Origin: an uncultured Acidobacteriota bacterium
GTDB taxonomy: Bacteria; Acidobacteriota; Thermoanaerobaculia; Multivoradales; UBA5704
Assembly: GCA_963799925.1 (NCBI GenBank)
Contig: CAWCYZ010000002.1
Location: 2,064,477 to 2,128,476, forward strand
Length of the DNA: 64,000 nucleotides
Reading direction: 5' to 3'
This document shows, one piece after another, positions 1-64,000 of the stretch. A program made the translations under genes and the position numbers. The stretch's first letter is position 1. The number at the start of each line of letters is the position of its first letter. The notes below the pieces were generated by a model that saw only the letters and a list, made by a program, of their open reading frames with translations, was not told where the DNA came from and made no database searches.

Positions 1-1734
1 GCCGCCTTCCCCGGCGAGCGCCAGGTCGAGCCGGCCGTCGTTGTCGGCGTCGAGGGCGGCGAGGGCGGCGAACCTCGCGCCGCGGGGGAGCGGCGCCGCG
101 AGCTTCCAGGGCTCGAAGCGGCCGCCGGCGTTGTGCCAGAAGGAGAGGGCGTCGCCGCCGGCGGACAGCACGGCGAGGTCGGGCAGGCCGTCGTCGTCCA
201 AGTCCGCGGCGACCACCGCCCGCGCCGGCCCCACCCGGCCCAGACCCGAGGCGGCGGTGCGGTCGGCGAAGCGGCCCTGGCGGAGGTTCTCGAGCCAGAG
301 GAGGCCGCCGTCGTGCGCCACCAGGAGATCCAGGTCGCCGTCGCGGTCGAGGTCGGAGGCCACGAGCTGGAAGACGGCCCGCCCGGCGAGGCCCGGCAGC
401 GGCGGGAAGGGCTTGCCGTCGACCGGCTCGAGCGGCCCGCTGCCGGGGTTGCGCAGGAGCTCGATGCCGCGCCCGCGGCCGGCGACCGCGAGGTCGAGGT
501 CGCCGTCGACGTCGAAGTCGAAGGGGACGACGGCGCTCGCGGCGCCGCGCGCCGCTGCGGCCGCTGCCGCCGCGCCAGGCGCCCCTCCCGGCGCTGCCGC
601 CGCGATCGCCGGCGCCCGGACGAAGCCGCCCTTGCCGTCTCCCTTCCAGAAGGCGATCCCGCCGGGGCCGTAGCCCACGAGGTCGGCCGCGCCGTCGTTG
701 TCGAGGTCGACGGCTAGGAGCCGCTCGATCCCCGGCGCGGGGGCGATGGCCGCGGCCTTGCCGCCGGCCGCCGCGAGGCGGACCTCGAGAGATGGCGGGG
801 TGCCGGGCGCGCCGGCGCGGAGGCGCGCGACGTCCATCCGGCCGTCGCCGTCGAAGTCGGCCACGGCGAGCGCGGCGCCGGCCGAGGCGGTCGCGTCCAG
901 GCGCTCGCCGCGGAAGGAGACCGCGAGCGGCGGGCCCCACTCGGCCGGCGGCGGCTCCGCCCGGAAGCGGACGACCGGCACCCCCAGGATGCTCCGCGTC
1001 AGCTCGCGCTGGCTCCCCTGGTACATCGGGGTGACCTTGAGGACGTTCTCGAGACGGAGGGCGGGCACGCGGGCGGCGGCGGCGTCGCCGCGCTCGAGCG
1101 CCGCCAGCACCTCGGCGAGCCCGGCGGCGGCGGCGGCCGGCGGCGCCCAGAGGATCTCGCGCACCCGCAGGTAGGCGGCGGTGGCGCCGGCCCGGTCGCC
1201 CGCCGCGATCGCCCGGCCCCCCGCCTGGAGGAGGACGACCAGGTTCTCCGGCCGCAGCTCGACGAGCCGCCCGAGGGCCCGCGCGGCGAGGGCCCGCGCC
1301 GGCTCGTCGGCGCCGCGCGCCGAGGCCTGCCGGTATGCTGCATAGAGGATCTCCGGGTCGTCCGGAGCGGCCCGCATCGCCTGCCCGAGGGTGGTCAGGG
1401 CCTCGTCCTCCCTGCCGCTCCAGGCGAGCACCTCGCCCCGGATCGCCAGCAGGTCGGCCCGGCCGGGGGCCTTGCCGAGCGCCCGGTCGATGGCGGCGAG
1501 CGCCGCCTCGCCCTTCTGCTGGCGGAGGAGGGCGACGGCGAGATCGGCGTCGGGGAGCGGGTCGTCGGGGGCGAGCCGGGCGAGCGCCTGGAAGGCCGCC
1601 TCGGCCTCGGCCGGGCGCTCGTTCTCGAGCTCGGCCAGGCCGCGCCAGCGGAGATCGGCGGCGCGGTCCGGCACGGCGGCGAGGAGGAGGAGCGACAGGG
1701 CGGCCCAGGAGAGCGGCCCGCGGAACCGGCGCAT
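1..1734 (-). CDS. Secreted TPR + FG-GAP/VCBS repeat protein (CRTAC1/ASPIC-UnbV-like), runs off the left edge of the window
   Basis: Manual minus-strand translation from ATG 1734: signal-like MRRFRGPLSWAALSLLLLAA, TPR-like helices (AEAEAAFQALARLAPDDP), then repeated ADFDGDGRMD / DFDVDGDLDL / DLDRDGDLDL motifs. Absent from the ORF track because there is no stop inside the window. Confidence 0.8.
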   Translation of the reverse strand, partial: MRRFRGPLSWAALSLLLLAAVPDRAADLRWRGLAELENERPAEAEAAFQALARLAPDDPLPDADLAVALLRQQKGEAALAAIDRALGKAPGRADLLAIRGEVLAWSGREDEALTTLGQAMRAAPDDPEILYAAYRQASARGADEPARALAARALGRLVELRPENLVVLLQAGGRAIAAGDRAGATAAYLRVREILWAPPAAAAAGLAEVLAALERGDAAAARVPALRLENVLKVTPMYQGSQRELTRSILGVPVVRFRAEPPPAEWGPPLAVSFRGERLDATASAGAALAVADFDGDGRMDVARLRAGAPGTPPSLEVRLAAAGGKAAAIAPAPGIERLLAVDLDNDGAADLVGYGPGGIAFWKGDGKGGFVRAPAIAAAAPGGAPGAAAAAAAARGAASAVVPFDFDVDGDLDLAVAGRGRGIELLRNPGSGPLEPVDGKPFPPLPGLAGRAVFQLVASDLDRDGDLDLLVAHDGGLLWLENLRQGRFADRTAASGLGRVGPARAVVAADLDDDGLPDLAVLSAGGDALSFWHNAGGRFEPWKLAAPLPRGARFAALAALDADNDGRLDLALAGEGG

Positions 1735-1823
1735 GGGCGGCTATTCTAGCGGCCGGGCTCGCCGGTCGACAGGGCGTTCCTCGCCGCCGTCGATTCCCCG
1801 CGGCGTGCTAGCCTTCCGCCTCG

Positions 1824-2330
1824 ATGAGCGTCGAGGAGCACCGGCGGGCGGCCCCCGCGACTCTCGGCTTCGCCGTCGTCACGGTGAGCGACAGCCGCAC
1901 CGCGCAGGACGATGCGAGCGGCGCCGCGATCCGCCGCCTGGCCACCGAGGCCGGCCACCATCTGGAGATGTCGACGCTGATCCCGGACGACGTGGCCGCC
2001 ATCCGCCGCGCCCTGGTGCAGATCCTGGCGACGCCGGGCGTCGACGTCGTGGTGGTGACGGGCGGCACCGGCTTCGCGCCGCGCGACCTCACGATCGACG
2101 CCGCGACGCCCCTCTTCGAGCGCCCGATCGAAGGGTTCGGCGAGCTCTTCCGGATGCTCTCCTTCCGCCAGGTGGGGGCCGCGGCGATGCTCTCGCGCGC
2201 CGCCGCCGGGCTCGCCTTCGGCCGCGCCGTCTTCCTGCTGCCGGGCTCGCCCAAGGCGGTCGCCCTGGCGATGGAGGAGCTGATCCTCCCCGAGGCGGCG
2301 CACCTCGTCGCCCAGGCCCGCAGGGCCTAG
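1824..2330 (+). CDS. moaB: Molybdenum cofactor biosynthesis protein MoaB/MogA
   Basis: VVTVSDSR...DDASG, VTGGTGFAPRDLT, GFGELFR, AMLSRA and LPGSPKAV motifs. Confidence 0.9.
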   Translation: MSVEEHRRAAPATLGFAVVTVSDSRTAQDDASGAAIRRLATEAGHHLEMSTLIPDDVAAIRRALVQILATPGVDVVVVTGGTGFAPRDLTIDAATPLFERPIEGFGELFRMLSFRQVGAAAMLSRAAAGLAFGRAVFLLPGSPKAVALAMEELILPEAAHLVAQARRA

Positions 2331-2335
2331 CGGCT

Positions 2336-2593
2336 CTAGACCCTTCGCCCGGTCACCAGCCGCCAGACGATCAGCAGCAGGACCGCGCCCAGGATGGCGA
2401 TGCCCAAGCTCCGCCAGTCGAAGCCGGAGATGCCGCCGAAGCCGAGCGCCGTGGCGAGGAAGCCGCCGAGCAGCGCGCCCACCACTCCGATGATGACGGT
2501 GATGATGCAGCCGCCTGGATCGCGCCCCGGCACCAGCAGCTTGGCGACGATGCCCGCGATCAAACCGAGGACGATCCACGAGATGAGTCCCAT
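2336..2593 (-). CDS. GlsB/YeaQ/YmgE family (transglycosylase-associated) membrane protein
   Basis: MGLISWIVLGLIAGIVAKLLVPGRDPGGCIITVIIGVVGALLGG family signature at the C-terminal end of ORF 2336..5209. Confidence 0.9.
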   Translation of the reverse strand: MGLISWIVLGLIAGIVAKLLVPGRDPGGCIITVIIGVVGALLGGFLATALGFGGISGFDWRSLGIAILGAVLLLIVWRLVTGRRV

Positions 2594-2667
2594 GCTCCCA
2601 GCCATCTCCCTCCTCCCTTTCCGCCGCCTGAAGGCCGCCGAGCGACCGCTCTGCTGGCGAAGGATTT

Positions 2668-2683
2668 TGCCAGACCCGTGCCA
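2668..2683 (-). promoter_or_regulatory. Candidate sigma-54 (-24/-12) promoter for the GlsB/YeaQ gene
   Basis: Minus strand TGGCAC-GGGTC-TGGCA; GG and GC correctly spaced, one mismatch to TTGC. Confidence 0.45.
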
Positions 2684-2700
2684 GATACAATGCCCCCGCC

Positions 2701-5356
2701 ATGGCTGACCTGTTCCCGGCGCCCCCGCCGCGCCCGCGCCTCTATCCTGATCGACGGCTACTCGAACATCTTCCGCGCCTTCTATGCCATCCGCAACCTG
2801 TCGAACTCGCGCGGCGAGCCGACCAACGCCGTCTACGGGTTCGTGACCATGCTGCGCAAGCTCCTGCGCGAGGAGAACCCGGAGCTCGTCGGGGTGGCGC
2901 TCGAGGGGGGCGGCGAGCGGGTGCGGACGGCGCGCTTCGCCGAGTACAAGGCGAACCGCGCGCCGATGCCCGAGGACCTGGCCGGCCAGATCCCGTGGAT
3001 CCGCCAGATCCTCGAGGCGCAGCACATCCCGATGCTCCAGGTCGAGCGCTACGAGGCGGACGACGTCCTGGGGACGCTCGCCCGCCAGGCCGCCGACGCC
3101 GACTACGACGTCGTCATCGTCTCGGCCGACAAGGACCTGATGCAGCTGGTGACCGACCGCGTGTCGCTCTACCACACGGGCCGCGGCAAGCTCATGGGCC
3201 CCGCCGACGTCGAGGCGGACTTCGGCGTGCCGCCGCGGAAGGTCCCCGACGTCCTGGCGCTCATGGGCGACTCGATCGACAACATCCCCGGCGTCCCCGG
3301 CATCGGCGACAAGGGCGCCAGGGCGCTGATCGGCGAGTACGGCTCGCTCGAGGAGCTCCTCGACCGCGCCGCCGAGGTCAGCCGCAAGAGCTACCGGGAG
3401 GGGCTCCTCGCCCACCGCGAGCAGGCGATCCTGTCGAAGGAGCTGTCGACCATCCATTGCGACCTGCCGATCGAGCTCGACGCGCGGGCGCTGCGGCGCG
3501 AGCCGCCGGACCCCAAGGCCCTCCGCGAGCTCTATACCCGCCTCGAGTTCTTCTCGCTCGCCGACGAGCTCAAGGCCGAGGGCGGTCCCGCCGAGGCGCT
3601 GCCGCTGGCGGTCGAGGCCGAGACCCCGGAGGCATGGCGCGCGGCGACCGCGAGCCTCGCCGGCGACGTCTACGTCGCCCTGCTCGGCGAGGAGCGTCCC
3701 CTCGGTCTCGCCGTGGCCGCGGCGGACGGCACGATCGTCTACGCCGACTTCCGCCGCCCCGCCCTCGCGGCGGCCGCCCTCGTCAGCCTGAACGCCTGGA
3801 TCGCCGACTCCCAGATGCGCCTCGCCGGCCACAACCTCAAGGAGGTGCTCCGCCTCTGCGCCCACGACGGCGGCTGCAGCGCCGCCCTCTTCGACGCGAT
3901 GCTCGCCTCCTATCTCCTGAAGCCCTCGATCCATGGCCACAGCCTGGACGAGATGGCGCTCGAGCGGCTCGACAGGAAGGCCCTGGCACCCCGCGAGGTG
4001 GGCTGGGACCACGGCCAGGAGCCGGCGCTGGCCGATCCGCGGCTCGCCGCCTACGCCGGCGAGCGGGTCGCCCTGGCGCGCGCCATGGCGAAGGCGATCG
4101 AGAGCGAGCTCGCGGCGGCCGGCGCGCTCGCCCAGGTCTACGCGGAGATCGAGCTGCCGCTGACGCCGGTGCTCCTCAAGATGGAGGAGACCGGCATCCT
4201 CCTCGACGTCGACTACCTGACCGGGATGTCGGCCGAGCTGGGGCGCGAGATCGACCAGCTCGAGGAGGACATCTACCTCCAGGCCGGCGAGCGCTTCAAC
4301 CTCAACTCGCCGCAGCAGCTCGGCGTCATCCTGTTCGAGAAGCTCGGGCTGCCGGTCCTGAAGCGCACCCAGAAGACGCGGAGCTACTCGACCGGGGCGG
4401 AGACCCTGGAGGAGCTCGCGGCGCGGGGGTACCCGATCGCCGAGCTGCTGCTGCGCTGGCGCGAGCTCACCAAGCTCAAGTCGACCTACGTCGACGCGCT
4501 CCCCTCGCTGGTCGGCCCCGACCACCGCCTCCACACCCGCTTCCAGCAGGCGGTGGCGGCGACGGGGCGGCTCTCCTCGGTCAACCCGAACCTGCAGAAC
4601 ATCCCCATCCGCACCGAGCTCGGCCAGCGCATCCGCCGCGCCTTCGTGGCGCCGCCCGGCCGCGTCCTCCTGGTCGCCGACTACAGCCAGATCGAGCTGC
4701 GCGTGCTCGCCCACATCGCCGCCGAGCAGGCGCTCGTCGACGCCTTCGCCGCCGGCGAGGACATCCACCGCTCGACCGCGGCGACGGTCTTCAACGTCGC
4801 GCCGCCGCTGGTCACGCCGGATCAGCGCCGCGCCGCCAAGGTGATCAACTTCGGCATCCTCTACGGGATGAGCGCCTTCGGCCTGGCGCAGAACCTGGGC
4901 ATCCCGCAGAAGGAGGCCGAGGCGTTCATCCGCGCCTACCTCGACCGCTATCCGGGGGTGAAGCGCTACGTCGAGGAGACGCAGGCGAGCGCCGAGCGCG
5001 AGGGCAAGGTCGAGACGCTCTACGGGCGGGTGCGCTGGCTGCCCGACATCCAGAGCAAGAACCGCAACCTGCGCGAGAACGCCCGCCGCATGGCGATCAA
5101 CGCCCGCATCCAGGGCACCGCCGCCGACCTCCTGAAGAAGGCCATGCTCGCCGTCGACCGCCGCCTTTCCCGCGAGCATCCGGAGGCGAAGCTCCTCTTG
5201 ACCGTGCACGACGAGCTGGTCTTCGAGGTGCCGGAAGCCGAGGCCGAAGCCGTCGCCCGCCTCGCCCGCGAGGAGATGGAAGGCGTCGCCCAGCTCGCCG
5301 TCCCCTTGAAGGTCGAGGTCGGCTGGGGCAAGAGCTGGTACGAGGCGAAGGCGTAG
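2701..5356 (+). CDS. polA: DNA polymerase I (single-base frameshift near 2747, probably an assembly error)
   Basis: ATG 2701 MADLFPAPPPRPRLY joins LIDGYSNIFRAFYA after one extra C; 5'-3' exonuclease motifs (YEADDV, MGDSIDNIPGVPGIG) and polymerase motifs (DYSQIELR, KVINFGILYG, VHDEL). Confidence 0.95.
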
Positions 5357-5381
5357 GGTCAGCCTCTCCTCACCCCGAGTA

Positions 5382-6768
5382 CTACCCCGCGTACTTGAAC
5401 GCCGGACCGAGCTTCCTCGCGATGCGGTCGCGGATCCAGTGCGGGTCCCAGAACTCGACCGGGTTGACCGGCAGGCCGTCCAGGAGCAGGGTGAAGTGGA
5501 GGTGGTCGCCGCCGGCGAGGCCGGTCTGGCCCGAGCGGCCGAGCTCCTGGCTGCGCTCGACCGTGCTGCCCCTCGCGGACGCCGAGCGAGGAGAGGTGGC
5601 CGTAGAGGCTCATCAGGCCGTAGCCGTGGTCGATGACGACCGCGTTGCCGTAGATCCCGAAGAAGCGGGCGAGGAGGACGACGCCGCGGTTCGAGGCGAG
5701 CACGGCGTCGCGCTGCACCGAGGCCATGTCGAAGCCGAGGTGGGTCTGCTGGTCGACCGACTTCCCCTGGTAGACGTAGGTCCGGCGCTGGGCGAAGGCG
5801 GCGGTGATCTTGGCGTTGCGCATGGGGAGGAAAGGCTGGGTCCAGAGGAACGCGTGGGCCGACTTCGCCGCCAGGTCCTTCAGGTACTGGGCTTCCTTCT
5901 GGCGCAGGTCGCCGTTGATCTCGAGGAAGTTCTTGAGCACGTCCCCCTGGTCGCGCACCTCGGGGGTCTGCGACATGATCTCCGGCACGACCTTGTTGAG
6001 GAACGCGTCGGTGAGCTGGATGGTGTCGACCTTGATCGGCTTGGGGAAGAACTGGTCGACGAAGGAGATCGCCGCCTCGTTGCCCACGTCGTCGGCCGCC
6101 ACCAGCTTGACCGCCGAGGCGTCGCCGGTGTCCCAGGGCACCGCGTAGAAGGCGAAGCGCTGATGGGGATCGGGATTGCCCGGCAGCGGGAAGCCGGGGA
6201 AGAACCAGGTGCCCGAGCGCACGCCGTCGCGGATGGCGCTATCGCCCACCCGGTAGACGACCACCTCGCAGCCTCCCTGGGCGACGTAATGCTGGGTCGA
6301 GACGAGCCCCAGGGTCGGCGGCGCCAGGCGCACCGGCAGCTTCACCTCGGCGATCGCGGGCTCCGGCCGGCGCAGCCAGCTCCCCGCCCGCTCGGCGGTC
6401 GCCCGCACCGTCGCCTCGCCGCTGCGCAGACCCTTGACCGTGTCGCGCCCGACGTCGACCGTCAGCTCGCCGGCGGCGGCCTTCTTCCAGAACGCCCATG
6501 CCGGGTGGGTCGCGAAGCTCTTCTCGCCGACCGGCGTCACGTCCGCCCCCTGCACCAGCTCGACCCGCAGCTTCTCGACCCGGCCGGTGTCGCCGAGCCG
6601 CACGGTGATCGGCGTGCGGCGGCCGATCCCCTTGGCGGCGGGCTTGATCTCGACGCTGGGCGGCCCGCCCACCCAGAACGTGGTCACCACGGCGACCACG
6701 ACGATCACCAGCGCGGCGGCGAGCAGCACGCGCAAGAAACATCCCCCCGGATTGCGCTCTTGAACCAT
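5382..6768 (-). CDS. M23 family metallopeptidase with N-terminal membrane anchor (frameshift near 5570)
   Basis: HLGFDMA, YGNAVVIDHG, SLYGHLS; after a +1 shift it continues TVERSQELGRSGQTGLAGGDHLHF...KYAG* with TAG at 5382-5384. Confidence 0.85.
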
Positions 6769-6863
6769 GGGCTACCTCTCTTGGATGGAATCAGCGCGGG
6801 CGGTTCGCCTCGCGGCACGGCGGCGGGGCGAGAGCATACCCCAGGGCAGGCCGCCGGCCGGCG

Positions 6864-7406
6864 CTACGTCTGCCGCCCGCGGAGGATCTCGCGCTGGGCG
6901 GAGTAGGGAGCGCGGGCGGCGTCGAACTCGGCGGGGGTCAGGGTGAGCTCGCTCGCGATCTGCCGGATCACGGTCTCCTCGGCGCCGGCGATCGAGCCGT
7001 CCGCGGCGGCGACCGCGAAGAGGCAGGAGAGGAGCTCCAGGCGCTCCTCGCGGCTGGCGATCTCCTTGAACTCGCGCGTGACGAGGAAGTTCTCGGTGCC
7101 GCCGAAGAGGCGGTTCTGGCTCTTCGCGATCTGCACCGCCAGCACCGCCTGCTCCTCGGGGAGGCGCGCCTGCTCGATCAGGATGCGCTCCATGGCGCGG
7201 GTCTCGGAGTCGGTGATCTCGAGATCGGCGTTGGCGACGCGGGAGAGGATGAAGGCGAAGGCGGCGACCCAGCGCGCCCGCTCGCGCGGCAGGGCGTCGA
7301 GCTGGCGGACGATCTTGCGCACCGTCTCGGTCTGCCCCTCGGAGCCCCGGCCCTCTCCCGCCCCCTCTCCCGAACGATGGCCCAGCAGCCGGTCGAGGAT
7401 CGACAT
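6864..7406 (-). CDS. TerB family / DjlA N-terminal-like protein
   Basis: VANADLEITDSE and LFAVAAADGSIAGAEETVIRQIASEL repeats typical of TerB. Confidence 0.8.
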   Translation of the reverse strand: MSILDRLLGHRSGEGAGEGRGSEGQTETVRKIVRQLDALPRERARWVAAFAFILSRVANADLEITDSETRAMERILIEQARLPEEQAVLAVQIAKSQNRLFGGTENFLVTREFKEIASREERLELLSCLFAVAAADGSIAGAEETVIRQIASELTLTPAEFDAARAPYSAQREILRGRQT

Positions 7407-7460
7407 GCCGTCGATCGTAGCACGCCGGTTTTCGCTTTCCAGCGACCCTCGCCGGCTCTC

Positions 7461-7476
7461 CGGCAACGCTTTTGCA
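7461..7476 (+). promoter_or_regulatory. Candidate sigma-54 promoter for the RRM protein gene
   Basis: CGGC-AACGCTT-TTGCA with exact -24/-12 spacing, about 38 bp upstream of ATG 7514. Confidence 0.55.
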
Positions 7477-7513
7477 GAGCGAAACACCCGGACGCAGCGC
7501 AAAGGAGACATGG

Positions 7514-7864
7514 ATGAATCTCTATGTAGGCAACCTCTCGTACCGACTCACCGAGGACGAACTCAAGGAGGCTTTCGAAGAGTTCGGCCAGGTGTCCTCC
7601 TGTACCATCATCAAGGACAGGGTCACCGGCGAGTCCAAGGGCTTCGGCTTCCTCGAGATGCCGGAGAAATCGGAGGCGGAGGCCGCGATCAGCGGGCTCA
7701 ATGGGCGGGATCTCAAGGGCCGCAAGTTGAACGTGAACGAGGCGCGTCCGCGCGAGAACCGCCCGAACGGCGGCGGCGGGGGTGGTGGCGGCATGGGCGG
7801 TGGCCGGCGGGAGGGCCGGGGCGGTATGGGCGGCGGCATGGGCGGCGGCGGCGGCCGCTGGTGA
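7514..7864 (+). CDS. RRM-domain RNA-binding protein with Gly-rich tail
   Basis: RNP2 LYVGNL, RNP1 KGFGFLEM, LNVNEARPR; RBS AAGGAG upstream. Confidence 0.95.
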   Translation: MNLYVGNLSYRLTEDELKEAFEEFGQVSSCTIIKDRVTGESKGFGFLEMPEKSEAEAAISGLNGRDLKGRKLNVNEARPRENRPNGGGGGGGGMGGGRREGRGGMGGGMGGGGGRW

Positions 7865-7931
7865 GCCCGGCGGCCGCCGCGCGAGGACGTTCCGCCGCGA
7901 GCTGCGCCGGGCGCCTGCCGCCTCACGCCGC

Positions 7932-8783
7932 CTAGCGCGCCGTCTCGTCGATGCGGATCCCGCCGTTGGTGGTCGAGATCTCGATGTGGGCGCCGCCGCC
8001 GTTCAGGTCGCCCGTGAGGTGCCGCGCCGCGCGGCCGCGGGAGGCGAGGGGGAGGGGGCTCTCGATCTCGCCGTTGACCGACCGCGCGTCGAGCGAGGCG
8101 CGGACGTCGCGCGGCAGGTGGACGGTGATGGCGCCGTTGGTGCTCGCGAGGGTCGTCGCCTCCGCGGCGCCGACGCTCGCCAGGGCGACCTCGATCTCTC
8201 CGTTGGTGGTGCTGGCGCGCACGCCGCCCGCGGCCCCGGCGACGTCGATGGCGCCGTTGGTGCTCGCCAGGTCGAGCCGGCCGTGGACGTCGGTCGCCCG
8301 CAGGGCGCCGTTGACCGTCCGCAGATGGGCGGCGCCGTCGGTGCCGCGCGCGGCGAGCGACCCGTTGACCGTCGCGACCCGCAGGCGAACCCTCCGCGGC
8401 ACGTCGATGCGGTAGGTGACGCTCACCTCGCTCCCACCCCCCGAGAGGAAGTCGAAGAAGCCGCCGCCTCCCTGGCGCGGATAGCGCGTCTCGACCTTGA
8501 CCTCGGCCGGGCCGGGGGTGACGCGGATCTCGAGCGCCGCCAGGAGCTCCTTGGCGCGTGCCTCGCTCCCGGCCTTGACGTGCTTGACGGCGTTCACCCG
8601 CACCTCGGGACGGTCCCAGGGAGCGACGGCGACGTCGCCGTTGACGTTGTCGAGGGCGAAGACGCCCCCCGGCGGCAGCGGATAGGCGTGCTCGAAGCGC
8701 TCCTCGAGGGTGGCTGCCTGGCCCGTGCGGGCGGCGGCGGCGACGAGGACGAAAACCAGGGCTCTGAGGGCGGTGCGTGGCAT
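7932..8783 (-). CDS. DUF4097 family beta-strand repeat (putative adhesin) protein
   Basis: Signal peptide and repeated xSTxNGxI units (TVNGSL, STNGAI, TTNGEI, SVNGEI). Confidence 0.85.
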   Translation of the reverse strand: MPRTALRALVFVLVAAAARTGQAATLEERFEHAYPLPPGGVFALDNVNGDVAVAPWDRPEVRVNAVKHVKAGSEARAKELLAALEIRVTPGPAEVKVETRYPRQGGGGFFDFLSGGGSEVSVTYRIDVPRRVRLRVATVNGSLAARGTDGAAHLRTVNGALRATDVHGRLDLASTNGAIDVAGAAGGVRASTTNGEIEVALASVGAAEATTLASTNGAITVHLPRDVRASLDARSVNGEIESPLPLASRGRAARHLTGDLNGGGAHIEISTTNGGIRIDETAR

Positions 8784-8876
8784 GGGGCTCGCCTCCTTTC
8801 GCCTCCCCCTACGCCGGGCGGCGCCAAAAGGTTGCGCCGGGCGAAACATACCGGGCGGCGCGCGAGGTTATAGCCT

Positions 8877-10490
8877 GTGCGAGGAGGAGCCGAATTGCCC
8901 GGACGGCAGATCACCGACGACCTGGAGCTGCTGCTCGACGTCATGCCCCCGCACCTCGAGCGGGCGCTCGGGGAGCGGCTGGGGGGCGAGCCGCTGATCG
9001 AGGTGGTGCTCGACCTCGGGCGCCTGCCCGAGGCGCGCTTCCCGGAGCGCGGCGAGGACCTCTGCGCCGAGCCGGTCACCCGTCAGGACATCGCCCACGT
9101 CGTCGAGCGGATCGGCCGCTTCGGCAAGGACAATCGAGCGGGGATCGAGCGCACCCTTCACCGCATCTCGGCGATGCGCAACCGCGTCGGCGAGATCGTC
9201 GGCCTCACCTGCCGGGTGGGCCGCGCCGTCTTCGGCACCGTCGACATCCTGCGCGACGTCATCGAGGCCGGCGAGTCGATCCTCCTCCTCGGCCGCCCCG
9301 GGGTGGGCAAGACGACCCTCCTGCGCGAGGCGGCGCGGGTGATCGCCGACGAGCTCGGGCAGCGGGTCATCGTCGTCGACACCTCGAACGAGATCGCCGG
9401 CGACGGCGACATCCCCCATCCGGGCATCGGGCGCGCCCGGCGCATGCAGGTCCCCTCGCCCGACCTCCAGCACGCGGTGATGATCGAGGCGGTCGAGAAC
9501 CACATGCCGCAGGTGATCGTCATCGACGAGATCGGCACCACCGCCGAGGCGCTGGCGGCGCGGACGATCGCCGAGCGCGGCGTGCAGCTCATCGCCACCG
9601 CGCACGGCAACAGCCTCGACAACCTGCTGCGCAATCCCACCCTCTCGGACCTCGTCGGGGGCATCCAGGCGGTGACCCTCTCGGACGAGGAGGCGCGGCG
9701 GCGCGGCACCCAGAAGACCGTCCTCGAGCGCAAGGCGCCGCCCACCTTCGACGTGGTGATCGAGATCCAGGACCAGAGCACGCTCGCCGTCCACCACGAC
9801 GTCGCCGAGGTGGTCGACCGGTTCCTGCGCGAGATCCCGCTGCGCCCGGAGATCCGGGTGCGCACGGAGGGGGGCGGGGTGGAGATCCGGCGGCCGGCGA
9901 ACGGGCAGGCGGCGCGTTCGATGTCGGCGCCCGCCGCGGCGCCGCGCAACGGCGCCTCGGCGGGCGGCGGTATGCCGGGCGACGCGGGCGAGGCGCCGCC
10001 GGCGGGCATCGCCGCTCGGCCGCCGCTGCGCGGGCGGACGGTCCGCATCTTTCCCTACGCCGTGGCGCGCGCCAAGCTCGAGCGCGCGCTGCGCAAGTTC
10101 CGCGTCCCGGCCTACCTCGTCGAGGACCCCGACGAGGCCGACATGATGGTGACCCTGAAGTCGCAGGAGCGCCGGCAGTCGCACAAGGTGCGCGACGCGT
10201 CGGCGCGCGGCGTGCCGATCCACATCGTGCGCAGCAACACGGTCACCCAGATGGAGAGCTTCGTGCGCGCGGTCTTCGGCGTCGGCGACGCGCTCGCCGG
10301 CGACGAGGCGGCGCTGCGCGAGGTCGAGGAGGCGATCGGGGAGATCCGTGAGGACGGCCAGCCGGTCGAGCTCTCGCCGCGCAACAACTACCTCCGCCGC
10401 CTGCAGCACGAGATGGCCGGCCGCGAGGGCCTGGTCTCGGAAAGCCGGGGCGAAGAGCCCTACCGGCGGGTGGTGATCTTTCCCAGCTGA
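8877..10490 (+). CDS. Ycf45/SpoIIIAA-like AAA+ ATPase with C-terminal R3H domain
   Basis: [37 protein letters not shown]; C-terminal RRLQHEMA R3H motif; start codon uncertain. Confidence 0.88.
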
Positions 10491-10518
10491 TCTTTCCCGG
10501 TTGATCTTTCCCGGTTGA
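10474..10518 (+). repeat. Three tandem 14-bp copies of the gene 3' end
   Basis: TGATCTTTCCCAGC TGATCTTTCCCGGT TGATCTTTCCCGGT TGA. Confidence 0.85.
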
Positions 10519-10555
10519 GGGCGGAGCCTCCGGCCGGATCGCCGACCGGATCCTC

Positions 10556-10571
10556 TGGCTTGGGAGTTGCA
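10556..10571 (+). promoter_or_regulatory. Candidate sigma-54 promoter for the L,D-transpeptidase/M23 operon
   Basis: TGGC-TTGGGAG-TTGCA with exact -24/-12 spacing. Confidence 0.6.
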
Positions 10572-10649
10572 GTTTCCGGGCGGCGAGCGGACTTCCGTCC
10601 AGCTCGCACACCTGACGGGCTCGGCCTTGCGCCGGGTCGTGGAGATGGC

Positions 10650-11865
10650 ATGAACCCGCGCTCTCTCGCGTTCGCTTTCCTCTTGGCCGGGCCGCTCGGG
10701 CTCGCCGCCCAGCCGCCGCAGCCGTCGCCGCCTCAGCCGGCGCCCGGCCCCGCCGGTCCATCAACCCGCGCCCGTTCCGGCTCCGGCTCCGGCTCCGGCT
10801 CCGGTTCCCCAACCGGCCAACCCGCCGGTCCAGCCGGGCCAGCCCGGCGTCCAGCCGCCGCCGGCTCCTCCGGGAGCGCCGGTGCCCAGTCAGCCCGGCG
10901 TGCCCCCGCCGCCCAATCAGCCCCTTCCGCCGAATCAACCGCCGGCGCCGCCGCCGGGCCCGGCGGCGAATCTTCCGCCGGCGAACCCGCGCTCGCTCGC
11001 CGACATCCAGATCCTCCTCGACCGCGCCAACTTCTCGCCCGGGGCGATCGACGGCAAGGGGGGAACCAACACGCAGCGGGCGGCGATGGCCTTCCAGGCG
11101 GCGCACGCTCTCCCGGTGACCGGCAACGTCGATCCGGCGACCTGGCAGAACCTGATCGCCGCCTCGGGCCAGCAGACGCTGGCGCTCTACACCATCGCCC
11201 CAGCCGACGTGGCCGGGCCGTTCGTGCCCCAGATCCCGCACGACATGGAGGCGCAGGCGAAGCTCCCGGCGCTCGCCTACACCTCGCCGCTCGAGCTCCT
11301 GGCCGAGAAGTTCCACACCACGCCGGAGCTCCTCATGGCGCTCAATCCCGGCGCCAACTTCGCCGCCGCCGGCCAGGCGATCCGGGTGCCGAACGTGCCG
11401 CCCTTCACGCCCTGGACCAAGGACCAGCCGCCGCCCGACAAGTCGGCGGTGCCGCCGGACCTCCGGATCGTCGTCTCGAAGTCCAGGTCGACCCTCTCGG
11501 TCGAGCGCGGCGACGACGTCGTCTACTTCGCCCCGGTCACCTCGGGCAGCGAGCACGACCCGCTGCCGCTCGGCCAGTGGAAGGTCAACGGGGTCTCCCG
11601 CGCGCCGGTCTTCCACTACAACCCGAAGCTCTTCTGGGACGCCAAGACGAGCGACACCAAGGCGACGGTGCCGGCGGGGCCGAACAACCCGGTGGGGGTG
11701 GTCTGGATCGACCTCTCCAAAGCGCACTACGGGATCCACGGCACGCCCGAGCCGAAGCTGATCGGCAAGACCAGCTCGCACGGCTGCGTGCGCATGACCA
11801 ACTGGGACGCGCAGGCGGTGGCCTCGCTGGTCAAGCCCGGGACCCCCGTCCTCTTCGAGCCATGA
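10650..11865 (+). CDS. L,D-transpeptidase (YkuD) with Pro-rich N-terminus and peptidoglycan-binding domain (frameshift near 10750)
   Basis: Signal peptide from ATG 10650; PG-binding IQILLDRANFSPGAIDG; catalytic YGIHGT...SHGCVRMTN. Confidence 0.88.
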
Positions 11866-12581
11866 GCCCCGAGCCGGAGCGCCCGAGACGTCCGGTGGGT
11901 CTCGCGGCGCTGGGCGGCTTCGTGCTCGGCGCCGCGACGGTCCTCCTGATCGTCTGGTTCTACGGCGCCGGCCGGCATGTCCCGGTGGCGCCAGCACCGC
12001 CGACGGTTCCCGCCCCGGTTCCGGCTCCGCGGGCCCCGGCCGCCGGCGCGACCGTTCCGCTCCACCCGCCGCCCGCCGCGCCCGGCCCGGAAGCGTCGTC
12101 CGCCGACCTCGCGGACCTCGCCCGCCGCCGGCTCCTGCTCCCCGTCGCCGGGGTGAGGCCGGAGAGCCTCACCAACACCTACGACGACGGCCGCTCCGGC
12201 GGGCGGGTCCACCACGCCATCGACATCCCGGCGCCGCGCAACACGCCGGTCCTGGCGGTCGAGGACGGCGCGGTGGCCAAGCTCTTCACCAGCAAGCTCG
12301 GCGGGATCACCGTCTACGAGTTCGATCCCACGACGACCTACTCCTACTACTACGCTCACCTCGAGCGCTACGCCGACGGCTTGAAAGAGGGCGACCGCGT
12401 GCGCCGCGGGCAGGTGCTGGGCTACGTCGGCACCTCGGGCGACGCGCCGCCGGACGCGCCGCACCTGCACTTCGAGATCACCCGGTTGGGCCCCGAGCGG
12501 CACTGGTGGCAGGGAACGCCGATCAATCCGTTCGTCGTCCTGCGCGGCGAGGCGGCGGGCGGCGCGCCGGCCGGGCGCTGA
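11862..12581 (+). CDS. M23 family metallopeptidase
   Basis: HHAIDI, YYYAHL, PHLHFEI; ATGA overlap with the upstream gene. Confidence 0.9.
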   Translation: MSPEPERPRRPVGLAALGGFVLGAATVLLIVWFYGAGRHVPVAPAPPTVPAPVPAPRAPAAGATVPLHPPPAAPGPEASSADLADLARRRLLLPVAGVRPESLTNTYDDGRSGGRVHHAIDIPAPRNTPVLAVEDGAVAKLFTSKLGGITVYEFDPTTTYSYYYAHLERYADGLKEGDRVRRGQVLGYVGTSGDAPPDAPHLHFEITRLGPERHWWQGTPINPFVVLRGEAAGGAPAGR

Positions 12582-12590
12582 GGCGCGGGC

Positions 12591-13569
12591 TCAGTGCCCC
12601 CCGTGTCCCTCGCCGTACTTCTTCTCGCCCGCCTCGACCCGCATCGCCAGCTTGTTCTGCTTCGGCGGCAGCGGACAGGTGGCGTAGGAGGTGAAGGCGC
12701 AGGGCGGGTTGTAGGCCTGGTTGAAGTCGACCACGACGCGGCCGTCCTTCGGCGGGTCGATGCCGAGGAAGCGCCCGGCGCCATAGGTTTCGTGGCCGTT
12801 GGTCTGGTCGCCGAAGATGACGAAGAGCGAGCCGTCCTCGCCGCCGGGCAGGGCGTCCAGCCGGTAGGTCTTGCCGTCCTTCTCGAAGACCACGGCGCCC
12901 GGCGAGGGGGTGTCGGTGACCTGGCCCAGAATGTTGGGGATGGGGATCTGTTTCGGCGGCTGGTAGGGCTCGAAGCGGGCGGCGACGCGCCAGTCGGGCC
13001 GGATAGGGAACTCGTCGAGCCCATGAAACGCCGCCAGCGCCGGGCTCTTGGTGTCCTTGACCCGCACCCCGACGCGGTCGCCGCGGTCGATGACGAAGAA
13101 GCGCAGCGATCCGAGCTCGAGGCCGGTGGGCGGACCGTCGGCGTCGGAGCGGAGGAACAGGGTGTCGACCGGCTTGCCGTCGTGGGTGACGCCGACGCCG
13201 GGCATCACCTTGATCGTGACGTCCTTGCCGTGCCGCTCGAAGCTCCCCGCCACCGCGGGCGCCTTCCCGGCGGGGAAGATCACGCGATTGCCGGCGCCGC
13301 TGCCGAAGCGGTTCTCCCCCTCCTCGAGCCAGAAGAGCCCGACGAGCGTCAGCCAGCCGTCCTCGCGCTGGAGGCCCGGCGACGCGCGTCTGCCGCCAGG
13401 CCTCGATCTCCCGGCGATAGGCGTCCGGGGCCGGCGCGGCGGCCTCGGATGCGCTCGTGGCCGATACCGTCGGACGCGCGGCGCCGTCGGCGGCGGCGTG
13501 GACAGGGCGCACGGCGAGCAGCGCGGGCAGCGCCAGCGAGGCGAGCCGAAGGGCGAGGCGGTTCTTCAT
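12591..13569 (-). CDS. DUF1684 domain protein (frameshift near 13375)
   Basis: Signal peptide from ATG 13569; GWLTLVGLFWL, FGDQTNGHETYGAGRFL, DFNQAYNPPCAF...CPLPPKQN...AGEK. Confidence 0.85.
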
Positions 13570-13707
13570 CGCGGCATCCTCTCTCGCCGGCGGTCCGGCC
13601 GGCGCCTGCCAAGGATAACCCAGAGGCCGCGGCGGCCGCGGTGGCGTAACCTGTCGTTCGCTTCTGCGTAGTATGACGTGCGGCGCCTGACCGCCGCGGG
13701 AGAGCCC

Positions 13708-14691
13708 ATGCTCGAGATCCGTGACCTCGTCAAGATCTACCCCGGCCCGGTGACGGCGCTCCAGGGGATCACCCTCGGCGTGCCGCAGGGGATGTTCGGC
13801 CTGCTGGGGCCGAACGGCGCCGGCAAGACGACGCTGATGCGCATCCTCGCCGGCCTGCTCGAGCCGACCGCCGGCACCGTGCGGCTCGACGGCCTCGACG
13901 TCCTGGCTTCGCCGCGCGAGCTGCGCCGCCGGCTGGGCTACCTGCCGCAGGAGTTCGGCTTCTACCCCTACCTGACCGGCCACGCGATGCTGGTCTATCT
14001 CCTGCGGCTCAAGGGCGTCGAGGCGCCCGGCGGCCTCGACGCCCTGGCCCGCGACCTCCTCGAGCGGGTCAACCTCGGCGCCGCCGCGAAGCGCAAGGTG
14101 AAGAGCTACTCGGGGGGCATGCGCCAGCGCCTGGGGATCGCCCAGGCGATCGCCGGCGACCCGCGCCTGATCGTCGTCGACGAGCCGACCGCCGGCCTCG
14201 ACCCCGAGGAGCGCCTGCGCTTCTATCGCCTCCTGGCCGAGCTCGCCGAGGAGCGGATCGTGCTGCTGTCGACCCACATCGTCGAGGACGTGGCGGTCCT
14301 CTGCCCGCGCTTCGCGGTGATCCGCAAGGGGCGGCTGGTCGCCGAGACCTCGCCCGGCGCGGCGCGCGAGGCGATCGCCGGCAAGGTGTTCGAGGGGCGG
14401 GTGCCCGCCGCCGAGCTCGACGCGCTGGCGCGCCAGCGGCGGATCACCCAGGCGATCCTCGTCGAGGGGAAGAACCGGGTGCGGATCTACGAGCCCTCGG
14501 GCCAGCCGCCGGCGGGGTTCGAGCCGGCCCCGGCGACGCTCGAGGACGCCTATCTCCTGCTCATGCAGGACGCCGAGCAGGCCGCGGGGAGCGAGCCCGA
14601 GCCGCTCGCCGCCGCGGCGGCAGGGGCCGCCGGATCTGCTGCAGCCGCCGGAGCCGCTGGAGCCGCCGGAGCCGCCGGAGCCGATCGATGA
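13708..14691 (+). CDS. ABC transporter ATP-binding protein
   Basis: GPNGAGKT, YSGGMRQR, VDEPT, STH motifs. Confidence 0.95.
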   Translation: MLEIRDLVKIYPGPVTALQGITLGVPQGMFGLLGPNGAGKTTLMRILAGLLEPTAGTVRLDGLDVLASPRELRRRLGYLPQEFGFYPYLTGHAMLVYLLRLKGVEAPGGLDALARDLLERVNLGAAAKRKVKSYSGGMRQRLGIAQAIAGDPRLIVVDEPTAGLDPEERLRFYRLLAELAEERIVLLSTHIVEDVAVLCPRFAVIRKGRLVAETSPGAAREAIAGKVFEGRVPAAELDALARQRRITQAILVEGKNRVRIYEPSGQPPAGFEPAPATLEDAYLLLMQDAEQAAGSEPEPLAAAAAGAAGSAAAAGAAGAAGAAGADR

Positions 14692-17600
14692 GCCCGGCCG
14701 CCGCCGCTCCCCGCCGCGCCGCCGGCCGCGGGGACCGCTTCCGCGCCGTCTCCGGCATGACGCTCCGGCACACCTTGAAGCGGCCGCTCTTCTGGGTGCT
14801 GGTGGTGCTCCTGCTGCTCCTGGTATGGGGCATCTCGAACGGCAACGTGTCGATCAGCTCGGGCGACAGCACCGTGGGGGGCAAGAAGGCGTGGCTCAAC
14901 TCGGAGTTCAATCTCTCCTTCATCGTCGCCACCCTGGTGTCGCTGATCTATGCCTTCTTCACCTCGGTCGCCGCCGGCATGTCGGTGATCGAGGACGACG
15001 AGCAGCGCATCGCCGAGATCGTCGCCGCCACGCCGTTGACGCCCGCCGAGTACGTCTGGGGGAAGTTCCTCGCCGTGCTCGGCGCCTTCCTCGGCGCCCT
15101 CGGGCTCCAGCTCCTGCTGATGATCCTCTTCTACCAGGTGGTGCCCAACGCCGCGGCCGCCGAGATCCGCGGGCCGTTCGAGCTCGCCAACTATTTGCGG
15201 CCGGCGCTCGCCTTCGCTCTGCCGACGCTCGTCTTCTTCACCGGCGTCGCCTTCTATCTCGGCGAGCGCTTCCGGCGCCCGATCCTCGTCTTCCTCTTCC
15301 CCGTCGCGCTCCTCCTGATCAACGGCTTCTTCCTCTGGGAGTGGTCGCCGACCTGGCTCGATCCGCGGATCAACCGCCTGCTGATGATCGCCGACTCGAG
15401 CGGCTTCCGCTGGTTGAACGAGACCTGGCTGAAGCTCGACCGCGGCGTCGACTTCCTCAATCACACGCCCGTCCGCTTCGACGGCACCTTCGTCCTCAAC
15501 CGGCTGCTCTTCCTCGGCCTCGGCCTCGCCGGGGTCGCCCTCGCCCAGCGCCACTACGCCCACCGGGTAGGCCGCGCCGGCGCCGCGCGCTCAGCCCGCG
15601 CGCTGCGGCGCGCGGCGGTCGAGGTCGCCGCGCCGGCCGCGGCGCTCACGCCGGCCGAGCGCCGGCTGCCCGCCGGGCGGCTCGCGGCGGGAACGATGCG
15701 GCAGCCCGGCTTCTGGAGCACCACTCTGCGCGTCGCCCGCGGCGAGACGCGCGGCCTCTTCAGCCAGGTCGGGCTCTATATCTTCATCCCGCTCATCCTG
15801 ATCCAGACCGTGGGCAGCAACCTGCTCGCCCTGGGGGCGTTCCAGACCGAGCTGCTGCTCACCCCGGGCGAGCTCGCGGTGCGCTGCCTCAACACCTTGA
15901 CGTTCCTCATCTGCCTCCTCCTCCTCTTCTACACCGTCGAGTCGATCGAGCGGGAGCGGACGACCGGCTTCGCCCCGGTCCTCTACTCGACGCCCCTGGG
16001 CAGCGGGCCGCTCCTCGCCGGCAAGGCGCTCGCCAACAGCCTGGTCGGCGCGGCGGTCGTGGGGGCGACGCTCGTCGGCTGCCTGATCGCTCTCCTCGTC
16101 CAGGGCCAGGTGCGGCTCGAGCTCTGGCCCTTCGCGCTCGTCTGGGGAGCGCTCCTCCTGCCCACGTTCCTCCTCTGGACCGCGTTCGTCACCGCCGTCC
16201 AGGCGCTCGGCGGATCGCGCTATTTGACCTACGGCGTCGGCCTCGCGGCCCTCGTCTTCACCCTCTACCGCCAGCTCACCGGCGGCATGAACTGGGTCGG
16301 CAACTGGGCGCTGTGGAGCGTGCTGCGCTGGAGCGACATGGGCGTCTTCGAGATCGACCGGCGGGCGCTTTTGTGGAACCGCCTCCTCGCCCTCGGCCTC
16401 GCCGCCCTCTTCTGGGCGATCGCCGTCCGCGCTTTCCGCCGCCGCCAGTCGGACGCGGTGAGCCTGGCCGACCGGTTCACGGCGCGGCGGGTCGGGCGGA
16501 CGGCGCTCGGCCTGGCGCCCTACGCCGTGGTGCCGGCCGTCGCCGCCATCGCCCTCGGCCTCGCCGTGTTCCACGGCTTCCAGGGCGGCGAGGCGGAGAA
16601 GAAGGAGCGGGACTATTGGAAGCAGAACCTGGGGACCTGGAAGGACGCGCCGCAGCCGTCGCTCGCCGCGGTCGACCTCGACCTGACGCTCGACCCCGCC
16701 GGCCGTGGCTTCCGCGACCGCGGCCGCTACACGCTGATCAACGACCGCGACGTGCCGCTCGAGCGCTTCGCCCTGACCGGCGACGTGCAGTGGAAGAACG
16801 TCCGCTGGAGCTTCGCCGGCAAGCCCTACAAGCCCGAGGACCGCTCGGGCCTCTACGTGTTCACGCCGCCGGCGCCGCTGCCGCCGGGCGGCCGGGTCGA
16901 GGTGGGCTTCGACTGCAGGGGGACTGTGCCGCGCGGCATCACCCGCAACGGCGGCGGTACGTCGGAGTTCATCCTGCCCTCCGGAGTGGTCCTCACCAGC
17001 TTCAATCCGACCTTCGCGCCGGTCGTCGGCTACGTGCCGGAGATCGGCATCAAGAAGAAGGAGAACGACTACGAGCCGAAGGAATACGCCGACGATTTCT
17101 ACCTCGGCAAGACCCGGCCGGCCTTCGGCAGCAGCCACTCTTTCCCCACCCGTATCCGCATCACCGGCCCCGCGGCCTACACCTACAACTCGGTGGGGAC
17201 GCTGGCGAGCGACGAGGTCGGCCATGGCCGGCGGACCGCGGTCTGGGTGAGCGACCACCCGGTGCGCTTCTTCAACGTCGTCGGCGGGCGCTGGCTGACC
17301 CGCCGCGGGCAGGGGACGCAGATCTTCTACCATCCGGCGCACGCGGCCAACGTCCCCGAGATGCTCCGCACGCTCGACGCCGCCCGCCGCTACTACTCGC
17401 AGTGGTTCTACCCCTTCCCGTGGCGGGAGCTCAAGCTCTCCGAGTTCCCCAACCTGGCGGGCTACGCCCAGGGGTTCCCCACCGACATCAGCTTCTCGGA
17501 GGGGATCGGCTTCCTGACCAAGAGCGACGTCCAGACCAACGCCGTCTTCATGGTCACCGCGCACGAGAGCGCGCACCAGTGGTGGGGCAACATCCTCACC

Positions 17601-18326
17601 CCCGGCGAGGGGCCGGGCGGCAACATCCTCTCCGAGGGGATGGCGCACTTCTCGACCATCCTGCTCACCGACCAGGTGCTGGGGCCGGCGGCGCGGATCG
17701 AGTTCTGCAAACGGATCGAGGAGAGCTACGGCAACGGCCGCCACGTCGACGCCGAGCGGCCGATGGTCAAGGTCAACGGCTCCCGCCAGGGCGACACGAC
17801 GGTCACCTACGACAAGGGCGGCTGGGTCATGTGGATGCTCCTCCAGCAGATGGGGCGCGAGCGGACGCTCGCCGGCCTGCGCGAGTTCATCGCCAGGTAC
17901 AAGGACGGCCCCGACTACCCCGTGCTCCAGGACCTGGTGGCCACCCTCCGGCCGTTCGCGGCGGACCCGGCGGCCTTCGACCGCTTCGTCCACCAATGGT
18001 TTTATGAGGTGGTCGTCCCCGAGTACCGGCTGGACCGGGCGAGCAAGCGCCGGCTGCCCGCCGGCGGGTGGCAGGCGACCGTGCGGGTGAAGAACGCCGG
18101 CACCGGGCGGATGCCGGTCGAGGTCGCCGCGGTGCGCGGCGAGCGCTTCGCCGCGAAGCCGAAGCCGGGAAGCGGGTACCTGGAGGCGCGGCGGACCGTC
18201 CTCTTGGGGGCGGGGGAGTCGACGACAGTCGACCTCACCTGCCCGTTCGAGCCCGAGCGCATCCTGGTCGATCCCGATGCCAGGGTGCTGCAGCTCTCGC
18301 GCAAGACGGCGCTCGTCCGTCTCTGA
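14688..18326 (+). CDS. ABC-2-type permease fused to an M1 family aminopeptidase
   Basis: Two multi-TM blocks followed by a soluble domain with HESAHQWWG...SEGMAHFS and YDKG. Confidence 0.88.
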   Translation: MSPAAAAPRRAAGRGDRFRAVSGMTLRHTLKRPLFWVLVVLLLLLVWGISNGNVSISSGDSTVGGKKAWLNSEFNLSFIVATLVSLIYAFFTSVAAGMSVIEDDEQRIAEIVAATPLTPAEYVWGKFLAVLGAFLGALGLQLLLMILFYQVVPNAAAAEIRGPFELANYLRPALAFALPTLVFFTGVAFYLGERFRRPILVFLFPVALLLINGFFLWEWSPTWLDPRINRLLMIADSSGFRWLNETWLKLDRGVDFLNHTPVRFDGTFVLNRLLFLGLGLAGVALAQRHYAHRVGRAGAARSARALRRAAVEVAAPAAALTPAERRLPAGRLAAGTMRQPGFWSTTLRVARGETRGLFSQVGLYIFIPLILIQTVGSNLLALGAFQTELLLTPGELAVRCLNTLTFLICLLLLFYTVESIERERTTGFAPVLYSTPLGSGPLLAGKALANSLVGAAVVGATLVGCLIALLVQGQVRLELWPFALVWGALLLPTFLLWTAFVTAVQALGGSRYLTYGVGLAALVFTLYRQLTGGMNWVGNWALWSVLRWSDMGVFEIDRRALLWNRLLALGLAALFWAIAVRAFRRRQSDAVSLADRFTARRVGRTALGLAPYAVVPAVAAIALGLAVFHGFQGGEAEKKERDYWKQNLGTWKDAPQPSLAAVDLDLTLDPAGRGFRDRGRYTLINDRDVPLERFALTGDVQWKNVRWSFAGKPYKPEDRSGLYVFTPPAPLPPGGRVEVGFDCRGTVPRGITRNGGGTSEFILPSGVVLTSFNPTFAPVVGYVPEIGIKKKENDYEPKEYADDFYLGKTRPAFGSSHSFPTRIRITGPAAYTYNSVGTLASDEVGHGRRTAVWVSDHPVRFFNVVGGRWLTRRGQGTQIFYHPAHAANVPEMLRTLDAARRYYSQWFYPFPWRELKLSEFPNLAGYAQGFPTDISFSEGIGFLTKSDVQTNAVFMVTAHESAHQWWGNILTPGEGPGGNILSEGMAHFSTILLTDQVLGPAARIEFCKRIEESYGNGRHVDAERPMVKVNGSRQGDTTVTYDKGGWVMWMLLQQMGRERTLAGLREFIARYKDGPDYPVLQDLVATLRPFAADPAAFDRFVHQWFYEVVVPEYRLDRASKRRLPAGGWQATVRVKNAGTGRMPVEVAAVRGERFAAKPKPGSGYLEARRTVLLGAGESTTVDLTCPFEPERILVDPDARVLQLSRKTALVRL

Positions 18327-18584
18327 GCCGGAAGGATCGAAAGTTTCCCCGCTGCAGGGCCGCAGCGCGGCCGTCGAGGCCAGCTACGGGGTGGGTGGCG
18401 ACCGATCGGTCACTCGCGCCGAGCTGCGTGCCATCGCCGCCGATCTCCGCGGCTACTGCGCCATGGTCGGCCGCTCGGCCCAGGAGCGCTCTCTGGATGA
18501 GCCAGATGACGCGCTGGCCCGGTTCGCCGGCAAGCTGGCCGACCTGTTGGCCGCGATTGTCGAGTCGATCGAGAGGAGGTTGTC

Positions 18585-18818
18585 ATGAATGGTGACCCGA
18601 CGAAGCGGATACGAAGGAAGCCAGACCCCGAGGAGTCGCGCATCGCCGGCCTGGCACTCTTGCGGCTACGCCGGCAGACCGGCATGACCGTGGGCCAGCT
18701 CTCCGCGCGATCGGGGCAACCGGTGGGCCGCCCTGAACCGATACGAGCAAGGCCAGTCCGTACCCCGAACGAAAGGAAGTCTCCGCCGCGTACCGGCTGC
18801 TCGGCCGCGGCATGCTGA
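18585..18818 (+). pseudogene. Probable truncated XRE-type HTH protein fragment
   Basis: RBS GAGGAGG; LALLRLRRQTGMTVGQLSARSG resembles the first helices of an XRE HTH, then loses similarity. Confidence 0.35.
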
Positions 18819-18976
18819 GAGCGCGGCGTAGCTGGTGACCTGATCGCGGCTCCGGCGGCCGGCGAGGCTCCCCCGATCGATATCCCGCCTGCCGCTCGGG
18901 CCGCGGTGCCTCACTATGAAGTCCCTCTACATACCCAAATACCGCGGCCTCCTCGGGCAGACCTTTGGCGTAGCAT

Positions 18977-19777
18977 TCATGGACTTTGAACGGTGAACTC
19001 GAGAACGTTTGAAGTCGAACCATCTGGGTTGGTCACCTGGGCTGTCCAGTTCGAACTGCCAACTCGAAGATTCGCCGTGATCTCGAATTTCTTGCAGGTT
19101 ATAAAGGTGGTGGAGTAGCGATATGCCGTCCCGCTCTGTGAAAGATCATAGAGGGTTACGAAGGCACCCTGGACGAGGTTTGCGCCGCCAAACGTGAGCG
19201 CGACCTGGTTGCCAGCTGGGGGGGGATCTGGCACAAGGCCAGCTAAGTAGGGCGTCCCACTGCACCGAGGGCTGAAATAGCCGTTGAGGTCCAGGATTAG
19301 ATGCACGCTACCGGTGCCCGCAATCTCAGGGCTGACAGTGAGGATACCGTTGCCATCCAGAGGCAAGATTGCATTGTTTGCGCGAGTCTGGCCGGTGCTG
19401 AAGTTAATGGTCGAGGTCAAGAAAGATGAGCAGTTAGGAGAGAAGCTCAGAAAGCCACCACCTGTGGGGCCAACAACCGTTATATTGAGCGAGATGGCTT
19501 CCGCCGCCGGAGGCAGACTGCAAGCGCCGACTAGGGCGAAGGAGCGAAGAGTCCCTGACGTCAAAGCCGGGCCAGCGAGAGGCCCTGGAGCATTCCGTGT
19601 GTCGACCAGACGGCAAGGCGGTACTGTGTAGAAGTCCTCCGCCGAGTTGTCGATCACACAGGTCTGAGCCGAGAGGCAGCGAGCCTGTCCCCCCGTGGCG
19701 AGGGCGACGGCCATTAGGGCCGCGATACCTCCCCGAAAGCTTGCGGCGGCGGCTGGGGCTAGGCGGTTGCCAGTCAT
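18977..19777 (-). CDS. Secreted protein with a PCRLVDTR...DLNGYF beta-sandwich-like module and an IPT/TIG-like C-terminal domain
   Basis: Signal peptide; PCRLVDTRN, SLNITVV, TSTINF, ANNAIL, HLILDLNGYF; C-terminal VTNPDG-TSN; lower GC than the flanks. Confidence 0.65.
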   Translation of the reverse strand: MTGNRLAPAAAASFRGGIAALMAVALATGGQARCLSAQTCVIDNSAEDFYTVPPCRLVDTRNAPGPLAGPALTSGTLRSFALVGACSLPPAAEAISLNITVVGPTGGGFLSFSPNCSSFLTSTINFSTGQTRANNAILPLDGNGILTVSPEIAGTGSVHLILDLNGYFSPRCSGTPYLAGLVPDPPPAGNQVALTFGGANLVQGAFVTLYDLSQSGTAYRYSTTFITCKKFEITANLRVGSSNWTAQVTNPDGSTSNVLEFTVQSP

Positions 19778-20052
19778 ATTAGCAGCTTAGTGTAGCACGA
19801 TGAGTTGGTGAGCCCTGATTTGCTCCGGTGGCGGCAATCTCAGTCCCCACCTCGGCGGTCGAGCCGATCCTGCCGGCCCTACCCGCCTAGCCCAACTTCC
19901 GCAGTTGTCGTCAGGCGAAGGCCCATTTTCAGGGGGCCGTCCGCTCTAAGCGCTTGATTTTTTGAGGCGGCGTTTGGAAAAGCGCGTGTAGTGCCGACCT
20001 GGCCTTGCCCCGGTTTCGCCGGACACCTCGAAAATGGGCGAGAGAGAACGCG

Positions 20053-20292
20053 ATATCCGAGACGAGACGGAAGTTCAGTCGAGAGTTCAAGTTAGAGAAG
20101 GTTCGGTTGGTGACGGCTGGCGGGCGCTGTATGGCGGCGACGGCTCGGGATCTCGAGGTTCGTCCCGACATGCTCCGTCGCTGGAAGCGTCAGCTGGAGG
20201 AGGATCCGGTGGAGGCGTTTCCCGGGAAAGAGAACCTGAAATCGGAGGAGGACCAGGTTTGCTGGTTGCAGCGGGAGCTCGTTCGCGTCAAG
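20053..20292 (+). pseudogene. IS3 family transposase OrfA fragment
   Basis: RRKFSREFKLEKVRLV...ARDLEVRPDMLRRWKRQ...AFPGK; start codon appears mutated (ATA); joined directly to Rhs sequence. Confidence 0.8.
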
Positions 20293-21916
20293 GTCGCCCA
20301 GGTGACGCACGGCAACGGCGTCGTCGACACGCAGGCGAACGACCCCAACGCGATGCGGCGGCCGCTGTCGATCGCCTCGACCATCAACAACGGCCAGACG
20401 ACGCTCTGGAAGACCGACGGCTACACCTACGACGGCGCCGGCAACATCACCCAGATCGGCGCCGCGCGCTTTCTCTACGACGGCGTGAGCCGGCTTGACC
20501 TCGGGGTCGCTGGTGCTGGGGACGCTCGACAGCGGGGCGGCAGCCAGCCAGACCTACGCCTACGACGCCTTCGGGAACATCCAGTCGATCGGCGGCACGG
20601 TCGCCCGCAACACGCCGACGAATTCGGCGACCAATCGCCTGAGCGGCGCCGCGAGCTACGATGCGGCGGGCAACCTGACCGCCTGGAACGGCGCGACCTA
20701 CGAGTACGATGCCTTGAACCAGATGAAGCACTACATCTCGGGAAGCGAAGAGTGGCTCTACATGTACGACGCCGACGACGAGCGCCTGTGGAGCTACAAG
20801 CCGGGAGTGCCCGGGGTCTCCGTCGCGCTTCGACCGCTGGACGATCCGCGACTTGGCCGGCAAGGTGCTCCGCACCTACGAGGCGAGCGGCTACAACTGG
20901 ACCGGGAGCGACGTCGAGGACCGCGTCTATCGCGACGGGCTGCTGCTGGCGGCCGAGCTACCCAACACCGGCGCCATCCATCATTTCCACCTGGATCACC
21001 TGGGAACCCCCCGCCTCATCACCGACCAGAACCGCGCCCAGGTCGCCTACCACGTCTACTATCCCTTCGGAGAAGAGGCGACGCCCTTCAACCAGGACGC
21101 CGAAAGGATGAAGTTCACCGGCCACGAGCGGGATCTGGCGAGCGCGGCGGGGGCGGGGGATGATCTGGACTACATGCATGAAAGATTCTTCAATCCGCTC
21201 AACTCACGTTTTGAAACCCTCGACCCCGTGCTTGGCGACCCGACTCTGCCACAGTCCTGGAACCGTTTTTCCTACGTATTGAACAACCCGCTTGAACTCA
21301 TCGATCCATCTGGCATGTCGGCTTCACCTCCACCAATCGGCGATTCACCCGTCGCTGATTATATCTATGCAGAGGGAATCTTTGCTTATGCTTCGCCTTG
21401 GAGGGGCACTACGAACGACCCTAATACGGGACTCGCTGGCCTTGCCAGTCTGATCGCAGCCCGCCGCCCGACAGGCGCCCCTGACCGCGATTTCGATCCT
21501 AATCAGCGGCTCGGCGGCTTTCTGGGCGCAGAGCGCTGTCGTTGTTTGGACAGGGACTTGCGGCTTATGCAGATGGCCTGATTCCGTTCTTCTCACCGCT
21601 TGAGGCCATAGGTGCTTACAACCCGCAAGAGGTGGGGATGACCTCTGTCAAGATTACGGGAGAGTTGGCGGGTACGGCTGCTGCCATTGCTGTCGGTCCT
21701 ATTCTCGCTGTCGAGGGTGCCGGACCAGGATCTGGGGCCACGGCTAGACTTGGCCGGTCACTCTTCGGTAAGGACGCTATACTGAATAGCAACCGTTATC
21801 TCAGGATAGGATACGGCCGAAGGGGTGGCGAGAAGGTCTTCCGTGTCGCAGGCGAGTTGGTGAGGCTCGTCGCAGAGAATGGGAAACTTGATATTTGGCG
21901 AATCGGCCCGCTCTGA
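20293..21916 (+). pseudogene. Orphan Rhs core fragment with C-terminal polymorphic toxin tip (several frameshifts)
   Basis: YD repeats (YTYDGAGN, YAYDAFGN, YDAAGN), HLDHLGTPR, YYPFGEE, KFTGHERD, WNRFSYVLNNPLELIDPSG (DPSG at 21303-21314), then a divergent lower-GC tip ending at 21916. Confidence 0.85.
20934..20992 (+). repeat. 59-bp direct repeat, copy 1 (inside the Rhs core)
   Basis: GACGGGCTGCTGCTGGCGGCCGAGCTACCCAACACCGGCGCCATCCATCATTTCCACCT, 56/59 identical to 22227-22285. Confidence 0.9.
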
Positions 21917-21934
21917 GCCGGATAGGAATCCAAC

Positions 21935-22228
21935 ATGACGGCGGGCCAACTAACTGAATTCCAGAAGCAGTGTCGGGAATCGATTGGGGGCATGCTGCAT
22001 GACTTGGGCCTTGCCGTGACATACAAGTTGGTGGAGGGGCTCCAGGGAAGTTACCTCATCGGCCGGGTGGAGCGCACCCGAAGCGAAATATACATATACG
22101 CTGACGAGGCAGGATTTTTTGTTGCCGGCAAATGGTTCGGCTACGAAACGCAGGATTTCCCGGATTCTACCGACCTAATTGCTCGTTTATCGCGGGATCT
22201 GAAGGATAAGCTCGAGCCGGAGCACTGA
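21935..22228 (+). CDS. Putative immunity protein for the Rhs toxin tip
   Basis: 97-aa lower-GC ORF immediately downstream of the toxin tip, RBS-like AGGA; assignment is positional. Confidence 0.65.
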   Translation: MTAGQLTEFQKQCRESIGGMLHDLGLAVTYKLVEGLQGSYLIGRVERTRSEIYIYADEAGFFVAGKWFGYETQDFPDSTDLIARLSRDLKDKLEPEH

Positions 22229-22285
22229 CGGGCTGCTGCTGGCGGCCGAGCTACCCAACACCGGCGCCACCCATCACTTTCACCT
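22227..22285 (+). repeat. 59-bp direct repeat, copy 2 (Rhs core scar after the immunity gene)
   Basis: Begins inside the immunity gene stop codon; three mismatches to copy 1. Confidence 0.9.
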
Positions 22286-22376
22286 CCGCCGGCGCCCGCT
22301 GCCTCCGCGCGGCCGTGGAGAACGACCCTGGCGCAAGCGACAAAAGCTATGTAGAATATTCTGAGGAGGAATCCCT

Positions 22377-22709
22377 GTGACAAAGACGATCCTTCGCTAC
22401 TCGTTCCTGGCGGTACTTTCCCTTCTCGTGATCGGGCCTGCGGCAGTGGCGGCCCAGGGGGACATTCGTCCTGCCTGCCCGCTGTTCCAATCGCAGGCCG
22501 ACGTCACCTCCTCGGCGGAGACACCTCTCTTCCTTCCAGATCGCCGCTCAGAGAGGGCAACTCTGATTTGCAGCTCGGTTTGCAGCCATGCCGATTGCCC
22601 CGGCTTACCCGTAGGAAGCCCCTGTGTCAGTCGTCTTGGTCAGCCGGGCACCTGCACGCTCAGCGGCAGAATATGTGGAGACGGTTCGCGACACTGCGGC
22701 TGCGTGTGA
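22377..22709 (+). CDS. Small secreted cysteine-rich peptide
   Basis: RBS GAGGAGG, GTG start, signal peptide (ending AVAA), C-terminal 8-Cys core ending HCGCV. Confidence 0.7.
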   Translation: MTKTILRYSFLAVLSLLVIGPAAVAAQGDIRPACPLFQSQADVTSSAETPLFLPDRRSERATLICSSVCSHADCPGLPVGSPCVSRLGQPGTCTLSGRICGDGSRHCGCV

Positions 22710-23049
22710 TCGCCGACGAGTCCACCACCTCCGAGCCGACCAGTTCGGCATCTCACTGCCAGCCACCTCAGCCGCCCGCGTCGCGGCTTCTGCAGCGGCC
22801 GCGGGACGGAGCCCCGCCGCCTGACTCGGCGAGCGCGCGCTCGGCTCGCCCGTGACATCCGTCTCGCTGGCGACGTCGCCGGCGGTGGAGGCCTCGCGGC
22901 GGAGCAGCGGCACGACGGGCTCGCCTCACGGCCGAGCTTCAGTGCGCTCGGGCTGCTCGCTTGCGCTTCGCCGGCGCGAGCGAGTGGTGAGAGTAATAGG
23001 GCTCCCGGATGGGTCAATCCAGCCGGGACGGATTGAGGTGGTCTCGAAC

Positions 23050-23576
23050 TGCAGAGGAAGTTCCAAGTGACCGAGCTAGACGCCTTCTGGAACGCCGACA
23101 TCACGTACGTTTGGACTGCGGAGGGCTGGCTCTACCTGGCTGTGTTGTTCGACCTGTTTTCGCGTCGAATCGTTGGCTGGGCAACCAACGATCGATTGAC
23201 CGAGCAGCTCGCTCTGTCGGCTCTGGAACAAGCGCTGGTACAGCGGCAGCCCAAGCCAGGCCTTCTCCATCACAGCGACCGTGGGAGCCAATATTCGAGC
23301 CGAAGGTATCGGCAGGAGCTGGCACTCCGTGGTATTGCAGTCAGCATGAGTCGGCGCGGCAATTGCTGGGACAATGCACGTGGCGGAGAGCTTCTTCAGC
23401 TCGCTCAAGACGGAGCTTTCTTAGCAGGTGAACCTGTGCCTCCAACCCGCGACGCTGCACGGCAGGCGCTCTTCGAGTACATCGAGGTGTTCTACAACCG
23501 CAAGCGTCGCCATTCGACCCTTGGCTACATGAGTCCGGTTCGCTTAGAGGAGAATTGGAGGCTTCTCCATGCGTAG
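23050..23576 (+). pseudogene. IS3 family transposase OrfB (rve integrase) C-terminal fragment, frameshifted
   Basis: WNADITY, LYLAVLFDLFSRRIVGW, HHSDRGSQY, SMSRRGNCWDNA, YIEVFYNRKRRHSTLGY. Confidence 0.9.
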
Positions 23577-23590
23577 GCCAGGCCCGCCGC

Positions 23591-23679
23591 GCTATGGAAA
23601 CTGCCGGTTCTGCGGAAATCGTTGCACGATTTCCGCAGCCCCTTGGAAAACGCTGCGCGTTTCCCACAGTTGCCACAGC
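23591..23679. other. Multi-stem structured element between the orfB stop and the IS right end
   Basis: Closing stem 23591-23603/23667-23679; perfect 12-bp hairpin CTGCGGAAATCG-TTGCA-CGATTTCCGCAG (23610-23638); second hairpin TGGAAAACGC-TGC-GCGTTTCCCA. Confidence 0.6.
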
Positions 23680-23821
23680 GCCTACGACGAGGAGTCCCAA
23701 CACAGGTGTCAGCCGAACCGGGGCAGGGTCACTCCCGCCCCAGCGCGGCCGCAGCGCCGCGCCCGCGGCGCTGGACGGGAGGCTGAAGGTTTGATGGGTC
23801 GGCTACGATCGGGCGAGCGCC

Positions 23822-23855
23822 AAGAAAAACGGCGCCGGGCGGGAGCCCGGCGCCG
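23822..23855 (-). terminator. Rho-independent terminator of the 23884-24339 gene
   Basis: 11-bp perfect stem CGGCGCCGGGC/GCCCGGCGCCG, 4-nt loop, followed on the minus strand by TTTTTCTT. Confidence 0.8.
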
Positions 23856-23883
23856 GAGAGATAGAGGGAGGGAGGCGGATGGG

Positions 23884-24339
23884 CTACGGCTGGGCGGCCT
23901 TGGCGAGCTGCTCCTTGGCCGCGGCGAGGGCCGCTTCGGCGTCGGCCATCGCCTTGGCCTGGGTCGCCGCCGCCGCCGCTTTCTCCGCCTTCTCGGCGGT
24001 GCTCAGCCGCTTCGCGCGGGTGACCCGCGGCCGCGGGTTGACGCCGAACTCGAGCAGCCGCTCGCTCTGTGAGCCGAGGGTGAGCTTGAGGCCGGTCGCC
24101 AGACGGCTGCGCAGCGTGCGGCCCTGAGCGGCGATGGTATAGCGCTGCTGGTTGACGTCGCGCAGGTTGGCCTTGTGGAGGTCCTGCTGGCTCTCCAGGG
24201 CGTGCGCCTGCGTGACGACGGCGTCGAGGGCGGCGTAGTCGGCCGCGAGGGCCGGCATGTCGGTCAGATGGGGCTTCAGGTTCTCGACCAGCGACTGCCA
24301 GTCGGTCAGGTTGTCTTTGAAGCTCTGCGGTTGACTCAT
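23884..24339 (-). CDS. Hypothetical helical/coiled-coil protein
   Basis: 151 aa, RBS AAGGAG, high-GC3 codon usage, own terminator; LLEFGVNP motif followed by a basic/Ala-rich tail. Confidence 0.75.
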   Translation of the reverse strand: MSQPQSFKDNLTDWQSLVENLKPHLTDMPALAADYAALDAVVTQAHALESQQDLHKANLRDVNQQRYTIAAQGRTLRSRLATGLKLTLGSQSERLLEFGVNPRPRVTRAKRLSTAEKAEKAAAAATQAKAMADAEAALAAAKEQLAKAAQP

Positions 24340-24938
24340 GGTGTCGCTCCTTTCCCCGCGAAGGGGAAGGTTGCGGCCCCAGCGTGGATCCGTGGGTTAG
24401 CTGGAGGCCAAGGTTGAACGTCTGCTTCCGCGGAGGGCGCGCCTGAGGCACTCGGCCAGAGAGCCCAGACCTCGCCCGACCTGCTTCACCCCGCGAGACC
24501 ACTACCGCCGGTCTGCCCGAGGTTCCTGCCCCTGCATGCCGCCACGGCTGGCTTGGCGTCGGCGAACGCCCGAGACGAGATGATCCACTCAATGTGGAAC
24601 GGCTTCTCGATTCCGTGACGGTAATTCCACCACGTCGTGGCGGAACACTGCCTACGTCCACTTCTTTCTCTATAGGTGCCTCCCCATGGCGATCCATGGC
24701 ATGATTGCCGCCGATCGATGGCGCATATGCTCCACGAACCTCTTGCTCCTGTCAAGAGTGTCGCAAGCGGAGAAGGCGAATCGTGCAGCGACGTCCCACG
24801 GCTCCGGCAGACTGCCACCCCGGTCCTTCCATGAGAAGGCCAGAAAGCAAGCCGCTTTGGCAGATCGCCGCTGAAGTCTGTGTCTACGTCCGAAAGGCAA
24901 GCGGGCACCGCTTCGTCGTCTGGCGAGACGGCGAGGAG

Positions 24939-25270
24939 GGAAATATCGAATGTTCGCTCTATGCAGCGAGCGTCCAGAGGAAATATCGAACGTTTCGTCC
25001 TTGCAGCGAGCGTCACAGAGGAAATGTCGAGAGTTTCGTCGTTGCAGCGAGCGTACAGAGGAAGAATCGAGCGCACTCCTCGTGCAGCCGCCGCAGAGGG
25101 GAAATATCGAGTGTTTCTCCTCAGGCAGCGAGCGCAGGGACGAGATAACGGATGTTTCCCCTTGGCAGCCGTTGCAGCGAGGAAACATCGGATCCTTCCT
25201 CGCGACGAGCGATTCTTCCGCTCTACGCCGAATCTTTCCGCTTTACGCCGGACACTTCAGCCTACCGCCG
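24939..25270. repeat. Degenerate tandem array: seven 40/41-bp units followed by three ~20-bp units
   Basis: Units start at 24939, 24979, 25020, 25060, 25100, 25141, 25181 with consensus GGAAATATCGA-NN-GTTTC-N(4-5)-TGCAGCGAGCG; then units resembling TCTTCCGCTCTACGCCG at about 25212-25270. Confidence 0.8.
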
Positions 25271-25305
25271 CGCCTCCTTCGCCGATTCTTCACGGCGGCG
25301 GGCTC

Positions 25306-25515
25306 TCAAGCGGGGGTGTAGGGATAGACGCCCTTGATCCGGGTGTTCAGGAACCGTCCGGCCGAGTCGGCGTGCAGCAGCTCCTCGTAACGCCGGGGCG
25401 GAACGCCGAGATACCGGTAGATGCGCCCGCCGTGGAACTCCACCTCGAGGACGCGGTGGGAAGGGTCGTAACCGATGCTCGCAAGGCTCGTGGAGTCGAT
25501 CGGGGCACGTCGCAA
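25306..25515 (-). CDS. KTSC domain-containing protein
   Basis: RBS GAGGAGG, TTG start; STSLASIGYDPSHRVLEVEFHGGRIYRYLGVP...ADSAGRFLNTRIKG. Confidence 0.9.
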   Translation of the reverse strand: MRRAPIDSTSLASIGYDPSHRVLEVEFHGGRIYRYLGVPPRRYEELLHADSAGRFLNTRIKGVYPYTPA

Positions 25516-25721
25516 GGAGATCCCTCCTCGCGATAAGGATACCTCAAGGCGGAACTTATGTGGAGCCCAGCGGATTTTCGGCCATCCGATCGTGGCGAGA
25601 AGCGCCCGGCCGTTGCCTCCGATCGCACCAGGATCTTCCTCGATGCCTGAATCGAGGATAGAAGTTGCTGGATTTGGCAACCCTCTGGTTCGCCGCCCTG
25701 GCGGCCGGCTGCGGAAGGCGC

Positions 25722-27209
<1,488 letters not shown>

Positions 27210-27218
27210 GGGCTGAGT

Positions 27219-30138
<2,920 letters not shown>

Positions 30139-30284
30139 AGGGCCGGTCATCGTAACAGACGAAGAAGGCGCGCCATTCCGTTCGCCCGTCGTCGCCAGGC
30201 GCGCCGGTCGAAGCTCTGCGCGGCCGGCGAGCCTCGCCTCTGGTCCGGCCTTTCCCCTTCCGGACCTCCCGCCCACCCTCGCCC

Positions 30285-30803
30285 TCAGCTCCCCAGCCGC
30301 CGGGCGAGGATCTTCCCCACCTGCTCGACGGCGACGGGGCCGGCGGCCTCGAGGAGGTCGGCCAAGGCCCGCGGCGAGCGGACGACGCCTTCCAGCAGAT
30401 GGAGCGCCTCGGCGAGGCGCGGCTCGTAGCGCCTGAGCCAGCCGGCTCCCTGGACACCCTGCTCGCCGTAGACGGCGGCGAGCGGGAAACCGTCCGGGGT
30501 CTCGCGGTCGTCGAGGTGGAAGAGCGGCTCGCGCTCGGCGATGGGGAGGGCGATGGCGAGGAGCCGCGCCGTCTCCTCGTGCCAGAGGACGCCCTCCGGG
30601 AGGTCGCGCTCCGGGTCCTCCCATTCACGGAGCACGGCGATGGCGCCGGGCCGCGCCGTGCCCAGAGCCGGCGCGCACCGCCATGGGCCGGCGAACTCGG
30701 CCTCGCCGGCGGTCAGCACCTCGTCGCGCTCGCGGAGCTGGGCGAGGTAGTCGTTCGAGAAGACGTTGTCGAGGGCGGGACGGTGATCCGAGCGGCTGCG
30801 CAT
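30285..30803 (-). CDS. Hypothetical protein
   Basis: [20 protein letters not shown]..., RBS AGGAG, high-GC3 frame; no family recognised. Confidence 0.65.
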
Positions 30804-30896
30804 GGGACGGTCTCCTGTGCGTGGCGAATGCCGCGGAGGCGCTGGCTCCGACGGCCCGCTCGGTCCGTGCGCGCCGCTCCGGCGCGCCGTCCGCGA

Positions 30897-30937
30897 AGCG
30901 GGAGGAGCGTCCTCCCGAGCGGGAGGAGCGTAGCATA
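30897..30937 (-). promoter_or_regulatory. Candidate -10 element plus 14-bp direct repeat/hairpin upstream of the 30285-30803 gene
   Basis: AGCGGGAGGAGCGT at 30897 and 30918 (21-bp spacing); hairpin CGGGAGGA-GCG-TCCTCCCG; minus-strand TATGCT at 30932-30937. Confidence 0.4.
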
Positions 30938-30970
30938 GAAAGGCGGTAATCGGGCGGTGAAGGGCGGCGG

Positions 30971-31501
30971 TCAGCGCGGCGCGCCGGCAGCTCGCCGTCG
31001 CGGCTCGCCGAGGCGCTTCAGATCGTCGGCGGCGTGGGTGAGGTCGGCGGTGCGGGTGCAGGAGCCGATCTCGAAGACCTTGCGGTCCTTCTTCCAGGAG
31101 GCGTAGACGAGATAGGTGCTGCCCTTTTCGAGGATCGCCGGGCAGCCGTCGCCGCCGCTCTCGGCGACCGCCGTCCCCAGCTCGCCCTTCCAGGCGCACG
31201 AAACCCGCAGGGTGTAGCGCCAGAGGCCGGCGGCGGCGCGCTCGGCGCCGATCACCTGGCCGACGAAGATGGCGTCGGCTGCCTGGCAGGCGTGCTCGAA
31301 GGTGGGCTGGAAGAGGCAGCGGCAGCTCTCGACCGAGCCGTCGGCGCAGGTCGAGTCGCAGGCGTCCGCGCCGCGGGCCGGGTCCTGAGCTTTCGCCGGC
31401 GTCGAGCTCTGGATGCCCGGACCGAAGTCGGACGCCGCCGGCAGGGCGGCCAGCATCATGACGGCGGTGGCGAGCAGGAGCTTAGGAGGAGAGAGGAGCA
31501 T
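30971..31501 (-). CDS. Secreted TIMP/NTR-like Cys-rich protein
   Basis: Signal peptide; CRC...ADAIFVGQV...WKG...C...YLVYA...CTRT pattern of bacterial TIMP-like proteins. Confidence 0.65.
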   Translation of the reverse strand: MLLSPPKLLLATAVMMLAALPAASDFGPGIQSSTPAKAQDPARGADACDSTCADGSVESCRCLFQPTFEHACQAADAIFVGQVIGAERAAAGLWRYTLRVSCAWKGELGTAVAESGGDGCPAILEKGSTYLVYASWKKDRKVFEIGSCTRTADLTHAADDLKRLGEPRRRAAGAPR

Positions 31502-31581
31502 GGCGAGCGAGGATTCTATCGCGTCGCCCGCCTCCGGCAGGAGGCCCCAGACCGCGGGCGGGGTTCCCGCGCCGCGCCGGC

Positions 31582-31965
31582 TCAGGGCTTCGGCGGCCCG
31601 TCGCGCTGAGGCGGCGGCGGGTGCGGCCCCAGGGCGGCGACGCCGCGCTCGCCGGTCTTCAGGCGCAGGGCGTCGTAGAGCGGCAGGACGAAGACCTGCC
31701 CGTCGCCGCGGCGCCCGGTATGGTCGGCGTCGTAGAGGGCGGCGAGGACCTCCTCGACCTCCTCGCTGCGGCAGACGACCTCCAGGCGGAGCCGCTTCGT
31801 CATCGCGACCCCCAGCCGTGCGGGATGCCCGGGGTCCGCCGGGTCGTGCTCCTGGCCGAAGCCCATGGCCTCGGAGACCGTCACGCCGCGCACGTGGTGG
31901 GCCGAGAGCGAGTCGATCACCGCGTCGTAGCGGTCGGGCGGAAGGATCGCGACGATGTAGCGCAT
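31582..31965 (-). CDS. P-II-like signal transduction protein
   Basis: GVTVSEAMGFG, TGRRGDGQVFVLP, ALRLKTGERG; lacks the canonical T-loop Tyr. Confidence 0.85.
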   Translation of the reverse strand: MRYIVAILPPDRYDAVIDSLSAHHVRGVTVSEAMGFGQEHDPADPGHPARLGVAMTKRLRLEVVCRSEEVEEVLAALYDADHTGRRGDGQVFVLPLYDALRLKTGERGVAALGPHPPPPQRDGPPKP

Positions 31966-31998
31966 GGCGTCACTCCTGGAGCGGAAGCCGATGGACGA

Positions 31999-34900
31999 TC
32001 AGGCGACGGGCTCCCGCTCGGAGGTCCGTTCGAAGGTGGGCTCGAACAGCGGATAGAGGAGCGGGAGGACGAAGAGGGTGAGCAGGGTGGAGGTCAAAAG
32101 GCCGCCGACGATCACCACCGCGAAGGGGCGCGAAGTCTCGGCGCCGACGGCGTGCGAGAGGGCCGCCGGCAGCAGCCCGAGGGCCGCCATCGCCGCCGTC
32201 ATCACCACCGCCCGCATGCGGCTCATCGCCCCCTCGCGCACCGCGCCGTCGAGCTCGCGCCCCTCGCCCCGCAGCTCGCGGATGCGCTCGACCATGAGGA
32301 CGCCGTTCTGCACCGCGACTCCGAAGAGGGCGATGAACCCGACCAGCGCCGAGACCGAGAGGTCGATGTCGGCGGCGGCCAGGGCGAGGATGCCGCCGAC
32401 CGCGGCGAAGGGGACGTTGAGGAGGATCAGGCAGGCCATCCGCGTCGAGTCGAAGGCGAGGAAGAGGAGGAAGAAGACGGCGACGAGGGTGAGCGGCACG
32501 ATCACCTCCAGGCGCCCGACCGCGCGCTGCTGGTTCTCGAACGCCCCCGTCCACTCCAGGCGATAGCCGGGCGGCAGATGGAGCGCCGCCGCCACCTTCC
32601 GCTTGCCCTCGGCGACCAGCGAGCCCAGGTCGCGGCCGGCGACCGACAGCTTGACCGCGGTGCGCCGCGCGTTCTCCTCGCGGAAGATGCGGGCGAAGCC
32701 CGGCGCCACCTCGACGCGCGCCAGCGAGCCGAGGACGAGCTTCTCGCCGTTCGGTCCGAGGACGGGGAGGGCGCGGATGGCGTCGAGGTCCGAGACCGCC
32801 GTCGGCACCATCTTGACGATCAGGTCGAAGGTCCGCTCGCCCTCGAGCACCTGGGTGGCGACGGCGCCGCCGAGCCCGGTCTCGATCACCGCCTCGACGT
32901 CGGCGACGGTGAGCCCCGAGCGGGCGACCGCCTGGCGGTCGACGGCGATCTGCACCTGCGGCTGCCCGAGGAGCCGCTCGGCCGCCACGTCGGCGGCGCC
33001 GGGCACGGTCTTCAGCACCTCGGCGACCCGGTCGGCGATCCCCTGCAGCTCGACCGGGTCGTGGCCGAAGATCTTGACCGACAGCTCGGACTTGATCCCC
33101 GAGACCGCCTCGTTGACGTTGTCCTCGATCACCTGCGAGACGGTGAGGTCGATCCCCGGGATCTGCTGCAGGCGGCGGCGGATCGCCGCCGAGAGCCCCT
33201 CGCGGTCGGCGGCGGTCTTCCACTCCTCGCGCGGCGCGAGGTCGACGAAGAGCTCGGCGGTGTCGAAGCCGTTGACGTCGGTGCCGTCATCCGGCCGGCC
33301 GAGCTGGGAGACGACGGCGCGCACCTCCGGGAAGGCCGCCAGCCGGCGGCGCACCTCGGTGGTGATGCGGTCGGCCTCGGTCGGCGAGATCGAGCCCGGC
33401 ATGCTGACCCGCACCCAGAGCGAGCCCTCGTCGAGCTTGGGGAGGAACTCGCTCCCCAGGAGGGCGCCGACGAAGCCGGCGGCGGCGAGGAGCGCCACCG
33501 CCCCGGCGAGCGCCAGGGAGCGGTGCGCGAGAGCGCCGTCGAGCGCCGCGCCGTAGAGGCGCTGCAGGCGCGCGACGAGCCAGGCGTGATGGCCGCGGCG
33601 TTGCCCGCGCAGAGCGAAGGAGAGAAGGGTGGGCACGACGAAGACGGCGAGGAGGGTGCCGGCGAGGAGGGCGAAGGTGAGCGTCAGGGCCATCGGCCGG
33701 AAGATCTTCCCCTCCACCCGCTGCAGCGTGTAGAGGGGGACGAAGGCGGTCAGCAGGATCGCCTTCGAGAAGAGGATGGGCTTGCCCATCTCGGCCACCG
33801 ACTGGACGATCGCCGCCCCCAGCGAGCGCACCTTGTCGCCGCGCTCCTCGAGGATGCGCAGGAGGTTCTCCGTCACCACCACCGCCGAGTCGACGATGAT
33901 GCCGAAGTCGATCGCCCCCATCGAGATCAGGTTGGCCGGGATGCCGCGCAGGTCGAGGAGCAGGAAGGCGCCGAGGAGCGACAGCGGCACGACCGCGGCG
34001 ACGATCAGCGCCGAGCGCCAGTTGCCGAGCCCGAGGAAGAGGACGAGGACGAGGAGGACGAGACCGATCCCCTCGGCCATGTTCTTGCGCACGGTGTGGA
34101 GCGTGCGGTCGATCAGCTCGGTGCGGTCGTAATGGGGGACCAGGCGCACCCCCGCCGGCAGGTCGGAGGCGTCGATCTCGGCGACCTTGGCGCGCACCCG
34201 CGACAGCACCTCGAGCGCGTTCTCGCCCTTGCGCAGGAGGACCGTCCCCTGGACGACGTCGTCCTGGTCGCCGGTGCCGGCGGCCGCTGCGCCCCGCCCG
34301 AGGACCCTGCCGACGCGGCCCAGGCGGAGCGCCGCGCCCTCGGCGACCCGCCCGACGTCGCGGATGTAGACCGGCGTGCCGTTGCTCGCCGCGACGGCGA
34401 TCGCGCCGATGTCGTCGAGCGTCCTGACCATGCCGATGCCGCGCACCACGTACATCTCGCTGCCGTGCTCGATGTAGGCGCCGCCGGCATTTCGGTTGCC
34501 GCTGCCGAGCGCGTCGAGCACCTGCTTGAGCGACACGCCGTAGGACTTGAGCTTGAGCGGATCGACCAGCACCTGGTACTGCTTGGTGGGGCCGCCGAAG
34601 CCCACCACGTCGACGACGCCGGGCACCTGGCGGAGCTGGCGCTCGACCACCCAGTCCTCGAGCGACTTGAGCTCGAGCGGCGAGAAGCCGGGCGGCGCCT
34701 GGAGGGTGTAGCGGAAGATCTCGCCGACGGGCGTCGAGTCGGGCGACAGGCTGGGCTGGGCGCCGGGTGGGAACTGCACCGCCTGCAGCCGCTCGAAGGC
34801 CTGGTCGCGCACGTAGACCGAGTCGGCGTCGTCGTCGAAGACGATGGTGACGACCGACAGGCCGAAGAGCGAGATCGAGCGCATCGACGCCCGCCGGGGG

Positions 34901-35127
34901 ATGCCGTTCATCTCGTTCTCGACCGGGATGGTGACGAGCTGCTCGACCTCCTCGGCGGCGTGGCCGGGGAAGAGCGTGATGATCTGCGCCTGCACGTTGG
35001 TGACGTCGGGATAGGCCTCGACCGGCAGGCGGCGGAAGGCGGCGATGCCGGCGGCGGCGAAGAGCGCCAGCGCCGCGACGACGACGACGCGGTTGCGCAG
35101 CGCATAGGAGGTGAAGGCGCGGAACAT
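31999..35127 (-). CDS. CusA/CzcA family heavy-metal efflux RND permease
   Basis: EAYPDVTNVQ, GAIDFGIIVDSAVVVTEN, EGKIFRPMA, VGFIALFGVAVQNG. Confidence 0.93.
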   Translation of the reverse strand: MFRAFTSYALRNRVVVVAALALFAAAGIAAFRRLPVEAYPDVTNVQAQIITLFPGHAAEEVEQLVTIPVENEMNGIPRRASMRSISLFGLSVVTIVFDDDADSVYVRDQAFERLQAVQFPPGAQPSLSPDSTPVGEIFRYTLQAPPGFSPLELKSLEDWVVERQLRQVPGVVDVVGFGGPTKQYQVLVDPLKLKSYGVSLKQVLDALGSGNRNAGGAYIEHGSEMYVVRGIGMVRTLDDIGAIAVAASNGTPVYIRDVGRVAEGAALRLGRVGRVLGRGAAAAGTGDQDDVVQGTVLLRKGENALEVLSRVRAKVAEIDASDLPAGVRLVPHYDRTELIDRTLHTVRKNMAEGIGLVLLVLVLFLGLGNWRSALIVAAVVPLSLLGAFLLLDLRGIPANLISMGAIDFGIIVDSAVVVTENLLRILEERGDKVRSLGAAIVQSVAEMGKPILFSKAILLTAFVPLYTLQRVEGKIFRPMALTLTFALLAGTLLAVFVVPTLLSFALRGQRRGHHAWLVARLQRLYGAALDGALAHRSLALAGAVALLAAAGFVGALLGSEFLPKLDEGSLWVRVSMPGSISPTEADRITTEVRRRLAAFPEVRAVVSQLGRPDDGTDVNGFDTAELFVDLAPREEWKTAADREGLSAAIRRRLQQIPGIDLTVSQVIEDNVNEAVSGIKSELSVKIFGHDPVELQGIADRVAEVLKTVPGAADVAAERLLGQPQVQIAVDRQAVARSGLTVADVEAVIETGLGGAVATQVLEGERTFDLIVKMVPTAVSDLDAIRALPVLGPNGEKLVLGSLARVEVAPGFARIFREENARRTAVKLSVAGRDLGSLVAEGKRKVAAALHLPPGYRLEWTGAFENQQRAVGRLEVIVPLTLVAVFFLLFLAFDSTRMACLILLNVPFAAVGGILALAAADIDLSVSALVGFIALFGVAVQNGVLMVERIRELRGEGRELDGAVREGAMSRMRAVVMTAAMAALGLLPAALSHAVGAETSRPFAVVIVGGLLTSTLLTLFVLPLLYPLFEPTFERTSEREPVA

Positions 35128-35149
35128 GGAAGCGGCGGGCGGGTGCGCG

Positions 35150-36304
35150 TCAGGCGCGCGAGGCGAGCACCGACTCGAGCAGCAGGCTGCCCTCGGTGAC
35201 CACCCGCTGCCCCTGGGCGAGGCCGCCCAAGATCTGGGTCCTGCCCGCCCGCTCGGGGCCGGGGGTCACCGGCTGGCGCCGGAAGCGGCCGCGGCCCTCC
35301 TCGACGAAGACGAAGCGGCGGTCGCCGTCGCCGACGATGGCGGCCGTCGGCACCTCGAGGCCCGGCCGCGCCGCGGGATCGCTCACCTCGACGTCGACGT
35401 ACATCTCGGCCTTGAGCAGCCGCTCCGGGTTGGCGAGAAAACCGCGCGCCTTGACGGTGCGGGTCGCGGGGTCGAGGGCGTCGCCCACCACCTCCACGCG
35501 GCCGGCGAAGACGCGGCCGGGGTAGGCCGCGGTGCGCAGCGTGAGCGCCATCCCCGGCTTGACGTGCCCGAGGTCCTTCTCCGTCAGGTCGAGATAGACC
35601 CAGAGGCGCGTCGGGTCGGAGATGGTGAAGAGCGGCGCCTGGGCGTCGGGGCGCACCTCCTGGCCGGGGTTCAACGCGCGGTCGACGACGACGCCGCGGA
35701 TCGGCGACACCAGCCGGTAGCGCTGGTCGACCCCGCCGGCATCGCCGCCGAGCAGCCCGAGCCGCGCCCCCGCCCGTGCGCTCTCGACCGCGCTCCGCGC
35801 GCGGTCGGCCTCGGCGGCCTCGAGGTCCTTGCGCGGCGCGGCGCCGTGCTCGTAGAGAGTGCGGGTGCGCTCGAGCGTCCGCTCGGCGGCGGCGAGGTCG
35901 GTCGCCGCCCGGCTGGCGTCGGCCTGCGCCTGGCCGAGGTCGGGCGAGGCGAGGAGGGCGAGCGTCCGGCCCCGGCCGACGCCGTCCGCCACGTCGGCGA
36001 GCAGGCGGACGACGCGGCCGGCGACGGGTGAGGCGACGCGGGCGGTGGCGTCCTCGTCCCAGGCGAGGCGGCCGGTGGTGCGCAGCGTCGAGGCCGTCGC
36101 CGCCGCCTCCGGCATGACCGGGATGGCGGCGAGCGCCGCGAGCTCGGGAGCGTTGGCGGCATAGGAGATGCGGTCGCCCTCGAGCCGCGGGCCGGCGGGA
36201 TCGCGGGCCGGCGCCGCGCGGTGGCAGCCGAGCGCGCCGGCGGCGATCAGACAGAGCGCGGCCGAAAGCATTGCGGGGGAAGAGGGGGGCTTCTTCGTTC
36301 TCAT
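35150..36304 (-). CDS. Efflux RND periplasmic adaptor subunit (CzcB/CusB-like), lipoprotein
   Basis: Lipobox ALGC; SPVAGRV, SPIRGVV, DPATRTVKAR, LKAEMY. Confidence 0.9.
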   Translation of the reverse strand: MRTKKPPSSPAMLSAALCLIAAGALGCHRAAPARDPAGPRLEGDRISYAANAPELAALAAIPVMPEAAATASTLRTTGRLAWDEDATARVASPVAGRVVRLLADVADGVGRGRTLALLASPDLGQAQADASRAATDLAAAERTLERTRTLYEHGAAPRKDLEAAEADRARSAVESARAGARLGLLGGDAGGVDQRYRLVSPIRGVVVDRALNPGQEVRPDAQAPLFTISDPTRLWVYLDLTEKDLGHVKPGMALTLRTAAYPGRVFAGRVEVVGDALDPATRTVKARGFLANPERLLKAEMYVDVEVSDPAARPGLEVPTAAIVGDGDRRFVFVEEGRGRFRRQPVTPGPERAGRTQILGGLAQGQRVVTEGSLLLESVLASRA

Positions 36305-36309
36305 GATCG

Positions 36310-36512
36310 CGGCTCGAAGAGAGGGAGGTTCGGCGGCGGCGAGGTCGGCCGCCGCGGCTCAAAGCGCGCCGGCGGGCCGCGGCCAGCGATAGGACGGAAG
36401 GTTCGGCCGCGGTTGCCGCCGGCGCGGTTTCGCTTTCGGCTGGCAAGGCGCCGAGGGCGAGGCAGGAAAAGAGCAAGGAGAGTAGCGCGGTTCTACAAAC
36501 TCTTGGGACCAT
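36310..36512 (-). pseudogene. Probable relic of a TolC/CzcC outer-membrane factor (N-terminus only)
   Basis: MVPRVCRTALLSLLFSCLALGALPA...LSLAAARRRALSR then (+1) DLAAAE, resembling the TolC first helix; sits where czcC normally lies. Confidence 0.45.
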
Positions 36513-36555
36513 GCCTCGCTTGCCCTCGGCAGCGAGGAAGATAGTCGAGCGGGCG

Positions 36556-37950
36556 TTAAGCCCGCACAAAGATGGGGGGAGCGGGCGTAAAGAGGCTACA
36601 AAGAAGGTCGAGGCTAGTGCGCCGCCCGGCGGCCGCTCCGTGACCCGTTGCCGTTCCCGGCGGCGCTGGCCGGCGCGCCGAATGGCCGGCGGGATCGCCT
36701 GCCGCCGCGGCGCCGCCGGCGGGACCCTCCTCGCCCGCCGCCGCGAAGGCGTCGAGGGCCGAGAGCGGCGAGGGGTCGGGCGCGCCGGTCTCGAGGGCCG
36801 CGGGCTCCGGCTCGGGCGGCGGCATCGGCCGCCGAGGCTCCTCCGCGAAGCGGCCGCTCGCCGCCGCGGGGCAGCACTTCGGGCCTCGCTCGCCGTTTCG
36901 CTCCCGGTTCAGCTCGATGCTTCGCTCGAGATCTCGCTCGAGACTGCGCGTGAGGTCGCGCGAGCCGCGGGCCGTGGGGCGGCGGCGTCCACAGCGGGCG
37001 ACGCGGAAGCTCCGATAGGGCTCGCGGACGTAGGCCACCTCGCCGCCGGCGGCGGTGCAGGCGGAGATCCGATAGCCGTCGATCCAGATCGTCTCGGCGC
37101 TGCCGATGAGCTCCAGGAGCTCGGCCTTGGCGGCGTCCCGCCGCGCCCGTGCCGCGCGCTCGGCCCCGCTCGCCGCCTCGTACGCCGCGCACAGCTCGCT
37201 CGCCCGCGCGCTGCCCCGCAGGTCGAGGAAGCTGCCGCGGGCGGCGTGGCGATAGAGCGCCGTCAAGGTCCGCAGGTCGGCCTCATAGCTCGCCTTCGGC
37301 GGCCGGCCCGCCGCGACCTCCCGCCAGAAGATCGGCACCTCCCGCTCGATGCGCCGGATGGCGCCCGGGTGGCGCTCGTAGGGGATGACGCGGAGCTCGT
37401 CGCCGCCGATCAGCACGCCCAGGGCGCCCCAGAGCCGCCCGGTGCAGGCGAGCTGGTGCTGGAGCCGCAGCTCGTAGTGGATGGGCGGCCGGCCGCCCTC
37501 CCAGCCGCGGAAGGCGGACCGGTCGACGGTCTCGACCTCCAGGATGCCGGCGCCGCGCCCGTGGGAGAGCACCTCGAAGTCGAGCGAGCATCCCATCCCC
37601 GCGACCGCGGGATGGGTGACGTAGCGGTGGACCTTGCGCAGCGTCCAGCCCATGCGGTCCGCCGCCCACTGGCCGACCGCCGGCTTGAGGTACTGGCCCC
37701 AGCGCAGCGCTTCATCGCCTGCATCGCCCGAGAGGTCGCGGTCGGGGAGCTCGCCGCGCTTGCGCAGATAGAGCTCGAGGCGGGTGACCGAGGGGCTGAG
37801 GTTGAACAGCGCCGCGGCTTCGCCGCCGCCGACGTGGCGGCCAGGCGCGTCCCGGCGCTCGGCGGGGAGCTCAGGCAAGGTCGCCGTGCGGTCGGAAACC
37901 GGCGGTCGGGCTGCGGTGCTGCCGTGGGTGGAGGTCGTTCCTCTGGACAT
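36556..37950 (-). CDS. YqaJ/lambda-exonuclease family homolog with substituted catalytic residues
   Basis: VGGGEAAALFNLSP, LELYLRKRG, ALRWGQYLKP, CSLD, ILEVET, PPIHYELRLQHQLACTG, VLIGG; low-complexity C-terminal tail. Confidence 0.8.
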   Translation of the reverse strand: MSRGTTSTHGSTAARPPVSDRTATLPELPAERRDAPGRHVGGGEAAALFNLSPSVTRLELYLRKRGELPDRDLSGDAGDEALRWGQYLKPAVGQWAADRMGWTLRKVHRYVTHPAVAGMGCSLDFEVLSHGRGAGILEVETVDRSAFRGWEGGRPPIHYELRLQHQLACTGRLWGALGVLIGGDELRVIPYERHPGAIRRIEREVPIFWREVAAGRPPKASYEADLRTLTALYRHAARGSFLDLRGSARASELCAAYEAASGAERAARARRDAAKAELLELIGSAETIWIDGYRISACTAAGGEVAYVREPYRSFRVARCGRRRPTARGSRDLTRSLERDLERSIELNRERNGERGPKCCPAAASGRFAEEPRRPMPPPEPEPAALETGAPDPSPLSALDAFAAAGEEGPAGGAAAAGDPAGHSARRPAPPGTATGHGAAAGRRTSLDLLCSLFTPAPPIFVRA

Positions 37951-38157
37951 CTCTCGGGCGTCTCTTCAGCTCGATGAGCCGGGACGGTACGGGGTAGGAC
38001 GTCGTGGCGGCCCGCGAGGGTATTGCATCCGAGGAGACGACCCGAAGGCCCGCTTCGAGCCCATCCCCGTACCTTGAACCTGATAATTCTAGCCATCAAT
38101 AGGTTATTCCACAAGGCTCCGGCGAGGGAGCGCCGGCTCCTCCGGCGCCTGCGCCGC

Positions 38158-39834
38158 TCAGCATTCGGCGGTGAGCGCGGCGAGGCTCGCGGCGGGGAGG
38201 CGGAGGGTGAAGGCGCTGCCGCCGCCGGGGCGATCGGCGTAGGCGAGGCTGCCGCCCTGGGCCTCGGCGAGGCGGCGGGCGATGGCGAGGCCGAGCCCCG
38301 AGCCGCGGGCGTCGGGGGCGACGCCGGCCGGCCGATAGAAGGGCTCGAAGATGCGCTCGCGCTCGGCCGGCGGGACGCCCGGGCCGCGGTCGAGCACCGC
38401 GATCGCGAGCAGCGGTCCGTCGCGCCCCATCTCGACGTCGATCGGCGTCTCGCGCGGCGAGTACTTGCCGGCGTTGTCGATCAGGTTGACCAGGATGCGC
38501 AGCGAGTGCACGAAGTCGAAGCTGCCGACCGGCACCGGCTGGGCGAGGTCGATCGCGGTGCGCACCTCGCGTCCGCCGAGGGCCCCCGCGACCTGCTGGA
38601 TCGCCGCGCCGACGAGGTCCTCGGCGGTGTTGATCTCGGCCTGCATGGCGATGCCGCCGGCGTTCAGGCGCGAGAGGTCGAGCAGGTCGGCGACCATCTG
38701 GTTCAGCCGGTCCGCCTGTTGCTCGATGACCGCGGCGCGCTCGTCGCCGCCGGCGGCGATGTCGTGGGCGAGCGCCTTGATCGCGGTGAGCGGCGTCCGC
38801 AGGTCGTGGGAGACCGAGGCGAGGAGCGCGTCCTTCAGACGGTCGGCCTCGCGCAGCGCCTGGGCGTGCTCGGCCTCCGCCACCAGGCGCATCCGCTCGA
38901 CGCCCAGCGCGGCGTAATAGGTGATGGCATTGAGGAAGCGGCGGCGCTCGGGGTCGAGGGCGAGCGGCCGCGAGTCGGCGAGGCGCAGCACGCCGACCGC
39001 GTGACCATGGGCGACGAGGGGCAGGAGGAGCGCCCGCGCCCCGGCGAGCGCGGTGCCGGAGGTGCCGGAGTCGTCGAGCGCGCCGGCCGCGGACGCGGGC
39101 GGGAGCGGCCCCTGGCCGGCCGGCGCCGAGCCTTCGCCGTGCTCGACCGCGGCGTGCCGGTGCTCGGCCACCCAGGCGATGAGCGCCGGGGGCGGCGGCA
39201 GGCCCGCGGCGGCGGCGGTCTCGGTTTCCGGCCTCTCGGCCGCGGGCTGGCGCGAGCTCGCCGCCCGGTGGGGCGCGCCGCCCTCCTCGACGGTGTAGAT
39301 CTCGCACAGCGCGGCGCCGGTCGTGTCGCGGATCACCTCGACGATCGCCGAGAGCGTCTCCTCGGCGCGCCCGACCGAGAGCGCCTCGGCGCCGAGCGAC
39401 GCGAGCTGGTCGACCTCCGCGGCGCGGCGGCGGGCCGCGTCGGCCTGGGCGTTGGCGTGGCCGAGGAGCTGCGTCGCGACCGTCGCGGTGGCGAGGAAGG
39501 CGACGAGCACCAGCCAGTCGAGCGGCTTGTCGACGGAAAGCCGGTCGTAGGGCTGCTGGAGGAAGTAGTCGATGAGGAGGAAGCAGGAGCACGCGAGGGC
39601 GAGCCCCAGGCTGCGGCCGCCGCCGACGCTGCCGCCCAGCACCACCAGCAGGTAGATGAGGGCGACGTGCGCCTGATCGATCCCGCCGCGCAGCGGGATC
39701 AGCGCGGCGGTGACGGCGAGGAGGACGCCGACCCAGAGGAGCCACGGCCGCACCCGCCGCCAGCGGCGCCCGGGCGCGTGCTCCGCCACGGCCTGCCCGC
39801 GTCCGGGAGCGGGGCGCGAGGGGAAGCGGAGCAT
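38158..39834 (-). CDS. KdpD-like sensor histidine kinase (DUF4118-GAF-HisKA-HATPase), lacking the N-terminal KdpD/Usp domains
   Basis: Four TM helices with DYFLQQPY; SVSHDLRTPLT, NLIDNAGKYS, DRGPG, GSGLGL. Confidence 0.88.
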   Translation of the reverse strand: MLRFPSRPAPGRGQAVAEHAPGRRWRRVRPWLLWVGVLLAVTAALIPLRGGIDQAHVALIYLLVVLGGSVGGGRSLGLALACSCFLLIDYFLQQPYDRLSVDKPLDWLVLVAFLATATVATQLLGHANAQADAARRRAAEVDQLASLGAEALSVGRAEETLSAIVEVIRDTTGAALCEIYTVEEGGAPHRAASSRQPAAERPETETAAAAGLPPPPALIAWVAEHRHAAVEHGEGSAPAGQGPLPPASAAGALDDSGTSGTALAGARALLLPLVAHGHAVGVLRLADSRPLALDPERRRFLNAITYYAALGVERMRLVAEAEHAQALREADRLKDALLASVSHDLRTPLTAIKALAHDIAAGGDERAAVIEQQADRLNQMVADLLDLSRLNAGGIAMQAEINTAEDLVGAAIQQVAGALGGREVRTAIDLAQPVPVGSFDFVHSLRILVNLIDNAGKYSPRETPIDVEMGRDGPLLAIAVLDRGPGVPPAERERIFEPFYRPAGVAPDARGSGLGLAIARRLAEAQGGSLAYADRPGGGSAFTLRLPAASLAALTAEC

Positions 39835-39866
39835 GGCGGGCGAGTCCTGTCGGCGCGCCGGGCGCC

Positions 39867-40607
39867 TCAGCGCGGCATCTCGAGCCGGTAGCCCACCCCG
39901 GGCTCGGTGACGATGATCCGCGGCCGCACCGCGTCCTCCTCGATCTTGCGCCGCAGGTTCGCGACGTGGACCCGCAGGTACTGCTGCGGATCGCCGAAGG
40001 CGCGCCCCCAGACGGCGTTGAAGAGCTGGCGGTGGGTGAGCGTGCGCCCGGCCTGGGTGACGAAGGTCCGCAGCAGCTCCCACTCGATCGGGGTGAGGTG
40101 GATGGGCTGGTCGCCGCGCTTGAGGGTCCGTGCCGCGAGGTCGATCGCCAGGCTGCCGATGGCGATCGGCTGCGCGCGGTCGGGAGACGCCGCCGCCTGG
40201 GCCCGCCGCAGGTTGGCGCGGACGCGGGCGGTGAGCTCGATCGTGCTGAACGGCTTGGTGACGTAGTCGTCGGCGCCGGAGTCGAGGAGGAGCGCCTTCT
40301 CCTGGTCCGAGTGGCGGGCCGAGAGGACGATGATCGGCGCGCTCGACCATTTGCGGATCTCGCGGCAGACCTCGACCCCCGGCATGTCGGGGAGGCCGAG
40401 GTCGAGGACGATCAGCCCCGGCTCCTCGGCCGCCGCGAGATCGATCCCCTCGCCGCCGGTCGCCGCCTCGAGCATCCGCCCGACCTCGCCCTCGAGCGCC
40501 CGCTTGACGACGCGGCGGATCTGCGGCTCGTCGTCGACGATCAGGCCGGTCAGGCCGGCGGCGCCTTCGCGCGGTGGGATGGGGGGCGGGCCGGGAGCTT
40601 CGGGCAC
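39867..40607 (-). CDS. KdpE-like OmpR family response regulator
   Basis: VDDEPQIRR, LDLGLPD, GADDYVTKPF, YLRVHVANLRRKIE, TEPGVGYR. Confidence 0.92.
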   Translation of the reverse strand: MPEAPGPPPIPPREGAAGLTGLIVDDEPQIRRVVKRALEGEVGRMLEAATGGEGIDLAAAEEPGLIVLDLGLPDMPGVEVCREIRKWSSAPIIVLSARHSDQEKALLLDSGADDYVTKPFSTIELTARVRANLRRAQAAASPDRAQPIAIGSLAIDLAARTLKRGDQPIHLTPIEWELLRTFVTQAGRTLTHRQLFNAVWGRAFGDPQQYLRVHVANLRRKIEEDAVRPRIIVTEPGVGYRLEMPR

Positions 40608-40699
40608 GGGCCGAATTGTACGCCCGCACGAACGGGTGGGGTGGGCCTGACCCCGCCTCGAGAAATACCTCTACAATAAGCAGCGAGGAGCGAACGCCG

Positions 40700-40921
40700 A
40701 TGACGGAAGCAGGGATGGGACGACTTCAGGGCAACACCATCACGCTCGAGGAGCCGGTTCCTCCGCTGGAGGGCCGGCGGGTTCGCGTCCTGCTGGAACC
40801 GGTTGAGGATAGCGAGGCCAGGCTCACCGCCGACGAGCAGGCAGAGCTCTGGAGAGCTTGGAACGAGCAGGGTCCGCAAGGTCCGATCGATGAAGCCTCG
40901 CCGATGGAGCTGCTGCCTTGA
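40700..40921 (+). CDS. Putative antitoxin
   Basis: 73-aa acidic ORF with RBS GAGGAG, overlapping the toxin start (TTGA). Confidence 0.65.
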   Translation: MTEAGMGRLQGNTITLEEPVPPLEGRRVRVLLEPVEDSEARLTADEQAELWRAWNEQGPQGPIDEASPMELLP

Positions 40922-41238
40922 TCCAACGCGGCGAGATCCGTTGGTTCCGATTCAACCGACCGGACAAGCGCCGGCCGGTCCTCGTTCTCGGCAAGGAAAA
41001 CCTTCTGTCTGCGCTCTCTCAGATCCCGGTCATCCCACTGTCGACCCAGGCTCGCGGCCTTCCATGGGAGGTCGAGTTGCGCCCGGCAGAGGGCGTTCCC
41101 GGCCTTTGCTTCCTGAAGCCCGAATGGATCTGCGCGGTAGACCGCACAGCGCTCGGCCCCTGGATCGCCGATCTTCCCGCCGCCCGGTGGGGAGAGGTCC
41201 GCGGCGCCCTTCTGGAGTTCCTCGGGTTCGAAGCCTGA
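40918..41238 (+). CDS. PemK/MazF family toxin
   Basis: RGEIRW...DKRRPVLVL...VIPLST motif. Confidence 0.85.
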   Translation: MIQRGEIRWFRFNRPDKRRPVLVLGKENLLSALSQIPVIPLSTQARGLPWEVELRPAEGVPGLCFLKPEWICAVDRTALGPWIADLPAARWGEVRGALLEFLGFEA

Positions 41239-41316
41239 GCCGCCGTCCCTCTCGCCTGCCAAGCGAAGGGGCAACGCGGCCGAGCCGCGTTGCCCCGCGA
41301 GGAGACGATGGCTGGA

Positions 41317-42666
41317 CTAGTGCTTGTGCCGGGGGTGGTGGCGCTGCGGCGGTGCCGGCGTGGTCTCCGCCTTGGGCCAGCTGAAGAGACGGCCGAGGTT
41401 CTGCAGCGCTTCGGACGAGAACGCGGCGACGCCCGAGATCTCGCCGCCGGTCGCCGGGGTGGGGAGCGCCGTCGGCCCGAAGATGTACGACGAATAGTCG
41501 ACCGGCGGGATGCTCGAGCCGAACTTGGCGTTGATCGCCGCGATGAAGGCGTTGGCGACGTAGGCATAGCCGAACGCCGTCGGATGGACTCCGTCGTAGG
41601 AGAAGACGCCGCCGGTCAAGTAGGCGCTGGTGAACTGGACCCCTCCGACGTCGATCCCCGAGGTGGCGAGCTGGTGGAGCAGGGCGTTGGTGTCGACCAC
41701 CGCGGCGCCCACCGTTCCGGCGGCGGCGCGGATCGACGCGTTGTAGCTCGCCACGCGGTCGGTGATCGTCGCCGTCTCGGTGGCGTCGAGGACGACGTTG
41801 TCGGTCAACGGCGTGCCCCTGCCGCCGAGCTGGACCGGGATGCCGATGCCCTGGGCCAGCTCGGCCTGCGCCGTCAGCAGCACGTGGTCGCCGGGGCCGA
41901 GCTGACCGTGGGGACCGATCAGGAAGACCGGATGGCCGCCGACGACGACGGGCTGCTGGGTCGCCGGGTTGACCACCACCGGCGGGATCGTGGTGACGAA
42001 CGGTATGGTGGTGACGTCGGGGATGAGCGCCACGGCCATCTTGGCGCTGCTGTTCTGCGCGATCGCGCCGAGGAGCGTCTTGTACTCGGCGTCGAACTGC
42101 GCCGCCGGGGTGAGCGTCATGTCGTTGACGATTCCCGAGGTCGCCGCGTTGAGCGCGTCGTTGTTGCCGATCCAGACGGTGACGAACGTCGGATGGAGCC
42201 CCAGGGCCTGCTGGATGTCCGTGGTGTTGCCGAACGCCGGATTGCGCAGGATCAGGTCGTAGATGCCGCCGCTCGTGGTGGCGAGGATGTCGTGGAGCGT
42301 CGCGCCGGGAATCCCCAGGTTGTTGTAGGGCCGCGGCAGGGAGGCGTTCGCCGGTGCGCCGTGGCCCGGAGTGGGCCCGATGACGAGGGGCGACAGGCTG
42401 GTGAGCTGGAGGACCGCCGGGATGCCGGGCGGGGTGACCAACGGCTGCTCGAAGCCGGCGTCGCTCCCCGTCGCCTGGCGGTGGATGAGGGCCGGATAGC
42501 TGTTGACCTGTGCGGTCTCGACCAGGCCGCCGCTGGTATAGCCGGCGGTCAGGCTGTCGCCGATCGCCACGTAGCGGCTGAAGTCGAGCTGGGCGAAGGC
42601 GGCAGTGGTCGTCGCGACCGCGAGCGCCGTCGCGAGCAGCACGGTCCTGAGGGTGGGACGAAGCAT
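41317..42666 (-). CDS. Secreted SGNH/GDSL hydrolase
   Basis: Signal peptide; GDSLTAG, NLGIPG, WIGNND, DGVHP. Confidence 0.9.
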   Translation of the reverse strand: MLRPTLRTVLLATALAVATTTAAFAQLDFSRYVAIGDSLTAGYTSGGLVETAQVNSYPALIHRQATGSDAGFEQPLVTPPGIPAVLQLTSLSPLVIGPTPGHGAPANASLPRPYNNLGIPGATLHDILATTSGGIYDLILRNPAFGNTTDIQQALGLHPTFVTVWIGNNDALNAATSGIVNDMTLTPAAQFDAEYKTLLGAIAQNSSAKMAVALIPDVTTIPFVTTIPPVVVNPATQQPVVVGGHPVFLIGPHGQLGPGDHVLLTAQAELAQGIGIPVQLGGRGTPLTDNVVLDATETATITDRVASYNASIRAAAGTVGAAVVDTNALLHQLATSGIDVGGVQFTSAYLTGGVFSYDGVHPTAFGYAYVANAFIAAINAKFGSSIPPVDYSSYIFGPTALPTPATGGEISGVAAFSSEALQNLGRLFSWPKAETTPAPPQRHHPRHKH

Positions 42667-42695
42667 CGTGTCTCTCCTTTTCCGTGCGAGCCCGG

Positions 42696-43997
42696 TTACC
42701 AGGTGAACATGGCGCCGAGGATCAGGGCCCGGGTCTTGTAGGTGCCGAAGAAATCGCCGTCGTTGGCGAAGCTCTTGAGCCGCGTGCGGTTCTTGAAGTC
42801 GATGTAGCTCAGCGCGAGGTCGAACTTGTGGACGCCCGCCCAGCCGTAGCCGATGGCGAAGCCGTTGCGGTCGGCGTCGGGGAGCAGCGGATTGACCGCC
42901 GCCTCGGGCTGCGGCGTCTGGTCGTAGACGTAGCCGAGCCGCCACTGCGACGACGGGCTGGTGTTGTAGCGCAGGCCGGCGCGGTAGTTCCAGACGTTCT
43001 TCCAGTGCGCCGGGATCGAGCTGCTGGGCAGGTCGCCCTTGCTGAAGTTGATGTCGATGACGTCGAAGCTCGACCAGCCGGTCCAGTTGGCGTCGGTCTC
43101 GAGCAGGAGGTTGGGGGTCAGGCCGAAGGCGAGCCCCAGGCTCGCCATGTCGGGGAAGTCGATCGAGGTCTTGACCGGGAGCCTGCGCCCGAACGGGGTC
43201 TGCGCGGCGACCGCGGCGTCGAACTGCGGGAAGCCGGTCAGCACCTGGTTCAGCTGCGCGTTGCCGGTGTAGTCGACCTTCACCTTGCTGCGGTACGACA
43301 GGCCGACCGAGAAGCGGTCGCTGAACTTCTCGAGCAGGCCGACGTTCCAGCCGTAGCCCTCGTTGATGTCGGCTTTCAGGTCGACCCGCGCGACGTCGGC
43401 GGCGCGCAGGGTGAACGGGTTGATCGCCGCCTGGTTGCGCTTGAGCTCGAGGTCCGAGAAGCGGGCGACGGCGCCGACGCCGACGCCGAGGGTGGGGGTC
43501 ACCTGCCAGCCGAGCGTGGGGTTCACGTCGAGGACGCGGATCGCCGCCTTGGTGGAGAGGAAGCGCCCGGCGAAGCTGTTGGGGTTCTTCCAGTCGGTGG
43601 TGAGGCCGAAGGGAGTGTCGACGCCGATGCCCCATTTCCAGGTCTGGTTGATCGGCGAGACGAAATAGATCTGCGGCGTCGGCTGGTCGATCAGGTTCTG
43701 CTCGCCGCGGGCGTTGGGGCCGGGGAAGGGGGCGGCGCCGCGGAAGGTGGCGGTGGTGCCCTTGAAGTAGGTGAGGCTGAACGCGGTGGCGGTCTTGGTG
43801 ACGAAGCCCAGGCCGCCGGCGTTGTGGAAGAGCAGTGAAGGGTCGTCGGCCTGGGCGGTGAACGCCCCGGCCATGCCCTGCGCCTTCGCCCCCTGCTCGA
43901 AGAGGCCGAAGCCGGCCGCGAGCATGGGTTGAGCGAACCAGGCCCCGAGCGCCAGGGCCCCCAGGGCTCGCAGCATGAGACCGCCTCGCCTTCGCAT
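42696..43997 (-). CDS. OmpP1/FadL/TodX outer-membrane transport protein
   Basis: AGFGLFEQG...GMAGA...ADDPS..FHNAGGL, PFGL, C-terminal aromatic residue (FTW). Confidence 0.92.
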   Translation of the reverse strand: MRRRGGLMLRALGALALGAWFAQPMLAAGFGLFEQGAKAQGMAGAFTAQADDPSLLFHNAGGLGFVTKTATAFSLTYFKGTTATFRGAAPFPGPNARGEQNLIDQPTPQIYFVSPINQTWKWGIGVDTPFGLTTDWKNPNSFAGRFLSTKAAIRVLDVNPTLGWQVTPTLGVGVGAVARFSDLELKRNQAAINPFTLRAADVARVDLKADINEGYGWNVGLLEKFSDRFSVGLSYRSKVKVDYTGNAQLNQVLTGFPQFDAAVAAQTPFGRRLPVKTSIDFPDMASLGLAFGLTPNLLLETDANWTGWSSFDVIDINFSKGDLPSSSIPAHWKNVWNYRAGLRYNTSPSSQWRLGYVYDQTPQPEAAVNPLLPDADRNGFAIGYGWAGVHKFDLALSYIDFKNRTRLKSFANDGDFFGTYKTRALILGAMFTW

Positions 43998-44241
43998 CCT
44001 TATTCTCCTCTTGGAAATGGAAAGGGCTGATGAGCGTCGCCGGTTCCCCGACCAGGGGCCCGCGGACCGGGCCGCCTCGCGACCGCTCTTGAGGAACCTC
44101 GCATCGAGCGTGATTGTAAAGCTGCGGTGAGGGTTTACGGTAGCCCCGCAGGGGCGCGGGTGTCAACGCGTCGTCGCGGCGCCGTCACCCGGCCGGCCCG
44201 CCGGCAAGCTGCTACAGTACGCGCCGGGAGGACAGGTGACG

Positions 44242-44727
44242 ATGCGGTTCGAGCACGAGATCCACGCCGAGACGTTCCGAAAGATCGAGGAGTACCTGGG
44301 GGAGTTCTTCGAGGAGCCCTACTGCGATCCGGAGGAGGGGCACTTCTACGTCCGCTACGGCTCGACCGTCCTCGAGATCGAGGTCGCCGCCTACGGCCAG
44401 GAGGAGGCGGTGGTGACGATCATGTCCTACTGCGTCCAGGGGGTGGAGATCGACGAGGAGCTGATGGCTGGCCTCCTCGAGCTCAACCACCAGCTCCCCC
44501 TGGGATCGTTCTCGATGGTCGGCAACGACATCTTCTTCTCCCACTCGCTGTTCGGCCGCAACCTCGAGCCGCGCGACCTCCTGCGCGCGATCACCGCCGT
44601 CGCCGAGGTCGCCGACGACTACGACGACCGGATCGTCGCCAAGTACGGCGGCCAGACGGCCCTCGAGAGGATCCAGGACACCGGCGGCACGCGCCGCCGC
44701 CTCGCCGCCAGCGAGTCGGACGCCTAG
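44242..44727 (+). CDS. YbjN / T3SS chaperone-like (CesT-fold) protein
   Basis: Acidic ~160 aa; LLELNHQLPLGSF...ADDYDD pattern. Confidence 0.65.
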   Translation: MRFEHEIHAETFRKIEEYLGEFFEEPYCDPEEGHFYVRYGSTVLEIEVAAYGQEEAVVTIMSYCVQGVEIDEELMAGLLELNHQLPLGSFSMVGNDIFFSHSLFGRNLEPRDLLRAITAVAEVADDYDDRIVAKYGGQTALERIQDTGGTRRRLAASESDA

Positions 44728-45203
44728 CCGGAGCGCCGCACGCCCTTGACCGCCTCCTCGACCTCGCGGTCGAGCTCCTTGCGCCGCTCGCTCGCCCGCT
44801 TGTCGTAGAGCTTCTTGCCCTGCGCCAGGGCGACCTCGACCTTGATCCAGTTGCCCTTGAGGTAGACCGCGAGCGGGATCACGGTCAGGCCGCGCAGCAG
44901 GGTGCGGCCGAAGAGCTTGTCGATCTCGCGCCGCTTCAAGAGCAGCCGGCGCGGCCGCTCCGGCTCGTGGTTCTCGCGGTTGCCATGGCTGTACGGGCTG
45001 ATGTGGGCGCCGACGAGGAACGCCTGGCCGTTCCTGAAATCGACGTAGCTGTCCTTCAGCTGCACCTTGCCGGAGCGGGCCGCCTTGACCTCGGTGCCGG
45101 CGAGCACCAGGCCGGCCTCGAAGGTCTCGAGGATCTCGAAGTCGTGCCGCGCCCGCCGGTTGGCGGCGAGAGGCTTGACCACCGGCTTCCTTTCCGCAGC
45201 CAC
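44724..45203 (-). CDS. smpB: SsrA-binding protein
   Basis: NRRARHDF, EAGLVLAGTEVK, HISPY, RRLLL, GKKLYDKR. Confidence 0.96.
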   Translation of the reverse strand: MAAERKPVVKPLAANRRARHDFEILETFEAGLVLAGTEVKAARSGKVQLKDSYVDFRNGQAFLVGAHISPYSHGNRENHEPERPRRLLLKRREIDKLFGRTLLRGLTVIPLAVYLKGNWIKVEVALAQGKKLYDKRASERRKELDREVEEAVKGVRRSG

Positions 45204-45274
45204 GGCGCGACTATACAGCGACTCCCCGCCGCGGGCCCGGCGCCCGAGGGCCCGGTGCTACACTGGAGCTCCGC

Positions 45275-45829
45275 ATGCGAGCGACGGCCGCGCTCCTCAT
45301 CTCCCTGCTCCTCTATGTTCTCGCCCCCGCTCCCTCGCGCGCCGAGGGACGGATCGCGGGGCTGAACGTGGCGGTCGACGGCGGCCGCGTCGTCGCCAGC
45401 CTGACCCTGGTCGACGGCTTCCGCCATCGCCTGCGCGAGCGCGTCGACAGCGGCCTGCCGACCTCGATCCTCTATCGCTTCGAGCTCGACCGCGACCGCA
45501 CCCACTGGTGGGACCGCTACCTCGAGGAGTGCACGCTCGAGGTGACGGCGATGTACGACGCCGTCGCCCGCCAGTACACGGTCAACTACAAGCTCGACGG
45601 CAAGCTGATCGACAGCCGCACCGTCCGCGACCCGCAGGCGCTCGCCGAGGCGATGACCCGCGTCCAGGCGCTGCCGATCTTCACCCTCGCGAGCCTCCCC
45701 CACGAGTGGCGCCTGCTGGTCAAGGCGCGCGCCGAGCTCGGCACGCGGACGATCCTCTCGATCGTCCCGGTCGCCATCACCACCGACTGGGTCGAGTCGC
45801 GCAAGTTCCGGCCCTCCGGCCCGCCGTAG
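45275..45829 (+). CDS. DUF4390 family exported protein
   Basis: Signal peptide; SGLPTSILYRFEL...WWD; typical position upstream of an NtrY-like kinase. Confidence 0.7.
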   Translation: MRATAALLISLLLYVLAPAPSRAEGRIAGLNVAVDGGRVVASLTLVDGFRHRLRERVDSGLPTSILYRFELDRDRTHWWDRYLEECTLEVTAMYDAVARQYTVNYKLDGKLIDSRTVRDPQALAEAMTRVQALPIFTLASLPHEWRLLVKARAELGTRTILSIVPVAITTDWVESRKFRPSGPP

Positions 45830-45848
45830 GGCCAGCCGAGCCGCCGCC

Positions 45849-48088
45849 GTGGATCTCCGCGAGCGCCTGCGCCGTCACCGCAAGGACAACCGCCTCATCG
45901 TCGGCGGTCTCGCGGCCCTCCTCGCCGTCTTCACCGGTTCCTTCTACCTCGTCCAGCGCAGCCGCGAGCTGCCCCGCCTTCCTGGTCACCAACCGGGTCC
46001 TGCTCTTCGTCCTCTGGTACGTCAACGTCGTCCTCATCCTCGCCATCCTCTTCGTCCTGCTGCGGAACCTCTTCAAGCTGCTGGTCGAGCGCCGGCACCG
46101 CATCCTCGGCTCGACCTTCAAGTTCAAGCTGGTGGCGACCTACGTCGGCCTGTCGCTGATCCCGGTGCTCCTCCTCTTCGTCATCGCCAGCGAGCTGCTC
46201 CAGCGGCTCCGTCGACCGCTGGTTCAACACGCCCCTGAAGCCGGTCCTCGCCCAGGGGGAGGCGGTCGCCCAGGCGTTCTACGAGCGCATCGAGCAGGAC
46301 GACCTGCGCGACGCCGCGCGCGCGCTCGCCGAGGTGCGCTGGTACGACCTGCAGCGGCCCGACGAGCGCCTGCGCCTCAACCACCGCCTGCAGGAGCTGC
46401 TGGGCGAGCTCCGCCTCGACGTGCTCGCCGTCTACGAGGGGACCGAGTTCGTCCACGCGGTGGTCGACTCGCAGGCGGGGATCCCGGAGCTGCCCGAGCC
46501 CGGCCGCGACTTCCTGATCGAGGCGGTGCGCCAGGGGCGCGCGGTGCGGCGCGAGGAGCCGCCGGGAGGGCGCGGCGGGCGCCTGGTGCTCGCCGGCGTC
46601 GCCGGGGCGCCGGTGCCCACCAAGGCCGCGGGCGAGCGGGGAGCTCCACCCCTCGTCGTCGTCGCCGGCACCCGCATCGATCCCGTCCTCGCCGGCAAGA
46701 GCGACGCCCTGGTCCAGCGACTTCCAGGCCTTCCGCCAGCTCGAGGTGCAGAAGGACGACCTCCGCGCCAGCTACCTGCTGATCTTCCTGATGATCACGC
46801 TCTTGATCCTCCTCGCCTCGTCGTGGGTGGGGCTCCACCTGGCGCGGCGGGTGACCGTCCCCATCCAGGCGCTCGCCGAGGGGACGCGGCGGATCAGCGG
46901 CGGCGACCTCGCCCACCGCGTCGACGTCGACGCCGACGACGAGCTGGGGGTGCTCGTCAGCTCCTTCAACCGCATGACCGAGGAGCTGGGGAGCAACAAG
47001 GAGCTGCTCGAGCGCGGCAACCGCGAGCTGCACGGGCACCAACCAGCGGCTGGTCGGCGAGCGGGCGCTGATGGCGGCGGTGCTCGAGAACGTCGCCGCC
47101 GGCGTCGTCTCGACCGATGCCGCCGGCCGCATCTTCACCTGCAACGGCGCGGCGTTGAACATCCTGCGCCAGCGCGAGGAAGACGTGCTCGGCCGCGAGG
47201 CCGCCGAGGCCTGGGCCGATCCCGAGCGGCGCAAGCTCGCGGCGCTGCTCGCCGGCGGGGCGGCGGCGGGCGGCGCCGCGACCTCGAGCCACGAGGTGCA
47301 CCTCGTCCTCGGCGGCGAGTGGAAGACCTTCGAGGCCAAGGTGACGGCGATGCGCGGAGCGGATGGCGCGCTCCTCGGGCGGGTGCTGGTCATCGAGGAC
47401 CTGACCGAGCTGATCAAGGCCCAGCAGCTCGCCGCCTGGAGCGATGCCGCGCGGCGCATCGCCCACGAGATCAAGAACCCGCTGACGCCCATCCGCCTCG
47501 CCGCCGAGCGCCTGCTGCAGAAGAACCGGCTGCGCGACCCGCGCCTCTCGACGGCGATCGAGGAGGCGGTCGACATCATCGTCCGCGAGGTGACCGTCCT
47601 CCAGGAGATGGTCGACGAGTTCTCGCGCTTCGCCCGCATGCCGCGCCCGCGGCCGGCGCCGGTCGACCTGGCGCGCCTGGTCGACGAGACCGTCCACCTC
47701 TACCGCGACCTGAAACCCGGGGTCGCGGTCGAGGGCGAGGTCGGCGCCCGCCTCGACGGCGGTGCTCCTCGACGCCGAGCAGATCAAGCGCGCCCTGATC
47801 AACCTGCTCGACAACGCCGTCGAGGCGACGGATGCGCCCGGCCGCGTCACCATCGCCGCCCAGCCGGTCGACGGCCACCTGGAGATCCAGGTCGCCGACA
47901 CCGGCCGCGGCATCCCTGCGGCGTCCAAGGAGAAGCTCTTCCGTCCCTACTTCTCGACCAAGGGGCGCGGGACCGGGCTGGGGCTCGCCATCGTCCACCG
48001 CATCGTCGCCGACCATCACGGGTCGGTGCGCGTCGAGGACAACGTGCCGCGGGGGAGCGTCTTCATCCTGGAGCTGCCGCTCGAGTGA
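45849..48088 (+). CDS. NtrY-like HAMP/PAS histidine kinase (five apparent +1 frameshifts)
   Basis: Segments in successive frames: TM region, HAMP (DELGVLVSSFNRMT), PAS, RRIAHEIKNPLTPI, NLLDNA, GTGLGL. Confidence 0.85.
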
Positions 48089-48146
48089 GCCGCCCGCGGC
48101 GGCGGCCGGGCCCGCCTTCCCTCCGCGCCCGTGGGATAATCCCCCT

Positions 48147-48602
48147 ATGCCGACGCCCCAGCAGCGCATCGAAGCGGACTTGAAGACGGCGATGAAGGCC
48201 GGCGAGAAGGAGCGCCTCTCGACCCTCCGCATGCTATTGACCGAGGTCAAGAACGAGCGCATCCGGCGCGGCGGCGAGGTGGACGACGCGACCTTCGCCG
48301 GCCTCACGCGGAAGGCGATCAAGCAGCGGGAGGAGGCGGCCGAGCAGTACCGCAAGGGCAACCGCCCGGAGCTCGCCGACAAGGAGGAGAGCGAGGCGAA
48401 GCTCCTCGCCGCCTACCTGCCGGCGCAGGCCGACGAGGCGGCCATCCGCGCCGCCGTCGAGGCGCTCGTCGCCGAGCGCGGCCTCTCCGGGCCGGCGGCC
48501 ATGGGGCCGGTAATGAAGGAGGTCCTCGCCCGCTTCGGCTCCGCCGCGGATGGCGCGACGGTCTCCCGCATCGCCCGCGAGGTGCTCGCCAAGCCCCGCT
48601 GA
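48147..48602 (+). CDS. GatB/YqeY domain protein
   Basis: DLKTAMKA...RLSTLRM...KQREEAAEQY...YLP...MGPVM. Confidence 0.92.
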   Translation: MPTPQQRIEADLKTAMKAGEKERLSTLRMLLTEVKNERIRRGGEVDDATFAGLTRKAIKQREEAAEQYRKGNRPELADKEESEAKLLAAYLPAQADEAAIRAAVEALVAERGLSGPAAMGPVMKEVLARFGSAADGATVSRIAREVLAKPR

Positions 48603-48660
48603 GGAGCTCGGGCGACCGCCGCACCCCGACCCCATCGCTCTCGCATCGCCCACGGACCTC

Positions 48661-50613
48661 ATGCCTTCCCGCGTCATCGTCGGCACCGCCGGCCACATCG
48701 ATCACGGCAAGACCAGCCTGGTGCTGGCTCTCACCGGCATCGACTGCGACCGCTGGGCCGAGGAGAAGGCGCGCGGCATCACCATCGACCTGGGCTTCGC
48801 CCACCTCCGCCTGGGCGACCTCCAGATCGGCTTCGTCGACGTCCCCGGCCACGAGCGCTTCCTCCACAACGCGCTCGCCGGCCTCGGCGGCATCCGGATC
48901 ATGCTGCTGGTGGTGGCGGCGGACGAGGGGGTGAAGCCGCAGACCCGCGAGCACCTGGCGGTCTGCTCTCTGCTCGGCATCCCGGCGGGCTTGGTCGCCC
49001 TCACCAAGGCGGACCTGGCGAGCCCGGACCTCCTGGAGCTGGCCGAGCTCGAGGTCGCGGAGCTGCTGTCGTCGACGCCTTTTGCCGGCGCCCCGATCCT
49101 CCCCGTCGCGAGCCCCACCGGCGCCGGCCTCGCCGAGCTCCGTACCGCGCTCTTCGACCTCGCCGCGCGCCACGCCCGCGGCGCGCCGCCGGCGGACGGC
49201 GAGCCGGGCCGGCCGGCGCGCCTGCCGGTCGATCGCGCCTTCCACCTGCGCGGCCTGGGAGTCGTGGTGACGGGGACGCTCGCCTCCGGCGCGGTGCGGG
49301 TGGGCGATGCGCTGGAGCTCCTGCCGCGCGGCGGCGCGGTGCGGGTGCGGAGCATCCAGGTGCACGGCGAGCCGCGCGAGGCGGCCCTCGACGGCGAGCG
49401 CACCTCGCTCCAGCTGACCGGCGCGGCGCTCGAGGAGCTGCGGCGAGGCGTCGAGCTGGCGACCCCCGGCGCCTTCGCCCCGACGGTGAGCCTCTGCGCG
49501 CGCCTCACCCTGCTCCCCGACGCCCCCGCGGCCATCGAGGGCTCGACGCCGGTGCGCCTGCACCTCTACGCCAGCGAGGCGGTGGGGCGCCTGCGCCCGC
49601 TCCCCGCTGCGGACGGCGCCCCGGGGCGCCTGGCGCCGGGGGAGACCGGCCTCGTCGAGATCCGGCTCGCGGCGCCGGTCGTCGCGGTCCGCGGCGACCG
49701 CTTCATCGTCCGCCGACCCTCGCCGGCGGCGACCCTGGGCGGCGGCGAGGTCTTGGACCCCGCCTGGCGGCGGCCGCGCGGCCGGGCGCTGGCGCCGGCG
49801 CTCGCGGCCGAGACCGGCGTCGCCGGCGAGCTCCCCGCGGCCCTCCTCCACTGGGTGCAGAGCGCCGGGGAGCGCGGCGCCGAGGCGGCCGAGATCGCGC
49901 GCCGGCTGGGGGTCGAGCCGGCGCGGGCGGCCGCCGAGCTGGAGGCTCTCGCCCGCGTCCAGCGCCTCCTGGCGGTCCCCGAGGGCCCCGGCCACGGCCG
50001 GCGTTATCTCACCGCGGCGACCTACCAGCGGGTCGCCCAGCGCGCCCGCCGCGTGCTCAAGGAGTACTTCGAGAAGGACCGGCTGGCCCTCGGCATCCCC
50101 CGCGCCGAGGCGGTGCGGCGCATCCTCCGCGGCCGCGGCGCGGAGCTCGCCGACGTCTACCTCGCCTGGCTCGCGGCGCAGAAGATCCTGGCGGTGTCGG
50201 GCGAGCGCGGCGAGCGGATCACGCTGCCCGGCCGGACGGCCGAGCTGACCGGCGAGGAGTCGCGCCTGGCGCAGGCGGTCGTCGAGCGCTTCGCGCGCGG
50301 CGGCCTGACGCCGCCCGGCCCCACCGAGCTCGCCGTCGACCTCGCCGCCAAGCCGCAGATCGTCGACGGCGTCGTCCGCCACCTCGTCGCGCGCGGCCAG
50401 CTCGTCAAGCTCCCCAACGGTCTCGTCCTCGCCGCCTCGGCCCTGGCCGACCTGCGCCGCGAGCTCCTCTCGATGTCCTGGGAGCGCTTCTCGGTAGGCG
50501 ACTTCAAGGACCGCTTCGGCCTCTCCCGCAAATGGGCGATCCCGCTCCTCGAGCACCTCGACTCGACGGGCGCCACCCGGCGCGTCGGCGACGACCGTCT
50601 GGTGGTGCGGTGA
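48661..50613 (+). CDS. selB: Selenocysteine-specific translation elongation factor
   Basis: GTAGHIDHGKT, RGITIDLGF, DVPGHERF, C-terminal winged helix SRKWAIPLLEHLD. Confidence 0.95.
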   Translation: MPSRVIVGTAGHIDHGKTSLVLALTGIDCDRWAEEKARGITIDLGFAHLRLGDLQIGFVDVPGHERFLHNALAGLGGIRIMLLVVAADEGVKPQTREHLAVCSLLGIPAGLVALTKADLASPDLLELAELEVAELLSSTPFAGAPILPVASPTGAGLAELRTALFDLAARHARGAPPADGEPGRPARLPVDRAFHLRGLGVVVTGTLASGAVRVGDALELLPRGGAVRVRSIQVHGEPREAALDGERTSLQLTGAALEELRRGVELATPGAFAPTVSLCARLTLLPDAPAAIEGSTPVRLHLYASEAVGRLRPLPAADGAPGRLAPGETGLVEIRLAAPVVAVRGDRFIVRRPSPAATLGGGEVLDPAWRRPRGRALAPALAAETGVAGELPAALLHWVQSAGERGAEAAEIARRLGVEPARAAAELEALARVQRLLAVPEGPGHGRRYLTAATYQRVAQRARRVLKEYFEKDRLALGIPRAEAVRRILRGRGAELADVYLAWLAAQKILAVSGERGERITLPGRTAELTGEESRLAQAVVERFARGGLTPPGPTELAVDLAAKPQIVDGVVRHLVARGQLVKLPNGLVLAASALADLRRELLSMSWERFSVGDFKDRFGLSRKWAIPLLEHLDSTGATRRVGDDRLVVR

Positions 50614-50638
50614 GCAACCTGGAAGGAGGCAGCTCCTC

Positions 50639-51010
50639 ATGAAGACCATCGCCGTGCTCGGCGCGTCCAGCCACCGCAGCAAGTTCGGCAACAAGTGCGT
50701 GCGCGCCTACCAGGCCGCGGGGTACAAGGTCTTTGCCGTCAATCCCTACGAGCCGGAGGTCGAGGGCATGAAGACCTACCCTCGCCTCGCCGACATCGGC
50801 GAGCCGCTCGACCGCATCAGCGTCTACCTGCCGCCGCCGCTCACCCTCGAGCTGCTGCCGGAGATCGCTCTCGCGGGCGCCGGGGAGGTATGGATGAACC
50901 CCGGCGCGGCGGACGGCAAGGTGATCGAGGAATCGCGCCGGCGCGGCATCCCGATCCGCCTGGGCTGCAGCATCGTCGACGTGGGGATGAGCCCGGCGAT
51001 GTTCCCTTGA
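50639..51010 (+). CDS. CoA-binding protein (YccU-like)
   Basis: IAVLGAS, VNP, VWMNPG. Confidence 0.85.
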   Translation: MKTIAVLGASSHRSKFGNKCVRAYQAAGYKVFAVNPYEPEVEGMKTYPRLADIGEPLDRISVYLPPPLTLELLPEIALAGAGEVWMNPGAADGKVIEESRRRGIPIRLGCSIVDVGMSPAMFP

Positions 51011-51034
51011 GACGCTCTACGATCCTGCGCCGGC

Positions 51035-52201
51035 TCATGCCACCCGCGACTCCTCCGCCAGCTCGCGCTCGCGCGACGCGGGAGCGGTCGCCAGGGTCGC
51101 CTCGGCGCGGCGGCGGCCGGTGATCTTGCCGTAGGCCGTCAGCGCCTGCGCCACCACCTGGTCCATGTTGTAGTAGCGATAGGTCGCCAGCCGGCCCACG
51201 AACTGCACGTTCGGCGTCGCCTCGGCGAGCGCCTGGTAGCGCTTGTAGATCTCCGCGTTCTCCGCCCGCGGCACCGGATAGTAAGGATCCCCCTCGGCCT
51301 CCGGATACTCGTAGACGAGGCTCGTCTGCGCGTGCCGCTGGCCGGTCAGGTACTTGAACTCGGTGACGCGGGTGTAGAGGTGCTCGTTGGGATAGTTGAT
51401 CACCGGCGCCGCCTGGGCGCGGCGCGCGGGCACGGTCTCGTGGACGAAGCGCAGCGACCGGTAGGGGAGCTTCCCGTAGCGCATGCCGAAGAACTCGTCG
51501 ATCGGCCCGCTGTAGATCATCCGCCGGTAGGGGATCGCCTCCTCGACCTCGCGGTAGTCGCAGTTCAGGAGCACCTTGATGTTCTTGTGGTCGAGCATGT
51601 TCTCGAACATCCGCGTGTAGCCGTGGAGCGGCATCGCCTGGTAACGGTCGGTGAAGTAGCGGTCGTCCCGGTTGGTGCGCACCGGCACGCGCGCCGCGAC
51701 CTGGGCGTCGAGCTCCGAGGGATCGAGACCCCACTGCTTGCGCGTGTAGCCGCGGAAGAACTTCTCGTAGAGATCGCGGCCGACCCGCGACACCACGACG
51801 TCCTCCGAGGTGCGGATCGCCTCCCGCGGCTCGGCGACCGAGGCGAAGAAGCGCTCGAGGCCGGCGCTCGACAGGCGCAGGTTGTAGAGGCGGTTGATGG
51901 TGTCGAGGTTGATCGGCATGGGGACGAGCTTGCCGTCGACGCTCGCCTTCACCCGGTGCTCGTACGGCCGCCAGGCGGTGAAGCTCGAGAGGTACTCGAA
52001 GACCTCGCGCGAGTTGGTGTGGAAGATGTGCGGGCCGTAGCGGTGGATGAGGATGCCGGCGTCATCGTAGCAGTCGTAGGCGTTGCCGCCGATGTGCGGC
52101 CGGCGGTCCACCAGGAGGATTTTTTTGTCCGAGCCGCGGGCCAGCCGCTCGGCGAGAACGCTGCCGGCGAAGCCCGCGCCGACGATGAGGTAATCGAACA
52201 T
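51035..52201 (-). CDS. glf: UDP-galactopyranose mutase
   Basis: IVGAGFAG, HIGGNAYD, YGPHIFHTN, GDPYYP, GRLATYRYYNMD. Confidence 0.95.
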   Translation of the reverse strand: MFDYLIVGAGFAGSVLAERLARGSDKKILLVDRRPHIGGNAYDCYDDAGILIHRYGPHIFHTNSREVFEYLSSFTAWRPYEHRVKASVDGKLVPMPINLDTINRLYNLRLSSAGLERFFASVAEPREAIRTSEDVVVSRVGRDLYEKFFRGYTRKQWGLDPSELDAQVAARVPVRTNRDDRYFTDRYQAMPLHGYTRMFENMLDHKNIKVLLNCDYREVEEAIPYRRMIYSGPIDEFFGMRYGKLPYRSLRFVHETVPARRAQAAPVINYPNEHLYTRVTEFKYLTGQRHAQTSLVYEYPEAEGDPYYPVPRAENAEIYKRYQALAEATPNVQFVGRLATYRYYNMDQVVAQALTAYGKITGRRRAEATLATAPASRERELAEESRVA

Positions 52202-52292
52202 CGAACTGCTCCTTTTATGCAAGCGAGACAAATCACCAGAAGTTCCGGCGCGCTGGCGCGCTCCGGCGGAGCCCGGATGGAGCGCTCGATCG

Positions 52293-53471
52293 TCAGTCCA
52301 TGGCTCGCCTCCGCGCTTCCGCCACGGCGTCGATGAGAGCCGACATCCGCCGCCAGGTCTCGTCCCATGAGGAGCCGGCGAGCTGCTCGTCGACACGCTG
52401 CAGCCATACCTCCTCGTCGCCTGCCGCGAGACAGCGCTCGACCGCCGCGGCGAATTCGGGGACGCCGCGGCCGATCTCGACCAGCCCCAGCCGGCCGTAG
52501 GGCTCGACCACGTCGCGGATCGGCGTCGAGACGACGCGGCGGCCGCCGGCCAGGTACTCCGGCGTCTTGGTCGGGCTGATGAAGCGGGTGGATTCGTTGT
52601 CGGCGAAGGGGAGGAGCGCCACGTCCCAGCCGGCGAGGTAGGCGGGCAGCTCGCCATAGGGCTTCATGCCCAGGAGGTGGAGGTTGCCGCCGCGGGGGAG
52701 CGTCGTCGGGTCGATCTTCACCACCGGGCCGAGCAGCACCAGGTGCCACTCCGGATGCGCCGCGGCGAGGCCGGCCACGAGGTCGCGGTCGAGCCGCTCG
52801 TCGATGACGCCGAAGTAGCCCAGCCGCGGGTGGGGAATCGCCGCCTGGTCCGCCGGCTCGGGCGCCTCCGGGCGGCGCGCGCGGCCGAAGTGGGCGGCGT
52901 CGATGCTGCTCGGGAAGAGCTGGACGGCCGGGTGCCGGCGGCGCTTGGCCTCGAAGAGCGAGCTGCCGCCGGTGAAGACGAGGTCGGCGGTGGCGAGGAG
53001 CCGTTCCTCCCGCGCCAGGAGCTCCGCCGGCGCGCCGGCGAACAGGGACAGCTCGTCCATGCAGTCGTAGACGATGGCCGCCGGCTCGATCCCGTGCGTC
53101 CAGGCGAGCGCCATCGGCGTCCAGTACCAGAGGACCGGCCCAGCGCTGCCGCGCTCAGCGAGGAGCTCGGCCAGCAGGTGGGCGACCGTCCCCTCGGCCG
53201 CGGCCATGTCGGCCGCCATGCGGGACGGCAGGTGGGGCACGACGACGGTCACCCCTTCCGGTCGCGGGCTCGCGTCGAGGCGCGGCATCGTGCCGTCGCC
53301 CCCCCAGACGGGCTCCTCGACGAAGAAGACCCGCCGCTCGCGGGCGGCGCGCGCCATGAGGTGCTGGGGGCGCTGGTAGACGAAATCCCATCGCAGATGC
53401 GAGAGGGCGACGAGGTCGGGCTTGCCGCCCGGCTCCCCCAGGGCGGCCGCGAGACCTCTAGCCAGCGACAA
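52293..53471 (-). CDS. Glycosyltransferase (GT-B fold) associated with glf
   Basis: SHLRWDFVYQRPQHLM, YDCMDELS, FISPTKTPEYLA. Confidence 0.88.
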   Translation of the reverse strand: MSLARGLAAALGEPGGKPDLVALSHLRWDFVYQRPQHLMARAARERRVFFVEEPVWGGDGTMPRLDASPRPEGVTVVVPHLPSRMAADMAAAEGTVAHLLAELLAERGSAGPVLWYWTPMALAWTHGIEPAAIVYDCMDELSLFAGAPAELLAREERLLATADLVFTGGSSLFEAKRRRHPAVQLFPSSIDAAHFGRARRPEAPEPADQAAIPHPRLGYFGVIDERLDRDLVAGLAAAHPEWHLVLLGPVVKIDPTTLPRGGNLHLLGMKPYGELPAYLAGWDVALLPFADNESTRFISPTKTPEYLAGGRRVVSTPIRDVVEPYGRLGLVEIGRGVPEFAAAVERCLAAGDEEVWLQRVDEQLAGSSWDETWRRMSALIDAVAEARRRAMD

Positions 53472-54657
53472 GGGCAGCCTCCTCCTCGGTGCGATAGGCG
53501 GCGAGCGAGCCCGGGAGCATCGTCGCCTCCCCGCCGGACGGCTCCCGGCGCGCGAAGAGAGCGCGCTGCCGCGCCAGCTCGCGGGCGAGGGGCGGGTGCG
53601 GCTCCCGCTCGCCGTTCTCGTCGGCGTAACCCCAGAGGCCGGTCGGGCAATGGCGCTCGTCGTCCCAGCCCGGGTAGTCGAGGATGGGGTAGAGGCAGAT
53701 GCCCTCGACCGGCACGCCCTGCTCCATCGCCGCCCGCACCTCGGCGCCGACGTAGGCGAGCCAGCCGGCCCGCGCGTCGCCCTCGTCGCCGGTCTCGGCG
53801 AGGAGGAGCGGGCGGCGGTAGCGCGCGTGGACCTCGGCCAGGAGCTCGCGGAGGGGGCGGTAGAGCGGCTCGCCCCGGCTCACTTTCGGACCGTCGAGGA
53901 CCCACTGGTTTCGCGGGTAGTAGTTGACGCCGACGAGATCGAGGAAGCGCTCGTCGCCGCCGAGCTGCGGCCAGAGCCGGCCGGCGAGCATCTCGAACGT
54001 CTCGTACTGCGCCAGGCGGTTCCCCTCGGCCGCGGCGCGCCGGCGCGGCCGGGCGGGGTCGGGCACGATGTGGATGAGCGGCTCGGCATGGAGGATGCGC
54101 GCCCGCGGCTCGACCTGCCACACGGCGTCGATCGCGGCGAGGGCGGCGCGCACGAGCTGCGTTTTGAGCTCCAGGCCGCGCCGCCGGGCGAAGGGGTTCA
54201 GGTAGCCCACCTCGCCGCCGCCCCAGGACCAGAAGGAGATCTCGTTGACCGGCGTGTAGATCGGCGGCTCGTCGGTCTCGGCGGCCACCAGCCGCGCCAC
54301 GGCATGGGCATAGTCGGCCAGGCGGTCGACGAACTCCGGTTTCCAGATATCGACGCCGTCCGGCCAGCCGTAGTGGCAGAGGTCCCAGATCACCTGGACG
54401 CCGGCGTCACGGGCGGCGCGGATACGGGGCAGAAGGGCGGAGAGGTCGAGCGTGCGGCCGCTCGCCGCGCGCGGCCAGCCGGTGCCGTCGCGGGCGGTGG
54501 CGATCCCCAGGCCGCGCAGGCGGCGGTAGTCGGCCGCGGCGAAGCGGTCGTGCCCGGTGCTGGCGACGAGGTCCAGCCTCCGGCCGTCGGCGAGCCGATG
54601 GCACGAGCTCTCGAAGCCGGCGATCCAGAAACTCTTGAGCAGAGCCACTCGCGTCAC
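53458..54657 (-). CDS. Beta-glucosidase-like glycoside hydrolase (TIM barrel)
   Basis: FWIAGFESS, WDLCHYG, PVNEISF, GVNYY, LAETG; RBS GGAGGAA before GTG 54657. Confidence 0.8.
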   Translation of the reverse strand: MTRVALLKSFWIAGFESSCHRLADGRRLDLVASTGHDRFAAADYRRLRGLGIATARDGTGWPRAASGRTLDLSALLPRIRAARDAGVQVIWDLCHYGWPDGVDIWKPEFVDRLADYAHAVARLVAAETDEPPIYTPVNEISFWSWGGGEVGYLNPFARRRGLELKTQLVRAALAAIDAVWQVEPRARILHAEPLIHIVPDPARPRRRAAAEGNRLAQYETFEMLAGRLWPQLGGDERFLDLVGVNYYPRNQWVLDGPKVSRGEPLYRPLRELLAEVHARYRRPLLLAETGDEGDARAGWLAYVGAEVRAAMEQGVPVEGICLYPILDYPGWDDERHCPTGLWGYADENGEREPHPPLARELARQRALFARREPSGGEATMLPGSLAAYRTEEEAALVAG

Positions 54658-54685
54658 CCCTTCCTCCGCATGCCCGGCAGGAGTC

Positions 54686-54701
54686 TGCAATAGTGGCGCC
54701 A
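54686..54701 (-). promoter_or_regulatory. Sigma-54 promoter for the glycosidase-GT-glf operon
   Basis: Minus strand TGGCGC-CACTA-TTGCA, near-consensus, about 30 bp upstream of the start codon. Confidence 0.7.
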
Positions 54702-55023
54702 CGTATTATGGAAGACTCGGGAGAAGCCGCCGAACGCTGGACGGCGAGCGCCGGGAAGCGAGAGCTAAACGCTTCCAGCCTCTCGATTTGCGGTGGAGAT
54801 CGCCGCGGCTGCCGGTGCCCCGCGCCGCTTGGGATCCAGCGTTCTCCCCGCGTCTTACGTCTCGTTAGGGATAATTTATGCCCGGCTCCGGGAATCGGGT
54901 ATCGGCGGCGTATCCAGAGCTTTTGTCACGCTTTAAAGGATAGCCTGGACTCCAAGTAGATAGAGGCAGGCGCCAACGTCCGTCTTGGCCGCGCAGACGT
55001 CCTGCCCGGGAGAGGATAGAACC

Positions 55024-55225
55024 ATGCCCCGCACCACGTTCCGCCGCGTCACCGCCGCTGCCCTGCTCACGCTCGCTCTCGCCACCTCGGCCGCCGCCGT
55101 TCCGCTCGGCGCTGGGCGTGAGCGCACGCCCAGCTCGCCAGCCGGCGAGCTTCTGGACGGTGTTTCTCCACCTGATCGGCGCCTCGGGAGGAACTTTCGA
55201 CCCGAACGGCTGGAAATTGAGGTAA
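55024..55225 (+). CDS. Small secreted peptide with C-terminal DPNG motif (one +1 frameshift between about 55100 and 55142)
   Basis: RBS GAGAGG, ATG 55024, signal peptide MPRTTFRRVTAAALLTLALATSAAA; the +1 frame reads PASFWTVFLHLIGASGGTFDPNGWKLR* (TAA 55223-55225); terminator follows. Confidence 0.65.
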
Positions 55226-55272
55226 CCCGCGGGCGGGTCCCCCTCTCGTCCTCTCGCAGACCTCGAAGGAGA

Positions 55273-55308
55273 ACACCAGCTCTTTTCGGGGCTGGTGTCC
55301 CTTTTCTT
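55273..55308 (+). terminator. Rho-independent terminator after the DPNG peptide gene
   Basis: Stem ACACCAGCTC/GGGCTGGTGT followed by CCCTTTTCTT. Confidence 0.7.
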
Positions 55309-55410
55309 GCAGTTTCGGCAACTGTATTCAGTGGAGGCCTGTTCCGCCTCCTATCGGTTGCCTCGCGCCCGGCCTGGAGCGGGCGCGTGATTTGGAGTGA
55401 GGAGGAGAGG

Positions 55411-56769
55411 ATGAGCTACCACCCCGGCCGTCAGGCCCTCGAGAGGTTCGCGCGCGGCGAGGTCTTCCGTCACGAGGCGAAGAGGATCGTCGAGCACCTG
55501 CGTTCCGGGTGCCGGACCTGCCAGCGCCAGCTCGACGGCCTGCTGCCCCTGGCGGATGAGCCTGGGCTCGATCGCCCCGCGTCGGGCCTGCCGGGGATCG
55601 GGGAGGTGGGCGGCTCATGGCCGCGCCTGGACCTCCAGCGCCTCAAGAGTCAGCTGGCGCGGATCCAGGCCGAGCGCCGGGAGGCCCCGGCGCTGGTCGA
55701 CGGCCTGCTCGCCCTGTCGGCGAGCGAGCGCCAGGCGGTCCTCCGCACGGACCGGCGATACTGGACCCTCGCCGTCTGCGACGGGCTGATCGACTGCAGC
55801 TTTCGAGCTGGGTTCGATGATCCCGCGCCGGCCGTCGCGCTCGCCGAGCTGGCGATCGAGCTCGCCGAACGGGTCGATGCGGCGACGTACGGCCGCTCGG
55901 TGGTCTGCGATCTCAAGGGGCGCGCCTGGAGCTTCCTGGGCAATGCCCGCCGGGTGAGCTCCGACCGGCGCGGCGCGGAGGAGGCGCTCCGCGTCGCCCA
56001 GAGCCTGCTCGACGAGGGCTCCGCCGATCCCCTCGAGCAGGCGCGGATCCTCGACTTCAAGGCCTCGCTCGCCGCCGACCGCGGCCACTTCGACGAGGCG
56101 GTCGAGCTCCTCGACATGGTCATCGACATCTACGGCGAGATCAACGAGCCGCATCGCATGGGGCGGGCGCTGCTGAGCAAGGGGGTCGTCGTCGGGCACC
56201 AGGGCGATCCGGCGGCGGCGGCCGATCTCATCGAGAGGAGCCTGGCTCGCCTCGACCGGGATGGCGAGCCGCGGCTGCTCCTCTGGGCGAACCACAACCT
56301 CGCCTGGTTCATCGACGACGCCGGGCGTCACGCCGAGGCGCTGGCGCAGCTCGAGAGCTTCGCCCACCTCTACGACGAGTTCCCCGACGCTGCGGCGCAT
56401 GCTCGCCGGCTCTGGCTCGTGGGGCGCATCGCGGCCGGCCTGGAGCGATTCGAAGAGGCCGAGGCGGCGCTGCGCGAGGTCCAGCGGTGGTTCATGGCCG
56501 AGGGGGATTCCTACGACGCCGCGGTGGTGACGATGGACCTGGCGGCGCTGCTGCTGCACCTCGGCAGAAACCCCGAGGTCGCGGTCCTCGCCGCCGAGAC
56601 GTTCCCCATCCTGGTGGCGCAGGAGGTCCAGCACCACGCGCTGGCCGCCCTGGTCGCCTTCACCCACGCCGTCGAGACGGATTGCGCGACGCCGAGGCTG
56701 GCGCGGGACATCGCCAATTTCCTCCTGCGGGCGAGCCACAACCCCCGCCTGCAGTTCCAGGCTCACTGA
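55411..56769 (+). CDS. TPR-repeat protein with an N-terminal zinc-finger-like (H-x4-C-x2-C) motif
   Basis: Strong RBS GAGGAGAGG before ATG 55411; MSYHP...HLRSGCRTC; TPR-like helices (AWSFLGNARR, GHFDEAVELLD, ANHNLAWF, ERFEEAEAALRE). Confidence 0.8.
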   Translation: MSYHPGRQALERFARGEVFRHEAKRIVEHLRSGCRTCQRQLDGLLPLADEPGLDRPASGLPGIGEVGGSWPRLDLQRLKSQLARIQAERREAPALVDGLLALSASERQAVLRTDRRYWTLAVCDGLIDCSFRAGFDDPAPAVALAELAIELAERVDAATYGRSVVCDLKGRAWSFLGNARRVSSDRRGAEEALRVAQSLLDEGSADPLEQARILDFKASLAADRGHFDEAVELLDMVIDIYGEINEPHRMGRALLSKGVVVGHQGDPAAAADLIERSLARLDRDGEPRLLLWANHNLAWFIDDAGRHAEALAQLESFAHLYDEFPDAAAHARRLWLVGRIAAGLERFEEAEAALREVQRWFMAEGDSYDAAVVTMDLAALLLHLGRNPEVAVLAAETFPILVAQEVQHHALAALVAFTHAVETDCATPRLARDIANFLLRASHNPRLQFQAH

Positions 56770-56860
56770 GCCGCCGGTCTCGCGCCTGGACGCCGTTGCC
56801 GCTATCCTTGGCGGCGCCGCGGCGATCTGGGCCCTCGTTCTCGGCCGGCCGCCCCACCTC

Positions 56861-57685
56861 ATGCGTCCGATCCGCTTCCTCAAGTACTACGACAAGGGCT
56901 CGACGGTCATGGGCGCCGACCAGGTGAGCGCCGGCCTCGTCGGGCGCGGCGTCGACTCGGCGACGATCTATCCCCGCGATCTGGCGCGGTTGCGGGGAGC
57001 GATCGTCGTCGCCATCAAGACCTCCCGCTGGTGGGACCTGCTGCGCGCGCGGCGGCAGGGGAACCGGACCGTCCTCGACGTCCAGGACACTGTCGTGTTC
57101 AAGCGGAAGATCAAGAACCTCAGTCTCTTCGACGGCCTGATCTTCAAGAACGAGCGGCAGCTCGCCGACTTCGGGCGGCCGGCCCTCGCCGGCGGTCGCG
57201 ACGGCGTGATCTATCACCAGTGGGACCCGCGCTACCGCCCGACCGCCGCCGCCGGCCGGCCGTTCGCCATCGCCTACCTGGGCGACCGCCGCTCGTTCGC
57301 CCTCTGCGACCAGATCCCCGGCGTCGTCTGCTGCTCGAGCGACTACTTCCGCCGCGCCCTCGAGTTCAACTGCCATCTGTCGATCCGCGGCGACGAGCGC
57401 GAGGTGCTCTACAAACCGAACTGCAAGATCTCGACGGCCGCCGCCTGCGAGGTCAACCTGGTGACGACCCGCGACGCGAGCGCCGTCGAGCTGCTGGGGG
57501 AGGACTATCCCTACTACACGGCGGCCGACCTGCCGAGCATCCTGGCGACCATCGAGCGGGCGCGCCGCGACTTCCACGGCGCGACCTGGGAGCGGGGGCT
57601 CGCGGCGATGCGGCGGGTGCGCGAGCGGACCGGCATGGACCGCATCCTCGACGACTATCTCGCCTATTTCGAGCGATTCGACTGA
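56861..57685 (+). CDS. Hypothetical protein, possibly glycosyltransferase-like
   Basis: High-GC3 ORF; KPNCKISTAAAC...ELLGEDYPYY resembles a GT-B C-terminal motif. Confidence 0.55.
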   Translation: MRPIRFLKYYDKGSTVMGADQVSAGLVGRGVDSATIYPRDLARLRGAIVVAIKTSRWWDLLRARRQGNRTVLDVQDTVVFKRKIKNLSLFDGLIFKNERQLADFGRPALAGGRDGVIYHQWDPRYRPTAAAGRPFAIAYLGDRRSFALCDQIPGVVCCSSDYFRRALEFNCHLSIRGDEREVLYKPNCKISTAAACEVNLVTTRDASAVELLGEDYPYYTAADLPSILATIERARRDFHGATWERGLAAMRRVRERTGMDRILDDYLAYFERFD

Positions 57686-57705
57686 AACCAAGGAGGGGCG
57701 ACCCG

Positions 57706-58134
57706 ATGAGCGTGGAGATCACCGGCAGGTACACCGGCAGACTGGGAACGGAGCTGCGCCATGGCCCCTCGGGGACGCTGCTGCGCACCGCGGCGCCCCT
57801 CGACAACCAGGGAGACGGCAGCTCGTTCTCGCCCACCGACCTGGTGGCGGCGGCCTTCGCCTCCTGCATCGTCACCACCATGGCGATCGTCGCCGAGCGC
57901 GAGGGGATCGCCTTCGAGGACGTCACCTTCCGGGTGGAGAAGCACATGATCGCCCAGCCGCGGCGGATCGGAGCGCTGCCGGTCGTCATCCACATGCCGG
58001 CCGGGCTCACCCCCGAGCAGCGCCAGAAGCTCGAGCGCACCGCCCACGCCTGCCCCGTCCACAAGAGCCTGCTCGAGAACCTCGACAAGACGGTGACCTT
58101 CGTCTATCCGGCGTCCGCCGCTCCGGAAGGATGA
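57706..58134 (+). CDS. OsmC family protein
   Basis: APLDNQGDGSSFSPTDLVAAAFASC...CPVHKSL; RBS AGGAGG. Confidence 0.9.
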   Translation: MSVEITGRYTGRLGTELRHGPSGTLLRTAAPLDNQGDGSSFSPTDLVAAAFASCIVTTMAIVAEREGIAFEDVTFRVEKHMIAQPRRIGALPVVIHMPAGLTPEQRQKLERTAHACPVHKSLLENLDKTVTFVYPASAAPEG

Positions 58135-58194
58135 GCGGGTAGGCAACGTTGCCACCGACCTGTGGTGGCGGGGTTCTGGGTGGGCGGAGCTTCG

Positions 58195-59108
58195 CTAGAG
58201 GCCGGCGGCGGCGCGGAGCAGCTCGGGGAGGTGCTTCTCGATCCAGCGCTCGGCGCGGTCGAGGAGGGGATAGAGCCGCTCGTTGCGGCGGAACTCCGGC
58301 GTATGCACGTAGCGCCGCCCGTTGCGCACGACCGGCGGCAGCGCGGCGTGGAGGAGCTCGTGGTAGACGACCGCCTCCACCACGTACTGCGGCACCCGCC
58401 CGTGGTCGAGGGCGCGGTGGACGCGGATCAGGTTGTCCTCGTAGGAGTAGCTCCCGAGCTGGATGGTCGATTTCCGCGCCCGCCGCCCGCGGCAGCGGTG
58501 GCTGACCGTCCCCCCCGCCTTGCCCCAGGTGATGTCCACCTTGAGCCGGCCGGCGAAGAAATCGCGGTTGAGCTGGTCGCGCAGCACGCGCAGATCGAGG
58601 GTTTCCCCGAGCGGATCGAGGGGCGGCCGGAGGTGCGGCTGGACCGGCGCCGCGACCCGCTGGCGGGTGAAGTGCTCGCGGATGACGGCGAGCGCCTCGC
58701 GGGCGCGGTCGCTCCCCTTGCGGCTCTCGACGAACTCCGCCACCGCGCGCAGCACCGGCTCGGGGGCTTCGGCGAAGGAGCGGTGGATGCGCAGCGCGAT
58801 CGGCTCGCCCGGACGCGCATTCTTGACCGTCAGGATGGTCCGGCGGTTGTCGGTCAGGGTGAGCGAGGACAGCCTGCCCTTGGTGAGGCGGGAGAGGCGC
58901 CGCAGGAGCTCGGCCTGCGGGTTCCGCGCCGGACCCTCGCGCCGCGGCAGGGGCGGCGGCGGCGGGCGGGCCGCTCGTGCGCCGGCGCCGGCCGCGGGCC
59001 GAAGAGGTCGAGCTGGACGGGGAAGCGGGGGTCGCGCGCCCCCGCGCCCCGCGGGCGGCGGAGGGCGCGGCGGGGGTCGCGCGGCAGCGCCTGGGTCGAC
59101 GTCCTCAC
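58195..59108 (-). CDS. SprT-like/YgjP (DUF45) zinc metalloprotease with N-terminal QLDLF motif (frame change near 58965)
   Basis: LNRDFF, LGSY, VVYHELLH, HTPEFR; N-terminal frame from GTG 59108 contains QLDLF at 59001-59015. Confidence 0.75.
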
Positions 59109-59447
59109 CCGGCCTCCGGCGATGGGAAGGGGGGCGAGGGACGGTCCGCGAGCGAGCGGAATTCCGGCAAAAGGTACCTCCGCGGGGATGGTTCCGTGGG
59201 GCGCGAGCGCGTCGGCCTGCGCCTGCCCGGCCCGTGATGGACTCTAGCACAGCGGCAGAGAGGCGCTGCACCCGGCCGCTCGGCCCGTCTGGTTTCCTCC
59301 CTTCTCGAAGTGGAGCCGACCCAGGCTCGACAGGACGTCGAGACAGGCTGGAGAGTGGTCAAGCTGGCTCCCGTCCCTCAATTTATGGAGTGGAGTGGAG
59401 ATTTCGCTGTTTTTCGTCTCCGAGGTGACAATCCGCGCAGGCTCGGC

Positions 59448-60401
59448 TCACGGCATCGGCCAGCGCTCGCCGATGGCGAGGGTATGGACCCGCTCGGGGT
59501 CCCCTCCCCCGGCGGCGACCTCGCGGGCGAGCACGCGGGGAGCCAGGTCGACCGGCTCGTCGGTGAGGTCGAAGACCCCCCAGTGCATCGGCAGCAGGTG
59601 GGCGGCCCCGAGGTCGCGGAAGGCACGGAGGGCCTCGGCGGGGTCCATGTGCTGGAGCCGCATGAACCAGCGCGGCTCGTAGGCGCCGATGGGCAGCAGG
59701 GCGACATCGATCGGGGCGAGCCGCCGCCCGATCTCGGCGAAGCCCGCGAAATAGCCGGAGTCGCCCCCGAAGTAGATCCGGCGGGAACCCGAGTCGAGGA
59801 GCCACGAGCACCAGAGGGTCGAGTTGCGGGCGGCGTCGAGCCGGTTCGACCAGTGCTGGGCGGGCAGGCAGGTCAGGGTCCAGCGCCCGTGGCGGACGCT
59901 CTGCCACCAGTCGACCTCGACGACCGGCCCCGCGTTGCGGCCGCGGAACCAGCGCCCGAGCCCCAGCGGCACGAACCAGGGGATCGCCGGCAGGTGGGCG
60001 ACCGTCCAGGAATCCAGGTGGTCGTAGTGGTTGTGCGAGAGGACGGCGAAGGCGTGGGGCGGCACGGCGGCGAGCGGCACCCCGGGCGGGCTCAGCCGCG
60101 GCGGCAGGAGGGCGCGGGCCCCCCAATGGGGGTCGGTCAAGAGGACGTCCGCGCCGTCCTGGAGGGCGAAGCTCGCGTGTCCCACCCAGGTGATCGAGGG
60201 CGGCTCGCCGGCGGCGGCGAGATAGCGGCCGTCGTTCGCGACCACCGGCACCCGCGGCGGCGGGTGGCGGCCGTACGGATTCCTGCCGAGCTTCCAGCGC
60301 AGGAGGTCGCCGAGCCCGCGCGTCTCCGGCGTCCACGGGTTGAAGAACCGCCCGCCCGCCTGGTGCGGGGCCCGGAGGAGGCCGGGATCGCCCAGGCTCA
60401 A
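59448..60401 (-). CDS. MBL-fold metallo-hydrolase (NAPE-PLD/RomA-like)
   Basis: WVGHAS, SHNHYDHLD, PAQHWS, GGDSGY, PIGAYEPRWFM, PMHWG; TTG start overlaps the upstream stop. Confidence 0.88.
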   Translation of the reverse strand: MSLGDPGLLRAPHQAGGRFFNPWTPETRGLGDLLRWKLGRNPYGRHPPPRVPVVANDGRYLAAAGEPPSITWVGHASFALQDGADVLLTDPHWGARALLPPRLSPPGVPLAAVPPHAFAVLSHNHYDHLDSWTVAHLPAIPWFVPLGLGRWFRGRNAGPVVEVDWWQSVRHGRWTLTCLPAQHWSNRLDAARNSTLWCSWLLDSGSRRIYFGGDSGYFAGFAEIGRRLAPIDVALLPIGAYEPRWFMRLQHMDPAEALRAFRDLGAAHLLPMHWGVFDLTDEPVDLAPRVLAREVAAGGGDPERVHTLAIGERWPMP

Positions 60402-60808
60402 CGCCTGCTCGCGGCGGGCTCGCCGCCCAGGAAGCCGCGGCGGATCGCCGCCATCCGCTCCCGGTTGACGCCGAAGTCCGAGCGGCCGAGGCGCGAGGCG
60501 GAGCGGAAGTGGAGCCGGCCCGCCGCGTCGTCGAAGGCGAACTCCAGGTCGTCGACGAAGCGGAAGACCGCCGAGCGGACCTCGGCGCGGAGGTAGCCGC
60601 CGCCCTCGAGGTCGTCCTCGACGATCCGCGTCCGCGGCAGCTCCCGGAGGAGCGCCCGGAGCCGGGCCCGCGCTGCCGCGGGGTCGCGGTAGGGGAACGG
60701 CTCCATCCGCTGGCCGGGCCGGCCGCCTTCGCCGCTCGCGACGCAGTTGGGGGTCCGCGGACAGGGCCGCAGGCGGGCGGCGGGGCTGGACGAGCGCGGT
60801 CTGGGCAC
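60398..60808 (-). CDS. DUF1499 domain protein
   Basis: PCPRTPNCVAS, FRFVDDLEF, RSASRLGRSDFGVNRERM. Confidence 0.88.
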   Translation of the reverse strand: MPRPRSSSPAARLRPCPRTPNCVASGEGGRPGQRMEPFPYRDPAAARARLRALLRELPRTRIVEDDLEGGGYLRAEVRSAVFRFVDDLEFAFDDAAGRLHFRSASRLGRSDFGVNRERMAAIRRGFLGGEPAASRR

Positions 60809-60968
60809 GTTCGGGGCTCCGGGGAAGCGGGACGCCGGCGCCGCCGGACGCGAGCGGGGGCCTCCCGGCGTGCTCTATTATGTACGGCGCCGCCGCGGGT
60901 CGAGCCCCGCACCCCGAATCCATCCCTGCACCCAGGAAGCCATTCGAGCGAAGCGAGGCGCGATCCCC

Positions 60969-62405
60969 ATGCTGATGCTGTCCGCCGACGACCGGCGCGC
61001 TCTGTGGCAGCGCCTGATCGAGGCCATCGAGGCCTACACCGAGGAGGTGGGGAGCGCGCGGGTGGCGCCGCGCCTCGATCCCGAGGAGATCCGCGGCCTT
61101 CTCGCCCGCTTCGACTTCGGCGCGCCGGTCGAGCCCAACGAAGCCCTCGACTTCGCCGTCGGCGGCCTCTGGCGCCACCAGGTCCATACCCCCCATCCGC
61201 GCTACTTCGGCCTCTTCAACCCGGCGCCCACCACCATGGGCATCGCCGCCGACGCCCTGGTCGCCGCCTTCAACCCCCAGCTCGCCGCCTGGAGCCACAG
61301 CCCGCTCGCCGCCGAGATCGAGCAGCACCTGGTGCGCGCCTTCGCCGAGCGCTTCGGCTACGATCGCGAGCGCGCCGAGGGGACCTTCACCTCGGGCGGC
61401 GCCGAGGCGAATCACACGGCGCTCCTGGCGGCGCTGCTGCGCGCCTTCCCGGAGGTCGGCCGCCGCGGCCTCCTCGCCCTGCGCAGCCAGCCCGTCCTCT
61501 ACGTCTCGTCCGAGGCTCACCACTCGTTCTGGAAGGCCGCCCGCCTCTGCGGGCTCGGCACCGAGGCGGTGCGCGAGATCCCGGTCGACGGCGAGCTGCG
61601 CATGGAGGTGGACGAGCTGCGCGCCGCGGTCGAGCGCGACCGGCGCGAGGGGTGCTCCCCTTTCATGGTCGTGGCGACCGCCGGCACCACCGCCGCCGGC
61701 ACCGTCGATCCCCTGCCAGCCATCGCCGACCTCGCCGACGAGGAGCGGCTCTGGTTCCACGTCGACGCCGCCTGGGGCGGGGCGGCGGCGCTCGACTCGG
61801 CGCTGCGGCCGATCCTCGCCGGCATCGAGCGCGCGGCGTCGATCACCTTCGACGCCCACAAGTGGCTGTCGGTGCCCATGGGGGCGGGGCTCTTCCTCAC
61901 CCGCCAGACGGGCGTCCTCGAGCGCACCTTCCGGGTGGCGGCCGGCTACATGCCGCGCGACGCCGGCGACCTCTCCGTCGCCGACCCCTACGCGCACTCG
62001 ATCCAGTGGTCGCGCCGCTTCATCGGGCTCAAGCTGTTCCTCTCGCTCGCCGTCGCCGGCTGGCGGGGGTACGAGGAGGCGATCCGCCATCAGACGGCGA
62101 TGGGGGAGCTCCTGCGCGAGCGCCTCCGGGCCGCCTCCTGGGAGCCGGTCAACCGGACCCCGCTGCCGGTCGTCTGCTTCGTCGACTCCACCCGCCCGGA
62201 CGGCGGCTCGGGCGCCTATCTCGACGCCGTCGCCGCCGACGTCGTCGGCTCGGGAGATGCCTGGATCAGCACCGTCCGCCTGGGGGAGGCCCGCCCGGCG
62301 CTCCGCGCCTGCATCACCAACGTCCGCACCGGCCCCGCCGACCTCGACGCCCTGGTGACGGCCCTCGGGGCGGCGCGGCGGCGGACGGCCGTGGCCGTCG
62401 GTTGA
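60969..62405 (+). CDS. Group II PLP-dependent amino acid decarboxylase
   Basis: HPRYFG, TSGGAEAN, TAGTT, HVDAAWG, DAHKW (PLP Lys), QWSRR. Confidence 0.9.
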   Translation: MLMLSADDRRALWQRLIEAIEAYTEEVGSARVAPRLDPEEIRGLLARFDFGAPVEPNEALDFAVGGLWRHQVHTPHPRYFGLFNPAPTTMGIAADALVAAFNPQLAAWSHSPLAAEIEQHLVRAFAERFGYDRERAEGTFTSGGAEANHTALLAALLRAFPEVGRRGLLALRSQPVLYVSSEAHHSFWKAARLCGLGTEAVREIPVDGELRMEVDELRAAVERDRREGCSPFMVVATAGTTAAGTVDPLPAIADLADEERLWFHVDAAWGGAAALDSALRPILAGIERAASITFDAHKWLSVPMGAGLFLTRQTGVLERTFRVAAGYMPRDAGDLSVADPYAHSIQWSRRFIGLKLFLSLAVAGWRGYEEAIRHQTAMGELLRERLRAASWEPVNRTPLPVVCFVDSTRPDGGSGAYLDAVAADVVGSGDAWISTVRLGEARPALRACITNVRTGPADLDALVTALGAARRRTAVAVG

Positions 62406-62609
62406 GCGGTCGCGAAATCGCTACGGTGAAGACGGCATCTGATACTCTCGGCCGGCGCGCCGTGCCGGGTGCGTCGCTGTCACGCCCCGACCGGGCGCGG
62501 CACTCTACTAGTGAAGCCGGCGGTCGCGGGGCTAGAATGTCCTGGCGGGTTCGGCGAGACCCCAGGGGCGGCGCGGTCCGCCGCCCGCAACACCCGTAAG
62601 GAGAACGAC

Positions 62610-62855
62610 ATGAGCTGGGAAGAGAGAGAAGACACCACGATCTACAAGGTCGTCGTGAACCACGAGGAGCAGTATTCGATCTGGCCGGCCCACCGCGAGA
62701 ACCCGCTGGGCTGGAACGACGTCGGCAAGAGCGGCCCCAAGGACGAGTGCCTGGCCCACATCAAGGAAGTGTGGACCGACATGCGCCCGCTCTCCCTGCG
62801 CAAGAAGATGGAAGAGATGGAGAAGAACAAGCAGGCGGACCAGTCGGCCAACTGA
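62610..62855 (+). CDS. MbtH-like protein
   Basis: [13 protein letters not shown]...PLGW...[17 protein letters not shown]. Confidence 0.96.
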
Positions 62856-62908
62856 CGGCGCCGGCCGGCCACGGCCGGCACCATCCATAGAGCGGAATCG
62901 ATCCGAGC

Positions 62909-63697
62909 GTGAGCCCCAGCGCCCCACCCGCCGAGCGGTGGCTCGCCTATCGCGAGCCCAATCCTCGGGCGCGCCTGCGCCTCTTCTGCTTCCCCTATGC
63001 CGGCGGCGGCGCCTCGGTCTACCGCGGCTGGGCGGCGTCGCTGCCGGGGGACGTCGAGGTCTGTCCGGTGCAGCTCCCCGGCCGCGAGAGCCGTCTGCGG
63101 GAGACGCCGTTCACCCACTGGCAGCCGCTGGTGGAGGCCTTGGCCGAGGTCCTGCCGCCCTACTTCGAGATGCCGTTCGCCTTCTTCGGCCACAGCATGG
63201 GGGCGCTCTTGAGCTTCGAGCTGGCGCGGCTGCTGCGCCGCCGGGGCGGGGCGCTGCCGGTCCACCTCTTCGTCTCGGGCCGCCGGGCGCCGCAGCTCCC
63301 GGCCCGCGAGGAGCCGATCCACGAGCTCCCCGAGGCCCAATTCATCGAGAAGCTCCGCGAGCTCAACGGCACTCCCGAGGAGGTGCTCCAGCACGGCGAG
63401 CTGATGCGCCTGCTCCTGCCGATCCTCCGCGCCGACTTCGGGGTCAACGAGACCCACCAGTTCCACGACGAGGAGCCGTTCGACTTCGGCATCTCGGCGT
63501 TCGGGGGCCTGGGCGACGAGGACGTCAACCGGGAGGATCTGGAGCTCTGGAAGACCCACACCCGCGGCCGCTTCCGCCTGCGGATGCTGCCCGGGGACCA
63601 CTTCTTCCTCCACGGCGCCCGCGACCTCATCGCCGAGGCGATGTCGCGCGACCTGGCCGAGCTGTCGAGCCAGACCCTCTCCGAACGCGCGCGGTGA
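62909..63697 (+). CDS. Type II thioesterase
   Basis: CFPYAGGG, QLPGRE, GHSMG, GDHFF. Confidence 0.94.
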   Translation: MSPSAPPAERWLAYREPNPRARLRLFCFPYAGGGASVYRGWAASLPGDVEVCPVQLPGRESRLRETPFTHWQPLVEALAEVLPPYFEMPFAFFGHSMGALLSFELARLLRRRGGALPVHLFVSGRRAPQLPAREEPIHELPEAQFIEKLRELNGTPEEVLQHGELMRLLLPILRADFGVNETHQFHDEEPFDFGISAFGGLGDEDVNREDLELWKTHTRGRFRLRMLPGDHFFLHGARDLIAEAMSRDLAELSSQTLSERAR

Positions 63698-64000
63698 ACG
63701 GCTCCGCGCCCCCCGGTCCAGCCCCTGGCTGGCCGGCGCGCGGGGTGCCGCCGGCCCCGGACCTGCCGCCGGGCGAGATCCAGGTCTGGGCGATCCCGCT
63801 CGATCCGCCGGCCGAGCGCGTGGCGGCTCTCGCCCGCGTCCTCACCCCTGACGAGGAGGCGCGCGCCGCCCGCTTCCGCTTCGACGTCCACCGGCGCCGC
63901 TACGTCGTCGGCCGCGGCGTCCTCCGCGCTCTCCTCGGCGCCTACCTGCGGGTTCCTCCCGCGGCTCTCCGCTTCGACTACCGCGAGCGGGGCAAGCCCG
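63694..64000 (+). CDS. Sfp-type 4'-phosphopantetheinyl transferase (partial, runs off the window)
   Basis: GTG 63694; EIQVW...LTPDEEARAARFRF...RRRYVVGRGVLRALLGAYL...GKP. Confidence 0.88.
   Translation, partial: MNGSAPPGPAPGWPARGVPPAPDLPPGEIQVWAIPLDPPAERVAALARVLTPDEEARAARFRFDVHRRRYVVGRGVLRALLGAYLRVPPAALRFDYRERGKP

Follow-up and report, generated by a model that had tools for sequence, protein, structure and literature searches.

Remains of IS3-family ends around an orphan Rhs toxin-immunity module in a soil acidobacterium

A soil acidobacterium carries a locus at which two ends of an IS3-family insertion sequence (IS) enclose a fragment of an Rhs gene with its toxin tip, a predicted immunity gene and a cysteine-rich (Cys-rich) open reading frame in place of the middle of the transposase genes. 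Does such an arrangement move toxin tips between genomes, or was it left behind when an IS and an Rhs locus were joined? The locus was analyzed in a stretch of 64 kb, called the window throughout, which is part of a 6.2-Mb assembly with a completeness of 84.6% by marker genes. Positions refer to the window unless another contig or the IS itself is named.

The IS3-family ends and their surroundings

The features of the locus are given here by coordinates and strand.

18327 to 25309, no strand: strain-specific low-GC island of ~7 kb, enclosing the whole structure
20000 to 20028, forward: left terminal inverted repeat (IRL), IS3-family
20005 to 20293, forward: orfA' fragment (HTH_Tnp_1; Pfam E 1.5e-14 for the translation of 20005-20292)
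20292 to 21180, forward: 3' fragment of an Rhs core, continuing the reading frame of orfA' (RHS_repeat and RHS Pfam; Rhs_assc_core E 2.6e-13)
21181 to 21916, forward: divergent core end, then toxin tip
21935 to 22228, forward: predicted cognate immunity gene, 97 aa, its adjacency to the tip kept in relatives
22227 to 22285, forward: second Rhs core remnant, 59 nt, right after the immunity gene
22377 to 22709, forward: Cys-rich ORF, 110 aa, orphan, with a signal-peptide-like N-terminus
22710 to 23044, no strand: unassigned GC-rich filler, 71-73% GC
23045 to 23576, forward: orfB' fragment (rve/DDE; Pfam rve E 1.2e-24 for 23067-23576)
23588 to 23688, forward: subterminal module of three covarying hairpins at the right end of the IS
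23704 to 23731, reverse: right terminal inverted repeat (IRR)

The island showed a GC content of 55-66% versus ~68-78% outside. In the relatives G001, G002 and G009 the end of the flanking peptidase gene and the KTSC/sigma-54 activator genes are only 0.8-1.5 kb apart, and no part of 18327-25309 was present at this site in any of these three genomes examined. An Rfam scan of 18000-26000 (E<=1) gave one sub-threshold match only, which was unrelated. A scan of 19700-23900 for promoters and terminators yielded no signal within the element that exceeded the shuffled expectation.

A preliminary description of this DNA had claimed matching TG...CA inverted repeats at both ends, and these were recovered far beyond chance. 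Exactly two occurrences of the pattern TGRCCYTGCCCCGGTT were counted in the 64-kb window, one at 20000-20015 (forward) and one at 23716-23731 (reverse), compared to a chance expectation of 0.01 and two matches in 0 of 100 shuffles. By eye, the two arms, which end TG...CA, agreed at 24 of 29 aligned columns, the rest being 4 mismatches and 1 gap. IRL aligned with its counterpart in the intact relatives of G006 and G420, and IRR was likewise homologous to the termini of intact relatives. Using the IRL 20-mer as query, four loci were found on the genome contigs, of which only L018 contained a relative of the IS while the other three matched the 20-mer alone. The absence of a target-site duplication, likewise described before, was also seen here, the left flank ending with ACC and the right flank starting with CTC. 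Two intact relatives carry 3-bp duplications (GTC/GTC and TAG/TAG). A third shows AGC/CGC, and this imperfect duplication in one of three intact relatives somewhat weakens the weight of a missing one.

As comparison element an intact 1384-nt IS3 relative from the same bacterial family was used (G420, locus L087; 83-85% identical). Homology to it ended at window position 20293 (IS 305) and restarted at 23045 (IS 702), in agreement with the earlier claim that orfB resumes near 23050. The first 293 nt and the last 687 nt were retained, corresponding to IS positions 1-305 and 702-1384, collinear and non-overlapping. Positions 306-701 of the 1384 (~396 nt) are missing, thus no complete 1.2-1.5 kb element with an intact transposase is present. 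Compared to orfA of G006 and G420, orfA' carries ATA instead of ATG at its native start codon (20053-20055) and lacks the last ~18 codons. The orfB' fragment, aligned with orfB of the same two relatives, lacks ~114 N-terminal codons, and its frame is shifted over an internal stretch that includes the conserved ESFF..LK motif. OrfB of the collinear intact relative in G006 matched NF033516 (IS3 family transposase, 4e-110). An IS3-family transposase was not found in the 6.2-Mb assembly, where tblastn with a full IS3 OrfA and OrfB returned, apart from the present locus, only a remnant of 34 aa. Elsewhere in the genome this IS has left relics, namely a mini-element of 92 nt (IRL+IRR), a solitary IRL and a right end of 265 nt. 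The flanks of the one-ended relics (GTC and its complement) fit one split copy, which shows that internal breakage of this IS has happened earlier.

The three-hairpin module of the right end was also found in IS3, IS21, IS256 and IS66 elements of Acidobacteriota.

The Rhs module and the remaining cargo

The Rhs fragment, the immunity ORF and the Cys-rich ORF reported earlier are all in place, and the cargo between the IS ends, previously put at about 2.7 kb, comprised ~2751 nt in place of ~396 nt of the IS. Its order is Rhs core 3' fragment, toxin tip, immunity gene, 59-nt core remnant, Cys-rich ORF and filler, and it is single copy in the genome. As IS homology extends to 20293 and homology to the full-length rhs gene of the genome begins at 20292, the junction was placed at 20292/20293 with a 2-nt overlap (GG). 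The joint thus shows a microhomology of 2 nt and no longer homology. Both fragments share one frame, which confirmed the in-frame orfA/Rhs fusion proposed for this position.

Compared to the intact rhs gene on contig C1 (C1:665312-666198), the core fragment was identical in 862 of 889 aligned columns (97%) and carried one extra base near 20494 and another near 20821. With 19 synonymous and 6 nonsynonymous differences a dN/dS of 0.09 was obtained; the core is under purifying selection. No full-length rhs gene adjoins the module, and the copy on C1 is the closest one. Homology to the C1 gene stops at 21180. A PxxxxDPxG-type motif follows at 21282-21317 and a frame change near 21497-21530. For the C-terminus of the tip 148 relatives were found at E<=1e-3, most of them with the match in or close to the C-terminal end of the protein. 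RHS repeats were present in 7 of the 12 tip relatives scanned, and in G010 an uninterrupted frame of 1698 aa ends with the tip. A locus search with a shortened alignment of the tip yielded a single locus. The tip belongs to a recurrent, unnamed C-terminal family.

The 97-aa ORF behind it is the predicted cognate immunity gene of this tip. At 3 of 10 loci (L030, L031, L032) an immunity homologue (36-40% identity, E ~1e-15) was located directly downstream of a tip homologue. A 63%-identical protein was found in JGI data; Pfam and NCBIfam contained no matching family, and the search of genome contigs no relative. The 59-nt core remnant is a direct repeat of 20934-20992 (95% identity; 98% to C1:665952-666011), and this core repeat flanks the tip-immunity unit. 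A core remnant right after the immunity gene is predicted by C-terminal displacement (Jackson et al. 2009; PMC2935791). The Cys-rich ORF matched no family in Pfam or NCBIfam, and its best Atlas score of 0.76 was uninformative. For the filler no other copy was found in the genome except one weak 69-nt match.

A protein in which orfA' and Rhs are fused at the same point was found on an independent public contig of 5396 nt, which is not identical to the window. Also encoded there are the tip, a portion of the immunity protein and, as the sole match of the Cys-rich ORF, a near-identical copy of it (109 of 110 residues). By eye, the IS part and the start of the tip were nearly identical, while the Rhs core was different. 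In a whole-protein search the fusion protein of this contig, which reads through several frames, obtained its best score with an rhs fragment of G001. An exact look-up of the flanking ORFs of the window in the protein collection gave no match and is uninformative on the flanks of the 5396-nt contig. A misassembly at 20292 had been raised at the outset as an objection. As the independent contig shows the same fusion, the left junction is not a misassembly.

The frame breaks of the second contig lie at other places than those of the window. In the window the frame is broken three times in the Rhs fragment and twice in orfB' (near 23390-23420). A pseudogene reading of these breaks was rejected, since conserved genes of the window carry the same kind of isolated single-base insertions compared to G001, a genome of the same genus. 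Frameshifts in this assembly are therefore not to be taken as gene decay.

Relic, two IS copies or mobile cassette

The structure is probably a dead, immobile relic of one or two IS3-family elements joined to a piece of an Rhs locus. Its anatomy, both junctions and the linkage of tip and immunity gene were observed directly, and a target duplication, a transposase and other copies were absent in the searches described. For its history and its role today we infer the following. The internal 396 nt of the IS would have been lost when it was joined to the piece of the Rhs locus by illegitimate recombination, with the 2-nt microhomology at the left joint. The captured piece would be an ordinary orphan Rhs module consisting of the last 889 nt of the core, the tip and its cognate immunity gene, and the 59-nt stub of the previous core behind it would represent the signature of C-terminal displacement. 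The 97% identity to the resident rhs gene and the dN/dS of 0.09 fit such a module. The orphan, presumably secreted Cys-rich ORF and filler DNA would complete the cargo, and the unit would have been inherited along with the strain-specific 7-kb low-GC island. The immunity gene may protect against this tip when it is delivered by kin. The core fragment may serve as a substrate for homologous recombination, which could swap the tip onto the resident full-length rhs gene, and the IS ends would be incidental to this function. Overall, the structure looks like a fixed recombination scar and not like a new route for toxin spread. The intact and correctly oriented pair of inverted repeats counts against a relic, as does the recurrence of the fusion in another genome that is not identical to this one, which could reflect spread rather than descent.

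Rather unlikely is an origin from two IS3 copies, i.e., a former composite which flanked part of an Rhs locus and from which two independent deletions took the inner parts and adjacent DNA. A deletion joining two copies had been one of the two options of the preliminary description. It agrees with the missing duplication, which follows naturally if the ends stem from separate insertions, and the one-ended relics elsewhere in the genome document earlier internal breakage of this IS. However, two separate internal deletions are needed, with two insertions at least four events, and the outcome is indistinguishable from a capture inside a single IS. Moreover, the retained parts are complementary, which is automatic for a single element with an internal replacement. 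As the two halves do not overlap, the divergence of one half is not comparable with that of the other.

We regard it as quite improbable that the locus is now, or recently was, a mobile insertion cassette, in which an inverted repeat-bounded unit of 3.7 kb would behave as a non-autonomous IS3 derivative and OrfAB provided in trans would move the tip-immunity pair between genomes. The repeat pair with its TG...CA termini is well preserved, intact relatives exist in the same bacterial family, and the second contig has the same fusion, the IS part and the start of the tip being almost identical and the core different (by eye). Effector-carrying cassettes of such kind are known elsewhere, e.g., the TnXax1-derived cassettes of Xanthomonas (PMC4337579). 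Nevertheless, every testable feature of the movement in trans that had been suggested for this locus was negative. No target duplication and no IS3-family transposase were found, although with a completeness of 84.6% a transposase copy could be missing from the assembly. A second copy of the unit was not found in the host assembly. The left-junction 22-mer, compared with the genome and the metagenome contigs, gave one locus each, both chance matches with 23 nt matched only and without further homology. A near-identical copy was absent in the 31, 401 and 92 related genomes searched by DNA or protein. Furthermore, remnants of both transposase genes were kept, which argues for an accident rather than a streamlined cassette. 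Of similarly low probability is the extended proposal that an IS3 cassette ferries the tip-immunity pair between strains and that its core is then homogenised with the rhs gene of the new host, readying the tip for capture. Such a scenario would explain the same fusion, near-identical IS part and tip, and different core (by eye) of the second genome.

That the assembly was wrongly joined at 20292 or around 23045 is extremely improbable: the assembly contains many single-base errors and the left junction is the edge of an 889-nt repeat, but the fusion point, the tip, the partial immunity protein and the Cys-rich ORF recur on the independent 5396-nt contig, and the Rhs fragment of the window differs from the C1 copy over its full length and is therefore a separate copy.

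Comparison with known systems

Rhs loci collect copies and pieces of IS, such as the H-rpt elements in E. coli. In the locus described here the nesting is the reverse, with the Rhs fragment enclosed by the IS ends, and the IS belongs to the IS3 family. A case resembling the E. coli situation was observed in G028 (another family of the same order), where a truncated IS3 orfB lies within an Rhs orphan array.

Orphan (dissociated) Rhs tips with immunity genes, made by C-terminal displacement (PMC2935791; Salmonella orphan rhs, PMC7043789), share with this locus a 3' fragment of the core that lacks the delivery part. Further common features are the PxxxxDPxG-type motif, the variable tip and a small cognate immunity gene with a core stub directly behind it. 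The near identity of the core fragment with a resident full-length rhs gene is a further likeness. Unlike these orphans, the module analyzed here is not located downstream of a full-length rhs gene, which lies on another contig, and it resides inside IS remains with its 5' end fused in frame to an orfA fragment. With mobile insertion cassettes (MIC231 of Bacillus cereus and the TnXax1-derived cassettes of Xanthomonas) the locus has in common passenger genes between IS-type inverted repeats without a working transposase. According to PMC4337579, these cassettes have target duplications, several copies or sites and an available cognate transposase. Here, in contrast, duplication and cognate transposase were not found, and remnants of the transposase genes remain.

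The right end of the IS reveals a structured non-coding module common to unrelated IS families of the Acidobacteriota. If the locus were a cassette, IS ends would represent a route by which the tips of polymorphic toxins spread independently of Rhs loci. The evidence opposes this route, and the structure is a further case of a variable island in which orphan Rhs modules and IS debris have accumulated.

Anatomy of the IS3 ends and the second copy

A pattern search for TGRCCYTGCCCCGGTT found exactly two sites in the window, against a chance expectation of 0.01. They frame the following features.

20000-20015 (+) and 23716-23731 (-), the two TGRCCYTGCCCCGGTT sites
20005-20292, orfA', translation matching HTH_Tnp_1
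after 21180, divergent core end with a PxxxxDPxG-type motif (21282-21317), then the tip
21935-22228, candidate immunity ORF of 97 aa
22377-22709, Cys-rich ORF with a signal-peptide-like start
23067-23576, orfB', translation matching the rve integrase core
23588-23688, three-hairpin module of roughly 100 nt, flanked by the stop codon of orfB and the right inverted repeat

Aligned by eye, the arms of the terminal inverted repeat were identical in 24 of 29 columns and ended in TG...CA. Intact relatives of the IS were found as a 1378-nt element in genome G006 and a 1384-nt element in genome G420, 83-85% identical; for the G006 OrfB the NCBIfam model of IS3 transposases gave a match at 4e-110. In alignment to the G420 element, the window retains positions 1-305 (up to 20293) and 702-1384 (from 23045), and positions 306-701 are absent. 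Comparison with the relatives showed that the orfA start position reads ATA. This ATA and the 396 missing nucleotides suffice for the window IS to be called dead. The sequence from 20292 corresponds to the 3' core part of an rhs gene that is intact (1790 aa) and lies on contig C1 of the assembly under study (862 of 889 columns, 97%), with homology ending at 21180. Since IS homology reaches 20293 and Rhs homology begins at 20292, the left joint has a 2-nt overlap (GG); orfA' and Rhs share one reading frame. Between the core fragment and the C1 gene, 19 synonymous and 6 nonsynonymous changes were counted (dN/dS 0.09); the fragment either diverged within a working gene or is kept similar through recombination.

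Four proteins from public collections match the cargo or the fusion, and their source is ENA, in one contig or several, with a length of 5396 nt. They are listed in comparison to the window.

tip ORF, 92 aa, identical
Cys-rich ORF, 109 of 110 residues
immunity-like protein, 56 aa, first 37 residues equal to the immunity protein, then a frame change
fusion protein, 394 aa, matching HTH_Tnp_1

Compared by eye, the 394-aa protein and the window switch from orfA' to Rhs at one and the same residue. The protein agrees with the window in 59 of 60 residues of the orfA' part and 24 of the first 31 Rhs residues, and its tip start is identical over 37 residues. Because of this common fusion point the left junction is real and predates the split of two non-identical genomes; a misassembly at 20292, which the preliminary description had named as fatal to its case, is answered by the same independent contig. 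The core segment is much more diverged than its neighbouring segments, the pattern to be expected from homogenisation of each copy with the rhs gene of its own host.

Decay of the Rhs fragment and of orfB' was considered from their frame breaks and dropped, because conserved genes carry similar single-base indels and the 5396-nt contig shows frame breaks at other places than the window. Using G001, a relative from the same genus, as reference, isolated single-base indels in conserved genes were located at 5565, 27772, 29708, 45971, 46202, 46720, 47033 and 47761, mostly as extra bases in the assembly under study and at non-homopolymer sites. A total of 22 isolated 1-nt indels were counted in 17,777 well-aligned bases, and 10 of the 32 G001 ORFs matching the window did so in more than one frame. 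The two insertions of the Rhs fragment belong to this class. As a sign of decay, frameshifts in this genome are unreliable; base substitutions are more reliable. The single-base indels fit the 84.6% completeness of the 6-contig assembly.

Putative toxin tip, immunity gene and remaining cargo

A protein search with the C-terminal 124 aa of the tip yielded 148 relatives with E<=1e-3, among them 20 with <=1e-10; most of the hits were matched at the C-terminal end of their own sequence or near it. Among 12 scanned relatives, 7 contained RHS repeats and none a Pfam family covering the tip. In genome G010 a tip of 57% identity forms the end of an uninterrupted 1698-aa frame. In 3 of the 10 loci inspected, a homologue of the 97-aa ORF (36-40% identity, E about 1e-15) directly follows that of the tip, and JGI data contain a protein 63% identical to the ORF. 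As their adjacency is kept in other loci, the tip and the 97-aa ORF are credible as a putative toxin-immunity pair.

The stop codon of the immunity ORF marks the start of a 59-nt core copy (22227-22285), which shares 95% identity with the core segment 20934-20992 and 98% with the C1 gene. The two window copies form a direct repeat enclosing a 1293-nt unit of core end, tip and immunity gene. This repeat would be the footprint of a single crossover by a circular tip module. According to PMC2935791, C-terminal displacement via recombination at core sequences predicts a core copy behind the immunity gene, and this layout is the core/tip/immunity/core-stub order of the window. For the Cys-rich ORF, protein and look-alike searches returned no relative beyond the near-identical copy on the other contig, and a genome-wide copy search gave no assignment for 22710-23044.

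Mobility and history of the locus

The preliminary description had proposed IS3 ends around Rhs cargo, an in-frame orfA'/Rhs fusion and the lack of a target duplication, an anatomy borne out by inverted repeat search, domain matches, G420 alignment and flanks. Its interpretation is partly supported. Of its two alternatives, the mobile derivative gained no support, as no duplication, no transposase and no second copy were found in the assembly, and the joining of two IS3 copies agrees with the missing duplication. The flanks of the IR-bounded unit (ACC versus CTC) form no target duplication; the intact relatives have perfect 3-bp duplications (GTC in G420, TAG in G006), and a third IS relative is flanked by AGC/CGC. 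Using the window's fragments and full G006 OrfA and OrfB as tblastn queries, no IS3 transposase was found elsewhere in the 6.2-Mb assembly, only the window locus and a 34-aa remnant, a search limited by 84.6% completeness by marker genes. No second cargo copy was found in the genome. The left-junction 22-mer matched one metagenome and one genome contig, neither with wider homology. No near-identical copy was detected in 31 relatives by DNA search or in 92 family genomes by fusion-protein search, and no near-identical tip in 401 genomes of the class, 10 of which had a match (best 57% identity). We consider it very improbable that the IR-bounded unit is a mobile IS3 cassette carrying the Rhs tip/immunity pair; this reading keeps its small probability mainly because descent and spread of the second contig's copy are not separable.

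Judged from its sequence, the locus is probably the relic of an IS3 element, immobile and fused to an Rhs toxin-immunity module of the ordinary orphan type, within a variable island. If a single IS was involved, one event with two illegitimate joints would have captured the Rhs fragment, and the missing duplication would need further explanation. Two IS copies would explain the missing duplication, and four events would be needed. Both histories end alike in an immobile scar.

The genes bordering 18327-25309 are only 0.8-1.5 kb apart in the relatives G001, G002 and G009, with no island sequence between them, and GC is 55-66% in the island versus about 68-78% outside. The island also contains a member of a gene family (23823-24829), whose 151-aa ORF (23884-24339, minus strand) matches no Pfam family. 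This member shares 93% identity with C4:111802-112816, and other paralogues at 66-81% occur in the assembly under study and G001. A 74-nt dispersed repeat (24815-24888) has five other copies of 90-94% identity over C1, C2 and C4, and beside it lies a 40-nt tandem array (24939-25136, about 4.9 copies) with relatives elsewhere in the genome.

Elsewhere in this genome the IS is represented by relics: a 92-nt mini-element of left and right inverted repeat, a lone left repeat and a 265-nt right end. The mini-element (C1:391439-391530) consists of about 38 nt from the left end and about 54 nt from the right end of the IS and shows no target duplication. Relative to a fragmented rhs gene (C1:385885-390637, minus strand) it lies upstream, about 0.8 kb from the gene's start. 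The lone left end (C4:917141-917174) and the lone right end (C1:57360-57624) sit on separate contigs. With GTC on the outer side of one and its complement on that of the other, they would agree with a single 3-bp duplication, as though rearrangement had split one copy. Given the mini-element without duplication and lone ends fitting one split copy, copies of this IS were evidently rearranged repeatedly in this genome. In G028, a genome of a different family within the order, an Rhs orphan array (C3:376000-395999) has at least 6 C-terminal core fragments on a single strand, and an IS3 orfB, 5'-truncated from near residue 103, stands head-to-head with a short core fragment. Since this array holds a truncated orfB, IS debris in Rhs loci is not special to the genome under study.

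Three-hairpin module at IS right ends

The module is predicted to fold into a three-way junction (z = -2.8) and has no Rfam match. A further copy in the assembly under study lies at C1:57404-57502, others in loci L039-L113. An exact search of genome contigs with the module 25-mer GGAAAACGCTGCGCGTTTCCCACAG (window 23645-23669) gave 47 sites in 45 loci, Acidobacteriota MAGs throughout. Scanning 24 same-strand ORFs just 5' of such sites identified 3 IS3 transposases, 10 IS21 IstB, 1 IS256, 1 IS66 and 1 IS481-like, the remainder being 1 BrxL, 1 ABC-ATPase-like and 6 without family. Two helices covary among 16 sequences, and the third also does among 25 covariance-model hits (e.g. AU:20/CG:5 and AU:15/GC:5/UA:3); all three share the base motif CUGUGGAA/UUCCCACAG. 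Of 61 related genomes searched with the covariance model, 32 had matches, the number of copies reaching 18 in a genome. Among the papers listed by a literature search, none described the module; the nearest parallel among them, in PMC12288879, is an IS110-family transposase with an sRNA gene lying downstream. In IS elements of several families (IS3, IS21, IS256, IS66 and IS481-like) the module follows the last transposition gene and precedes the right end, and it is widespread in Acidobacteriota.

Follow-up and report, generated by a model that had tools for sequence, protein, structure and literature searches.

A candidate DPNG peptide and zinc-finger/TPR protein cassette recurring in Thermoanaerobaculia

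Sensing of peptides by cytoplasmic tetratricopeptide repeat (TPR) proteins, as carried out by the RRNPP systems, is considered particular to Firmicutes and their phages. In these systems (Rap-Phr, NprR-NprX, PlcR-PapR, PrgX and AimR-AimP), a cytoplasmic receptor with a TPR superhelix is encoded beside the gene of a small exported pro-peptide, an arrangement that resembles the one described here. Streptococci use the related logic of Rgg/SHP and ComR/ComS: a repeat-protein receptor in the cytoplasm senses small hydrophobic peptides, not all of which have a classical signal peptide, and in ComRS the response is that an alternative sigma factor is expressed. Bacterial signalling has its commonest 'third pillar' in ECF sigma/anti-sigma pairs, whose inputs are, to our knowledge, mostly unknown. 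The canonical motif of the zinc anti-sigma (ZAS) domain is Hx3Cx2C. We know of no description in print of RRNPP-type peptide sensing coupled to an ECF anti-sigma output.

The literature searched contained no published RRNPP system in Acidobacteriota, no published combination of zf-HC2 and TPR domains, nothing relevant on DPNG peptides in quorum sensing, and nothing on a DPNG-type system under cytoplasmic ECF anti-sigma factors with a TPR domain and a peptide. Such a system is also absent among the matches listed for soluble zinc-binding tetratricopeptide ECF anti-sigma factors, in the excerpts available of these sources. The excerpts found for RRNPP in combination with Gram-negative bacteria and anti-sigma factors deal with clostridial work only, and those found for Thermoanaerobaculia with tetratricopeptide and signal-peptide terms deal only with the metabolism of seafloor Acidobacteriota (PMC8528874). 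In its available portions, the ECF re-classification (PMC7826278) mentions no soluble ZAS-TPR anti-sigma group; its supplementary tables may list the sigma group.

The window, that is, the whole stretch of 64,000 nucleotides analysed from an uncultured Acidobacteriota bacterium of the Thermoanaerobaculia, harbors two genes inside an open frame of 594 aa that runs from a TTG start at 54985 to 56769 (Table 1). The first gene codes for a small peptide with a DPNG turn and is interrupted by one base, and the second codes for a soluble 452-aa protein starting at ATG 55411, putatively cytoplasmic, with no membrane helix in its model. The recurrence of this peptide/zinc-TPR cassette suggests an undescribed peptide-signalling system.

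Table 1. Features of the cassette in the window, with the basis on which each was placed.
Feature	Coordinates	Strand	Basis or remark
Promoter-like block before peptide gene (TGTCAC, 16 nt, TGGACT)	54924..54951	+	Conserved in leaders of window, L017, L018 and L027; low confidence
Peptide-gene ribosome-binding site (GGGAGAGGA)	55008..55016	+	Read from sequence
Peptide gene part 1, frame 1, 37 codons: Sec-type signal peptide and start of linker	55024..55134	+	Equals P0353 residues 1-37
Surplus base, frame-breaking; placement ambiguous within 55134-55136	55135..55135	+	Left over after match to P0353
Peptide gene part 2, frame 2: hydrophobic amphipathic segment, Gly-rich linker, FDPNG tail, 4 residues, stop	55136..55225	+	P0353; peptide HMM
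Intrinsic-terminator-like hairpin (11-bp stem) with T-rich tail, after peptide gene	55273..55308	+	Terminator scan, folding
Promoter-like block before TPR gene (TGTCCC, 16 nt, GCAACT)	55296..55323	+	Alignment of ortholog intergenic regions
Zinc-finger/TPR gene ribosome-binding site (GAGGAGGAG)	55398..55407	+	Sequence; position conserved in ortholog alignment
N-terminal ZAS-like zinc domain (H4, H29, C34, C37; three short helices), disordered linker, long helix	55411..55740	+	Profile, models
TPR superhelix, about eight repeats, aa 115-452; stop codon 56767-56769	55753..56769	+	Pfam TPR_12, AF2 model, Foldseek

The N-terminal H-x4-C-x2-C motif announced in the preliminary description is present as H29-x4-C34-x2-C37, together with a conserved H4, and all four residues are invariant across 64 sequences; their ligation of zinc is predicted. 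The family mostly keeps this Hx4Cx2C spacing and not the canonical one, which some paralogs show. Three helices (residues 7-14, 20-31 and 35-44) were modelled in the domain, ahead of the disordered linker (aa 48-71) and the long helix (aa 75-101). A search with the N-terminal profile matched the anti-sigma factors DdvA (E 0.0015), RslA (0.0073) and ChrR (0.057). Foldseek on the domain alone found nothing at E<=0.001, its best rows being DdvANt, RslA, ChrR and RsiW at E 0.77 or more; the last three superpose with an rmsd of 1.2-1.4 A over 37-42 columns, at E values that are not significant. Paralog L051 scores 28.2 bits with Pfam zf-HC2, above the cut-off of 22.2; a match at E<=0.01 is found in only 2 of the 64 N-termini, and the window protein has none at E<=1. 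No HTH family was detected by Pfam in the 452-aa protein or in the N-termini of the family. Of the earlier proposal of a ZAS-like output domain, what stands is the agreement of sequence and fold signals, consistent though weak, and the existence of six ECF-linked relatives; a Pfam zf-HC2 assignment of the window protein itself fails. A relationship of the zinc motif to ZAS anti-sigma domains is weakly but consistently indicated.

The remainder of the protein passes Pfam TPR_12 (PF13424; E 1.2e-11; 45 bits, cut-off 30.1), and the AF2 model of the 452 residues has a pLDDT of 87.8. Both Asn-bearing motifs that had drawn attention at the outset, GNARR (N178) and ANHN (N296), belong to a conserved groove formed with R181, D215, S219, D223, R252, H295, W299, R332 and W335. 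Foldseek and VIA-align returned LGN, Rap and NprR as fold neighbours, with structural Z values of 24.7 for LGN (4wnd), 23.4 for Rap with CSF (4gyo), 23.2 for NprR (5dbk), 23.2 for phi3T Rap with its pheromone and 22.2 for RapF with PhrF; the complexes of Rap, NprR and phage Rap span 21.9-23.4 overall. The best match of the sequence profile was likewise of the LGN type (E 4e-7), against E 0.004 for RapH. In LGN, Asn residues of helix A hold extended peptide ligands.

The preliminary description had suggested that DPxG peptides and TPR proteins recur in Thermoanaerobaculia, and had proposed scanning the flanks of homologs of 55411-56769 for small signal-peptide ORFs ending in DP[ND]G. The scan revealed a strong association in Thermoanaerobaculia. 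Fifteen of the 25 paralogous TPR loci of this genome carry a DPNG peptide. Of the 20 short ORFs genome-wide that combine a signal peptide with DP[ND]G, 14 are located no more than 1.5 kb from a TPR locus. A six-frame search with the peptide HMM (E<0.05) yielded 16 segments, three of them outside the training set, and every one lies within 1.3 kb of a TPR locus, together covering the same number of loci (15/25). In other Thermoanaerobaculia, an upstream peptide was found at 55 of 76 contig loci, including L109, where the upstream 'TDPDG' ORF is probably a chance match, and at 16 of the 28 best loci of relatives, a set that overlaps with the former. Peptide-profile matches occurred in 24 of 41 genomes, all 24 with the TPR family, and in none of the 7 genomes without it. 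Loci without an upstream peptide number 10 of 25 in this genome and 21 of 76 in relatives. No shared neighbour gene was found around 16 of the own loci or in the window. The labels that the HMM gave to upstream peptides at 134 loci miss true cases, since clear motif peptides exist at several loci marked 'none', and peptide-label counts on the tree are therefore unreliable; from the tree, only the clade membership of the window protein was used. For 56 unique pairs, the mutual information of peptide positions with TPR columns is driven mainly by columns of high entropy, and the statistic ignores relatedness.

The peptides share a common build. A Sec signal peptide with its small-x-small cleavage site is followed by a variable linker, then by an amphipathic helix of high hydrophobicity and a hinge rich in Gly; an invariant DPNG turn stands 2-4 residues from the C-terminus. 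In ortholog peptides the turn is present in 48/48, the residue before it is Met in 42/48 and the tail after it is 2 aa long in 34/48; in L032, L036, L037, L127 and L139 a (D/E)Gxx[MIL]DPNG unit occurs 2-3 times. By a crude rule, 53 of 61 unique peptides are signal-peptide-like, 52 of them with a small-x-small site. Eight are flagged as lacking a signal peptide, or about 10 when L098 and L104, apparently misflagged, are counted, and such variants are conserved in the sister loci L091/L107 and L098/L105; with about 10 of 61 peptides in this state, export may not be obligatory. In several paralogs, the DPNG of the peptide is bracketed by Cys pairs, an indication that folding takes place outside the cytoplasm. 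NCBIfam has no family for 5 peptides searched, 153 database homologs lack any Pfam domain and are all named 'hypothetical protein', and matches in the protein Atlas are only unnamed Acidobacteriota clusters scoring 0.88 or less. Readings of the peptide as a RiPP, a bacteriocin or a sorting signal (PEP-CTERM-like) were set aside, as no modification enzyme, transporter or sortase-type gene recurs beside the cassettes. Cleavage by an asparaginyl endopeptidase, or labile Asn-Gly/Asp-Pro chemistry at DPNG, is speculation only.

A connection with ECF sigma factors comes from relatives. At six loci (L034, L039, L041, L043, L044 and also L038), an ECF sigma gene (Sigma70_r2 and r4) lies directly upstream of the TPR gene and overlaps or abuts its start, and in four of these (L034, L038, L039 and L041) a peptide gene precedes the sigma gene. 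Most family copies, including that of the window, are not adjacent to a sigma gene: none of the 25 TPR loci of this genome has an ECF sigma gene within 10 kb, the nearest being 16-31 kb away. This genome has three sigma factors of the cognate group, and no ZnF-TPR gene follows any of their genes. Binding of a sigma factor by the window copy would thus have to involve one encoded at a distance.

Co-folding gave a model-based indication of a peptide-receptor complex, as the preliminary description had anticipated for the DPNG tail and the TPR groove. The cognate pair (G001) scored 0.64 and the best of three controls 0.00, a mark that 58 of 80 solved complexes attain, as do 2 of 110 mismatched pairs (rough counts, with own alignments used). 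Runs agreed in at least 58% of contacts; partner pLDDT is only at least 45, and the fold of the partner is accordingly uncertain. In the prediction, the SGTFDPNG tail sits in the groove on family-invariant Asn, Arg and Trp residues, peptide residues 55-65 facing groove residues that include N178 and N296. Conservation of at least 90%, up to invariance, is seen in 17 of the 31 groove residues and in 111 of the 452 residues of the whole protein (P 1.7e-4), an enrichment not independent of the alignment supplied to the model. Likeness to solved TPR-peptide complexes such as LGN and Rap-Phr may also have contributed to the score.

We favour the reading that the two genes form a peptide-gated module of the anti-sigma type, and assign it a probability of roughly 0.55. 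The last 11 or so residues of the peptide (..SGTFDPNG plus tail) would be the ligand in the concave TPR groove, held there by the family-invariant Asn/Arg/Trp ladder, and occupancy of the groove would alter the hold of the N-terminal domain on an ECF sigma factor encoded elsewhere in the genome. The peptide could either strengthen or loosen this hold, and could act either after export and re-uptake in a quorum-sensing-like manner or before export. An import step must be assumed in the former case, because most peptides bear a signal peptide and their receptor is predicted to stay in the cytoplasm; the single gene for an OppA-type binding protein (SBP_bac_5) in this genome is compatible with import. 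More tentatively, the cassettes could make up a hitherto undescribed peptide-signalling class of the Thermoanaerobaculia, with dozens of pairs of an exported DPNG peptide and a TPR receptor that, instead of binding DNA, sequesters or releases ECF sigma factors through its zinc domain. Its RRNPP-like logic would have evolved independently in this diderm phylum, and an ancestral operon of peptide, ECF sigma and anti-sigma genes would have given rise to sigma-less cassettes that spread and converged on a few shared sigma factors.

Among the alternatives, the one that survives best, unlikely as we consider it, holds that the two genes are co-regulated without any binding between their products, the peptide being an exported product (for example periplasmic, extracellular or membrane-active) whose gene belongs to one regulon or operon with a regulator of the sigma/anti-sigma type, and the groove binding something else. 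The prevalence of signal-peptide-like sequences (53/61), the Cys pairs flanking DPNG in several paralogs, the very hydrophobic segment before the tail, and the terminator and separate promoter-like block between the genes all agree with it, and so does the fact that target genes often adjoin sigma/anti-sigma operons. It does not predict the co-fold, in which an invariant tail meets invariant groove residues with controls at 0.00, nor the repetition of the DPNG unit within some precursors, as in pheromone precursors, or the confinement of the peptides to genomes with the TPR family. Moreover, by our own reading of the tree the signal peptide was lost separately in at least five places with the C-terminal core kept, which fits a cytoplasmic partner.

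In another, rather improbable alternative, the TPR protein binds the unexported pre-peptide as an escort or a sensor of export load, with no re-import or signalling between cells. The putative cytoplasmic location of the receptor, the conservation of variants without signal peptide in L091/L107 and L098/L105, the presence of only one OppA-type binding protein, and a co-fold that requires only a C-terminal tail already contained in the precursor all speak for purely intracellular sensing. It is harder to reconcile with the canonical signal peptide and small-x-small site kept in 52 of the 53 signal-peptide-like peptides and with multi-copy DPNG units and Cys-bracketed loops, which suggest processing or folding outside the cytoplasm; an escort role would also leave the anti-sigma-like domain unexplained.

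The preliminary description had regarded the 594-aa frame as a probable artefact; it expected that removal of one base within 55095-55145 would restore a peptide of about 66 aa with a signal sequence, an amphipathic FWTVFLHLI segment and a DPNG tail, ending at 55225, and that a 452-aa protein with its own strong ribosome-binding site would follow. Each point was borne out. ATG 55024 opens a signal-peptide-like stretch in frame 1, and the TAA at 55223-55225 closes frame 2, which reads ..SFWTVFLHLIGASGGTFDPNGWKLR; the 202 nt between start and stop are no multiple of 3. Third-position GC is high in frame 1 over the first part of the gene and the signal shifts to frame 2 at about 55100-55150. The public 66-aa protein P0353 equals the 37 residues of frame 1 (nt 55024-55134) followed by the last 29 residues of frame 2 (nt 55136-55222) with 1 mismatch, leaving exactly one surplus base at about 55135. 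In L017, the ortholog from the same genus, the peptide ORF runs uninterrupted over 65 codons, and its DNA alignment with the window requires one 1-nt gap. The frame-2 segment matches the peptide HMM at E 6e-5 though outside its training set, and 1% of shuffles have a larger hydrophobic moment than SFWTVFLHLIG. Compared with the ortholog, the first part of the gene has 15 identical, 9 synonymous and 14 non-synonymous codons and the W..G core (19 codons) has 11, 7 and 1; judged from these codons, purifying selection acts on the frame-2 core. The recurrence of the cassette and this codon-level conservation exclude a peptide gene arisen by chance.

The peptide-gene ribosome-binding site lies 8 nt before ATG 55024, a spacing equal in ortholog leaders, and an AGGAGG box stands ahead of ATG 55411. 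The terminator claimed for the peptide gene at 55273-55308 was recovered by both scan and fold energy, with the hairpin itself at 55273-55298, followed by CCCTTTTCTT (-23.4 kcal/mol, z = -3.58; 1 of 200 shuffles folds as well). The promoter-like block before the TPR gene overlaps the 3' arm of this hairpin; its GCAACT is present in 16/16 aligned orthologous intergenic regions, loci without peptide gene included, and a TGTC(A/C)C box is conserved across them, L025 ending before the box. A scan for the sigma-70 consensus found nothing at the block upstream of the peptide gene. Genome-wide, the promoter-like pattern has 8 matches against about 25 expected, and it missed one of two known sites, so that the count is uninformative. 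A hairpin in the 5'-UTR of the peptide mRNA that seemed conserved by eye was discarded (RNAalifold -1.85 kcal/mol; single-sequence fold z -0.15), and Rfam gave no match on 54700-55450.

The surplus base is most likely an assembly indel. A real frameshift, leaving a strain with a pseudogenised peptide gene and an orphan receptor, is very unlikely in our estimation: the base is present in the assembly as given and orphan receptors do exist, since 10 of the 25 TPR loci lack a peptide, but in the same assembly lepA is split across two frames and one sensor-kinase gene across three, with at least four switches. The assembly, in only 6 contigs, is an estimated 84.6% complete, whereas the sister genome reaches 100%; the near-identical P0353 is intact, and coding-type codon conservation is kept in both halves of the gene. 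Run X1 (share 0.06) consists of Logan contigs of relatives, none of which spans 55135 at high identity, and the longest matching piece (55288-55760) has 43 differences; because no usable read piece crosses 55135, the surplus base was judged from P0353 and the other broken genes. That the frame open from 54985 to 56769 encodes one genuine 594-aa protein with an N-terminal signal peptide can practically be discarded, as at a genomic GC of 71% long open frames arise often, third-position GC falls between 55195 and 55330, the frame crosses the terminator hairpin, the upstream part has its own stop in a frame conserved among orthologs, paralogs and orthologs start at the equivalent of ATG 55411 and are about 450 aa long, as is the database entry (452 aa), and the 145 homologs, nearly all of 445-465 aa, begin at the HP..C..C motif.

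If the peptide-gated module is real, it would provide a defined, synthesisable ligand for an anti-sigma factor and would extend peptide signalling to a diderm soil phylum that is abundant yet barely cultured. Its orthogonal peptide/receptor pairs, about 15 per genome, would be possible switches for synthetic biology. Small genes of this kind are masked by long spurious ORFs in high-GC genomes and, as here, by indel errors.

Compared with described systems, the zinc domain recalls the ZAS proteins (RsrA, ChrR, RslA, RsiW and DdvA) in its three modelled N-terminal helices, its length of about 45 residues and its four conserved putative zinc ligands (H4..H29x4C34x2C37). Its best sequence and fold matches, statistically weak, are DdvANt, RslA, ChrR and RsiW, and in relatives some family members are predicted to share a transcript with an ECF sigma gene, the stop codon of which lies at or inside the TPR start. 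Unlike the ZAS proteins, most DPNG-system receptors have one extra residue between the His and the first Cys, and most copies, the window's too, lie away from sigma genes; DdvA is a transmembrane/periplasmic sensor and ChrR has a cupin, whereas the DPNG-system receptor is soluble with a cytoplasmic TPR sensor. RslA has the HHCC-type set of zinc ligands (PMC11506125), and this receptor has the matching residues.

On the sensor side, fold and sequence both match best to the TPRs of animal LGN/Pins (GPSM2) and kinesin light chain, and LGN shares the 'LGNA' helix-A motif with its Asn residues. These are eukaryotic scaffolds with no zinc domain and no cognate secreted peptide, and the likeness is one of fold and binding mode only. 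Rgg and ComR, compared by description only, differ as HTH transcription factors without an anti-sigma domain. With RRNPP systems, the DPNG system shares, beyond the pairing of receptor and pro-peptide genes, the use of the C-terminal end of the pro-peptide as ligand, here predicted by co-fold in the concave groove, and, as in Rap-Phr, the presence of many paralogous cassettes per genome. It differs in its N-terminus, a zinc anti-sigma-like domain in place of an HTH or a phosphatase/3-helix output, in a peptide gene upstream and not downstream of the receptor gene, in a DPNG turn common to all paralogs instead of paralog-specific sequence throughout, in sequence kinship at the general TPR level only (RapH), and in its host, a diderm Acidobacteriota lineage and not Firmicutes or phages. 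Because it has no HTH or phosphatase output, the DPNG system is placed outside the RRNPP family, and the best reading is that it works like RRNPP without being a member.

Examination of the locus revealed that the open frame of 594 codons at 54985-56769 is not one gene. As the preliminary description proposed, it is an artefact enclosing two genes with starts of their own, and the frame-2 stop of the first is followed by a hairpin that scores as an intrinsic terminator (see table). In a window of 71.4% G+C, third-position GC is maximal in frame 1 until about 55100, its maximum lies in frame 2 between about 55105 and 55195, and it then collapses up to the start of the next gene. That second gene, described as separate and preceded by a strong ribosome-binding site, does carry AGGAGG ahead of its ATG. 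Upstream of it lies a conserved TGTC(A/C)C-N16-GCAACT block, whose GCAACT is present in 16/16 aligned orthologous loci, and the peptide gene has a similar block ahead of it; a genome-wide pattern count and a promoter scan matched neither promoter-like block to a sigma factor.

Features of the locus, paralogous peptide copies and peptide variants in relatives (C, contigs of the same genome; L, loci of the zinc-finger/TPR (ZnF-TPR) family; G, related genomes)
Feature	Position	Strand	Remarks
Peptide gene, start	ATG 55024	+	GGGAGAGGA just upstream; frame-1 stretch with basic N-terminus, then hydrophobic Ala/Leu-rich core
Peptide gene, end	stop 55223-55225	+	frame 2 translation ..SFWTVFLHLIGASGGTFDPNGWKLR
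Terminator-like hairpin	55273-55298, then CCCTTTTCTT	+	terminator scan score; -23.4 kcal/mol, z -3.58
ZnF-TPR gene	ATG 55411 to 56769	+	452 aa; AGGAGG upstream of ATG
Cys-bracketed paralog peptide	C2:1823418-1823726	-	
Cys-bracketed paralog peptide	C4:396448-396870	+	
Cys-bracketed paralog peptide	C4:596211-596534	-	
Cys-bracketed paralog peptide	C1:1230871-1231188	+	
Peptides without signal-peptide hydrophobic core	L091/L107, L098/L105, L019=L089, L020=L083, L074, L097, L104		
Peptide tail, three-gene cassette	L038 (G036)		..MDPNG..
Peptide tail, three-gene cassette	L039 (G008)		..IDGNGGR
Peptide tail, three-gene cassette	L041 (G025)		..IDPIGNS
Peptide tail, three-gene cassette	L034 (G028)		..INPYG

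The earlier prediction that removal of one base yields a peptide of about 66 aa was borne out by two intact copies. P0353, a 66-aa protein from a different public contig found by a peptide-profile search, matches window frame 1 over its residues 1-37 (55024-55134, no mismatch) and frame 2 over its last 29 residues (55136-55222, one mismatch); the two parts add up to its full length (37 + 29 = 66), which leaves exactly one surplus base, at about 55135. At the corresponding position in G001, a genome of the same genus, the ortholog L017 is an uninterrupted ORF of 65 codons; its DNA aligns with the broken gene at 85% identity with one 1-nt gap, in the ortholog. Over the 19-codon core (W..G), 11 codons are identical between the two, 7 differ synonymously and 1 non-synonymously, a pattern that indicates purifying selection on frame 2. 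Taken at face value, the frame break would make this a pseudogenised peptide gene, which we consider very improbable: the break is read as an assembly indel because the assembly is error-prone. The lepA gene (C2 ~1185.8-1187.8 kb, minus strand; equivalent to L058 10800-12830) is split across two frames, with its start in one (..NFSIIAHIDHGKSTLADRI..) and its end in the other (LepA_C, a 157-aa piece). A sensor histidine-kinase gene at window 45800-48100 (+) runs over all three plus frames and changes frame at least four times, pointing to dense indel errors; its HATPase_c part was checked against Pfam, and its membrane segments and HAMP-like, PAS-like and HisKA-like parts were read from the translation. 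Estimated completeness is 84.6% for this assembly (6 contigs) versus 100% for a sister genome.

The 452-aa protein scored above the Pfam cut-off for TPR_12. A search returned 145 homologs, nearly all of 445-465 aa, the named ones from Thermoanaerobaculia and annotated as 'hypothetical' or 'TPR repeat protein'. An alignment of 105 sequences shows no variation at H29, L30, C34, C37, L176, N178, A179, R181, A196, L220 and A310, and almost none at H4/P5. The AF2 model (pLDDT 87.8, pTM 0.81) begins with three short helices, followed by a disordered linker (aa 48-71), one long helix and a body of about eight TPR repeats, and no membrane helix was found in it. The TPR body resembles the peptide-binding superhelices of LGN (Foldseek E 6e-6; VIA Z 24.7), Rap with CSF (Z 23.4), NprR (23.2), phage phi3T Rap with pheromone (23.2) and RapF with PhrF (22.2), Z values that differ by only about 3 units.

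The N-terminus is tentatively assigned, in line with the preliminary description, as a domain resembling zinc anti-sigma (ZAS) domains. On the one hand, an N-terminal profile matches DdvA (E 0.0015), RslA (0.0073) and ChrR (0.057) in their zinc anti-sigma domains, one paralog passes Pfam zf-HC2, and the HHCC ligand set and spacing resemble ZAS domains as described in parts of PMC11506125. On the other, the Pfam scan did not find zf-HC2 in the window protein, only 2/64 N-termini pass it, and the best Foldseek rows for the domain folded alone (DdvANt, RslA, ChrR, RsiW) are non-significant (E at least 0.77).

The two genes form a recurrent cassette. In this genome, 38 stretches matching the ZnF-TPR protein were merged by tblastn into 25 loci, 15 of which have the peptide; their flanks otherwise hold unrelated housekeeping genes. 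Six-frame translation of the genome contains 192 DP[ND]G motifs. Only 20 of them belong to small ORFs that open like a signal peptide, and 14 of these 20 have a TPR locus no more than 1.5 kb away. A peptide-core HMM found 16 six-frame segments at E<0.05, every one adjoining a TPR locus; among the 16, the window's frame-2 segment and two others were outside its training set. Several paralog peptides carry C-[ILV]-DPNG-x(1-4)-C, in many cases as two copies in one precursor, and these Cys pairs suggest that DPNG may sit in disulfide-closed loops. No TPR gene was detected near the copy at C4:596211, which is followed by what appears, by eye, to be a tRNA gene.

Across the order, the ZnF-TPR protein was found at E<=1e-60 in 34/41 genomes. 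A DP[ND]G ORF lies upstream in 16/28 loci (the best locus per genome, among those with enough flank) and in 55/76 loci of a contig collection (one of the 55, L109, doubtful), two sets that overlap; the collection comprises 80 loci, all from Thermoanaerobaculia, Acidobacteriota or 'Holophagales' MAGs, 76 with more than 450 nt upstream. The peptide profile matches 24 of the 41 genomes, and each of these 24 has the TPR family; the seven genomes lacking the family gave no match. The suggested association of peptide and TPR protein is upheld. All 48 unique ortholog peptides contain DPNG, preceded by Met in 42, with Gly-Gly at -4/-3 (39 and 44), Leu at -12 (43) and a tail of two residues after it in 34. 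The 153 database proteins matching the profile, about 70 aa long, are all 'hypothetical' and contain no Pfam domain. Of 61 unique peptides, 8 were flagged as having no signal peptide and a further two appear to be wrongly flagged, giving about 10; these losses fall in several separate places of the tree, at least five by our reading. The variants lacking the hydrophobic core (see table) have kept the region around the start codon as well as the hydrophobic helix and GG-x-MDPNG tail.

The intact G001 pair, as full receptor and peptide residues 26-65, was co-folded, with a score of 0.64 (runs 0.69, 0.64 and 0.57) against 0.00 for the best of three controls. This mark was reached by 58/80 solved complexes and 2/110 mismatched pairs, counts that are only rough because our own alignments were supplied. 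The runs share at least 58% of contacts; partner pLDDT is at least 45, which leaves the partner's own fold uncertain, and only peptide residues 55-65 (SGTFDPNGSRK) are confidently placed. These contact 31 groove residues. Conservation is complete or at least 90% at 17 of the 31, versus 111/452 overall (P 1.7e-4; P 9e-4 when restricted to the TPR body). Conserved interface residues include, in window numbering, N178, R181, D215, S219, D223, R252, H295, N296, W299, R332 and W335; N178 and N296, Asn residues of the TPR body singled out in the preliminary description, are thus in the predicted interface. The pass may be due in part to likeness to solved TPR-peptide complexes, and the model supports, but does not show, binding of the DPNG tail in the TPR groove.

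The cassette family is linked to ECF sigma factors by gene order. In L034, L039, L041, L043 and L044 the gene directly upstream of ZnF-TPR encodes an ECF sigma factor of 176-195 aa (Sigma70_r2 + r4) whose stop overlaps or abuts the ZnF-TPR start, and L038 is a sixth locus with such a gene upstream. A peptide with signal peptide and hydrophobic helix precedes the sigma gene in L038, L039 and L041, and a 25-aa leaderless variant in L034, so complete peptide/sigma/anti-sigma cassettes exist. This genome encodes three sigma factors of the linked group (36-58% identical), at C4:1241194.., C2:627724.. and C2:1328124..; none of their genes adjoins a ZnF-TPR gene, and the flanks of all 25 TPR loci are free of sigma-70-family genes out to 10 kb. 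Upstream of sigma genes of this group (C4:1241100-1241194, L034, L043, L044) a common TGGACA/TAGACA-N14-TGTTAC was found, in L039 as N15-TGGTAG, and the 16-mer TTCGATAAGCTGGACA is identical between the C4 and L034 regions; the pattern may represent an autoregulated promoter. A 614-aa protein encoded after a sigma gene of the group (C4:1241729-1243570, +) has a C-terminus that, by eye, resembles a SARP/BTAD-type transcriptional-activator domain. L043 and L044 encode a sigma-54-dependent activator (AAA+ with Fis-type HTH) directly upstream of their ECF sigma genes, and the paralog C1:1543677 has one directly upstream of its peptide gene (C1:1545.2-1546.8 kb; L048:8635-9798, the copy checked against Pfam), a possible higher-level input to the cassette.

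Elsewhere in the window, 48550-50613 (+) encodes an intact SelB, the selenocysteine-specific elongation factor (687 aa), which makes selenoprotein synthesis by the organism probable. Consecutive genes for a PLP-dependent decarboxylase, an MbtH-like protein and a type II thioesterase at 60747-63697 (+) resemble the border of a non-ribosomal peptide synthetase cluster that continues beyond the window.

The locus is thus a real hidden small gene beside a ZAS-like/TPR protein, and part of a cassette family. As far as computation reaches, the peptide-receptor reading holds, with a recurring cassette and a supportive predicted complex. The receptor being cytoplasmic and the peptide exported, an import route would be needed, and only one OppA-type gene was found in this genome. 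The tentative zinc-domain assignment, the peptides lacking a signal peptide and the Cys pairs around DPNG in some paralogs also count against the reading. To a new class of peptide signalling in a diderm phylum we give a probability of about 0.3. The cassette family would work like the RRNPP systems, the TPR-receptor peptide-sensing systems of Firmicutes and their phages, but is not a member of them.
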